Below are positions 1-39,859 of a stretch of DNA of 39,859 nucleotides, piece by piece. The stretch's first letter is position 1; every line of letters begins with the position of its first letter. Both the position numbers and the translations under genes were made by a program. Under the pieces are notes generated by a model. That model was not told the DNA's origin. It ran no database searches and was given only the letters and a program-made list of their open reading frames with translations. Source of the stretch: an uncultured Clostridia bacterium. GTDB lineage: Bacteria; Bacillota; Clostridia; Oscillospirales; Butyricicoccaceae. The DNA lies in the NCBI GenBank assembly GCA_945872165.1, contig CAMBYS010000001.1, forward strand, positions 1-39,859, given 5' to 3'.

Positions 1-840
1 ATCTACTGCACGGTCAGTCCCGGTCTGCACCGGAATGCTGCATACCATGTCTCCCTTCTTTGCCCACTGCTGTTCCTGCATGCCGGCAAAAGCATCCTCC
101 AGCATCTGTACATGGTCATTCCAGTCATTACGGTCATTGAGGGTTACGGCAATGACCGTACGCCCGTTTCTCTTTGCCGCACTGACCAGACATCGTCCGG
201 CTGTCATGGTATACCCGGTTTTTACTCCGATGGCATCCGGATACAGCCGGAGCATTTTATTATGATTCACCATGGTACGGGTACCGGAGGTATAGGACTT
301 TGTTGCCACAACTTCCGCAAAGGTTTCATTTTTTAGCGCTTCTGCTGCCAGCTTTGCCAGCTCATAGGCCGTGGTATAATGGGTTGCGCCATCCAGCCCG
401 CTGGGATTGTCAAAATGGGTGTCCGTTAGTCCCAGCTCCTGTGCCCGGTCATTCATCCGCTGTACAAACGTCTCTCTGCCGCCGCATTCCGCCGCAATAC
501 ATTCCGCCGCATCGTTGCCGGAACACAGCATCAGGCCATACAGTACATCCCGCAAAGGCAGCTGTTCCCCTGCCTGCAGATACATAGAGGAGCCTTCGAT
601 GCCCGCACAGGTATCGGATACCGTAATAATCCGGTCTATGTCTGTTTCCTCCGCTGCCAGCAGGCCTGTCATGATTTTGGTTGTGCTTGCCATGGGCAGG
701 CGTTGGTTTTCCTGCATCCCATCCAGCAAAACGCCGGTGTCTGCGGAAAGTACCGCATAAGCTGATGCGGAATATGCCATGGAATGCCCGGTACACAGCA
801 TGGCTGCCACCATCAGGCTGAACAACAGCTTCCCCTTCAT
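1..840 (-). CDS. dacB: D-alanyl-D-alanine carboxypeptidase (peptidase S11, DacB/DacF-like), 3' end outside window
   Basis: Not in the ORF track; manual translation from ATG at 840 gives MKGKLLFSLMVAAMLC (signal peptide), MASTTKIMT (SxxK) and NHNKMLRLYPDAIGVKTGYT..AGRCLVSAA (KTG motif). RBS GAGGGGGG upstream; next to ytfJ/scpAB. Confidence 0.88.
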   Translation of the reverse strand, partial: MKGKLLFSLMVAAMLCTGHSMAYSASAYAVLSADTGVLLDGMQENQRLPMASTTKIMTGLLAAEETDIDRIITVSDTCAGIEGSSMYLQAGEQLPLRDVLYGLMLCSGNDAAECIAAECGGRETFVQRMNDRAQELGLTDTHFDNPSGLDGATHYTTAYELAKLAAEALKNETFAEVVATKSYTSGTRTMVNHNKMLRLYPDAIGVKTGYTMTAGRCLVSAAKRNGRTVIAVTLNDRNDWNDHVQMLEDAFAGMQEQQWAKKGDMVCSIPVQTGTDRAVD

Positions 841-863
841 GCACCAATCCCCCCTCAGCCTTC

Positions 864-892
864 ATCCTACGGGGAAATCGAATGGATTATGA
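864..892 (-). promoter_or_regulatory. Putative sigma-E type sporulation promoter for dacB
   Basis: Minus strand TCATAAT-N14-CGTAGGAT resembles the sigma-E consensus; lies just after the ytfJ terminator; dacB is sigma-E controlled in Bacillus subtilis. Confidence 0.5.
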
Positions 893-895
893 CAG

Positions 896-929
896 CAAAA
901 GGGGAGCTGTCCGCTCCCCTCTTCTTTTA
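896..929. terminator. Rho-independent terminator after ytfJ
   Basis: AAAAGGGGAGC-TGTCC-GCTCCCCTCTTCTTTT inverted repeat with flanking A/T runs. Confidence 0.7.
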
Positions 930-1376
930 TTCTGTGGGTTCAGCCGGTTCTGCCACATCCGTCACCGGCGCCTGGGTTTCCTCCGTCTTTTTTCCGCGGC
1001 GGTTGGAAACAAAATTCTGAATGCCGTTTACCGCATCTGGAATCATTTCAATCAGACGATCTGTGCTGTTGTCCGCCGGCATGTTCACCGGCAAAATCCG
1101 TGCATTTCCTTCACTGACTATCAGGAAAGCCACCGGTGAGATGCTGACACCGGCTCCGCCGCCGCCGCCAAAGCACAGCGGTGCGCTATCACTGCTGTTG
1201 CGGGGTTTGAAATCCGATCCGCCGGAACCAAAACCAAAGGTAACCTTGGAAATCGGAATCAGCGTGGTACCGTCATGGGTGACAATCGGATCACCGATAA
1301 TTGTGTTGACATCCACCATAGAGCGGATCTTTTCCATTGTCTCAGCCATCAGGCCATTTACACCGTGTTCTGCCAT
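927..1376 (-). CDS. ytfJ: Sporulation/germination protein YtfJ (GerW family)
   Basis: MVDVNTIIGDPI...IPISKVTFGFGSGGSDF...FGGGGGAGVSISPVAFLIV signature; start placed at MAEHG behind RBS AAAGAGGG. Confidence 0.92.
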   Translation of the reverse strand: MAEHGVNGLMAETMEKIRSMVDVNTIIGDPIVTHDGTTLIPISKVTFGFGSGGSDFKPRNSSDSAPLCFGGGGGAGVSISPVAFLIVSEGNARILPVNMPADNSTDRLIEMIPDAVNGIQNFVSNRRGKKTEETQAPVTDVAEPAEPTE

Positions 1377-1393
1377 TGTTTTTCCCTCTTTCA

Positions 1394-2080
1394 TTACGTT
1401 TTATCATGTTCAGAAGCCGTGTGTTCCCGGCTCCATGCTTCCCGTTCTTCTTTCGTGGTCTGAATGGATTTCCACAGCGCCCACAGCTCTTTTCGCCGTT
1501 TCCAGCCGGTATGCACAAACCGGGACAGCCGTGTCATCACGGCAATATCCATGCCCCAGACCGTTTTCTCTGCGTCAAAATCCGCATCAAGGACAATCCT
1601 GGTATCCTGCAGCACAAAGGCACGTTCCAGATATGGGTACAGGTTGCCCACTGCTACGCTCAGCGCTCCCAGCAGCTCACCGGTTTTCGCGGCATCTGAT
1701 GTGTGCAAAATCAGGGTTACATGCAATTTTTCCCATGTCATTGTTCCCGCCATGTCATCAATCAGCGTGAGCAGCAGGGAAAACGCCTGTCCATAATCCA
1801 GCTTTTTCACATCGAATCGAGGTGCCTGGGGCTGTTTTTCTTTCTTCGGCTTTTGCTCCTTTTGGGGTTGTTTCGCCTTTTGCTTAGGGAGCTTTTTCCG
1901 TTTTCCAATGGTGAAAACCTTTTTTACCGGGCCAAAGCTTCCCCGAAGCTTGATCGGTCCATCCGGCGGCTTCCGCCTGAGTTCCACCCGCATGGGTGCC
2001 CACAGGGTAAATCCCGTCAGCAGGATGAACAGCCCCAGCACAATCCCAAGCAGGATACCCAGTATGCGGAGTACGATCAT
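1394..2080 (-). CDS. YtfI-like (DUF2953) membrane-anchored protein
   Basis: N-terminal TM helix, Lys/Gln-rich linker, DAAKTG..LG motif; directly upstream of ytfJ as in ytfI-ytfJ. Confidence 0.72.
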   Translation of the reverse strand: MIVLRILGILLGIVLGLFILLTGFTLWAPMRVELRRKPPDGPIKLRGSFGPVKKVFTIGKRKKLPKQKAKQPQKEQKPKKEKQPQAPRFDVKKLDYGQAFSLLLTLIDDMAGTMTWEKLHVTLILHTSDAAKTGELLGALSVAVGNLYPYLERAFVLQDTRIVLDADFDAEKTVWGMDIAVMTRLSRFVHTGWKRRKELWALWKSIQTTKEEREAWSREHTASEHDKT

Positions 2081-2631
2081 GTCTCTGCCTCCGCCCGTTC
2101 TGCCTCACGCTTTTCCTCCAGCTCCTTGAGCTCCGGCAGTTCCGGCAGTTCATCCAAAGATGAAATGGAAAATGCCCGGAGAAATGCAGGGGTTGTACGG
2201 TAAATCATCGGCCTGCCCGGCACATCCAGACGGCCGCAGCCTTCAATCAGGCCTTTGTCCAACAGGGTCAGCACGGTATTTGAGCTGTCCACCCCCCGCA
2301 GCTGTTCAATATACGCACGGGTTACCGGCTGCCGATAAGCCACAATGGAAAGCACCTCCAATGCGGCAGCAGACAGGGATGGTGTACGCCGTACCTCCAG
2401 TGCCCGCCGGATGGTATCCGCATATTCCGCACGGGAAACCATCTGATAACTATCCTGCAGGCGGATCAGCTGAAAGCCCCGCTTTTCCGCGTCATAGCTG
2501 TCTGCCAGCTGCTGTGCCAGCTCGTGCAGCGTTGCCGCGTCCACACCCAGCACCTGCATCAGCTTCTGGGCATAAACCGGTTCTCCCGATGCAAATAAGA
2601 TGCCCTCCAACAGGCACGACAATTCATTCAT
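2077..2631 (-). CDS. scpB: SMC-Scp complex subunit ScpB
   Basis: LEGILFASGEP, LSAAALEVLSIVAYRQPVTRAYIEQLRGVDS, GRLDVPGRPMIYRTT motifs. Confidence 0.95.
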   Translation of the reverse strand: MNELSCLLEGILFASGEPVYAQKLMQVLGVDAATLHELAQQLADSYDAEKRGFQLIRLQDSYQMVSRAEYADTIRRALEVRRTPSLSAAALEVLSIVAYRQPVTRAYIEQLRGVDSSNTVLTLLDKGLIEGCGRLDVPGRPMIYRTTPAFLRAFSISSLDELPELPELKELEEKREAERAEAET

Positions 2632-3386
2632 GAAATGCGTTCCTCCCGAACTTCCTCCGTTTCCCTGCCGGTAAACAATGTCAGTGTGGTGTCCTCTCCT
2701 TCCCCATCAATACGGATGCGGTTGGTTTTGGACAGTTCCAGCACGGCAAGGAAGGTTGCCACGATTTCTGATCGGCTCTCCGCGCCCCGGAACAGGCTGC
2801 GGAAATTCAGGGTTGCTTTCTGGCGGAACCGCAGCAGAATGGCGGTAATTCTGGTGTGCACCGGCACACGTTCCCGTCCTACAATACCGGAAAATGCGCT
2901 GACCGGCGGCGGCAGCTTCCGTCCGATTCTTGTGAGCATCCGGCGTGCGGCATCCGGCAGCTTTTCCGGCGGCAGGGTGCCTTCAAACTGTTTTTTCCGT
3001 TCCAGCGGCTCCGGCGGACGGGTGAAAATATCCCGTCCCACTTCACTGTGGGACCGGAAAAACGGCTGTACCACACGGATACGCTGATATTCCAGCAGCT
3101 GTTCCACCAGCTGTGCACGGGGATCTTCCTCTTCCTCTGCCTCATTTTTCTCCTTTGGCAGCAGCATACGGGATTTAATCAGCATCAGCTGGGCTGCCAT
3201 GGCGATAAAATCACCGGCAACCTCCATATCCGCTTCCTGTGCCTCCCGCAGTACTTCCATATATTGCTCCAGAATCAGAGAAATCGGAATATCATAAATA
3301 TTTACCTTATTTTTTGCAATCAGATGCAGCAGTAAATCCAACGGTCCGTCAAAGGCGGACAGATGAAAGGTCATTTTTTCCGTCAT
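2628..3386 (-). CDS. scpA: Segregation and condensation protein ScpA
   Basis: FDGPLDLLLHLI..NKVNIYDIPI, LIKSRMLLP, DPRAQLVEQLLEY, IVATFLAVLEL; start at MTEKMTF, which overlaps the upstream stop (ATGA). Confidence 0.95.
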   Translation of the reverse strand: MTEKMTFHLSAFDGPLDLLLHLIAKNKVNIYDIPISLILEQYMEVLREAQEADMEVAGDFIAMAAQLMLIKSRMLLPKEKNEAEEEEDPRAQLVEQLLEYQRIRVVQPFFRSHSEVGRDIFTRPPEPLERKKQFEGTLPPEKLPDAARRMLTRIGRKLPPPVSAFSGIVGRERVPVHTRITAILLRFRQKATLNFRSLFRGAESRSEIVATFLAVLELSKTNRIRIDGEGEDTTLTLFTGRETEEVREERIS

Positions 3387-4027
3387 CCCAGCACCGCCAG
3401 TACAATCGAAGCCAGACCCTGATAAATGATATTGACAAAAAAGCGAATCGGTGTATTCAATACGCCCAATACCAGCAAAATCAGCAATCCAAACTGAATA
3501 AACTGCTGATACTGTGCAAACTTCCATTCATATTTCCGAGGCAGGAAGGACAGCAGGATTTTGGAGCCATCCAGCGGCGGCACCGGAATCAGATTGAATA
3601 CACCCAATCCGATGCTGATGACCGCAACCATATACAGCATCAGCGCAATGGTCATGACAATCGAGGACTCTGCCAATCGCAGGGGATAATATAAAAACAG
3701 TGCGACCAATGCCAGCAGGAAATTGGAAACTGGTCCTGCAAGAGATACCAGTGCGATATCCCGCCGGGGATGTTTGAAATTTCCGGGATTCACCGGCACC
3801 GGCTTTGCCCAGCCCACATGAAAAAACAGCAGGCAGATGGTACCGATGGGATCCAGATGACGGATCGGGTCAAGGGTCAGCCGTCCGGCATGCTTCGCCG
3901 TCGGATCACCCAGTGCATATGCCATGTAACCATGACACGCCTCATGCACGCTCAGGCAGAGCAGGACTGCCGGAACGCTGACCAGCAGCTGAATGAGTTG
4001 ACTGTTCAGATAACTAAACATAAACAA
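3383..4027 (-). CDS. Site-2 protease family (M50) intramembrane metalloprotease
   Basis: HEACH (HExxH), GDPTA..GRLTLDP, GWAKPVPVNP, AGPVSN, FNLIPVPPLDG motifs. Confidence 0.93.
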   Translation of the reverse strand: MFMFSYLNSQLIQLLVSVPAVLLCLSVHEACHGYMAYALGDPTAKHAGRLTLDPIRHLDPIGTICLLFFHVGWAKPVPVNPGNFKHPRRDIALVSLAGPVSNFLLALVALFLYYPLRLAESSIVMTIALMLYMVAVISIGLGVFNLIPVPPLDGSKILLSFLPRKYEWKFAQYQQFIQFGLLILLVLGVLNTPIRFFVNIIYQGLASIVLAVLG

Positions 4028-4056
4028 GCTCCTACATACATACGATATTAGAATAT

Positions 4057-4085
4057 AGTATAGCCGGAACAGGCAGGAATTTCAA
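4057..4085 (-). promoter_or_regulatory. Sigma-A promoter of the S2P-scpA-scpB operon
   Basis: Minus strand TTGAAA-N17-TATACT. Confidence 0.6.
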
Positions 4086-4142
4086 GCAGATTGGGGATTT
4101 TTACAAACTGGACACAATGGTTTTCACCTATCCGGATGGACT

Positions 4143-4188
4143 AAAAAAAAGAAAAGGACAGAACATATCCTGCCCTGCCCTTCTCTTT
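4143..4188 (-). terminator. Terminator after the HIT gene
   Basis: Minus strand AGAAGGGCAGGGCA-GGATA-TGTTCTGTCCTTTT followed by a T run. Confidence 0.7.
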
Positions 4189-4202
4189 GATAAGGTTAAC
4201 TT

Positions 4203-4637
4203 TTAGTCTTTGGTGATATTCAGTTCAGCCTTCAGCTGTGCCATCATCTCATCATATTCTTCCTGAGACAGATGTACCGGATTCGGGTTGGTGATTTCAA
4301 AACCGCCGCCGAATTCAAAGCCGCCTTCATACTTCGGAACGATATGGAAATGTACATGGGGCAGCTTATCACCATATGCGCCCAGATTGATCTTGGTGCA
4401 GCCCCACAGCTTCTTTACTGCAGCAGCAACATCTGCAACATCATCCATATATGCATGGCGCTGCTCCGGCGTCAGGTCAGAAAGCTCAGCCAGATGCTCA
4501 TCCACAGCAACAACACAACGGCCCTTATGTGCCTGATCCTTGAACAGATACAGAACGCCTTCTCTCATCTTGCCGACACGGAACATAATCGCCTTGCGGC
4601 CTTCATGATCCGGATCACAGTAAAAACAGTTTGCCAT
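4203..4637 (-). CDS. HIT family nucleotide hydrolase
   Basis: N-terminal CFYC and PHVHFHIVPKY histidine triad; RBS GAGGAGAGG before MANCFYC. Confidence 0.88.
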   Translation of the reverse strand: MANCFYCDPDHEGRKAIMFRVGKMREGVLYLFKDQAHKGRCVVAVDEHLAELSDLTPEQRHAYMDDVADVAAAVKKLWGCTKINLGAYGDKLPHVHFHIVPKYEGGFEFGGGFEITNPNPVHLSQEEYDEMMAQLKAELNITKD

Positions 4638-4738
4638 TGGAATCCTCTCCTCACGTAGTAACACAAAGTAGTATATCCCTGTCCATACGGACATGTTCTA
4701 TGAATAGTATACCGCAAACCGCCGAATATTTCCAGACC

Positions 4739-5845
4739 TTAACCAAAAGTTACATAGAAATTTGTCTCCCATGCCGGGACATAGGGGTGATGCAGCATGC
4801 CCAGCCTGACATCCGGACACATTTCATACAGCAGCAGGGGCAGCTCATACAAATCCTCACTGCGGTGATAGGCGGAAAGAGAGATACGGGGACGCCAGGT
4901 CTGGATGGTATGCCGTGCACCTTCCAGCGCCATACGTTCTGCCCCTTCCACATCCAGCTTGAGCAGCGTGCAGGGTCTGCCGTCCAACACATGATCCACC
5001 GATTCCACCGGTATGGTTACTGTGTGTTTGTCGTGGGATACCTCGTTCATCACCGGAGTCAGAACAGAATTGCGTCCTGCCTTTCCGGCAAACAGCATCT
5101 CTCCCGGCTCCTTCCATGCACCCGCATTGACCAGCTGAATGCGGTCCAGCTCTGCCTGCTCCACATATTTCTTCAGCTTCTTGAAGGTCTTTCTGTCCGG
5201 CTCCAAGGCAGTAATCGACGCATAAGTTCCATTTGTATACGACAGCAGTTCCCGGATGGTATCCCCGTTATAGGCGCCCAGATCCACAAAATGTTCCTTT
5301 TCCTGTGGTTTCAAATACTGGGCAAAGGCAGTCTCCCGGCTGTCGGTATAGTCCCGCAGCCAGTGCAGTTTGCCGCTGAGCTTGAAATTGACTGTTGCCG
5401 CGAAAACCTCCCGTGATCGGTCATCTGCCAGCAATGCATAGACCTGTTCCAGCTCCTCACAATGGGTCTGGACAAAGTCCGGATCAAACAGTTCACCGCC
5501 TGCCACCGGCACATCCGGTGCATAGGTGGTATGGGTGCGGTCCAGATGGTCAAACAGCTCCAGTACCTCCGACCGGCTGGAGGCAAAGGCAATCACTGCC
5601 ACAAAATCCCCCAGTTCCTGCTCCAGCTCCGAGCGTTTTTTCACCTGATAGCCGGCAAAGCTGTGCCCCCGGACAAATTCATCCGACGCAAAAATGCCCG
5701 CAACCGGAATCTCCCGCTGTGCACACACACGCAGAATTTTTTCCGCTCCATCACCCATGCCATACAGGGCAATCGGGCGTGTTTCTCTTTTTAATTGATC
5801 CCAGACGGACTCTGTTTCCGTCACAAAATGCGGCAGCCGGTTCAT
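4739..5845 (-). CDS. FkbM family SAM-dependent methyltransferase
   Basis: FVDLGAYNGDT, ALEPD, LLKLDVEGAE..AL.GA..TI, AYH motifs; N-terminal Rossmann-like LYGMGDGA. Start uncertain (5845 with ATGA overlap, or 5851). Confidence 0.88.
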   Translation of the reverse strand: MNRLPHFVTETESVWDQLKRETRPIALYGMGDGAEKILRVCAQREIPVAGIFASDEFVRGHSFAGYQVKKRSELEQELGDFVAVIAFASSRSEVLELFDHLDRTHTTYAPDVPVAGGELFDPDFVQTHCEELEQVYALLADDRSREVFAATVNFKLSGKLHWLRDYTDSRETAFAQYLKPQEKEHFVDLGAYNGDTIRELLSYTNGTYASITALEPDRKTFKKLKKYVEQAELDRIQLVNAGAWKEPGEMLFAGKAGRNSVLTPVMNEVSHDKHTVTIPVESVDHVLDGRPCTLLKLDVEGAERMALEGARHTIQTWRPRISLSAYHRSEDLYELPLLLYEMCPDVRLGMLHHPYVPAWETNFYVTFG

Positions 5846-6180
5846 TCCCATGTTTTCCACACATCCGGGCAGTAACCCACCGTCGCCTGTTTGCCATTGC
5901 GGACAATGGGTGTTTTCAGCAGCTTGGGATTGTCCATCAGCTTTTCCATTTTTGCCTCATCCGATGCCAGATAAGGCAGCATGGCAGCATCCGGGTCCTT
6001 TGCCTTCGGGTCAATCATGGCCTCCAGTCCTACCGCACGGCATACCGAGGTAAATTCTCCCTTGCTCATGCCATAGCGCAGCAGATCAACCGACTGGTAT
6101 TTCACCCGGCGTTCTTTGAAATAGCGTTCTGCTTTCTTTGTGTCAAAGCATTTGCTTTTGCCAAAAATCTGAATGTTCAT
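5842..6180 (-). CDS. ArsC/Spx family thioredoxin-fold protein
   Basis: IFGKSKCFDTKKAERYFKER and NPKLLKTPIVRNG..ATVGY motifs. Confidence 0.88.
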   Translation of the reverse strand: MNIQIFGKSKCFDTKKAERYFKERRVKYQSVDLLRYGMSKGEFTSVCRAVGLEAMIDPKAKDPDAAMLPYLASDEAKMEKLMDNPKLLKTPIVRNGKQATVGYCPDVWKTWE

Positions 6181-6382
6181 ATGGTTCTCCTGTTTATCTC
6201 ATTTTTCTTATCTTACCACAGCTGGTTTTAAAACACAATGTCCGCCTGTTTTTCACAAAACTCCCCAATTGTCCTCGATACAAAGACACTTGTTCAAACT
6301 GACACAGGAAAACCATTATAATTTTCACATTTTATGAATCCTGTCCATTGTTTTCCTGTCTGCTTCTGCGTATACTATAACT

Positions 6383-6524
6383 GTACTCAGGAGAACGAAA
6401 AACACCTGAGAACAAAGATTTTTATAGCCTGCCACCGCACAGTTTTCCCATTCTGTGCTTTCATATATCTCTCTCTTTACTGTATGGCGCGTCGAATTTC
6501 CTACCATCGACGCGCCGTTTTTCT
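6383..6524 (+). ncRNA. Candidate small RNA (about 140 nt)
   Basis: TTGTTT-N17-TATACT promoter (6348-6376), two hairpins, a CU-rich stretch and a GC-rich terminator; prfC has its own downstream promoter. Confidence 0.5.
6486..6524 (+). terminator. Rho-independent terminator upstream of prfC
   Basis: GGCGCGTCGA-N11-TCGACGCGCC followed by GTTTTTCT. Confidence 0.75.
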
Positions 6525-6547
6525 ATCCTTTTTCTGAAAATCAGGAA

Positions 6548-6576
6548 TTGTTTTCTGTAAAAATTTGTGGTAACAT
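6548..6576 (+). promoter_or_regulatory. Putative sigma-A promoter for prfC
   Basis: TTGTTT-N17-TAACAT with TG extension. Confidence 0.45.
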
Positions 6577-6648
6577 GTATGTATATGCGCCTGTATCGCT
6601 CTGCCGGCGCTTTTTTACGCAACAAATGCTGATCGGAGGTCTTTTCTT

Positions 6649-8247
6649 TTGTCAGATTTAAAATCAGAAATTACAAAGCGCCGCACGTTTGCGATTATTT
6701 CGCATCCGGACGCAGGTAAAACCACCATTACTGAAAAATTCCTGCTCTACGGCGGAGCCATCCAGCTGGCTGGTACCGTCAAGGGCAAAAAAAATACACG
6801 TCATGCCGTTTCCGACTGGATGGAAATTGAAAAGCAGCGTGGTATTTCCGTTACCTCTTCTGTCCTGCAGTTTGAATATGACGGACATTGTATCAATATT
6901 CTGGATACCCCGGGACATCAGGACTTTTCGGAAGATACCTACCGTACCCTGATGGCTGCGGATTCTGCCATCATGGTCATTGATGCCTCCAAGGGTGTGG
7001 AAGCCCAGACCCGTAAGCTGTTCAAGGTTTGCTCCATGCGCGGCATCCCGATTTTTACCTTTATCAATAAGATGGACCTGGAATCCCGTGACCCCTATGA
7101 CCTGCTGGATGAACTGGAAAAGGAGCTGGGCATTGATACCTATGCGGTAAACTGGCCCATTGGCTGCGGCAAAGAATTTAAAGGCGTATATGACCGCCAG
7201 AAAAACCATGTCATGGCATTTGAAGCCGCTTCGGTTACCGGTACCAAGGAAGCCAAGGCCACCATTTATGCTACCGATGACCCAGCATTGGAGCCCATGG
7301 TAGGTGCCCGCCTGTGGGATACCCTGCAGGATGATATTGAGCTGCTCAGCGGTGCCGGCGAGGATTTTGACCTGGAGCGTGTGCAGGCAGGTACTCTCTC
7401 TCCGGTATTCTTCGGTTCCGCTCTGACCAATTTTGGTGTTGAGCCGTTCCTGCAGTACTTCTTGGAAATGACACCGCCGCCCACGGCACGTACCTCCCAC
7501 GGGGAAACCATTGACCCGTTTGACGAGCATTTTTCTGCCTTTGTCTTTAAGATTCAGGCAAACATGAACAAGGCCCACCGTGACCGTATCGCATTCATGC
7601 GCATTTGCTCCGGCAAGTTTGAAAAGGGCATGGATGTATACCATGTGCAGGCGGGCAAGAAAATCCAGCTGGCACAGCCCCAGCAGATCATGGCACAGGA
7701 TCGTGCGATTATTGATGAGGCCTATGCCGGTGATATCATCGGTGTCTTTGACCCGGGCATTTTCTCCATCGGTGACACGGTATGCACGCCGGGCTTTGAC
7801 TGCAAATACTCCGGTATTCCTACCTTTGCACCGGAAGTATTCTGCCGTATCCGCCAGAAGGATACCATGAAACGCAAGCAGTTCATTAAGGGCATGGAGC
7901 AGATTGCACAGGAAGGTGCAATCCAGATTTTCCAGGAACCCTATTCCGGTATGGAGGAAGTCATTGTCGGCGTTGTTGGTACCCTGCAGCTGGATGTACT
8001 GGAATACCGCCTGAAGAATGAATACCGGGTGGATATTGTCATGGAAAGCCTGCCATACCAGTACCTGCGCTGGATTGAAAATGAGGATATCCAGCCGGAC
8101 GAGCTGAAAATCACTTCGGACAGCAAAATTGTACAGGACTACCGTGGACGGTATCTGCTGCTGTTTACCAGCATGTGGAACCTGAACTGGGCATTGGATA
8201 AAAATGAAAACCTGCAGCTGGCTGAATTTGGCCGCGCAGAGGATTAA
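6649..8247 (+). CDS. prfC: Peptide chain release factor 3
   Basis: RRTFAIISHPDAGKTT.TEK.LL.GGAI, SDWMEIEKQRGISVTSS, DTPGHQDFSEDTYRTL, FINKMD; TTG start with GGAGGT RBS. Confidence 0.98.
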   Translation: MSDLKSEITKRRTFAIISHPDAGKTTITEKFLLYGGAIQLAGTVKGKKNTRHAVSDWMEIEKQRGISVTSSVLQFEYDGHCINILDTPGHQDFSEDTYRTLMAADSAIMVIDASKGVEAQTRKLFKVCSMRGIPIFTFINKMDLESRDPYDLLDELEKELGIDTYAVNWPIGCGKEFKGVYDRQKNHVMAFEAASVTGTKEAKATIYATDDPALEPMVGARLWDTLQDDIELLSGAGEDFDLERVQAGTLSPVFFGSALTNFGVEPFLQYFLEMTPPPTARTSHGETIDPFDEHFSAFVFKIQANMNKAHRDRIAFMRICSGKFEKGMDVYHVQAGKKIQLAQPQQIMAQDRAIIDEAYAGDIIGVFDPGIFSIGDTVCTPGFDCKYSGIPTFAPEVFCRIRQKDTMKRKQFIKGMEQIAQEGAIQIFQEPYSGMEEVIVGVVGTLQLDVLEYRLKNEYRVDIVMESLPYQYLRWIENEDIQPDELKITSDSKIVQDYRGRYLLLFTSMWNLNWALDKNENLQLAEFGRAED

Positions 8248-8251
8248 ATGG

Positions 8252-8284
8252 CAAAAGCCGCATGCAGCACGCATGCGGCTTTTT
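8252..8284. terminator. Bidirectional terminator between prfC and bioY
   Basis: AAAAGCCGCATGC-AGCAC-GCATGCGGCTTTTT. Confidence 0.85.
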
Positions 8285-8314
8285 GATGCTCTTTATCCTA
8301 TGAAAACAAGATGA

Positions 8315-8878
8315 TTATGATTCATTTCGAACCAGATTTGCCTGTGCCAGTCTGCGGCGAATCTGGGGGCCCAGAACAGCAGCAATTACCATTTTTGCCA
8401 GGTCTCCCGGAATAAACGGCAGGACACCGGCTGCCAATGCTGCCATAAACGTCAGGTTTGCCTGATATGCCAGCCACGCAGTGCCAAAAGCGTAGCAAAC
8501 CACCGTACCCAGCAGCATACCAATAAAGCTCGGAACCAGCTTGCAGGAAAAATGGTCAATGGCCCAGCCGCAGATCAGTGCCATAAAGATAAAGCCGAGC
8601 AGATATCCGCCGGTAGGTCCGAACAGCTTGCCTACGCCGCCGGAAAAACCGGAAAATACCGGTACGCCTACCAGACCAAGCAGCAGATAAACCAGATAGC
8701 TCAAGGTTCCGCGGCGGCAGCCCAGCACATAGATCGCCAGATATACTGCCAGATTGGTCAGGGAAATCGGTACAACGCTAAAGGGAATGGGAATGGACAG
8801 CGGGCCCATGATACAGGTTACCGCAGCCATCACGGCAATCAGCGCCATTTCTGATACACTTATTTTTTTCTGTTTCAT
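8315..8878 (-). CDS. bioY: Biotin transporter BioY (ECF S-component)
   Basis: VPISL, YLLLGLVGVPVFSGFSGG...GPTGGYLLGF, PFIPGDLAK; upstream BirA operator; start at MKQKK behind CAGGAG. Confidence 0.95.
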   Translation of the reverse strand: MKQKKISVSEMALIAVMAAVTCIMGPLSIPIPFSVVPISLTNLAVYLAIYVLGCRRGTLSYLVYLLLGLVGVPVFSGFSGGVGKLFGPTGGYLLGFIFMALICGWAIDHFSCKLVPSFIGMLLGTVVCYAFGTAWLAYQANLTFMAALAAGVLPFIPGDLAKMVIAAVLGPQIRRRLAQANLVRNES

Positions 8879-8952
8879 TTTTATCTCCTGTACATATAAA
8901 AAAATCCTTGTCCGTTTCACCGGACAAGGATAGTATACGCGTAATCCGCACT

Positions 8953-8986
8953 ATTGTCAACCTGTAAACCAGCAAAGGTTAACATA
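8953..8986. promoter_or_regulatory. BirA (biotin repressor) operator
   Basis: TGTCAAC-N16-GTTAACA matches the BirA palindrome and overlaps the TTGACA -35 element of bioY on the minus strand. Confidence 0.85.
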
Positions 8987-8990
8987 TAAC

Positions 8991-9845
8991 TCATTTCTTT
9001 TTTCGGCTATTTGCCTCAAGGGTAACCGTTCTGCGGAACTGCTTCGGCGTACAGCCCACATGCTCCCGGAAGGAACGGATAAAGTTCGTGGTGCTGTGGA
9101 AACCGCATTCCTCCGCAATCTGTTCCACAGATTTTTGTGAAACCGTCAGCAGCTGGCGTGCCATGGTAATGCGAAGGTTGACCAGATAAGCATGGGGTGA
9201 TACCGACGTACACTTGCGGAACAGACGGCTGAAATAATACTCACTCAGATTGACCTGATCGGCAATTTTCTCAATGGAAAGCCGTTCGGAAAAATGCTGC
9301 TCCATATAAGCAATGGCATGCAGTACAGCTGTATTCTGAATGGAACCCTGCTTTTCCTCCACAGCCAACTCGCCGAGAATCCGGTACAGCTGGGCAGAAA
9401 TCCGGTGTTCATTATAGGTTTTATCGGTTACCAGTGCAAAAATACTCTGGATTGCGCTCTGCACTTCAATGGACCGTGCAGGCTGCAGGAAATAGCCCTG
9501 GCTTCCTGCCAAAAGCTTATAATATTCCTCACTGCTGCCGCCGCCAAAATAGATATAGCGGAACACAACGCTTCCAATGGCACCATAGGTATGCGGATGG
9601 CGGCAGTCCAGCAGGATCACATCGCCTGCGTGGACCTCAAAGCGCTTATGGTTATACTCAAAAAACATCCCGCCACTGTCCACAACCGCAAGCATAAAAT
9701 AATCAAACCGGTTCCGGTGTACCACATAGGTATGGTCACAAAAATAATGCCCTACATAGGATGCGTAAATCAGGGCAGAGCGCGCAAATTCTGACGGAAG
9801 ATGCAGAAATGTCCTGGATGACGGTAAAATTCCACCGTTTTCCAT
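8991..9845 (-). CDS. AraC family transcriptional regulator
   Basis: N-terminal cupin-like domain and C-terminal LSEYYFSRLFRK...IAEECGF...FIRSFREHVGCTPKQFR; start at MENGG behind GGAGGT. Confidence 0.93.
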   Translation of the reverse strand: MENGGILPSSRTFLHLPSEFARSALIYASYVGHYFCDHTYVVHRNRFDYFMLAVVDSGGMFFEYNHKRFEVHAGDVILLDCRHPHTYGAIGSVVFRYIYFGGGSSEEYYKLLAGSQGYFLQPARSIEVQSAIQSIFALVTDKTYNEHRISAQLYRILGELAVEEKQGSIQNTAVLHAIAYMEQHFSERLSIEKIADQVNLSEYYFSRLFRKCTSVSPHAYLVNLRITMARQLLTVSQKSVEQIAEECGFHSTTNFIRSFREHVGCTPKQFRRTVTLEANSRKKK

Positions 9846-10035
9846 ACCTCCGTTTTTGTTATCCAATTCGGCTGAAAATGCCATTCCCTCATAATTTCTC
9901 ATGAAAATATCATACCATGGGACAGCATTTCTGTAAACCCTTTCGCGGCAAGAAATTCCAAAATATGGATATTATTTTTTCACAGCTGTCTCAACCCATA
10001 CAGCAGGAACGGCATTTGCCCACCGGTCACTACAG

Positions 10036-10524
10036 TCAGGCTTTCCTGTTCAGAAACGCCAGAAGGAACTGCTGGGCGAGACTGTTTTGGGCGATGGCCT
10101 GGGGAGTTTCCGACCGTTCATACCATTCGGCATGATCTACCTCATCGGTCACGCCGCTCAAATCCTCACTGTCTGCCACACAGGAGAAATTTAACATCAG
10201 TGTATTGCTGGGTTCAAAAAACTGGCTTTCATTGAAGGTAATATCATGCACAGTCAAACCGATTTCTTCCTTTACCTCCCGTGCCACAGCCTGTTCCGCC
10301 GATTCCCCCCGGTTCACATAACCGGCAACCAGAATATTTCGCTTTTTCCCATACTGCTGGATGAGCAGGATGCGGGTCTTGTCCGGGCTGAGAACCTCCA
10401 TGCTGACAGCTGTATTAAAAATTGGGAACCGGAACTGCTGACACTTCGGACAATATGGTACCATCCCCTCCTTCTCCAGATACTTTTCCACCAGCGGTGT
10501 TCCGCATTCATAACAACATTTCAT
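10036..10524 (-). CDS. NUDIX hydrolase, NudC (NADH pyrophosphatase)-like with Zn ribbon
   Basis: CYECG...CPKC Zn ribbon, Nudix box AGYVNRGESAEQAVAREVKEEIGL, SQFFEPSNTLM; RBS GAGGAGG. Confidence 0.9.
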   Translation of the reverse strand: MKCCYECGTPLVEKYLEKEGMVPYCPKCQQFRFPIFNTAVSMEVLSPDKTRILLIQQYGKKRNILVAGYVNRGESAEQAVAREVKEEIGLTVHDITFNESQFFEPSNTLMLNFSCVADSEDLSGVTDEVDHAEWYERSETPQAIAQNSLAQQFLLAFLNRKA

Positions 10525-10674
10525 TTTTTGTCCTCCTCGTTTGTCAGACATTTTTTCAGATACTCTTTATTATACCCTTCTCTTTCCGACTTGCAACCTC
10601 TTTTACCACACGGTATACTGAAATGGTAACAGAGAAAAAACAGGTATCTCATACCGGATAAAGAAGGTTCCTTT

Positions 10675-12018
10675 ATGAATTCCATTGAACAGCGCATCTG
10701 CAGCTGTATTGATGCCCATGCATCCGAGCTGACTGCATTTGCCCATGATATTTATACCCACGCAGAAACAGGATATGCAGAGCATCGTACTGCCCGGCAG
10801 GTGGTGGACTGGCTGAAAAACCGCTGTGGACTGGCGCCCGAAACCGGGCTTGCACAAACCGGTGTCCGTGCCTCACTGGGCACCTCCCGTCCGTCTATCT
10901 GCCTGATTGGAGAACTGGATGGCATCCGCTGTCCGGAGCATCCCTTTGCTGTGCCGGAAACCGGCATGTCCCATGCCTGCGGACATCATATGCAGCTGGC
11001 AGCCTTGGCAGGTGCTGCATTGGCATTGTCTGACCCCTTGGTGGCGGAGCAGCTGGATGGCAGCGCAGTATTTTTTGCGGTTCCCTGTGAAGAGCATGTG
11101 CCGATGAACCGGCTGAACCAGCTGCGGCAGAAAGGCATCGCCAGCTGCTGCGGTGGCAAACCGGAGCTGTTGCTGCGGGGTGCATTCGATGATATCGACG
11201 CCGCGGTGACAACCCATGCACATATGGTACCCTGTGACAAGGATTTCCTGCTGGGCAGCAATTCCACCAGCGGCTTTTTGTCCAAGCTCATTCATATCAA
11301 AGGCCGTGCTTCCCATACTGCCATTGCGCCGGAAAAGGGTGTCAATGCACTGGATGTGGTCACATTGGCCCGCAGTGCCATCGGCATGCTGCGCAGTACG
11401 CTGCGGGATGCGGACTGTGTCCGTATCGGAGAAGTGGTTCGTATGGGTAATTCCGCCATCAATGTGGTTCCCCATGAAGTCACGGTAGATTTGCAGGTGC
11501 GTGCCAAAACCTGGGAAGCTCTGCTGGATGCGGACAAAAAGATTGACCGGGCTTATCGTGCGGCAGCTTATGCGTTTGGTGCGGAAATCACCATTACCGA
11601 TGATATGGGATATCTGCCCACCATACCGGCGCATCCATGCCAGGCATTGTGTGAAGCCGCAGCGCTGTTGTCCGACCGGGCAACCAGTGAACCTGTCAGC
11701 TTTGCGGTGCACAACGCGGCTTCCACTGATGTGGGTGATCTGTCCCACCGCATGCCGGTTGTCAATTTTACTTTCTCCGGCTTTTCCGGCACGCTGCATG
11801 GGGCGGATTTCCGCATTACCAATGAGGAAAAAGCCTATCTGCTTCCTGCCAAGCTGGCGGCACTCACCATGTATCGTCTGCTACGGGACAATGCCGCACA
11901 GGCTCAGCAGTTGATTGCAACGTATCAGCCGCCTATGTCTGCGGAAGCCTATCGGGAATATGCAAAGAAATTTGAAGCCGGCTTTGTCGGAGAACCTTCT
12001 CCCTTTGTATTTCGATAA
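10675..12018 (+). CDS. M20 family amidohydrolase
   Basis: HAETGYAE, GELDG, HACGH, VPCEE, GRASH, STDVGD, LHG motifs. Confidence 0.9.
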   Translation: MNSIEQRICSCIDAHASELTAFAHDIYTHAETGYAEHRTARQVVDWLKNRCGLAPETGLAQTGVRASLGTSRPSICLIGELDGIRCPEHPFAVPETGMSHACGHHMQLAALAGAALALSDPLVAEQLDGSAVFFAVPCEEHVPMNRLNQLRQKGIASCCGGKPELLLRGAFDDIDAAVTTHAHMVPCDKDFLLGSNSTSGFLSKLIHIKGRASHTAIAPEKGVNALDVVTLARSAIGMLRSTLRDADCVRIGEVVRMGNSAINVVPHEVTVDLQVRAKTWEALLDADKKIDRAYRAAAYAFGAEITITDDMGYLPTIPAHPCQALCEAAALLSDRATSEPVSFAVHNAASTDVGDLSHRMPVVNFTFSGFSGTLHGADFRITNEEKAYLLPAKLAALTMYRLLRDNAAQAQQLIATYQPPMSAEAYREYAKKFEAGFVGEPSPFVFR

Positions 12019-12054
12019 AAAGAGCTGTAGGAAAGTCCATTCCCACAGCTCAAA
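12017..12054. terminator. Probable terminator hairpin between convergent amidohydrolase and EamA genes
   Basis: GAGCTGTAGGAA-AGTCCA-TTCCCACAGCTC; T run on the minus strand. Confidence 0.55.
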
Positions 12055-12086
12055 GCAACAGCCGGCAAACAATCAAGAGAAATGCA

Positions 12087-13016
12087 TCAGCTGTCCTGTT
12101 TTTCTTTGCTCTGTCCGGTCAGATTGACCAGAATGATACCGGCGCATACCAGTACCAGGGACAGCATATTACGCACCGTAAAAACGGTTTCATGCAGCAC
12201 AACACCGGACATCAGGGAACCAAAAACCGGTACAAGGAAATTGTACACCGTTACCCTGCCCACCGGGTATTGCTTGAGCAGTGCGGTCCAGATGGTAAAG
12301 GCAGCCGCCGACAGAAAAATCAGATAACCCAGCAGTGCAATCGCCTGGGGTGTGATGGTATTGAAATGTCCGCCGCCCAGAATGCCTGCAAGCAGCAGCA
12401 CAGCACCGCCAATGGTCAGCTGCCAGCCGGTAACCATCATAGGCGACTGTCCCTTTGCCACAAATTTGCTGATTACCGCTCCGCCTCCGGCTGCGATGGT
12501 GGACAGCAGCATAAAGCCCTCGCCATTCCATGCAAATCCGCCGCCCAGGGCATCTGCTGAACTGATGGTAATCATCAGCACACCGGCAAAACCGATGAGG
12601 CAGCCAATGGTTTTCCGGGTGTTCAGCCGGTCATCGGGAAACAGGAAATGGGAAATGCCCACCGCAAGAAAGGTGGTCATTGCCGTGATGACGGAGCCCT
12701 TTACGCCGGTGGTATGGGACAGACCAATATAAAAGAACACATACTGCATCGTGGGCTGCACAATGCCCAGCAGCAGGATGCCCTTCCATTGTTCCTTCCG
12801 GGGAACCAGCAGCTTCCGATTCATGATGGCTGATACTGCCAGCACTGCAATACCTGCCAGCATAAACCGCCATCCGGCAAAAAACAGCTTGCTGGCTGCA
12901 TCCTCTCCTATATGAAACAGCGCATAGCCTGTTTTGACGGATGGAAACGCACTGCCCCAAAGCAGTGTGCAAAAAAGTGCCGGCAGCACCAGGCCGGCAA
13001 AGGTACGTTTGTTCAT
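12087..13016 (-). CDS. DMT/EamA family transporter
   Basis: About 10 TM helices, LWGSAFPSVK, RFMLAG, PVFG..SG..LHE; start at MNKRT. Confidence 0.9.
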   Translation of the reverse strand: MNKRTFAGLVLPALFCTLLWGSAFPSVKTGYALFHIGEDAASKLFFAGWRFMLAGIAVLAVSAIMNRKLLVPRKEQWKGILLLGIVQPTMQYVFFYIGLSHTTGVKGSVITAMTTFLAVGISHFLFPDDRLNTRKTIGCLIGFAGVLMITISSADALGGGFAWNGEGFMLLSTIAAGGGAVISKFVAKGQSPMMVTGWQLTIGGAVLLLAGILGGGHFNTITPQAIALLGYLIFLSAAAFTIWTALLKQYPVGRVTVYNFLVPVFGSLMSGVVLHETVFTVRNMLSLVLVCAGIILVNLTGQSKEKQDS

Positions 13017-13118
13017 ATTTCTTCTCACCTGTTCTGTTCTGAAATTGCCATGTTCTATCGTACTGCATACTGGTAACAATTACAAGTACACATTTCTCAT
13101 CAAATTCCGTCAACCTGC

Positions 13119-13147
13119 TTGACAGACGCTTTTAATGCTAGTACAAT
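13119..13147 (+). promoter_or_regulatory. Sigma-A promoter for but
   Basis: TTGACA-N17-TACAAT. Confidence 0.7.
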
Positions 13148-13237
13148 ATTTCAAGGTTAATGTGGTTGTTTTTGTAGCTTTTGCACATGTTTTTATGATT
13201 TTTTGACCATCTTATAGGAATCGGAGGATTGTTACTT

Positions 13238-14578
13238 ATGGATTATCAGGCACTCTATCAGAGCAAGCTGACTACCGCTGAAGAAGCGGCTAAAGTAGTA
13301 AAAAGTGGTGACTGGGTTGACTTCGGCTGGTGCACCGGCACACCGGACGCACTGGACAAGGCACTGGCTGCACGGGCTGAGGAACTCGTGGATGTCAATA
13401 TCCGCGGCGGCGTCCTGCTGGCACCTCTTGCTATCGCACAGGTTCCGAATGCAAACAAGCATTTCTCCTGGAACTCCTGGCATATGAGCGGCATCGAACG
13501 CAAAATGATTAACGACGGCATTGCATACTATGCACCGCTGCGTTATTCTGAACTGCCCCGCTGGTACCGTGAGAGCATCTGCCCACCGGATGTTGTCATG
13601 ATTCAGGTGGCACCGATGGACAAGCATGGTTACTTTAACTTCGGCCCCAGCGCTTCCCATATTGCGGCAGTCTGCGAGACCGGCAAAAAGGTCATCGTGG
13701 AAGTCAACCAGAACATGCCCCGCTGCCTTGGCGGCTTTGAAGAAGGCGTACATATCACCGATGTAGATATGATCGTAGAAGGCAACAATCCGCCGATTCG
13801 CACCATGGGCAGTGTAGCTGCAACCGAGATTGATGAAACCGTTGCCCGTCTCATTGTGGAGGAAATCCCCAATGGTGCCTGCCTGCAGCTGGGTATCGGC
13901 GGTATGCCGAACGCCGTCGGCTCTCTGATTGCCCAGTCCGACCTGAAGGATCTGGGTGTACATACCGAGATGTATGTTGACGGCTTTGTTGACATGGCAG
14001 CTGCCGGCAAGCTGTCCTGTTCCAGAAAGAACATCGACAAGGGCCGCCAGGTATTTGCCTTCGGCGCAGGCACCCAGAAGATGTATGATTACATGGATGA
14101 CAACCCGGCTCTGATGAGTGCACCGGTAAGCTATACCAACGATTCCCGTGTCATTTCCCAGATTGACAACTTCATGTCCATCAACAATGCGGTTGACCTG
14201 GACCTGACCGGTCAGATCAATGCAGAATCCGCAGGTACCAAGCACATCAGCGGTGCAGGCGGACAGCTGGACTTTGTTCTGGGCGCATACCTGTCCAACG
14301 GCGGCAAGAGCTTCATCTGCTGCTCTTCCACCTTTACCACCCGCAGCGGCGAGCTGAAGAGCCGTATTGTACCGACTCTGACTCCGGGCTCCACCGTTAC
14401 CGATACCCGTACCAACACCCATTATCTGGTCACCGAGTACGGCAAGGTCTGCCTGAAGGGCCTGTCCACCTGGGAGCGTGCAGAAGCAATTATTTCTGTT
14501 GCCCATCCCCAGTTCCGGGAAGACCTCATCAAGGAAGCGGAAAAGCTCAAGATCTGGAGAACCTCCAACCGCAGATAA
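13238..14578 (+). CDS. but: Butyryl-CoA:acetate CoA-transferase
   Basis: [80 protein letters not shown], typical of gut butyrate producers. Confidence 0.9.
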
Positions 14579-14588
14579 ACAGCATGAA

Positions 14589-14625
14589 ACAAAGCCGACG
14601 GCCTGTGCCGTCGGCTTTGTTATTT
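14589..14625. terminator. Terminator after but
   Basis: ACAAAGCCGACGGC-CTGT-GCCGTCGGCTTTGT perfect 14-bp stem. Confidence 0.85.
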
Positions 14626-14629
14626 CCCC

Positions 14630-14677
14630 AAAAAAGGGGAAAAGACCGTTCCGCTCTCCTACAAAACAGCCTTTTCC
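14630..14677 (-). terminator. Terminator for the candidate ncRNA and nrd operon read-through
   Basis: Minus strand GGAAAAGGCTGTT...AACGGTCTTTTCC-CCTTTTTT. Confidence 0.7.
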
Positions 14678-14863
14678 TCATTTACAAAGTACCGTCTCAC
14701 ATGATTTCCTGACCGAGTCGGCACATACGATTTCCGAATCTGTATATCCGGAAGGTATCTGCCAGATAATCGATACGAACAGGCTGAATACTGTGTATAA
14801 TCTTTCCCCTTATTACCCACAGCGAAATATCCAGCAATCTGTTATTGGAAATTGTACTTTATA
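14630..14863 (-). ncRNA. Candidate structured non-coding RNA (about 180-nt core plus terminator), family not recognised
   Basis: Consensus promoter upstream, 10-bp closing stem, nested internal stems, own terminator, no credible ORF. Confidence 0.6.
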
Positions 14864-14868
14864 CCATT

Positions 14869-14896
14869 ATTATAGCAAGTTCTGTGCAATTGTCAA
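14869..14896 (-). promoter_or_regulatory. Consensus sigma-A promoter with no downstream protein gene
   Basis: Minus strand TTGACA-N16-TATAAT with TG extension. Confidence 0.75.
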
Positions 14897-14952
14897 TCTC
14901 TATTTCATTTTGCACAAAAAAAAATGTGTATTTTGTTATGTTATGTGCACTT

Positions 14953-15456
14953 TTATGCAGTCGTGATCACTTTTCCTTCTCTGAGAGACTTTTGTACGTC
15001 AATCAAACGCTGGTTGCGGCTGCCGCGGAAACGCAGAGACAGATCCCGCTGGGCTTCAACAAATGGCCCATCTACCAGAATGTCACACTGCCGGAGCAAT
15101 GAAAAGACTGCCGGGTCTTCCATGGCAAGCAGCTGCTCCCAAGTATAGCCGGAATACGCCATAATATGTTTTCCGCCCTGCTTCAGTATCCGCACCAGCT
15201 CCGCCAGCGGCTCCGGCTGGCAGAAGGGCTCTCCTCCGGACAGGGTGACACCGGAGATCAGCGGATCGGCCTGAATGTCGGATAAAATCCGGGAAATCGG
15301 TACCAGTTCTCCGCCAGAAAAATCATGGGTCTGGGGATTGTGGCAGCCGGGACAATGGTGCGGGCAGCCCTGGGTAAAAATAACAAAGCGGATGCCGGGG
15401 CCATCGACGATTGACTCATCAATGACTCCGGCAATGCGAAGATTCAGATCGTTCAT
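14953..15456 (-). CDS. nrdG: Anaerobic ribonucleotide reductase activating enzyme (radical SAM)
   Basis: SIVDGPGIRFVIFTQGCPHHCPGCHNP (CxxxCxxC), LSGGEPF, LVDGPF, FRGSRNQR. Confidence 0.97.
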   Translation of the reverse strand: MNDLNLRIAGVIDESIVDGPGIRFVIFTQGCPHHCPGCHNPQTHDFSGGELVPISRILSDIQADPLISGVTLSGGEPFCQPEPLAELVRILKQGGKHIMAYSGYTWEQLLAMEDPAVFSLLRQCDILVDGPFVEAQRDLSLRFRGSRNQRLIDVQKSLREGKVITTA

Positions 15457-15459
15457 GTG

Positions 15460-15645
15460 TTATGCACTGCGGCGAACGTCATGCTTCACACGGTCATGCT
15501 CTTCTGCACGCTTTGCGTTGTTGAAACGGTCCAGTGTGCCTACCAGATAACCGGTGATGCGGCGGATACGCTCGAAGCCAACGCCTTCGCCTACCATTTC
15601 TTCACCCTGTTCATTGTATGTGACATGATTCAGTTCGTTCATCAT
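15460..15645 (-). CDS. Stand-alone NrdD glycyl-radical domain (61 aa)
   Basis: FERIRRITGYLVGTLDRFNNAKRAEEHDRVKH is the normal NrdD C-terminus including the radical Gly; own RBS AAGGAGGG. Confidence 0.9.
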   Translation of the reverse strand: MMNELNHVTYNEQGEEMVGEGVGFERIRRITGYLVGTLDRFNNAKRAEEHDRVKHDVRRSA

Positions 15646-15658
15646 AAAAAAGCCCTCC

Positions 15659-17995
15659 TTAACAATTACACATTTCTTTCAGTGGCATCAGCGGATTCGG
15701 ACGGCGATCCCGTTCTTCATTCGGATCACCATGATAACCGATGGTATCACTGTTATGGTTTTTATATACGCCAAGCTGACGCAGCTTTTCAATGCTGATT
15801 GCCTCGCCTTCACGACGACCACAGCGTGGGCAGACATCATCAATGATGCCGGTATAGCCGCAGATCGGGTCACGGTCAACCGGATGGTTGATGGAACCAT
15901 AGCCGATACCACTTTCCTTCATGTAACGGACAACCGCTTCAAAGGCATCCAGATTCTGTGTCGGGTCACCATCCAGCTCTACATAGCTGATATGACCGCC
16001 ATTGGTCAACTCATGATATGGTGCCTCAAGCTGAATTTTCCGGAACGCAGTAATCGGATAATATACCGGTACGTGGAAGGAATTGGTATAGTAATCCCGG
16101 TCTGTTACACCCTCAATGGAACCAAAGCGTTCCCGATCCAGACGGACGAAGCGTCCGGACAGGCCCTCTGCCGGTGTAGCAATGACGGAGAAATTCAGGC
16201 CGGTTTCACGGCTCTCACGATCCATGCGTTCCCGCATGCGTCCTACGATGGTCAGGCCCATGTTCTGTGCCTGCTCTGATTCGCCGTGATGGACACCCAT
16301 CAGTGCCTTCAGGCATTCTGCCAGGCCAATGAAGCCAACGGTCAGGGTACCATGCTTGAGCACTTCGCCTACCTTGTCATTGGGACCCAGCTTGTCGGAA
16401 TCAATCCACACACCCTGTCCCATCAGGAACGGATAGTTGCGTACCCGCTTCTCACTCTGGATCTTAAAGCGTGCCTTCAACTGGTCAACAACCAGATCCA
16501 GCTTTTCATCCAGTTCGTTAAAGAATGCCTCCACATTGCCCTGTGCCTTCAGCGCAATGCGCGGCAGGTTAATTGATGTAAAACTCAGATTGCCGCGTCC
16601 GTTGACAATCTCACGGGTCGGGTCATATACATTGCCGATGACACGGGTACGGCAGCCCATGTAAGCAGCCTCGGTCTCCGGATGTCCCGGCTTGTAGTAC
16701 TGTGCGTTGAACGGCGCATCCAAGAACGAGAAGTTCGGGAACAGACGCTTTGCCGACACACGCATTGCCAGTTTGAACAGGTCATAGTTCGGGTCTCCCG
16801 GATTGTAGTTGACGCCTTCCTTGACCTTGAAAATGTGAATCGGGAAGATGGAAGTCTCACCATTGCCCAGACCTGCCTCTGTTGCCAGCAGCAGGCTCTT
16901 CATGGCCAGACGGCCTTCCTGGGAGGTATCGGTACCATAGTTCAGGGAGGAGAACGGAATCTGTGCGCCGGCACGGGAATGCATGGTATTCAGGTTGTGT
17001 ACCAGTGCTTCCATTGCCTGATAGGTGGCACGTTCGGTCTCACGGCGTGCATACTTCAGGGTAAATGCCATGACACGCTCCACGGTTTCCGGTGCAATGC
17101 CCCGCTCCAGCAGCCGGTCACGGATCTGCTCCGAGGTGCCGTTGTCATCCGCCAGCACCGGCTTCTGATCACAGGCCTCAATCAATGCCTTAGCCGGCTC
17201 CAGGCCTTCCTCCTCGATATCAAAGACCTCCAGCGCTTTGGCAAGATTGTCACGGTAATTGTGCCAGTAGGTCTTGCGCACGCCCGGTGCCATGCTGTAA
17301 TCAAAATTCGGAACACTCTGTCCGCCGTGCTGGTCATTCTGGTTGGACTGAATGGCAATACAAGCCAGTGCGGAATAGCTGCGGATGTCATTGGGCTCAC
17401 GCAGGAATCCATGTCCGGTAGAAAAACCATTTTCAAACAGCCTGAGCAGGTCAATCTGGGTGCAGGTGGTAGTCAGTGTGTAAAAATCAAAGTCGTGAAT
17501 ATGGATATCGCCTTCCCGGTGTGCCTTGGCAATATACGGCTCCAGCAGGAACATTTCATTGAACTGCTTGGCGCCCTCCGAACCATACTTGAGCATGGTG
17601 CCCATGGCGGTATCACCGTCAATGTTTGCGTTTTCACGCTTGATATCATTTTCAATGGCGGACTGGAAGGTCAGATCCTCATAAATCTTCATCAGTCCGG
17701 TATTCATCTCACGCTGGCGCGAACGCTCATTGCGGTACAGGATATATGCCTTCGCGGTGCGGGCGTGTCCCTGCTCCACAAGGATTTTCTCCACAGCGTC
17801 CTGCACATATTCCACTGTCGGTGTTGCCGACGGGCTGTGCGCCTCGACATAATCTGCCACATCCAATGCCAGCCGCATGGACAGCTGGTAGTCATGGCCC
17901 CCGGAAGCCTCCGCAGCTTTGTAGATAGCATTTGCAATCTTTGTTATGTCAAAAAATACACATCTGCCGTCTCGTTTTTCAATCTGCTGTATCAT
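15659..17995 (-). CDS. nrdD: Class III anaerobic ribonucleoside-triphosphate reductase large chain, lacking an intact glycyl-radical motif
   Basis: ATP cone (IEKRDGR), HIHDFD..TTTC, YMGCRT thiyl Cys, ATPAEGLSGRF, YYTNSFHVP, DPIC..CPRC metal site; no RxxGYL motif. Confidence 0.95.
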   Translation of the reverse strand: MIQQIEKRDGRCVFFDITKIANAIYKAAEASGGHDYQLSMRLALDVADYVEAHSPSATPTVEYVQDAVEKILVEQGHARTAKAYILYRNERSRQREMNTGLMKIYEDLTFQSAIENDIKRENANIDGDTAMGTMLKYGSEGAKQFNEMFLLEPYIAKAHREGDIHIHDFDFYTLTTTCTQIDLLRLFENGFSTGHGFLREPNDIRSYSALACIAIQSNQNDQHGGQSVPNFDYSMAPGVRKTYWHNYRDNLAKALEVFDIEEEGLEPAKALIEACDQKPVLADDNGTSEQIRDRLLERGIAPETVERVMAFTLKYARRETERATYQAMEALVHNLNTMHSRAGAQIPFSSLNYGTDTSQEGRLAMKSLLLATEAGLGNGETSIFPIHIFKVKEGVNYNPGDPNYDLFKLAMRVSAKRLFPNFSFLDAPFNAQYYKPGHPETEAAYMGCRTRVIGNVYDPTREIVNGRGNLSFTSINLPRIALKAQGNVEAFFNELDEKLDLVVDQLKARFKIQSEKRVRNYPFLMGQGVWIDSDKLGPNDKVGEVLKHGTLTVGFIGLAECLKALMGVHHGESEQAQNMGLTIVGRMRERMDRESRETGLNFSVIATPAEGLSGRFVRLDRERFGSIEGVTDRDYYTNSFHVPVYYPITAFRKIQLEAPYHELTNGGHISYVELDGDPTQNLDAFEAVVRYMKESGIGYGSINHPVDRDPICGYTGIIDDVCPRCGRREGEAISIEKLRQLGVYKNHNSDTIGYHGDPNEERDRRPNPLMPLKEMCNC

Positions 17996-18077
17996 CTGTT
18001 GATGCTCCTCTGGTTATTTCAATCATTGAAAAAAAGTCAATGAAAAGATTTTCCCGTTTTCCACATCAGACCTCACA

Positions 18078-18125
18078 ATACAAAATATGTAGGCATAACA
18101 CACATATATACACAATATATTGTGT
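18078..18125. promoter_or_regulatory. Tandem NrdR boxes
   Basis: ACACAATATATTGTGT (18110-18125, perfect palindrome) and ATACAAAATATGTAGG (18078-18093), 32 bp apart, downstream of the nrdD promoter. Confidence 0.88.
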
Positions 18126-18151
18126 ATTCGTGGGAATCGGAACTATCTCAT

Positions 18152-18180
18152 ATTTTAGTACGTCAGGGAACAGATGTCAA
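18152..18180 (-). promoter_or_regulatory. Sigma-A promoter of the nrdD operon
   Basis: Minus strand TTGACA-N17-TAAAAT. Confidence 0.75.
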
Positions 18181-18466
18181 GGGGCTCCGGCTGCCTTGTG
18201 GTGTCCCACAGCATGTGAGAATCATTCTTATTTTCAGGTTTTTGTCCTGAGAACGCAAATCCCATCCGCCTGCCGAACGCCGGGTTTTCCACAGGTTTCC
18301 CTGCAGATTCTCCCGCCCAACTGCCGGTAACCGGCGGGGAATCGGGGCTTTTTTGAACGAATTCTTCGATCCGTCCGGAAGTTTTCCACATCCGACGGCT
18401 TTGCCGAAGGTCTATCATTTTGAATCGGAAAAAAAATTTTTATTTTGTTGCTTCGCTGTTTTTCAA

Positions 18467-18482
18467 CCACAATATATAGTGG
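18467..18482. promoter_or_regulatory. Distal NrdR-box-like site
   Basis: CCACAATATATAGTGG near-palindrome matching the NrdR consensus. Confidence 0.55.
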
Positions 18483-18498
18483 TCTGCTCCTGCAGGTA

Positions 18499-19158
18499 TC
18501 AGCCTGCACAGCATGGGGAGAACTCTGTCCAGTCCCGGATGTACTGCCGGCACAGGCTTCGGATCTCCGTTTCCTCGCTGGCTGCGGAGGCATCGTATAC
18601 ACCGATGACCGGATAACCCGCACGGCTGGCTGTCCGTACACAGTGCAGGCTGTCCTCAAACACACCCGTGGTGGTTTTCTCTGTGCCCAGCCGCCGTGCA
18701 CACTCATCAAAAATATACGGCTGGTTCTTGCTGGTATTCAAATCGCCGCAGGTGACAATAAACTGGAAATATTCCAGTACGCCTACCCGCCGCAGCGCTG
18801 CCTCCACCAGTGTATGGCTGGTAGCGCTGGCAACACACATGCGGACACCCTGCCGGTGCAGCCCTTCCAGCATATCCCGTACCCCATCCTTCAGCGGCGC
18901 ACGGTACAGATAATCGTCCTCAATCATATGATCAATCTGCCCACAGATTTCCTCTACGGAATTCTGTACCTGATACTCCTTCTGGAAAAAGACAGCAGCC
19001 TCCGGCAGAGTCATGGTTTTCAGACGCAGGGAAAACGCCTGTACATCCGGAATCACAATATTCCGTTCCTGCAGAAACCGCATGCCTACAGATGCCCAAT
19101 AGGGCATGGAATCCAGCAGTGTGCCGTCCAGATCAAAAATTGCACCGGTCAGTTTCAC
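18499..19158 (-). CDS. HAD family phosphatase in the thiamine operon
   Basis: FDLDGTLLDS, VASAT, K..P.IF, FEDS motifs; start overlaps the thiE stop. Confidence 0.9.
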   Translation of the reverse strand: MKLTGAIFDLDGTLLDSMPYWASVGMRFLQERNIVIPDVQAFSLRLKTMTLPEAAVFFQKEYQVQNSVEEICGQIDHMIEDDYLYRAPLKDGVRDMLEGLHRQGVRMCVASATSHTLVEAALRRVGVLEYFQFIVTCGDLNTSKNQPYIFDECARRLGTEKTTTGVFEDSLHCVRTASRAGYPVIGVYDASAASEETEIRSLCRQYIRDWTEFSPCCAG

Positions 19159-19811
19159 GGCAGCACCAGCTTTCGTGCCTGTGCCAGCAGTGCCTTTGTG
19201 GTGGTTTCAATGTCTTCTGCGGCAAAAATACCGGATACAATGGCAACACCATCCACACCGGTTCCCTGCAGCTCCAGCATATTGTCCAGCTTGATGCCGC
19301 CAATGGCTGTGGTGGGAATGGACACACTTGCTGTAATATCCCGGATGTCCTGCCAGGTCAGCGGATTGGCATCGGTCTTGGTTCCGGTGGCATGAACCGC
19401 ACCAATGCCCAGATAATCCGCACCGCGCTGCTGTGCCAGCTGTGCTTCCTCCACCGAATGGGCGGAAACACCAACGATTTTATCCTCGCCTAACAGAGCA
19501 CGCACTTCACCGGCTTCCATGTCATCCTGTCCCACATGTACGCCATCTGCGCCGCTCTCAATACAAGCCTGTACATCGTCATTGATGATGCAGGGCACCT
19601 CATATGTATGGCACAGTTTGACAATATCCTTTGCTTCCGCCACAAATGCGTCATGTTCCAGTCCCTTTTCCCGGATCTGTACCATGGTGGCACCACCCCG
19701 CAGGCATGCCTCTACCTGAGCATACAGGGTGCTGTCCCCTACCCATGTCCGGTCTGTCACCGCATACAGCAGCATGGCTTTTTTTACCGCTTCTTTTTTA
19801 TCGAATTTCAA
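19155..19811 (-). CDS. thiE: Thiamine-phosphate synthase
   Basis: LYAVTDR, VQIREK, IINDD, GADGVHVGQDD, GVSAH, TGTKTDA, AIGGI. Confidence 0.97.
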   Translation of the reverse strand: MKFDKKEAVKKAMLLYAVTDRTWVGDSTLYAQVEACLRGGATMVQIREKGLEHDAFVAEAKDIVKLCHTYEVPCIINDDVQACIESGADGVHVGQDDMEAGEVRALLGEDKIVGVSAHSVEEAQLAQQRGADYLGIGAVHATGTKTDANPLTWQDIRDITASVSIPTTAIGGIKLDNMLELQGTGVDGVAIVSGIFAAEDIETTTKALLAQARKLVLP

Positions 19812-20622
19812 TGTTCATTCCTCCATTCAATATATCCGTATCCATCAGGCTGATGGCATCCATCAGATGCACCCGGAACGAGCCGGTTCCCTGCCCCGCT
19901 TCCATGGTCTTTCGGTAAGCAATATCACCGGCAACTCCCATGGCAGCAGTAGCCGCAGCTGCAGCTTCCAGAATTGCATCATGATTTGCCCCGCAGTAAG
20001 CGGCTGTCAGCGCCGACAGCATACAGCCGGTACCGGTGACACAGGACATCATCGGATGTCCGTTGCGGCAGAGATAGGCCCGTTCCGGGGATGCAATGAT
20101 ATCAATGGCACCGCTGACCGAAACCACGGCGCCCAGCTTTGCGCTCAGCTGCTTAAAGAATGCCACGCGCTCTTCCAGATTTTCCTCTGTCACAGCATCC
20201 GCCGCACCGGCATCCACACCTTTGGTATTCGATGCCGCACCGCCTACAGCCAGCAGCTCGGATACATTGCCGCGTACTACGGCAAAGTGATACTTTGCGA
20301 AAAAGTCCCGAAGGGTTGCCATACGGTAGCTGGAAGCACCTGCTCCCACCGGATCGAGGATAATCGGCACGTCATGCTGATTGGCAGCTTCCATGGCCTG
20401 ATGCATGGCTGCCACAGTCATGGTGTTCAGATTGCCGATATTGATATCCAGCGCACCGGCAACCGATGCGATTTCCGCAGCCTCCTGCTCCGCCTCTGCC
20501 ATCGTCGGTGAAGCTCCGCAGGCAAGCACAATATTGGCACAGTCATTGGTGGTAATATAATTGGTAATACAGTGCACCAGAGGCTTATGCTGGCGCACAC
20601 GTTCCAAAATCTGTTCAAACAT
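19798..20622 (-). CDS. thiM: Hydroxyethylthiazole kinase
   Basis: PLVHCITNY..NDCAN..LACGASP.MA, LDPVGAGAS, RGNVSE, VTGTGCML. Confidence 0.97.
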   Translation of the reverse strand: MFEQILERVRQHKPLVHCITNYITTNDCANIVLACGASPTMAEAEQEAAEIASVAGALDINIGNLNTMTVAAMHQAMEAANQHDVPIILDPVGAGASSYRMATLRDFFAKYHFAVVRGNVSELLAVGGAASNTKGVDAGAADAVTEENLEERVAFFKQLSAKLGAVVSVSGAIDIIASPERAYLCRNGHPMMSCVTGTGCMLSALTAAYCGANHDAILEAAAAATAAMGVAGDIAYRKTMEAGQGTGSFRVHLMDAISLMDTDILNGGMNIEIR

Positions 20623-20673
20623 ACGGATTTCCTTCTTAATTCATCAGATCTGCAGGCAAAGTCCTGCCTTTCT

Positions 20674-20739
20674 AGTATATCGCTCACCGGCTGGTGCTGT
20701 CAATCCATCTTTGACATCTCAGCCAACTGATGCTATGAT
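20674..20739. promoter_or_regulatory. Back-to-back sigma-A promoters for thiM (minus) and the AEC transporter (plus)
   Basis: Minus TTGACA-N18-TATACT (20703-20674); plus TTGACA-N17-TATGAT (20711-20739). Confidence 0.7.
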
Positions 20740-20774
20740 ATATTTTATTCTGTAGATGATAGGCGGGAATCCTT

Positions 20775-21707
20775 ATGAATATATCAGCCCTGTATATCCA
20801 GATTGTGGTCATGTTCCTGTTGATTGGCGTGGGGGCAATCTGTTACAAACGAAAGATGGTAAACGATGAAGGCTCAAAACAAATGTCCTCTGTACTGATG
20901 ACCTTTGTTATGCCATGTATTATCATCCATTCCTTCTGCCGGGAATTTGATCCCGCTATGATGGGAAAGCTGGTGGAAGCCTTCCTGCTCTCCGTCCTGC
21001 TGCTTGTTGCCAGCCTGGTTTTGTCTGCACTGGTATTTCCCAAGGGAACTCCGGATTATGCGGACAAGCGCATGTGCACCATCTTTTCCAACAACGGTTT
21101 TATGGCCATTCCGCTGCTGCAGGCCCTGTATGGTGAGGACGGTGTCTTTATCGGTTCCATCAATATTGTGGTCACCAATATTTTCCTGTGGACCGTAGGC
21201 GTATGGATGCTCAGCCGTGCCAGCGGACGCTCCGGCGGCGCCATGAACTGGCGCAAGATTGTGCTCAATCCCGGTACCATTGGCTTATGTATCGGACTGG
21301 TGATTTTCCTCACCTCTTTCCAGCTGCCTGCTGTACTGGATGACACAATTTCGTTCCTCAGTGATTTGAACACTCCCCTGGCTATGATTGTCCTGGGTGT
21401 TTATCTGACCCAATCCAACCTGCTGGAAGCCCTGAAGGATCGTTCCATTTATGTCGTTTCCCTGTGCCGGCTGTTTGTCATTCCGCTCATCACCATTGCG
21501 GCAGCCGCTCTGCTGCCCTTTGACACAGAGGTTTCCCAGGTTCTGTTGGTGAGCATCGCTACGCCCTGTGCGGTGGCAAGCTCCATGTTCGCCCAGATGT
21601 TTGGCACCAATTACCGCTATTCCAGCCAGATTATTGCCTTTTCTACGGTCATTTCCGCTGCTGCCATGCCAATGGTGCTTGGTTTCAGCCAGCTGTTCAT
21701 CGGCTGA
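20775..21707 (+). CDS. AEC (auxin efflux carrier / malate permease) family transporter
   Basis: About 10 TM helices, FSNNGFMAIPL, NP, TPLAMIVLG, ATPCA motifs. Confidence 0.9.
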   Translation: MNISALYIQIVVMFLLIGVGAICYKRKMVNDEGSKQMSSVLMTFVMPCIIIHSFCREFDPAMMGKLVEAFLLSVLLLVASLVLSALVFPKGTPDYADKRMCTIFSNNGFMAIPLLQALYGEDGVFIGSINIVVTNIFLWTVGVWMLSRASGRSGGAMNWRKIVLNPGTIGLCIGLVIFLTSFQLPAVLDDTISFLSDLNTPLAMIVLGVYLTQSNLLEALKDRSIYVVSLCRLFVIPLITIAAAALLPFDTEVSQVLLVSIATPCAVASSMFAQMFGTNYRYSSQIIAFSTVISAAAMPMVLGFSQLFIG

Positions 21708-21733
21708 GCCGGAGGGATTCTTTCCTGATAGGC

Positions 21734-21768
21734 AAACCGGACGGGATTTCCCGTCCGGTCTTTTTTTA
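21734..21768. terminator. Terminator between convergent AEC and rubredoxin genes
   Basis: ACCGGACGGGA-TT-TCCCGTCCGGT followed by CTTTTTTT. Confidence 0.8.
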
Positions 21769-21975
21769 TTCCTCTGCTGTGGGTATGCCGGGGAATTCCC
21801 GGGTACGGATTTGCTGAAAGGCTGCCTTGCCCTGTCCGCAAACCGGACAGCGAAAGCTGCTCCCCACATGGGACCATGGCACGCCAATGCCTACATGCGC
21901 CTTGGGTTCACCGTGAACCGGGTCATACACATAGCCGCATACAGAACACTGGTAACGCCGCATATCACTCTGCAT
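21766..21975 (-). CDS. Rubredoxin
   Basis: YQCSVCGYVYDP..G...W......FRCPVCG..K..F; start uncertain (21978, 21975 or 21963). Confidence 0.88.
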   Translation of the reverse strand: MQSDMRRYQCSVCGYVYDPVHGEPKAHVGIGVPWSHVGSSFRCPVCGQGKAAFQQIRTREFPGIPTAEE

Positions 21976-21996
21976 CAAATATCACTTCCTCACAGG

Positions 21997-22026
21997 CAGT
22001 ATGCCCGCCCCGAAGTGGCTTTATGC
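21997..22026 (-). promoter_or_regulatory. Putative sigma-F/sigma-G forespore promoter for rubredoxin
   Basis: Minus strand GCATA-N15-GGGCATACTG (also reads GCATA-N18-CATACT), right after the dapB terminator hairpin. Confidence 0.6.
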
Positions 22027-22031
22027 GTAAA

Positions 22032-22060
22032 AATGCCTCCGGCAAAAAACCGGAGGCATT
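22032..22060 (-). terminator. Terminator after dapB
   Basis: AATGCCTCCGG-N6-CCGGAGGCATT; TTTTT follows on the minus strand. Confidence 0.8.
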
Positions 22061-22079
22061 CATATCATATTTTTTATGT

Positions 22080-22841
22080 TTACTTGGCTGCAATGACATC
22101 CGACATGTCATACATACCCGGCTGGGTCTGGGTACCCAGAAAAGCGGCTGCATCGACTGCGCCAACTGCAAATACCTCACGGGACAGTGCCACGTGACGA
22201 ATTTCAATCAGTTCATCACGGCCGGCGAACAGAACCTCATGCTCGCCTACAATGGTGCCGCCGCGCAGGGTATGAATGCCGATTTCATGTGCCGGACGCT
22301 TCTCACGGCGCTCATGGCGGTCATAGACATATTCCGGGTCATAGGGCAGTGCTTCGCTGACTGCGTCTGCCAGCATCAGAGCCGTACCGGAAGGTGCATC
22401 CAGCTTCTGGTTGTGATGCTTTTCGGTGATTTCCACATCATAGCCATCGCCCAGAACCGATGCCGCCTTGCGCAGCAGATCCATCATCAGGTTGATGCCG
22501 ATGGACATGTTGCCCGAACGGAATACCGGGATTTCAGCAGATGCCGCCCGCATGGCTGCCAGCTGTTCCTTGCTGTGTCCGGTGGAGCAGATGACCAGCG
22601 GCGTGCGGGTCTTTTTGCCGTAATCCAGCAGCATTTCCAGCGAGTTGGCATTGGAAAAGTCAATGATAACATCACATGCGCCGGTGAACTCATGGGCATC
22701 CGCATAAACCGGATAATCTGCCAGCTTTTCGGTATAGCTGTCAAAGCCGGCAACAATCTTCATATTTTCCTTCTTGGAGACAATGTCCGTGATGACCTTG
22801 CCCATACGGCCATTGCAGCCGCAAAGTCCGATTTTCAACAT
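22080..22841 (-). CDS. dapB: 4-hydroxy-tetrahydrodipicolinate reductase
   Basis: GCNGRMG, IIDFS, ICSTG, NMSIG, EKHHNQKLDAPSGTA, RGGTIVGEH. Confidence 0.97.
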   Translation of the reverse strand: MLKIGLCGCNGRMGKVITDIVSKKENMKIVAGFDSYTEKLADYPVYADAHEFTGACDVIIDFSNANSLEMLLDYGKKTRTPLVICSTGHSKEQLAAMRAASAEIPVFRSGNMSIGINLMMDLLRKAASVLGDGYDVEITEKHHNQKLDAPSGTALMLADAVSEALPYDPEYVYDRHERREKRPAHEIGIHTLRGGTIVGEHEVLFAGRDELIEIRHVALSREVFAVGAVDAAAFLGTQTQPGMYDMSDVIAAK

Positions 22842-22854
22842 CCTGAACCGCTCC

Positions 22855-23748
22855 TTACTTTACTGCCGGATAACCGGCATTTGCCATTGCCTGCTTCAGC
22901 TGTGCTACATGCTCCTCTGTCATATCACACAGCGGCATGCGCAGCTCACCAACATCCCAGCCCAGGAAGCGCATTGCCATCTTAACCGGGATCGGATTGA
23001 CTTCCAGGAACAGTGCGTTAATCAGCTCCAGATACTGCAGCTGCAGCTCACGTGCCTTTGCATAATCGCCATCCAGGCACAGCTGTGCAATGTTGTGTGC
23101 TACATCCGGTGCAACGTTTGCCAGAACGGAAATGACGCCCTTGCCGCCCATTGCCATCAGCGGAACGATCATGTCATCATTGCCGGACCAGAAATTCAGC
23201 TCATCGCCGCACAGACGCATGGCTTCTGCCAGCAGGGAGAAATCACCGGTTGCTTCCTTTGCACCATTGATGTTCGGATGCTTGGAAAGCTCCTGATAGG
23301 TTTTCGGCTGAATGGTAACACCGGTACGGCTGGGTACGCTGTACAGAATAATCGGGGTAGGGGTTGCATCAGCCAGCAGGTTGAAGTGCTTGATCAGACC
23401 CTGCTGGGTTGCCTTGTTATAATAAGGGGTAACGGTCAGCAGACCATCTGCACCAGCCTCCGAAGCGAACTTGCAAAGCTCCAGTGCATAGCCGGTATCA
23501 TTGGAACCGGTACCTGCAATGACCGGCACACGGCCATTGACATAGTCAACACCGAACTGAATGGTTTCCTTATGCTCCTTGTCGGTCAGTGTGGAGCCCT
23601 CACCAGTCGTACCGCAGATGGTAATGGAATCAATACCGCGGTTGATCTGATCGTCAATGATGCGCTTAAATTCCGGGTAATTTACACCGGTAGCTGTCAT
23701 CGGGGTAACAATAGCGACATTCGCGCCGGTAAAAATAGGCTTTTTCAT
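22855..23748 (-). CDS. dapA: 4-hydroxy-tetrahydrodipicolinate synthase
   Basis: AIVTPM, CGTTGE, VIAGTGSN, VTPYYNK, LYSVPSRTG, KEATG, NPIPVK; start at MKKPIF behind GGAGGG. Confidence 0.97.
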   Translation of the reverse strand: MKKPIFTGANVAIVTPMTATGVNYPEFKRIIDDQINRGIDSITICGTTGEGSTLTDKEHKETIQFGVDYVNGRVPVIAGTGSNDTGYALELCKFASEAGADGLLTVTPYYNKATQQGLIKHFNLLADATPTPIILYSVPSRTGVTIQPKTYQELSKHPNINGAKEATGDFSLLAEAMRLCGDELNFWSGNDDMIVPLMAMGGKGVISVLANVAPDVAHNIAQLCLDGDYAKARELQLQYLELINALFLEVNPIPVKMAMRFLGWDVGELRMPLCDMTEEHVAQLKQAMANAGYPAVK

Positions 23749-23851
23749 TAGGTTTTCCCTCCGATCAAAATGGTATCCGGGAAGCACGGCTGTGTGCTCC
23801 GTGCCTCCCAGTATATCTCTCCCGATACAATATTCTCGTTAAAATGAATGA

Positions 23852-24931
23852 TTAGTCCATGTAGCCTTCTGCACACAGCAGCTCTGCCATTTCAACAGCG
23901 CCGCCTGCAGCACCGCGCAGGGTGTTATGGGACAGGCTGACAAAGCGGTAATCAAAGATTACGTCATCACGCAGACGGCCGATGGAAACTGCCATGCCGC
24001 CTTCCAGATTGCGGTCCAGACGAGCCTGCGGACGGTCATCCTCTTCAAAGTAATGCAGGAACTGCTTCGGTGCGCTCGGCAGCTCCAGCTCCTGTGCACG
24101 ACCGCTGTAATTTGCCCATGCCTCCAGGATCTGTTCCTTGGTCGGCTTGTTCTTGAACTTAACGAAAGCTGCTGCGGTATGTCCATCGCTTACCGGTACA
24201 CGCAGGCACTGTGCGGAGATTACCGGCTCAGCAGCTGCAACGATTTCATCGCCCTCTACGGTGCCCCAAACCTTCATCGGCTCCTTTTCAGACTTCTCTT
24301 CCTCGCCGCCGATGTACGGAATGACATTGTCAACCATTTCCGGCCAGGTTTCAAAGTTCTTGCCGGCGCCGGAAATTGCCTGATAGGTGCATACAGCAAC
24401 CTTCTCAATGCCAAACTCCTTCAGTGCGGTCAGCGCCGGAACATAAGACTGGATGGAGCAGTTGGACTTAACGGCAATAAAGCCGCGCTTGGTGCCCAGA
24501 CGCTTGCGCTGTGCCGGAATAATCTTGGCATGATCTGCATTGACTTCCGGAATAATCATCGGAACGTCCTTGGTAAAACGATGTGCGCTGTTGTTGGAGA
24601 TAACCGGGCACTCCAGCTTTGCGTACTTTTCTTCCAGAGCACGGATAACGTCCTTCTTCATATTGACAGCACAGAAGGTAAAATCAATCTGGGAAGCAAA
24701 TTCCTCTGCATCGCCCTCTGCATCATACAGGACCATATCCTTGACATTTTCCGGAATCGGAGTTGCCATCTTCCAGCGTCCATCCACTGCTTCCGCATAG
24801 GTCTTGCCCTTATTGCGGCCGCTGGCTGCAATTGCAGTGACAGTAAACCACGGATGGTTTGCCAGCAGGGTGACAAAGCGCTGACCTACCATGCCGGTTG
24901 CGCCGATAATGCCGACTCTGTAATTCTTCAT
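23852..24931 (-). CDS. asd: Aspartate-semialdehyde dehydrogenase
   Basis: GATGMVGQRF, SNCS catalytic Cys, YQAISGAG, RVPVSDGH, HNTLRGAAGGA. Confidence 0.97.
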   Translation of the reverse strand: MKNYRVGIIGATGMVGQRFVTLLANHPWFTVTAIAASGRNKGKTYAEAVDGRWKMATPIPENVKDMVLYDAEGDAEEFASQIDFTFCAVNMKKDVIRALEEKYAKLECPVISNNSAHRFTKDVPMIIPEVNADHAKIIPAQRKRLGTKRGFIAVKSNCSIQSYVPALTALKEFGIEKVAVCTYQAISGAGKNFETWPEMVDNVIPYIGGEEEKSEKEPMKVWGTVEGDEIVAAAEPVISAQCLRVPVSDGHTAAAFVKFKNKPTKEQILEAWANYSGRAQELELPSAPKQFLHYFEEDDRPQARLDRNLEGGMAVSIGRLRDDVIFDYRFVSLSHNTLRGAAGGAVEMAELLCAEGYMD

Positions 24932-25012
24932 GTTGCTGTTTCCTCCTGAAAAGCTATTGTTTTCACAATATAGTATATCATTATAGCTTGTCGCCTGCTC
25001 CGAATTTTACAT

Positions 25013-25044
25013 AAGAAAAAGCCGGTCGGGAAGTTCCGGCCGGT
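25013..25044 (-). terminator. Lysine riboswitch attenuator
   Basis: Minus strand CCGGCCGGAA-CT-TCCCGACCGG-CTTTTTCTT between the aptamer and asd. Confidence 0.75.
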
Positions 25045-25088
25045 GATGCGTAACAAACCACCCTGTTTGACTGCAAACAGGTTCCTGT

Positions 25089-25269
25089 AGTAGCGATAGC
25101 GCATCACGGGAGCAAACCGGTGACAGCCGGACAGATATTCTCATGCCCGTCCAGATAAACGCCTGCGAATCCGACATTCTCTTCGGCAGCTTCCCCTTTC
25201 CTGCCCGGTCATCGAAAGGATTCGCCTCCTAACGGGCAATACTGATGTCAGCTGCGCCTCAATCGTACT
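25089..25269 (-). promoter_or_regulatory. Lysine riboswitch
   Basis: Minus strand GAGGCGC...AGTA...GAAAGG...GCCGAA...CTGTC...GCGCTATCG conserved blocks upstream of asd-dapA-dapB; promoter TTGACA-N18-TAGAAT at 25319-25290. Confidence 0.92.
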
Positions 25270-25442
25270 TATACAACTAAGCTTTTATTATTCTATCATG
25301 TGATAATTTGCTTTGTCAAGACGATTCCATGGGGAAACCGCACAAAACGACAGCATTTCCGGCTCTTGATTTCGTATGCCCTTTACGGTATCATAGATTT
25401 TATATCATTCCTGACATCTGAAGCAGATTTTATATCCAATAT

Positions 25443-25536
25443 TTGCCGGACACAGTAAGAAAAACTCTCTCAGCCCGCGCTGTCAGCGCAGACAGCTCCC
25501 TCCCATGAGAGAGCCGCTCAGAGGAATGTCCGGCAA
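25443..25536. repeat. Short palindromic REP-like element upstream of queA
   Basis: 10-bp inverted ends TTGCCGGACA/TGTCCGGCAA enclosing CTCTCTCAG..GCGC-TGTCA-GCGC..GACAGCTCCCTC..GAGAGAGC hairpins. Confidence 0.45.
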
Positions 25537-25606
25537 TCACAAGCTTCTGTGTTTGTCGTATGGGGATAAGGAGGCTGACGCGCTGTATTCGCGTTGATAA
25601 CAGAAC

Positions 25607-26641
25607 ATGAAAACAAGTGATTTTTATTATGACCTGCCGGAGCGTCTGATTGCACAGACGCCGCTGGACAAGCGGGATTCCTCCCGTATGCTGGCGTTAA
25701 ACAAGTCTACCGGCGACATTGCGCACCGGCATTTTTATGACCTGCCGGAGTATTTGCATGCAGGTGATACGCTGGTGCTGAACAATTCCCGTGTCATTCC
25801 TGCCCGCCTGCTGGGTGTCCGGGAGGATACCGGCTATCCGATTGAGCTGGTTCTGCTCACGGATAAAGGAGATGGGGTATGGGAATGCCTGACTCGTCCG
25901 GGCAAAAAATGCCGTGTGGGTGCAAAACTCAGCTTTGGTGAAGGCAAGCTCACCGCTACCGTAGAAGACATTCTGCCGGATGGCGGCAATCGCCTGATCC
26001 GGTTCCATTATGATGGTATTTTTCTCGAAATTCTGGAAGAGCTTGGCATGATGCCGCTGCCGCCTTATATTAAGGAAAAGCTGGAGGATCCGGAACGGTA
26101 TCAGACCGTATACAGCAAGACACCGGGCTCCGCTGCCGCTCCCACGGCTGGCCTGCATTTTACCCCGGAGCTGCTGGCACAGATTCGGGATAAAGGGGTG
26201 AACATTGCCTATGTGACACTGCATGTGGGTTTGGGTACCTTCCGCCCGGTAAAAGTAGAGGATGTCAACGATCATGTGATGCATTCGGAATTTTATATGC
26301 TGGATGAGGAAAATGCTGCCATCATTAACAATACCCGCAAAAATGGCGGCAGAATTTTTGCTGTAGGCACCACGGCAACCCGTACCCTGGAAACCATTGC
26401 CGCAGAGGATGGCTCTGTCCGCCCCTGCTCCGGCTGGACGAATATTTTTATTTATCCGGGATACAAATTTAAGGCAGTTGATTGCCTGATTACCAATTTC
26501 CATCTGCCGGAAAGCACATTAATGATGCTGATTTCCGCATTTGCCACCCGTGAGATGATTATGGACACTTATAAGGTCGCAGTACAGGAGGAATACCGGT
26601 TCTTTAGCTTTGGTGATTCCATGCTGATTTATACGGAATAA
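25607..26641 (+). CDS. queA: S-adenosylmethionine:tRNA ribosyltransferase-isomerase
   Basis: [66 protein letters not shown]. Confidence 0.98.
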
Positions 26642-26654
26642 GGAGGACAATGAC

Positions 26655-27785
26655 ATGTTTCAGGTATTGAAAACAGAAGGAAATGCCCGCCGCGGTGAAT
26701 TTACCTGTGCCCATGGCACCGTACAGACACCGGTTTTCCAGAATGTCGGCACACAGGGTGCCATTAAGGGTGCGGTGTCCGCAAAGGATTTGAAGGAGCT
26801 GGGCTGTCAGATTGAATTGTCCAACACCTATCATCTGCATGTGCGTCCGGGTGACCAGATTGTCCGTGCCATGGGTGGTCTGCATAAGTTTATGAATTGG
26901 GATGGCCCGATTCTGACGGACAGCGGCGGATTTCAGGTCTTTTCCCTGTCCTCTCTGCGTCGCATTAAAGAAGAAGGTGTGTACTTTTCTTCCCATGTAG
27001 ACGGACGCAAGATTTTTATGGGTCCGGAGGAAAGCATGCAGATTCAGTCCAATCTGGGCTCGGATATTGCTATGGCATTTGATGAATGCTGTGAAAATCC
27101 CTCGCCATATGAGTACGTCAAAGCGTCCTGTGCCCGCACTACCCGTTGGCTGCACCGCTGCAAAACCGAACTGGATCGTCTGAACAGCCTGCCTACAACG
27201 GTGAATCCACAGCAGATGTTATTTGGCATCAATCAGGGCGGAACCTATGATGATCTGCGTGTGGAGCATATGAAGGAAATTGCGAAACTGGATCTGGATG
27301 GCTATGCCATTGGTGGTCTGGCTGTAGGCGAATCCACAGAAACCATGTATCATATTCTGGATGTGGTCATCCCTCATGCACCGGTGGACAAGCCGAGATA
27401 TTTAATGGGAGTCGGCACGCCGTCTAACATTATCGAAGCGGTATGGCGCGGTGTAGACTTCTTTGACTGTGTTATGCCCACACGCAACGCACGCCATGGG
27501 CATCTGTTCACCTGGGATGGCATCCGTAATCTGAACAATGCGAAATATCAGCTGGATGACAAGCCCATTGACGAACATTGTAATTGTCCGGTTTGCCGCA
27601 CCTACAGCCGCGCTTATGTCCGGCATCTGTTAAAGTCCGGCGAAATGCTTGGACAGCGTCTGACTGTCATGCACAATCTGTGGTTCTACAACAATCTGAT
27701 GGTTGAAATCCGCAAGGCACTGGATGAAGGACGGTTTGCAGAATTCCGCGCTCAATGGAGCGAAAAGCTGTCCAAGCGTATTTAA
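26655..27785 (+). CDS. tgt: tRNA-guanine transglycosylase
   Basis: SNTYHL, LTDSGGFQVFSL, MAFDEC, GGLAVGE, RYLMGVG, FDCVMPTRNARHG, CNCPVC Zn site. Confidence 0.98.
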   Translation: MFQVLKTEGNARRGEFTCAHGTVQTPVFQNVGTQGAIKGAVSAKDLKELGCQIELSNTYHLHVRPGDQIVRAMGGLHKFMNWDGPILTDSGGFQVFSLSSLRRIKEEGVYFSSHVDGRKIFMGPEESMQIQSNLGSDIAMAFDECCENPSPYEYVKASCARTTRWLHRCKTELDRLNSLPTTVNPQQMLFGINQGGTYDDLRVEHMKEIAKLDLDGYAIGGLAVGESTETMYHILDVVIPHAPVDKPRYLMGVGTPSNIIEAVWRGVDFFDCVMPTRNARHGHLFTWDGIRNLNNAKYQLDDKPIDEHCNCPVCRTYSRAYVRHLLKSGEMLGQRLTVMHNLWFYNNLMVEIRKALDEGRFAEFRAQWSEKLSKRI

Positions 27786-27944
27786 CCGCTTTTCTTTGCA
27801 GAAAGAAAAGCCTGGCAAAAGAAACGCTTGTGCGCTCTCCGCTTTTCTTTGCAGAAAGAAAAGCTTGGCAAAAGAAATGCTTGTGCGCTCTCCGCTTTTC
27901 TTTGCAGAAAGAAAAGCTTGGCAAAAGAAATGTTTGTGCGCTCC
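27786..27944. repeat. Three tandem 53-bp palindromic repeats (REP-like)
   Basis: Units start at 27786, 27839 and 27892; each holds the hairpin GCTTTTCTTT-GCAG-AAAGAAAAGC followed by YTGGCAAAAGAAAYGYTTGTGCGCTC. Confidence 0.92.
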
Positions 27945-28144
27945 CGCGCAACCCCGGCAGCCGGACATACTGGTCCGGCTGCTGGCAAAGCTTTTGCGGA
28001 ATGCAAACATGATAATATATCCAAATAACATGACAATTTATCCGAACTGTTTTTCTATGTAATCCTACTCTTTTTGTTTCATCTGTGTTATAATATAGAA
28101 AATGTTTGGAGACGGTTCCAAACAGGCAAACACAATTGAATAAG

Positions 28145-28335
28145 AAATAATCGGTGCCTCTGCCTGCGGCATAGCTGCAGAGACAGAGGGTAAAAGGGAA
28201 ACAGGTGCAAATCCTGTACGATCTCGTCACTGTGATGGAGGAATAAGAAGCAATGGTGCCGCAGCACCGGTCACTGGCTGTATAGCTGGGAAGGCTGCTT
28301 CCTGTGTGGATTCCTGAGTCAGGAAACCTGCCGCT
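28145..28335 (+). promoter_or_regulatory. Cobalamin (B12) riboswitch
   Basis: GGTGC...AAAAGGGAAACAGGTGCAAATCCTGTAC...CACTGT...CACTGG...GGGAAGG...GAGTCAGGAAACCTGCC B12 box; TG-TATAAT promoter at 28089-28094; upstream of cbiK. Confidence 0.95.
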
Positions 28336-28531
28336 TATTTGTACAGGAATATACATTCCAGATCACGAGGTATTGGTCGTACGTTTTTTGAAGCTGCGTT
28401 TGCAGAGGATGAACTTGGTCTGGTCCTTTATGATAAAAAGGACTTTTTTTACGTTCATACTGACAGAACGGAGTGTTTGTTTCTGTTGCTCGATCCAGTT
28501 GTTTGCAACATTTTTTTAGGAGGGTTAAGTC

Positions 28532-29542
28532 ATGAAAAAACTTACCGCTGTACTACTTACTCTGTCTGTCACCATGGCTATGCTGCTGGCTGGCTGTGGC
28601 TCCGGGTCAACGAACACCATGGTGGATTCCGATTCCGGTTCCGCAAACACCGCTGCTGTGGGCTCTGGTGAAGCTGCTCCGGCTGAAGAGGAAGAAAATT
28701 ATGATACCGGCGATGCTTCTCTGGATGATCCCAGAAATGCGGATAATATCGGGGACAATGAACTGCTGGTACTCAGCTTCGGCACCAGCTTCAATGACAG
28801 CCGCCGCCTGAATATCGGCGCAATTGAAAGGGATCTGGAAAAGGCTTTTCCGGATTATTCCGTCAGACGAGGCTTTACCGCTAACATTGTCATTGACCAT
28901 ATTCAGAATCGTGACGGTGTCAAGATAGATGATGTGGATGAAGCTATGAATCGTGCCGTTGACAATAACGTCAAAAATCTGGTGATCCAGCCTACTCATC
29001 TGATGAATGGATTGGAATATCAAGAGCTGGAGGAACAGGTGGCACAGTATGCGGATGCATTTGATAAAATCGCCATCGGCAAGCCGCTGCTCACCAGCGA
29101 AGATGACTTCAAACGTGTGGAACAGGCTCTGGTGGACTGGACTTCCGAATATGATGATGGTGAAACCGCAATCTGCTTTATGGGTCATGGTACCGAAGCG
29201 GAATCCAATGAAGTGTATCAGAAAATGCAGGATCTGCTGACGGCAGACGGACATGACAATTACTTTGTGGGTACCGTGGAAGCATCTCCGTCTTTGGAGG
29301 ATGTGCTGGCAAAGGTAAAGGCTGGCAGCTATAAGCGGGTGGTTCTGGAGCCATTGATGGTTGTCGCCGGTGATCATGCCAACAATGACATGGCTGGTGA
29401 GGAAGAAGATTCATGGAAAACAACCTTTGAGGATGCCGGTTATGAAGTAACCTGCCTGCTTCGCGGTCTGGGTGAAAATGAAGCAATTCGCCAGATTTAT
29501 GTGGAGCATGCACAGGCAGCAATGGATTCCCTGAATCAGTAA
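28532..29542 (+). CDS. cbiK: Sirohydrochlorin cobaltochelatase CbiK family, lipoprotein form
   Basis: LLVLSFGTSF, IQPTHLMNGLEY, FMGHGT, FVGTVE, PLMVVAGDHANNDMAG..SWK, GLGE; N-terminal LAGC lipobox. Confidence 0.92.
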   Translation: MKKLTAVLLTLSVTMAMLLAGCGSGSTNTMVDSDSGSANTAAVGSGEAAPAEEEENYDTGDASLDDPRNADNIGDNELLVLSFGTSFNDSRRLNIGAIERDLEKAFPDYSVRRGFTANIVIDHIQNRDGVKIDDVDEAMNRAVDNNVKNLVIQPTHLMNGLEYQELEEQVAQYADAFDKIAIGKPLLTSEDDFKRVEQALVDWTSEYDDGETAICFMGHGTEAESNEVYQKMQDLLTADGHDNYFVGTVEASPSLEDVLAKVKAGSYKRVVLEPLMVVAGDHANNDMAGEEEDSWKTTFEDAGYEVTCLLRGLGENEAIRQIYVEHAQAAMDSLNQ

Positions 29543-29552
29543 AGAAAAACAT

Positions 29553-29590
29553 AAGGGGCGGCTCGGGGTTCTCCCGTGCCGCCTTTCTTT
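29553..29590 (+). terminator. Intra-operon hairpin / weak terminator after cbiK
   Basis: AGGGGCGGC.CGGG-GTTCT-CCCG.GCCGCCTTT followed by CTTT. Confidence 0.55.
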
Positions 29591-29608
29591 GAAAGGATGA
29601 ATATAGTT

Positions 29609-30505
29609 ATGGCAAAAATCAAACTGTGTTCCGCTGCCATGACAGCCGTGCTGATGCTGTCTCTTTTATCCGGCTGTGGAACCAATCCGGCTCCGGAGGA
29701 AACCGGTTCTGTCGGTACAGCTTCTGCTCAAGTAGCCTCTGCTGAAGAAATGGCTGCACCGGAACAGGTTGGCGAGGAAGGCATGGAGCCTATCAACGGA
29801 GAGCAGGTAAACGATGGTGTGTATGACATCACAGTGGATTCCAGCTCCCGTATGTTCCATATTACCAGCTGTGAACTGACAGTCCAAGACGGGAAAATGT
29901 CTGCGGTTATGACCATGAGCGGCACTGGTTATCTGTATGTGTTTATGGGTACCGGTGAACAGGCAGTCCAGGCTGATGAGTCGGAATACATTGGGTTTGA
30001 ACAAACAGACAGCGGTGAACATACCTTTACCGTACCGGTAGAAGCGCTGGACAAGGAAATTTCCTGCACTGCGTTCAGTAAGAATAAGAAAAAATGGTAT
30101 GACCGTACCCTGGTATTCCGTGCCGATTCTCTTCCCACTGATGCGTTATCTGAAGCTGTCCGCACGACACCGGAAAGCCTGCAGCTGCAGGATGGTACCT
30201 ATACGGTTGAGGTCACACTGACCGGCGGCTCCGGCCGTGCTACGGTATCCTCTCCGGCTGAGCTGGTTGTGGCAGATGGCACAGTTACCGCAAGACTGGT
30301 CTGGAGCAGCCCGAATTATGATTATATGAAGGTGGATGGTGTTCAATACAATCCGGTCAATACTGAAGGCAATGCCGCATTTGACATCCCGGTCACGGTA
30401 TTTGACTATAAAATGCCGGTTTCCGCTGACACCACTGCCATGAGTACACCACATGAAATCGAATATTTCCTGTATTTCGATTCCTCCTCCATTAAAGCAA
30501 AATGA
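29609..30505 (+). CDS. Lipoprotein with two related beta-rich (NEAT-like) domains, probable corrinoid/metal capture protein
   Basis: LSGC lipobox; repeated pattern DGxYxxxV...V.DG...A.....S..Y.Y...F..PV...D; inside the B12-regulated operon. Confidence 0.7.
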   Translation: MAKIKLCSAAMTAVLMLSLLSGCGTNPAPEETGSVGTASAQVASAEEMAAPEQVGEEGMEPINGEQVNDGVYDITVDSSSRMFHITSCELTVQDGKMSAVMTMSGTGYLYVFMGTGEQAVQADESEYIGFEQTDSGEHTFTVPVEALDKEISCTAFSKNKKKWYDRTLVFRADSLPTDALSEAVRTTPESLQLQDGTYTVEVTLTGGSGRATVSSPAELVVADGTVTARLVWSSPNYDYMKVDGVQYNPVNTEGNAAFDIPVTVFDYKMPVSADTTAMSTPHEIEYFLYFDSSSIKAK

Positions 30506-31650
30506 AAAACAGAAAAACCTTGCTGTGCCTTATCATAATGCTGGCTCTCCTGTTGACTGGCTGCGGCGCAGAGAACAACACACAAAAAGCCGGTGCGTGG
30601 GCAGATATGCAGCCCACCGGCCATATGGATTTACAATATGCTACCCAGTTTCAGGTGGATTATTATGATGGCGGCTATGCCCTCATTACCATCCAGGATT
30701 CTGACAAGCTTCTGCTGGTGCCCGAACAGGCTGAAGTACCGGAAGGCTTGGATAGCGATATCACAGTGCTGCAGCAGCCGCTGGAGAATCTCTATGTGGC
30801 GGCATCCTCTGCCATGGATTTGTTCAGCGGTCTGGATGCGCTGGATCAGGTTCGTATGACCAGTACCAAGCAGTCCGATTGGAGTCTGCCGGAGGTACAG
30901 CAGGCCATGGAAAACGGTGATTTGCTGTATGTCGGCAAATATAATACGCCGGATTATGAACAGATATTGGCAGAAAACTGTGGGCTTGCCATTGAATCCT
31001 CTATGATTTATCACAATCCGGAAACTCAGGAACAGCTGGAAAGCCTGCAGATTCCGGTATTGGTAGAGCGTTCCAGTTATGAAACCCATCCATTGGGACG
31101 AATGGAATGGATCAAGCTGTATGGACTGCTTCTTGGCAAAACCGAGGAAGCGGAACAGTATTTTGATGACCAGGTACAGCAGCTGGATACCATTCTCTCC
31201 GATAAGCAGACAGATAAAACCGTTGCATTCTTTTATATCAGTTCCAATGGCTATGTAAATGTACATAAGCCGGGAGATTATATTTCCAAAATGATTGAGC
31301 TGGCAGGCGGCAGCTATGTTCCCACGGCAGAGGATTTGCAGGTAGAGGAAAATGCGTTGTCTACCATGAATATGCAGATGGAAGCCTTTTATGCAGCTGC
31401 ACAGGATGTGGATTATATCATCTATAATAGTGCCATTGACGGCGAACTGGAAACCATGGACCAACTGCTGGAAAAAAGCCCGTTGCTGGGAGATTTTAAG
31501 GCTGTGAAAAATCAGAATGTCTGGTGCACCGGAAAAAATATGTTCCAGCAGACCACCGGTGCCGCAGATATGATTGCTGATCTGCATGCCGTCGTGACCG
31601 ATCAGGCCGCTGGAAAAGACCAGCTCACTTTTTTACATCGTTTGAAGTAA
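30502..31650 (+). CDS. ABC transporter substrate-binding lipoprotein (iron-siderophore/cobalamin class)
   Basis: LTGC lipobox; YATQF.VDYY, GKYNTPDYE, SYETHPLGRMEWIKLYG, AGG.Y, FKAVK...VW. Confidence 0.9.
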   Translation: MKNRKTLLCLIIMLALLLTGCGAENNTQKAGAWADMQPTGHMDLQYATQFQVDYYDGGYALITIQDSDKLLLVPEQAEVPEGLDSDITVLQQPLENLYVAASSAMDLFSGLDALDQVRMTSTKQSDWSLPEVQQAMENGDLLYVGKYNTPDYEQILAENCGLAIESSMIYHNPETQEQLESLQIPVLVERSSYETHPLGRMEWIKLYGLLLGKTEEAEQYFDDQVQQLDTILSDKQTDKTVAFFYISSNGYVNVHKPGDYISKMIELAGGSYVPTAEDLQVEENALSTMNMQMEAFYAAAQDVDYIIYNSAIDGELETMDQLLEKSPLLGDFKAVKNQNVWCTGKNMFQQTTGAADMIADLHAVVTDQAAGKDQLTFLHRLK

Positions 31651-31663
31651 CAGGAGGAAAACT

Positions 31664-32677
31664 ATGAGACAGAAGCGTTCTGTCCGATATGCCATCGGCT
31701 ACAGCATCCTTGCCATCCTATTGTGTGTACTGCTCATCTGGAATCTGAATGCAGGCAGTGTAAATCTGTCTGTCCGGGAAGTGCTGGAGATTCTGGCAGG
31801 ACACAATAGTGAAAATACGGCAATCATCTGGGAGATCCGCCTCCCGCGTCTGCTGGCTGCGGCAATGCTGGGCGGAGCATTATCTGTTTCCGGCTTTCTG
31901 CTGCAGACCTTTTTTGCCAATCCCATCGCCGGACCCTTTGTTCTGGGTATTTCCTCCGGCGCAAAAATGGTGGTGGCACTGGTAATGATTTTCTTTCTCG
32001 GACGTGGTATTGTGCTTGGTTCTGCCGCATTGATTGTTGCTGCATTTGTGGGTTCCATGATTTCCATGGGCTTTATCCTGATGATTTCCGGACAGGTAAA
32101 GAAAATGTCCCTGCTGGTCATCAGCGGTATTATGATTGGTTATATCTGCTCGGCAATTACCGATCTGGTTGTGACCTTTGCGGATGATTCCAACATTGTC
32201 AATTTGCACAACTGGTCCATGGGCAGCTTTTCCGGCATGAACTGGAGCAATGTGCGCACCATGGCTATTGTTGTATTTGTGTGTCTGGCACTCACCTTCC
32301 TGCTTTCCAAGCCCATGGGAGCATATCAGCTTGGGGAAGTCTATGCGCAGAATCTGGGTGTCAATGTGCGGCTGTTCCGGGTACAGTTGATTCTGTTGTC
32401 CAGTATTCTGTCCGCCTGTGTGACAGCCTTTGCCGGTCCGATTTCCTTTGTGGGAATTGCAGTGCCCCATCTGGTCAAAAGCCTGTTCCGCACCGCAAAG
32501 CCTTTGATTGTCATTCCGGGCTGTTTTCTCGGCGGTGCAGTATTCTGTCTGTTTTGTGATCTGCTCGCACGTACTGCTTTTGCCCCCACAGAACTGAGCA
32601 TCAGCTCTGTCACCGCCATTTTCGGTGCACCAATTGTCATCTGGATGATGCTGCACCGCAGCACACGGAAAGGATAA
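31664..32677 (+). CDS. FecCD/BtuC family ABC permease
   Basis: IRLPR, GFLLQT.F.NPIAGPFVLGISSGA, W.MGSF, LGEVYAQNLGVN, GPISFVGIAVPHL, GAP. Confidence 0.93.
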   Translation: MRQKRSVRYAIGYSILAILLCVLLIWNLNAGSVNLSVREVLEILAGHNSENTAIIWEIRLPRLLAAAMLGGALSVSGFLLQTFFANPIAGPFVLGISSGAKMVVALVMIFFLGRGIVLGSAALIVAAFVGSMISMGFILMISGQVKKMSLLVISGIMIGYICSAITDLVVTFADDSNIVNLHNWSMGSFSGMNWSNVRTMAIVVFVCLALTFLLSKPMGAYQLGEVYAQNLGVNVRLFRVQLILLSSILSACVTAFAGPISFVGIAVPHLVKSLFRTAKPLIVIPGCFLGGAVFCLFCDLLARTAFAPTELSISSVTAIFGAPIVIWMMLHRSTRKG

Positions 32678-32683
32678 CCCGTC

Positions 32684-33817
32684 ATGAAGGAAGCAATTCT
32701 CCACACAGCCGGTCTGGCTGTTGGCTACAATAAAAAAGCGTTAATTCAGGATATTGAAATTTCTGTCCGTCCGGGACAGATTGTCACGTTAATTGGTCCC
32801 AATGGTGCGGGAAAATCCACGATTTTAAAGAGCATTACCCGCCAGCTGGATCCCATTGCCGGTACGGTCAATATCCGTGATACTTCCATCCGTCATATCC
32901 CGGAGCGAAAGTTTGCCCAAACGGTATCGGTCATGATGACCGGCTGGACCGATCCGGAATGGATGTTATGTGAGGAAGTGGTAGAGTCCGGACGGTTTCC
33001 TTATACCGGTCGTTTAGGATTGTTGTCTGCTCATGATCGGGAAAAAGTACAGGAAGCCATGGAGCTGGTACATGTGACAGAACTGGCCCAGCGGAATTTT
33101 ACGCAAATCAGTGATGGACAGCGGCAGCGGGTGATGCTGGCAAGAGCCATCTGTCAGGAGCCGGATATCCTCATTCTGGATGAGCCTACCTCCTTTCTGG
33201 ATATCCGCCATAAGCTGGAGCTGCTGTCCCTGTTAAAGGATCTGGTTCGCCAGAAACAGCTGGCTGTCATCATGTCCCTGCATGAAATTGATCTGGCACA
33301 GAAAATTTCCGATTATGTGTTATGTATCAAGGGAGACCACATTGACCGCTGCGGCACACCGGAGGAAGTATTCACCTCAGCATATATTCATGAGCTGTAC
33401 GGTGTCCATCGGGGCAGCTACAACAGCCTGTATGGCTCTCTGGAGCTGGATGCCCCCAAAGGCCAGCCTAAGCTGTTTGTCATTGGCGGCGGCGGATTGG
33501 GCATTCCGTTTTACCGGAAACTGCAGCGTGCCGGTATTCCATTTATCGCCGGTATCCTGCATACCAATGATCTGGATTATCCGGTAGCATCCGCACTGGC
33601 GGCAGAGGTGGTCACCGAACAGCCCTTTGAGCCTATCCGTGAAGCTGCCATCCGCAGTGCAGAGAAAGCTATGCAGCAGTGTGACGGCGTCCTCTGCTGT
33701 CTGGAACAGTTTGGCACACAGAATCAGGGCAACCGTCAGCTTCTGGAACTGGCAAAACAGCAGCATAAACTGTTGACAGAGATCCAATGGGAAGCTATGC
33801 TGGAAACAACACCTTAG
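32684..33817 (+). CDS. ABC transporter ATP-binding protein with C-terminal extension
   Basis: GPNGAGKST Walker A, ISDGQRQRV signature, ILILDEPT Walker B, SLH H-loop; extra domain starting LFVIGGGG. Confidence 0.93.
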   Translation: MKEAILHTAGLAVGYNKKALIQDIEISVRPGQIVTLIGPNGAGKSTILKSITRQLDPIAGTVNIRDTSIRHIPERKFAQTVSVMMTGWTDPEWMLCEEVVESGRFPYTGRLGLLSAHDREKVQEAMELVHVTELAQRNFTQISDGQRQRVMLARAICQEPDILILDEPTSFLDIRHKLELLSLLKDLVRQKQLAVIMSLHEIDLAQKISDYVLCIKGDHIDRCGTPEEVFTSAYIHELYGVHRGSYNSLYGSLELDAPKGQPKLFVIGGGGLGIPFYRKLQRAGIPFIAGILHTNDLDYPVASALAAEVVTEQPFEPIREAAIRSAEKAMQQCDGVLCCLEQFGTQNQGNRQLLELAKQQHKLLTEIQWEAMLETTP

Positions 33818-33831
33818 AAAGGAACTTCTGC

Positions 33832-34839
33832 ATGCTCTCTATCTTTTCTTATGCATGGAATGCCATTGCACCCATCCTGCTGCTGATCCTGCTGGGCTAT
33901 GTCCTGCGGGTCAAACAGGTATTCCCGGTCAGTTTTTTCCGGACAGTGAACCGGTTTGTCTTTCATTTCAGCTTTCCTGCCCTGATGTTTGTCAACCTGT
34001 ACGAACTGGACAGCATCCGTGACATTGATTTCCGGCTGGCAGTCTATCTGCTCACCAGCCTGGTCATCATCACCGGTATCAGCATTATTCTGGCAAACTG
34101 TGTGACCTCTGTCCGCAACCGCAAAGGGGTACTGATTCAGGCAGGCTTCCGCTCCAATTTTGCCATCATTGGACTTCCATTGGCCGAAGGACTGCAGGGG
34201 CCTGCGGGTCTGGCTGTTGCCGCCTCCATGCAGGCACCGACCGTGATTTATTTCAAAGTAGTTTCTGTCCTTGCCCTGACGGTTTATTCCGATGACGCAC
34301 AGCTGGACACAGGGAAAATTCTGCGGAATATTTTGAAAAATCCCTTGATTCAGGGCTTATCTGCTGGTGTAATTGTATTGATTCTGCGGGAATTTATCCC
34401 CTGCCATCCGGATGGCTCTCTGGTTTTCTCCATTTCCGGCACGCTGCCATGGCTGTATACCACGCTGCAGTATCTGGCACGCATTGCCACCCCGGTCAGT
34501 CTGATGATGCTTGGCGGACAATTCAGCTTATCCGCCGTCCATGGTATCCGCAAAGAACTGACGGCAGGTGTACTGATGCGTCTGGTGCTTGCACCGGTGC
34601 TGGGCTTTGGCATGGCATTTGCGGCAGCACATTTCGGCCTGCTGGAGCTGTCCCCCACATCCATCGGTGTGATGATTGCCGCCTATGGCTCACCCATTGC
34701 CATTTCCAGTTCCGTCATGGCACAGGAAATGCATGCGGATGATGTGCTTGCCGGTCAGATTGTGGTCTGGACTTCCCTGCTGAGTATGATTACCATTTTT
34801 GTCATGACCGTATTGTTCCGCTCTGTCGGCATGCTGTAA
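33832..34839 (+). CDS. AEC family transporter
   Basis: FPALMF, QAGFRSNFAIIGLPL, KNPLI, ATP..L..LGG, SPIAISS.VMA; RBS GAAAGGA. Confidence 0.9.
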   Translation: MLSIFSYAWNAIAPILLLILLGYVLRVKQVFPVSFFRTVNRFVFHFSFPALMFVNLYELDSIRDIDFRLAVYLLTSLVIITGISIILANCVTSVRNRKGVLIQAGFRSNFAIIGLPLAEGLQGPAGLAVAASMQAPTVIYFKVVSVLALTVYSDDAQLDTGKILRNILKNPLIQGLSAGVIVLILREFIPCHPDGSLVFSISGTLPWLYTTLQYLARIATPVSLMMLGGQFSLSAVHGIRKELTAGVLMRLVLAPVLGFGMAFAAAHFGLLELSPTSIGVMIAAYGSPIAISSSVMAQEMHADDVLAGQIVVWTSLLSMITIFVMTVLFRSVGML

Positions 34840-34847
34840 TAGAAGTG

Positions 34848-34883
34848 AAAAACCGGCGCAGTTTCAATCTGCGCCGGTTTTCT
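34848..34883. terminator. Bidirectional terminator
   Basis: AAAACCGGCGCAG-TTTCAAT-CTGCGCCGGTTTT. Confidence 0.85.
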
Positions 34884-34893
34884 GTTTCTTCCA

Positions 34894-36150
34894 TTATTTC
34901 GCGTTGGACAGCATCAGCTTGATGCGGTTTTCCTGATTGATACGGGATGCGCCCGGATCATAGTCTACACTGACAATGTTGGCATGGGGATACTGTTCCC
35001 GGATTTTCCGGATCATGCCCTTGCCGGCGATATGGTTCGGCAGACAGCCAAAGGGCTGGGTCAGTACGATGTTCGGTACATCCTCCTCAATCAGCTCCAC
35101 CATTTCCGCGGGAAGCAGCCAGCCTTCGCCCATCTTCACGCCGGGGCTGATGATCTTCTGGGACAGCTTTCGTACCTTGTCAAATTCCATCATCGGACGG
35201 AAATGTCCATCCTTCTTGATAATACGGATCATATCCTTCTGTTTGTCCAACAGGAAGCGATATACCGCCTGCATCACGGCTGCGCTCTTAACGGAGCGTC
35301 CATACAGCTGGAAGTCAATGATGCCGTTATAGATACAGTACAGACAGAAATCCATCAGACCTGCCAGAACCGGTTCGGTGCCCTCGCCTAACAGGAATTT
35401 TTCCAGATTGTTGTTGCCCAGCGGGGAGAATTTGACATAAATCTCGCCCACAATGCCGACCTTTTTCTTGGAACCGAAATCCTGATAGGGAATCTGTGCA
35501 AATCGCTTGCAGATCAGGATATACAGCATTTTCACATGACTGTAATGAATGAATTTATCCGCTTCAAAATCCTTGGTAATTTTTCTCACCAGCGCGTCCA
35601 CAGCCTTGTCACAGTCACCCTTGTTGACCTCATACGGCCGGCACTGGTTATAGATATGCATGATAAAGTCACCCAGCAGTACACCATATGCCACCTGAAT
35701 GAATGCCTTGGGGGTCAGCTTAAAGCCCGGATTGGCATTCTTCTCCAGTCCGGAGAAGTTCAGGGAAATGACCGGGATATAACCCATGCCATTTTTAATC
35801 AATGCTTTGCGCAGCAGATGAATATAATTGGAGGCACGGCAGCCGCCGCCGGTCTGGGTAATCATAACAGCAACCTTATGCAGGTCATATTTGCCCGATT
35901 CCAGCGCGTCAATAAACTGGCCGATAACCAGCAATGCCGGATAACAGGTGTCATTATGTACATTTTTCAGACCACATTCTGCAATCTGCGGGCCTTCTGT
36001 TTCCAGTACCTCCATGTTGTAACCGTAATTCTTCATGATGGAAGTAATCAGCTTCAGCTGCACCGGCAGCATATTGGGAACCAGAATGGTATAATCCTTT
36101 TTCATGTCCTCTGTAAACGGGACATGTGGAAGCTCACGACTTTCCGGCAT
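34894..36150 (-). CDS. 2-hydroxyacyl-CoA dehydratase-like Fe-S component, partner of the upstream activase
   Basis: FTEDMKKDYTILVP, NDTCYPA, QTGGGCRASNY, GIVGEIYVK, GEGWLL, QPFGCLPNHI.GKG, NQENRIKLML; RBS GAGGAGGG. Confidence 0.85.
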   Translation of the reverse strand: MPESRELPHVPFTEDMKKDYTILVPNMLPVQLKLITSIMKNYGYNMEVLETEGPQIAECGLKNVHNDTCYPALLVIGQFIDALESGKYDLHKVAVMITQTGGGCRASNYIHLLRKALIKNGMGYIPVISLNFSGLEKNANPGFKLTPKAFIQVAYGVLLGDFIMHIYNQCRPYEVNKGDCDKAVDALVRKITKDFEADKFIHYSHVKMLYILICKRFAQIPYQDFGSKKKVGIVGEIYVKFSPLGNNNLEKFLLGEGTEPVLAGLMDFCLYCIYNGIIDFQLYGRSVKSAAVMQAVYRFLLDKQKDMIRIIKKDGHFRPMMEFDKVRKLSQKIISPGVKMGEGWLLPAEMVELIEEDVPNIVLTQPFGCLPNHIAGKGMIRKIREQYPHANIVSVDYDPGASRINQENRIKLMLSNAK

Positions 36151-39106
36151 TGTTTCTTCCCTCCTCTACAGCAGCAATCATACTGCGGATACGAATTTTC
36201 GCCGCACCCAGATTGTTGATTTCATCAATTTTCAGCTGGGTATAAATCTTTCCGCCTTCCTCTGTAATGGCACGCATTTCATCTGTCGTAATGGCGTCAA
36301 TACCACAGCCAAAGGATACCAGCTGGATGATCTGTGCATCCGGCCGCTTTACTGCCCAGTTTGCAGCGGCATACATACGGGAATGATAGGTCCACTGGTT
36401 CAGGACATTGACCACCGGCATCTCACCCAGTGGTGCCACAGCATCCTCAGATACAATCACCATGCCATAGGACTGAATCAAGCGGTCAATGCCATGATTG
36501 ATTTCCGGGTCAATATGATACGGACGGCCTGCCAGAACCGCAATATCCAGTCCATGCTCCTCCGCATAGGCAATTGCCTTTTTGCCCTCTGCCGCAACAT
36601 CTGCATAATAACGGTCCAGCTCGGAATAAGCTGCCAGTGCGGCTTCCTTTACCATGCGCTTATTGATATGCTTATATTTTTTGGTAAACAGCTCTGTTGC
36701 CGACTTGATAAAATCCTTCTGCCGTCCCAGCTCATAGTACGGCATCATGAAGTCCACATCCTTCAGATGGTTCATATTGGCCTTGAGCAGCTCCGGATAG
36801 TAGGCAACCACCGGACAATTGTAACAGTTTGCCGTGCGATGCTCATCCAGATTATAGGTCATGCAGGGATAGAAAATGGCATCCACACCCTTGCTGAGCA
36901 GATTTTCAATATGTCCATGTATCAGCTTTGCCGGATAGCATACGGTATCCGACGGAATACTGTTCTGTCCCAAAGCATACATGGAGCGGGTGGATACATC
37001 AGACAGTACCACCTCAAAGCCCAGCCGGGTCAGGAAGGTATGCCAGAAGGGCAGCAGCTCAAACATATTCAGACCAAAGGGAATGCCCATCCGTGCCACG
37101 GCTTTGCCCTGAGGATTTTTATCCCGGTATTCCTGCAGCCGCTGGAGCTTATAGTCATACAGATTCGGCAGCTTAAGCTTGTCACCGCCGCCCAATGGAC
37201 GCTCACACCGGTTGCCGGAAATAAATTTCCGTCCGCCCGGGAACATGGAAACTGTCAAAGAGCAATGGTTGGTACACAGACCGCACTTGACGGTATTGGA
37301 GGTATGGGTAAAGTGCTCCAGCTCCTCCGGAGAAATCAATGTGGAGGTTTCCTTCACATTTGCCTTTGCATGCAATGCGGCACCATAAGCGCCCATCAGA
37401 CCGGAAATTGCCGGACGGGTGACATTTCTGCCGATTTCAATTTCAAAGGAACGCAGAATCGCGTCATTCAGGAAGGTACCGCCCTGTACCACAATATGCT
37501 TGCCCAAATCATCCGGCGAATGGGCACGGATGACCTTATACAGCGCATTTTTCACGACGCTGACAGACAAGCCGGCGGAAATGGCATCAATGCCTGCACC
37601 ATCCTTCTGTGCCTGCTTGACAGAGGAGTTCATAAATACAGTGCAGCGGGAGCCCAGATCAATCGGATGCTCCGCAAACAAACCCAAACGGCAGAAATCC
37701 TCAATGCTGTAACCCATGGAACGGGCAAAGGTTTCAATAAACGAACCACAGCCGGAGGAGCATGCCTCATTGAGGGAAATATTATCAATACAATTGTTGG
37801 CAATTTTAAAGCATTTGATGTCCTGACCGCCGATGTCAATGATAAAATCAACATTGGGTTCAAAATGCCGTGCTGCCTTGAAATGTGCCATGGTCTCTAC
37901 CAGACCGAAATCTACGCCGAAGGCATTGAGAATCAGGGCTTCACCATAACCGGTGACAGCAGAACCGGCAATCGTAATACGGTCTCCGCACAGCTCATAC
38001 AGCTTCATCAACTGTTCCCGTACTACATCCACCGGATTACCCTTATTGGGGCTGTAATAGTTAAACAGCAGCTGGTTGTCCTCACCGATCAGAACCAGCT
38101 TGGTGGTAGTAGAACCGCAGTCAATGCCCAGATAGGCCTTACCGCTGTACATGGTGACATTTTCCCGCATGATATCGCTGGAATTATGCCGCTCACGGAA
38201 TGCCCGGTATTCTTCTTCATTGCGGAACAGCGGGTCCAGTGTTGCGGTTTTTACCGGCTCACCTGCCGCACGCTCCAGAGTATCCAACAGCTCCTCATAG
38301 CTGTATGCTTTGCCATTGGTATCCTTTGCATAGACTGCTGCACCGGCAGCAATCGCATAGGGTGCCAATTCCGGAAAATGGGCATGCTCATCCGCCAGCT
38401 TCAGGGTTTCCTGGAACCGTTTCTGCAGACCCTTAAAGAAAAACAGCGGGCCGCCCAGGAACAGGACATCACCTTCAATATCGCGGCCCTGTGCCAGACC
38501 TGCCACAGTCTGATTGACAACAGCCTGGAAAATGGAAGCTGCCACATCTTCCTTGCGTGCGCCTTCATTCAGCAGCGGCTGGATATCACTTTTGGCAAAT
38601 ACGCCGCAGCGGGAGGCAATGGTATAAATCCGTTCTGCATGGAGGGACAGACGATCCAGCTCATTGGGCTGAACATCCAGCAGAACTGCCATCTGGTCGA
38701 TGAACGCGCCGGTACCGCCTGCACAGGAACCATTCATGCGTTCCTCCAGCTGTCCGGTGAGGAAAACAATCTTGGCATCCTCGCCGCCCAGCTCAATGAC
38801 CACATCTGCCTTCGGCACAAAGGTGCCTACACATTTCCGGGTTGCAAATACCTCCTGCACAAAATCAACGCCACTGGCCCTGGCTACGCCAAGACCTGCC
38901 GATCCGGTGATTGCCGCCTGGATAGATGCGGTTCCAATGACTTTTTTCGCATCCCGGAGCATTTCACAGGCCTTTTCACGTACCTTGGAAAAATGACGTT
39001 CGTACTTCTGATACAGAATTTCCAGACAGCCGGTTTTCTCATTTTCACCGGCTGCCACCATTTTTACGGTTGTCGAACCAATATCAATTCCTAAATACAC
39101 ATTCAT
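36134..39106 (-). CDS. Acyl-CoA dehydratase activase-related protein (two BadF/BadG/BcrA/BcrD ATPase domains plus DUF2229-like domain)
   Basis: GIDIGSTTVK and GIDCGSTTTK, ELGGEDAK and DIGGQDIK, CAGGTG and CSSGCG, SRCGVF and SRCTVF, TVCYPAK, SFGCGIDA. Confidence 0.9.
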   Translation of the reverse strand: MNVYLGIDIGSTTVKMVAAGENEKTGCLEILYQKYERHFSKVREKACEMLRDAKKVIGTASIQAAITGSAGLGVARASGVDFVQEVFATRKCVGTFVPKADVVIELGGEDAKIVFLTGQLEERMNGSCAGGTGAFIDQMAVLLDVQPNELDRLSLHAERIYTIASRCGVFAKSDIQPLLNEGARKEDVAASIFQAVVNQTVAGLAQGRDIEGDVLFLGGPLFFFKGLQKRFQETLKLADEHAHFPELAPYAIAAGAAVYAKDTNGKAYSYEELLDTLERAAGEPVKTATLDPLFRNEEEYRAFRERHNSSDIMRENVTMYSGKAYLGIDCGSTTTKLVLIGEDNQLLFNYYSPNKGNPVDVVREQLMKLYELCGDRITIAGSAVTGYGEALILNAFGVDFGLVETMAHFKAARHFEPNVDFIIDIGGQDIKCFKIANNCIDNISLNEACSSGCGSFIETFARSMGYSIEDFCRLGLFAEHPIDLGSRCTVFMNSSVKQAQKDGAGIDAISAGLSVSVVKNALYKVIRAHSPDDLGKHIVVQGGTFLNDAILRSFEIEIGRNVTRPAISGLMGAYGAALHAKANVKETSTLISPEELEHFTHTSNTVKCGLCTNHCSLTVSMFPGGRKFISGNRCERPLGGGDKLKLPNLYDYKLQRLQEYRDKNPQGKAVARMGIPFGLNMFELLPFWHTFLTRLGFEVVLSDVSTRSMYALGQNSIPSDTVCYPAKLIHGHIENLLSKGVDAIFYPCMTYNLDEHRTANCYNCPVVAYYPELLKANMNHLKDVDFMMPYYELGRQKDFIKSATELFTKKYKHINKRMVKEAALAAYSELDRYYADVAAEGKKAIAYAEEHGLDIAVLAGRPYHIDPEINHGIDRLIQSYGMVIVSEDAVAPLGEMPVVNVLNQWTYHSRMYAAANWAVKRPDAQIIQLVSFGCGIDAITTDEMRAITEEGGKIYTQLKIDEINNLGAAKIRIRSMIAAVEEGRNNAGKS

Positions 39107-39310
39107 AAAATAACCTTTTTCCCTGCAGCCCCGGCCACTGGTCAGACCTGCACGCCAAATTCAATCAAAATAAGAAATCATTAACACCATATTAATCATT
39201 TTTACAGAAATAGTCAACATTTCTGCGGTGTGTTCCATATAAAATCAGATATCTTTACAAAATTGAAACACCTTCGACACAATTCTGAGAACCGTTTGCA
39301 TAAACGACAG

Positions 39311-39342
39311 AAGAAGGCTGACAGTCTCGAACTGCCAGCCTC
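39311..39342 (-). terminator. Probable terminator after the adenylate-forming gene
   Basis: Minus strand AGGCTGGCAG-TTCGAGA-CTGTCAGCCT-TCTT. Confidence 0.6.
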
Positions 39343-39363
39343 AACATACGCTGTGTATAACAA

Positions 39364-39859
39364 TTAGTCCTGCAGCTTGGAACGATCCAGCTTGCCGTTT
39401 TCATTCATCGGAAGGGAATCAATGATGCGGACAATACCCGGAATCATATGGGACGGCAGATGGTTTCGCGCTGCTGCACGAATCTGTCCCGGTGTCATTT
39501 CCCGGTTAATGGTCACATATGCCACCAGATTGCCGTAACGTTCCACAACGCCGCAGCCGGTAACACCCTTGATACGTGTCATGCTGTTTTCCACATCGCC
39601 AGGCTCCATACGGTTGCCCTTTACCTTAATCATACCGTTCATACGGTTGTTCCAGAACAGATATTTGCCATCCTCTGTCTTAAAGCCAATATCACCGGTA
39701 TGATATGCCCGTTCGCCATCCAGCTCACAATATCCACCCGGAATGCCGCTGCGATAGCCTGCGGTAATGCTGTCACCCACAAGGATAATTTCGCCTTCCT
39801 CGCCGTTGGGAACCTCAGCATCATTCTTCATAATGCGGATTTTTACTGCAGCGGTATCC
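39364..39859 (-). CDS. AMP-binding (ANL superfamily) adenylate-forming enzyme, C-terminal part; 5' end outside window
   Basis: GEIILVG...GY, YHTGD, IKVKGNRME, LPSHMIP, LPMNENGKLDR; frame is open to the window edge. Confidence 0.85.
   Translation of the reverse strand, partial: DTAAVKIRIMKNDAEVPNGEEGEIILVGDSITAGYRSGIPGGYCELDGERAYHTGDIGFKTEDGKYLFWNNRMNGMIKVKGNRMEPGDVENSMTRIKGVTGCGVVERYGNLVAYVTINREMTPGQIRAAARNHLPSHMIPGIVRIIDSLPMNENGKLDRSKLQD

Follow-up and report, generated by a model that had tools for sequence, protein, structure and literature searches.

A split class III ribonucleotide reductase: the predicted radical-glycine loop of NrdD is encoded by a separate small gene in a Butyricicoccaceae bacterium and its relatives

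How could a class III ribonucleotide reductase (RNR) operate when the glycine that should bear its radical is encoded by another gene? The question is raised by a 39,859-nt stretch of DNA from an uncultured member of the Butyricicoccaceae (contig CAMBYS010000001.1; the whole stretch analysed, hereafter called the window), in which nrdD, a small ORF and nrdG follow one another on the minus strand in an operon-like order (Table 1). A sequence-only reading had claimed that this NrdD has no RxxGYL motif, that the motif lies in a separate ORF between nrdD and nrdG, and that this ORF begins 13 nt past the nrdD stop, in another frame and behind a strong ribosome-binding site (RBS). All of this was borne out. 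NrdD matches PF13597 at positions 1–531 of 562 (E 2.5e-190) and the small ORF matches it at 533–562, its sole Pfam match; the gap is 13 nt with a change of frame; and TAAGGAGG, which begins with the nrdD stop TAA, stands 8 nt ahead of the small-gene ATG. The nrdG gene starts 3 nt past the small-gene stop. We conclude that the split NrdD is real and widespread, and consider it likely that the two genes together make one class III RNR, in which the 61-aa protein is an obligatory second chain that would bear the radical on Gly32 and is predicted to dock next to Cys448.

Table 1. Features of the split nrdD locus (positions in the window)
Feature	Position	Strand	Basis
Sigma70-type promoter-like site, TTGACA-17-TAAAAT	18152..18180	-	11/12 positions match
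Putative NrdR-box match	18110..18125	.	0 mismatches to consensus
nrdD, large chain, 778 aa	15659..17995	-	profile matches and structure model
Metal-site segment on the large chain (D709, C712, C722, C725)	15821..15871	-	alignment to 8P23
Decayed remnant of the loop's pre-glycine part, NrdD aa 727-745	15761..15817	-	V743 at the Gly position
RBS TAAGGAGG, overlapping the nrdD stop codon	15654..15661	-	sequence; control windows
Small Gly-loop protein, 61 aa (possibly 60)	15460..15645	-	PF13597 positions 533-562
nrdG, activase, 167 aa	14953..15456	-	TIGR02491, 145.7 bits (cut-off 126.1)

The closest named relatives belong to Butyricicoccus (NrdD is 91% identical to that of B. porcorum), and the window DNA is present in pig-gut runs. 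Upstream of nrdD, RNA-library contigs from two studies stop at 18132, a weak hint of a transcript start nearby. The NrdR-box match was scored against what we take to be the consensus for this box; a second NrdR-box-like palindrome, with 2 mismatches, lies ~340 nt upstream of it (18467–18482). Elsewhere in the window, a cobalamin riboswitch (28135–28349, plus strand) precedes cbiK and an ABC transporter cluster, and a lysine riboswitch (25089–25270, minus strand) precedes a semialdehyde dehydrogenase gene; both are ordinary.

The large chain carries what had been ascribed to it, namely an ATP cone (PF03477, aa 4–92), both active-site cysteine regions (C178 and C448, each invariant in 72/72 aligned rows) and a putative metal site, which alignment to P. 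copri NrdD (8P23) places at three cysteines and Asp709. The NxN flap (N122/N124), the HxHD motif (165–168) and the finger-loop MGCR with C448 are also in place, the last being a class III motif according to the accessible text of bioRxiv 2022.04.23.489257. The chain has the NRDD barrel fold and scores above the NF005497 cut-off, and its model, of low confidence past aa 745, resembles P. copri NrdD (8P23/8P2C, Foldseek). The putative metal-binding site differs from that of P. copri in its first cysteine, which is an Asp here. Throughout the 778-aa chain, no RxxGY or GYL motif was present. A search of the source genome (G000, 96.8% complete) found one NrdD body, one loop gene and no fused NrdD, and class I/II RNRs, PF02867 included, were not matched there. 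The split NrdD is the only RNR found in G000; since the assembly is 96.8% complete, a further one could be missing.

The small protein aligns with P. copri NrdD 707–738, a segment that includes radical Gly711; the radical domain of that enzyme starts after residue 676 and takes in the metal site, according to the available part of PMC11226230. With the metal-site segment staying on the large chain, the detached part comes down to the Gly loop and the final helix. The earlier claim of a separate glycyl-radical domain thus holds for the Gly loop and C-terminal helix but not for the whole domain. Similarly, the claim of a 61-aa gene is right for the ORF, but this opens with ATG-ATG, and since most close relatives begin at the second Met the protein may be 60 aa long. 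The predicted radical residue, Gly32 (15552–15550), sits in an RITGYL loop that, together with the glycine, is invariant in 73/73 aligned small proteins, and an N-terminal VGEGVxF motif is conserved as well. With dS near saturation, dN/dS among members of the genus comes to ~0.013 in the small core, 0.03–0.06 in the tail of NrdD and 0.06 in its core, values which point to strong purifying selection on the small core and to purifying selection on the NrdD tail. PF01228, the PFL-type Gly-radical domain, was not matched by the small ORF; G000 contains a single match to it, within a 350-aa frame at another place.

The large chain, for its part, ends in a decayed copy of the first half of the loop. 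A profile of the small proteins (-13 to +1 around the Gly) best fits the split tails in a single register in 93/93 cases, with a median z of 4.3 against shuffles. This register puts the Gly position 16 residues past the last CxxCG, compared with 15–18 in fused enzymes. GY is kept at the radical position in four split tails (L044, L063, L093 and L126; e.g. RRIKGYV), which are possible intermediates. G730 is found in 86/93 split tails, 80/84 small proteins have both G(-13) and G(-11) as against 1/27 fused loops, and a GEG/GEA strand shared by the two chains of split systems is conserved in each of them but not in fused linkers. We rejected the whole tail, including its EExDR part, as a copy of the loop, only the pre-Gly half being well supported: the post-Gly half gave 0/93 ungapped matches, with gaps 14/33 long tails reached p≤0.05 (kin, not independent), and the profile–profile probability of the tail comparison was 50%. 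One split NrdD without the metal-site segment (L115, G043:C52) keeps the remnant tail and adjoins a small gene, and a second partial NrdD match was seen in G044 (L117).

A prediction of the NrdD–small protein complex, one of the checks named in the sequence-only reading, passed its controls. The model (NrdD 100–770, Zn and the small protein) scores 0.64, the best control reaching 0.00; the mark applied is reached by 116/157 solved pairs and by 2/215 mismatched pairs. From run to run at least 81% of the contacts recur, and the partner pLDDT is no lower than 72. The lowest-error pairs bring together NrdD 707–711 with residues 22–25 of the small protein, and NrdD 730–735 with residues 16–23; the latter pairing, which has no counterpart in single-chain NrdD, is predicted to be a clasp joining the two duplicated strands. 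The modelled interface takes in NrdD 447–449, with the thiyl Cys448, and Gly32 is not among its named contact residues. This pass may stem from the likeness to the solved single-chain NrdD (8P23).

How common is the split? The proposed survey of related loci found it conserved, together with the separate RBS. The small protein was found at 110 loci, 88 of them split with nrdD adjacent, 9 fused and 13 without nrdD upstream; a few loci were retrieved twice, and among the 13, L051 adjoins a NrdD without metal-site segment that the motif filter missed and L024 lies at a contig end. Having been collected by way of the small protein, this sample is biased towards split forms; phylum-wide, among the matches listed, most are in fused frames. 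Titles of the split loci name Bacillota, Desulfovibrionaceae, Fibrobacter, Treponemataceae and Succinivibrionaceae. Within the genus, 22/23 genomes are split, the remaining one being cut at a contig end. A Shine–Dalgarno match of at least 6 nt precedes 63/88 small genes vs 19/880 control windows under the same best-start rule. The 13-nt gap of the window is specific to its lineage, because its NrdD ends 8 residues later than those of the nearest relatives (778 vs 770 aa); the median gap is 34 nt.

Some relatives place the two genes far apart. In the single-contig genome G620 the only NrdD body, with a Gly-less tail, and the only loop gene are separated by 666 kb, a distance at which the loop has to work in trans; G785 was left out of this evidence because an intact NrdD of a different type is present in it as well. 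Together with the lone RNR of G000, the conserved split, purifying selection and the model controls, this makes the earlier two-chain reading a well-supported one. NrdG would abstract a hydrogen from Gly32 of the small protein, placing the glycyl radical before docking, and the small chain would dock next to the catalytic Cys448 through the normal strand beside the metal site and the new clasp. A detached loop fits known chemistry, because the radical domain of single-chain NrdD flips out for activation (PMC12662201, available part). As to origin, the 3' end of nrdD would most likely have been duplicated as a free gene, the built-in loop decaying afterwards, and the end of the resulting large chain would resemble that of an enzyme cut by oxygen. 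The sequences themselves show how the genes are arranged, that this arrangement is conserved, that a loop remnant ends the large chain and that relatives have free loop genes alongside intact NrdD; in this scheme we infer that the small protein is expressed, that the radical forms on it and that it binds, as well as the order of events.

What a separate loop is good for is a further question, on which several readings compete. One of them, which was proposed in the sequence-only reading, which would add to the two-chain scheme and which we put just short of an even chance, is an adaptive spare part: O2 would cleave the small chain alone, the pieces would leave, and a fresh copy would make the large chain active again, in the way that YfiD/GrcA serves PFL. 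This is favoured by free loop genes that are retained alongside an intact NrdD. In the G042 family (121 genomes searched), 40 of the 56 genomes with a fused NrdD also hold a separate short loop frame, and 20 of these 40, when fetched, all proved to be 92–116-aa proteins with a shared N-terminal domain of their own. The same pairing is present in 12/12 genomes from the window's order (picked for showing it), and at L312 an intact nrdD, a free loop gene and nrdG are consecutive. Extra copies point the same way (2–6 small copies in 9/10 genomes chosen for a lone small gene), as does viral carriage, with no nrdD at the locus, as distinct from the whole contig, in 70/80 viral loci bearing the small gene. 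At L121 (G042:C10, 881–2340) an extra loop gene is flanked by genes for a Crp/Fnr regulator and rubrerythrin, all three on the same strand and spaced by <25 nt, and at L087 an extra small copy stands ahead of a flavodiiron-type gene. The retained overlap strand also parallels PFL 696–733, which, when retained by O2-cleaved PFL, is required for rescue by YfiD, according to the accessible part of PMC8683613.

Other observations weigh against a spare part. G000 has a single copy of the gene, which belongs to the nrdD operon and is thus preceded by an NrdR-like box. Genes of O2 defence are rarely found nearby (2/15 extra short copies, 2/20 long free copies, and one divergent Crp/Fnr gene at 17 further long copies), the gene-context survey of short and long free copies having found no consistent O2-stress neighbourhood, and when the regions ahead of 23 small genes were scanned strictly for NrdR or FNR/CRP motifs, a single FNR-like match came up. 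The predicted clasp is N-terminal of Gly32, so that a cleaved N-terminal fragment could stay bound, and re-fusion seems to be tolerated, given that split and fused forms alternate on the tree.

The free loop proteins of the relatives deserve a description of their own. A model of the ~95-aa protein (pLDDT 64) has a beta-alpha-beta-beta N-domain; the best hit of the fold search (VIA-align Z 5.2) was uninformative, and Atlas clusters were mainly NRDD-labelled. This long loop family of ~90–100 aa (L141–L160, L291–L308, L268, L280, L312), with its predicted beta-alpha-beta-beta N-domain, is found alongside intact NrdD, and its genes often lie next to those for alanine racemase/CvpA or for a sigma factor. 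More distant Bacillota with a fused NrdD likewise have free Gly-loop proteins (L323–L326), whose N-domain is similar. A truncated NrdD with a differing tail is paired with a long loop gene at L316 and L331, and at L313 (G199:C7, 2920–3556) a truncated nrdD is followed by two tandem small loop genes and then nrdG. The layouts of the relatives can be read as a series of intermediates, from an intact NrdD with a free loop protein to a Gly-less body far from its loop gene.

On a wider scale, we tentatively entertain, with rather more doubt than belief, that class III RNRs have a whole system of autonomous glycyl-radical cartridges that has gone unrecognised. In it, free loop proteins would repair intact NrdD after oxygen, many anaerobe bodies would have lost their own loop and evolved a self-complementary clasp for a swappable cartridge, and phage-borne cartridges would maintain host dNTP synthesis or take it over. 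Without exchange after O2 it is hard to account for the free copies alongside intact NrdD, for the extra copies and for the viral carriage.

Neutral subfunctionalisation is a second reading, possible in our view though it falls somewhat below an even prospect. Here the duplicate loop would have made the built-in one dispensable, and the chains would assemble a single time, O2 then destroying both of them so that nothing is gained in repair. On the NrdD-core trees split bodies lie among fused ones, the fused label needing 8 changes on the first tree and 12 on the second, at least two split/fused changes being forced by strong branches; a single origin of the split bodies, as one clade, was rejected on the second tree (p-AU 9e-7), and the fused NrdD L164 (G407), nested among split bodies, is a candidate re-fusion. 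It follows from this alternation that the state flipped, or the 3' end recombined, several times. Such intermixing favours a neutral history, under which the homologous overlap would make re-fusion easy. The trees are, however, quick searches with many weak branches, on which gene transfer or recombination could mimic flips; near-identical rows had been dropped (105 of 120 in the first tree; a 72-row subset in the second, with L115 and L332 skipped). A neutral history also gives no account of the free loop genes beside intact NrdD, the extra copies or the viral carriage, and the tail has gained new conserved residues that are absent from fused enzymes.

We regard as unlikely a third reading, in which the supply of small protein, or translational coupling, sets the amount of armed enzyme, phages exploiting this for host dNTP supply. 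It would agree with the tight spacing between the small gene and nrdG in many loci, with five f60 genomes in which loop gene and nrdG travel together away from nrdD, and with viral carriage of the small gene; that spacing, however, varies widely in some loci.

Synthesis of a single protein by recoding (frameshift, readthrough, bypass or splicing), suggested by the adjacent frames and by a T-run ahead of the small-gene ATG in the window, is very improbable and was rejected. All three frame offsets are represented across the 88 split loci (33/37/18), with gaps of anything between -11 and 298 nt; the small gene has its own RBS; a fused product would hold the strand twice; and in G620 the two genes are 666 kb apart. 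Contigs from three of the four RNA-library runs (X14, X15 and X17) cross the junction without a gap, that of X18 ending at 15655, and no splicing joint was found in the bridging contigs, which by themselves do not prove transcription or translation. An assembly error or dead gene, an idea helped by the habit of annotators to leave such short ORFs as hypothetical, can be dismissed with near certainty, since contigs of four DNA runs (X12, X13, X2 and X7; X12 not flagged as a possible source of the window, the other three perhaps its source) cover the junction, where the sequence-only reading had asked for a check of the raw reads, with no gaps and no differing letters, and since conservation of the split, dN/dS and the standing of this enzyme as the only RNR found in G000 all speak against it.

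A June 2026 review (PMC13450708, section 5.3 as available) gives formate lyases as the only glycyl-radical enzymes with known spare-part proteins, the others being undetermined. The accessible parts of the literature name as split RNRs NrdJa/b, of class II, and one from a cyanophage that was subsequently reannotated (PMC8683613, PMC11226230, PMC12662201, PMC9669993, PMC9531940, bioRxiv 2022.04.23.489257, PMC4390871, PMC3019208, PMC12288474, PMC11528403). A term search in the available part of PMC13376575 gave no match, and our literature searches, with subscription papers, theses, RNRdb and supplements outside their scope, found no description of a split NrdD or an NrdD spare part. The 61-aa protein may be the first swappable spare part seen outside pyruvate formate-lyase. 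Together with its relatives, the window locus offers direct test cases for spare parts in an essential enzyme of gut anaerobes; a natural 7-kDa NrdG substrate would make it easier to study radical installation by structural methods and EPR, and the small protein would guide the design of replaceable radical modules. There is a lesson for annotation as well: split NrdDs look complete to HMMs, scoring above the NF005497 cut-off although they have no radical Gly, and the partner is often called hypothetical.

How does the locus compare with known systems? With single-chain class III RNRs (Prevotella copri 8P23, the closest one solved; S. thermophilus 9D3X; phage T4 1H78) it shares the fold, ATP cone, NxN flap, HxHD, MGCR loop, RITGYL and an adjacent nrdG, and it has a putative metal site at the corresponding place. 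It differs in that the radical Gly is absent from the barrel chain, its motif being encoded elsewhere in the locus: the counterpart of P. copri 707–738 is a separate gene, the large chain ends in a decayed loop copy and has Asp for the first cysteine of the putative metal site, and a conserved strand has been added at the N-terminus of the small chain. The split class II RNR NrdJa/NrdJb is likewise a natural two-chain RNR with a separate C-terminal part (PMC9669993, available part); its class I/II barrel, PF02867, has no match in G000.

The autonomous glycyl-radical cofactors of PFL, E. coli GrcA/YfiD and phage T4 Y06I, are likewise free small proteins holding a Gly loop and C-terminal helix. 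As in the window, a strand is duplicated between small protein and large enzyme, and here too viral contigs carry the small gene. The partner of GrcA/YfiD is PFL, whereas that of the window protein is NrdD, and the window protein has no PF01228 match. GrcA/YfiD also coexists with an intact enzyme bearing its own radical Gly, whereas G000 has no fused NrdD; being the only loop in that genome, the window protein would be a standing subunit and not a back-up. Coexistence with an intact NrdD is found among the longer free loop proteins of the relatives, and by analogy these ~95-aa proteins would be the closer counterpart of GrcA/YfiD.
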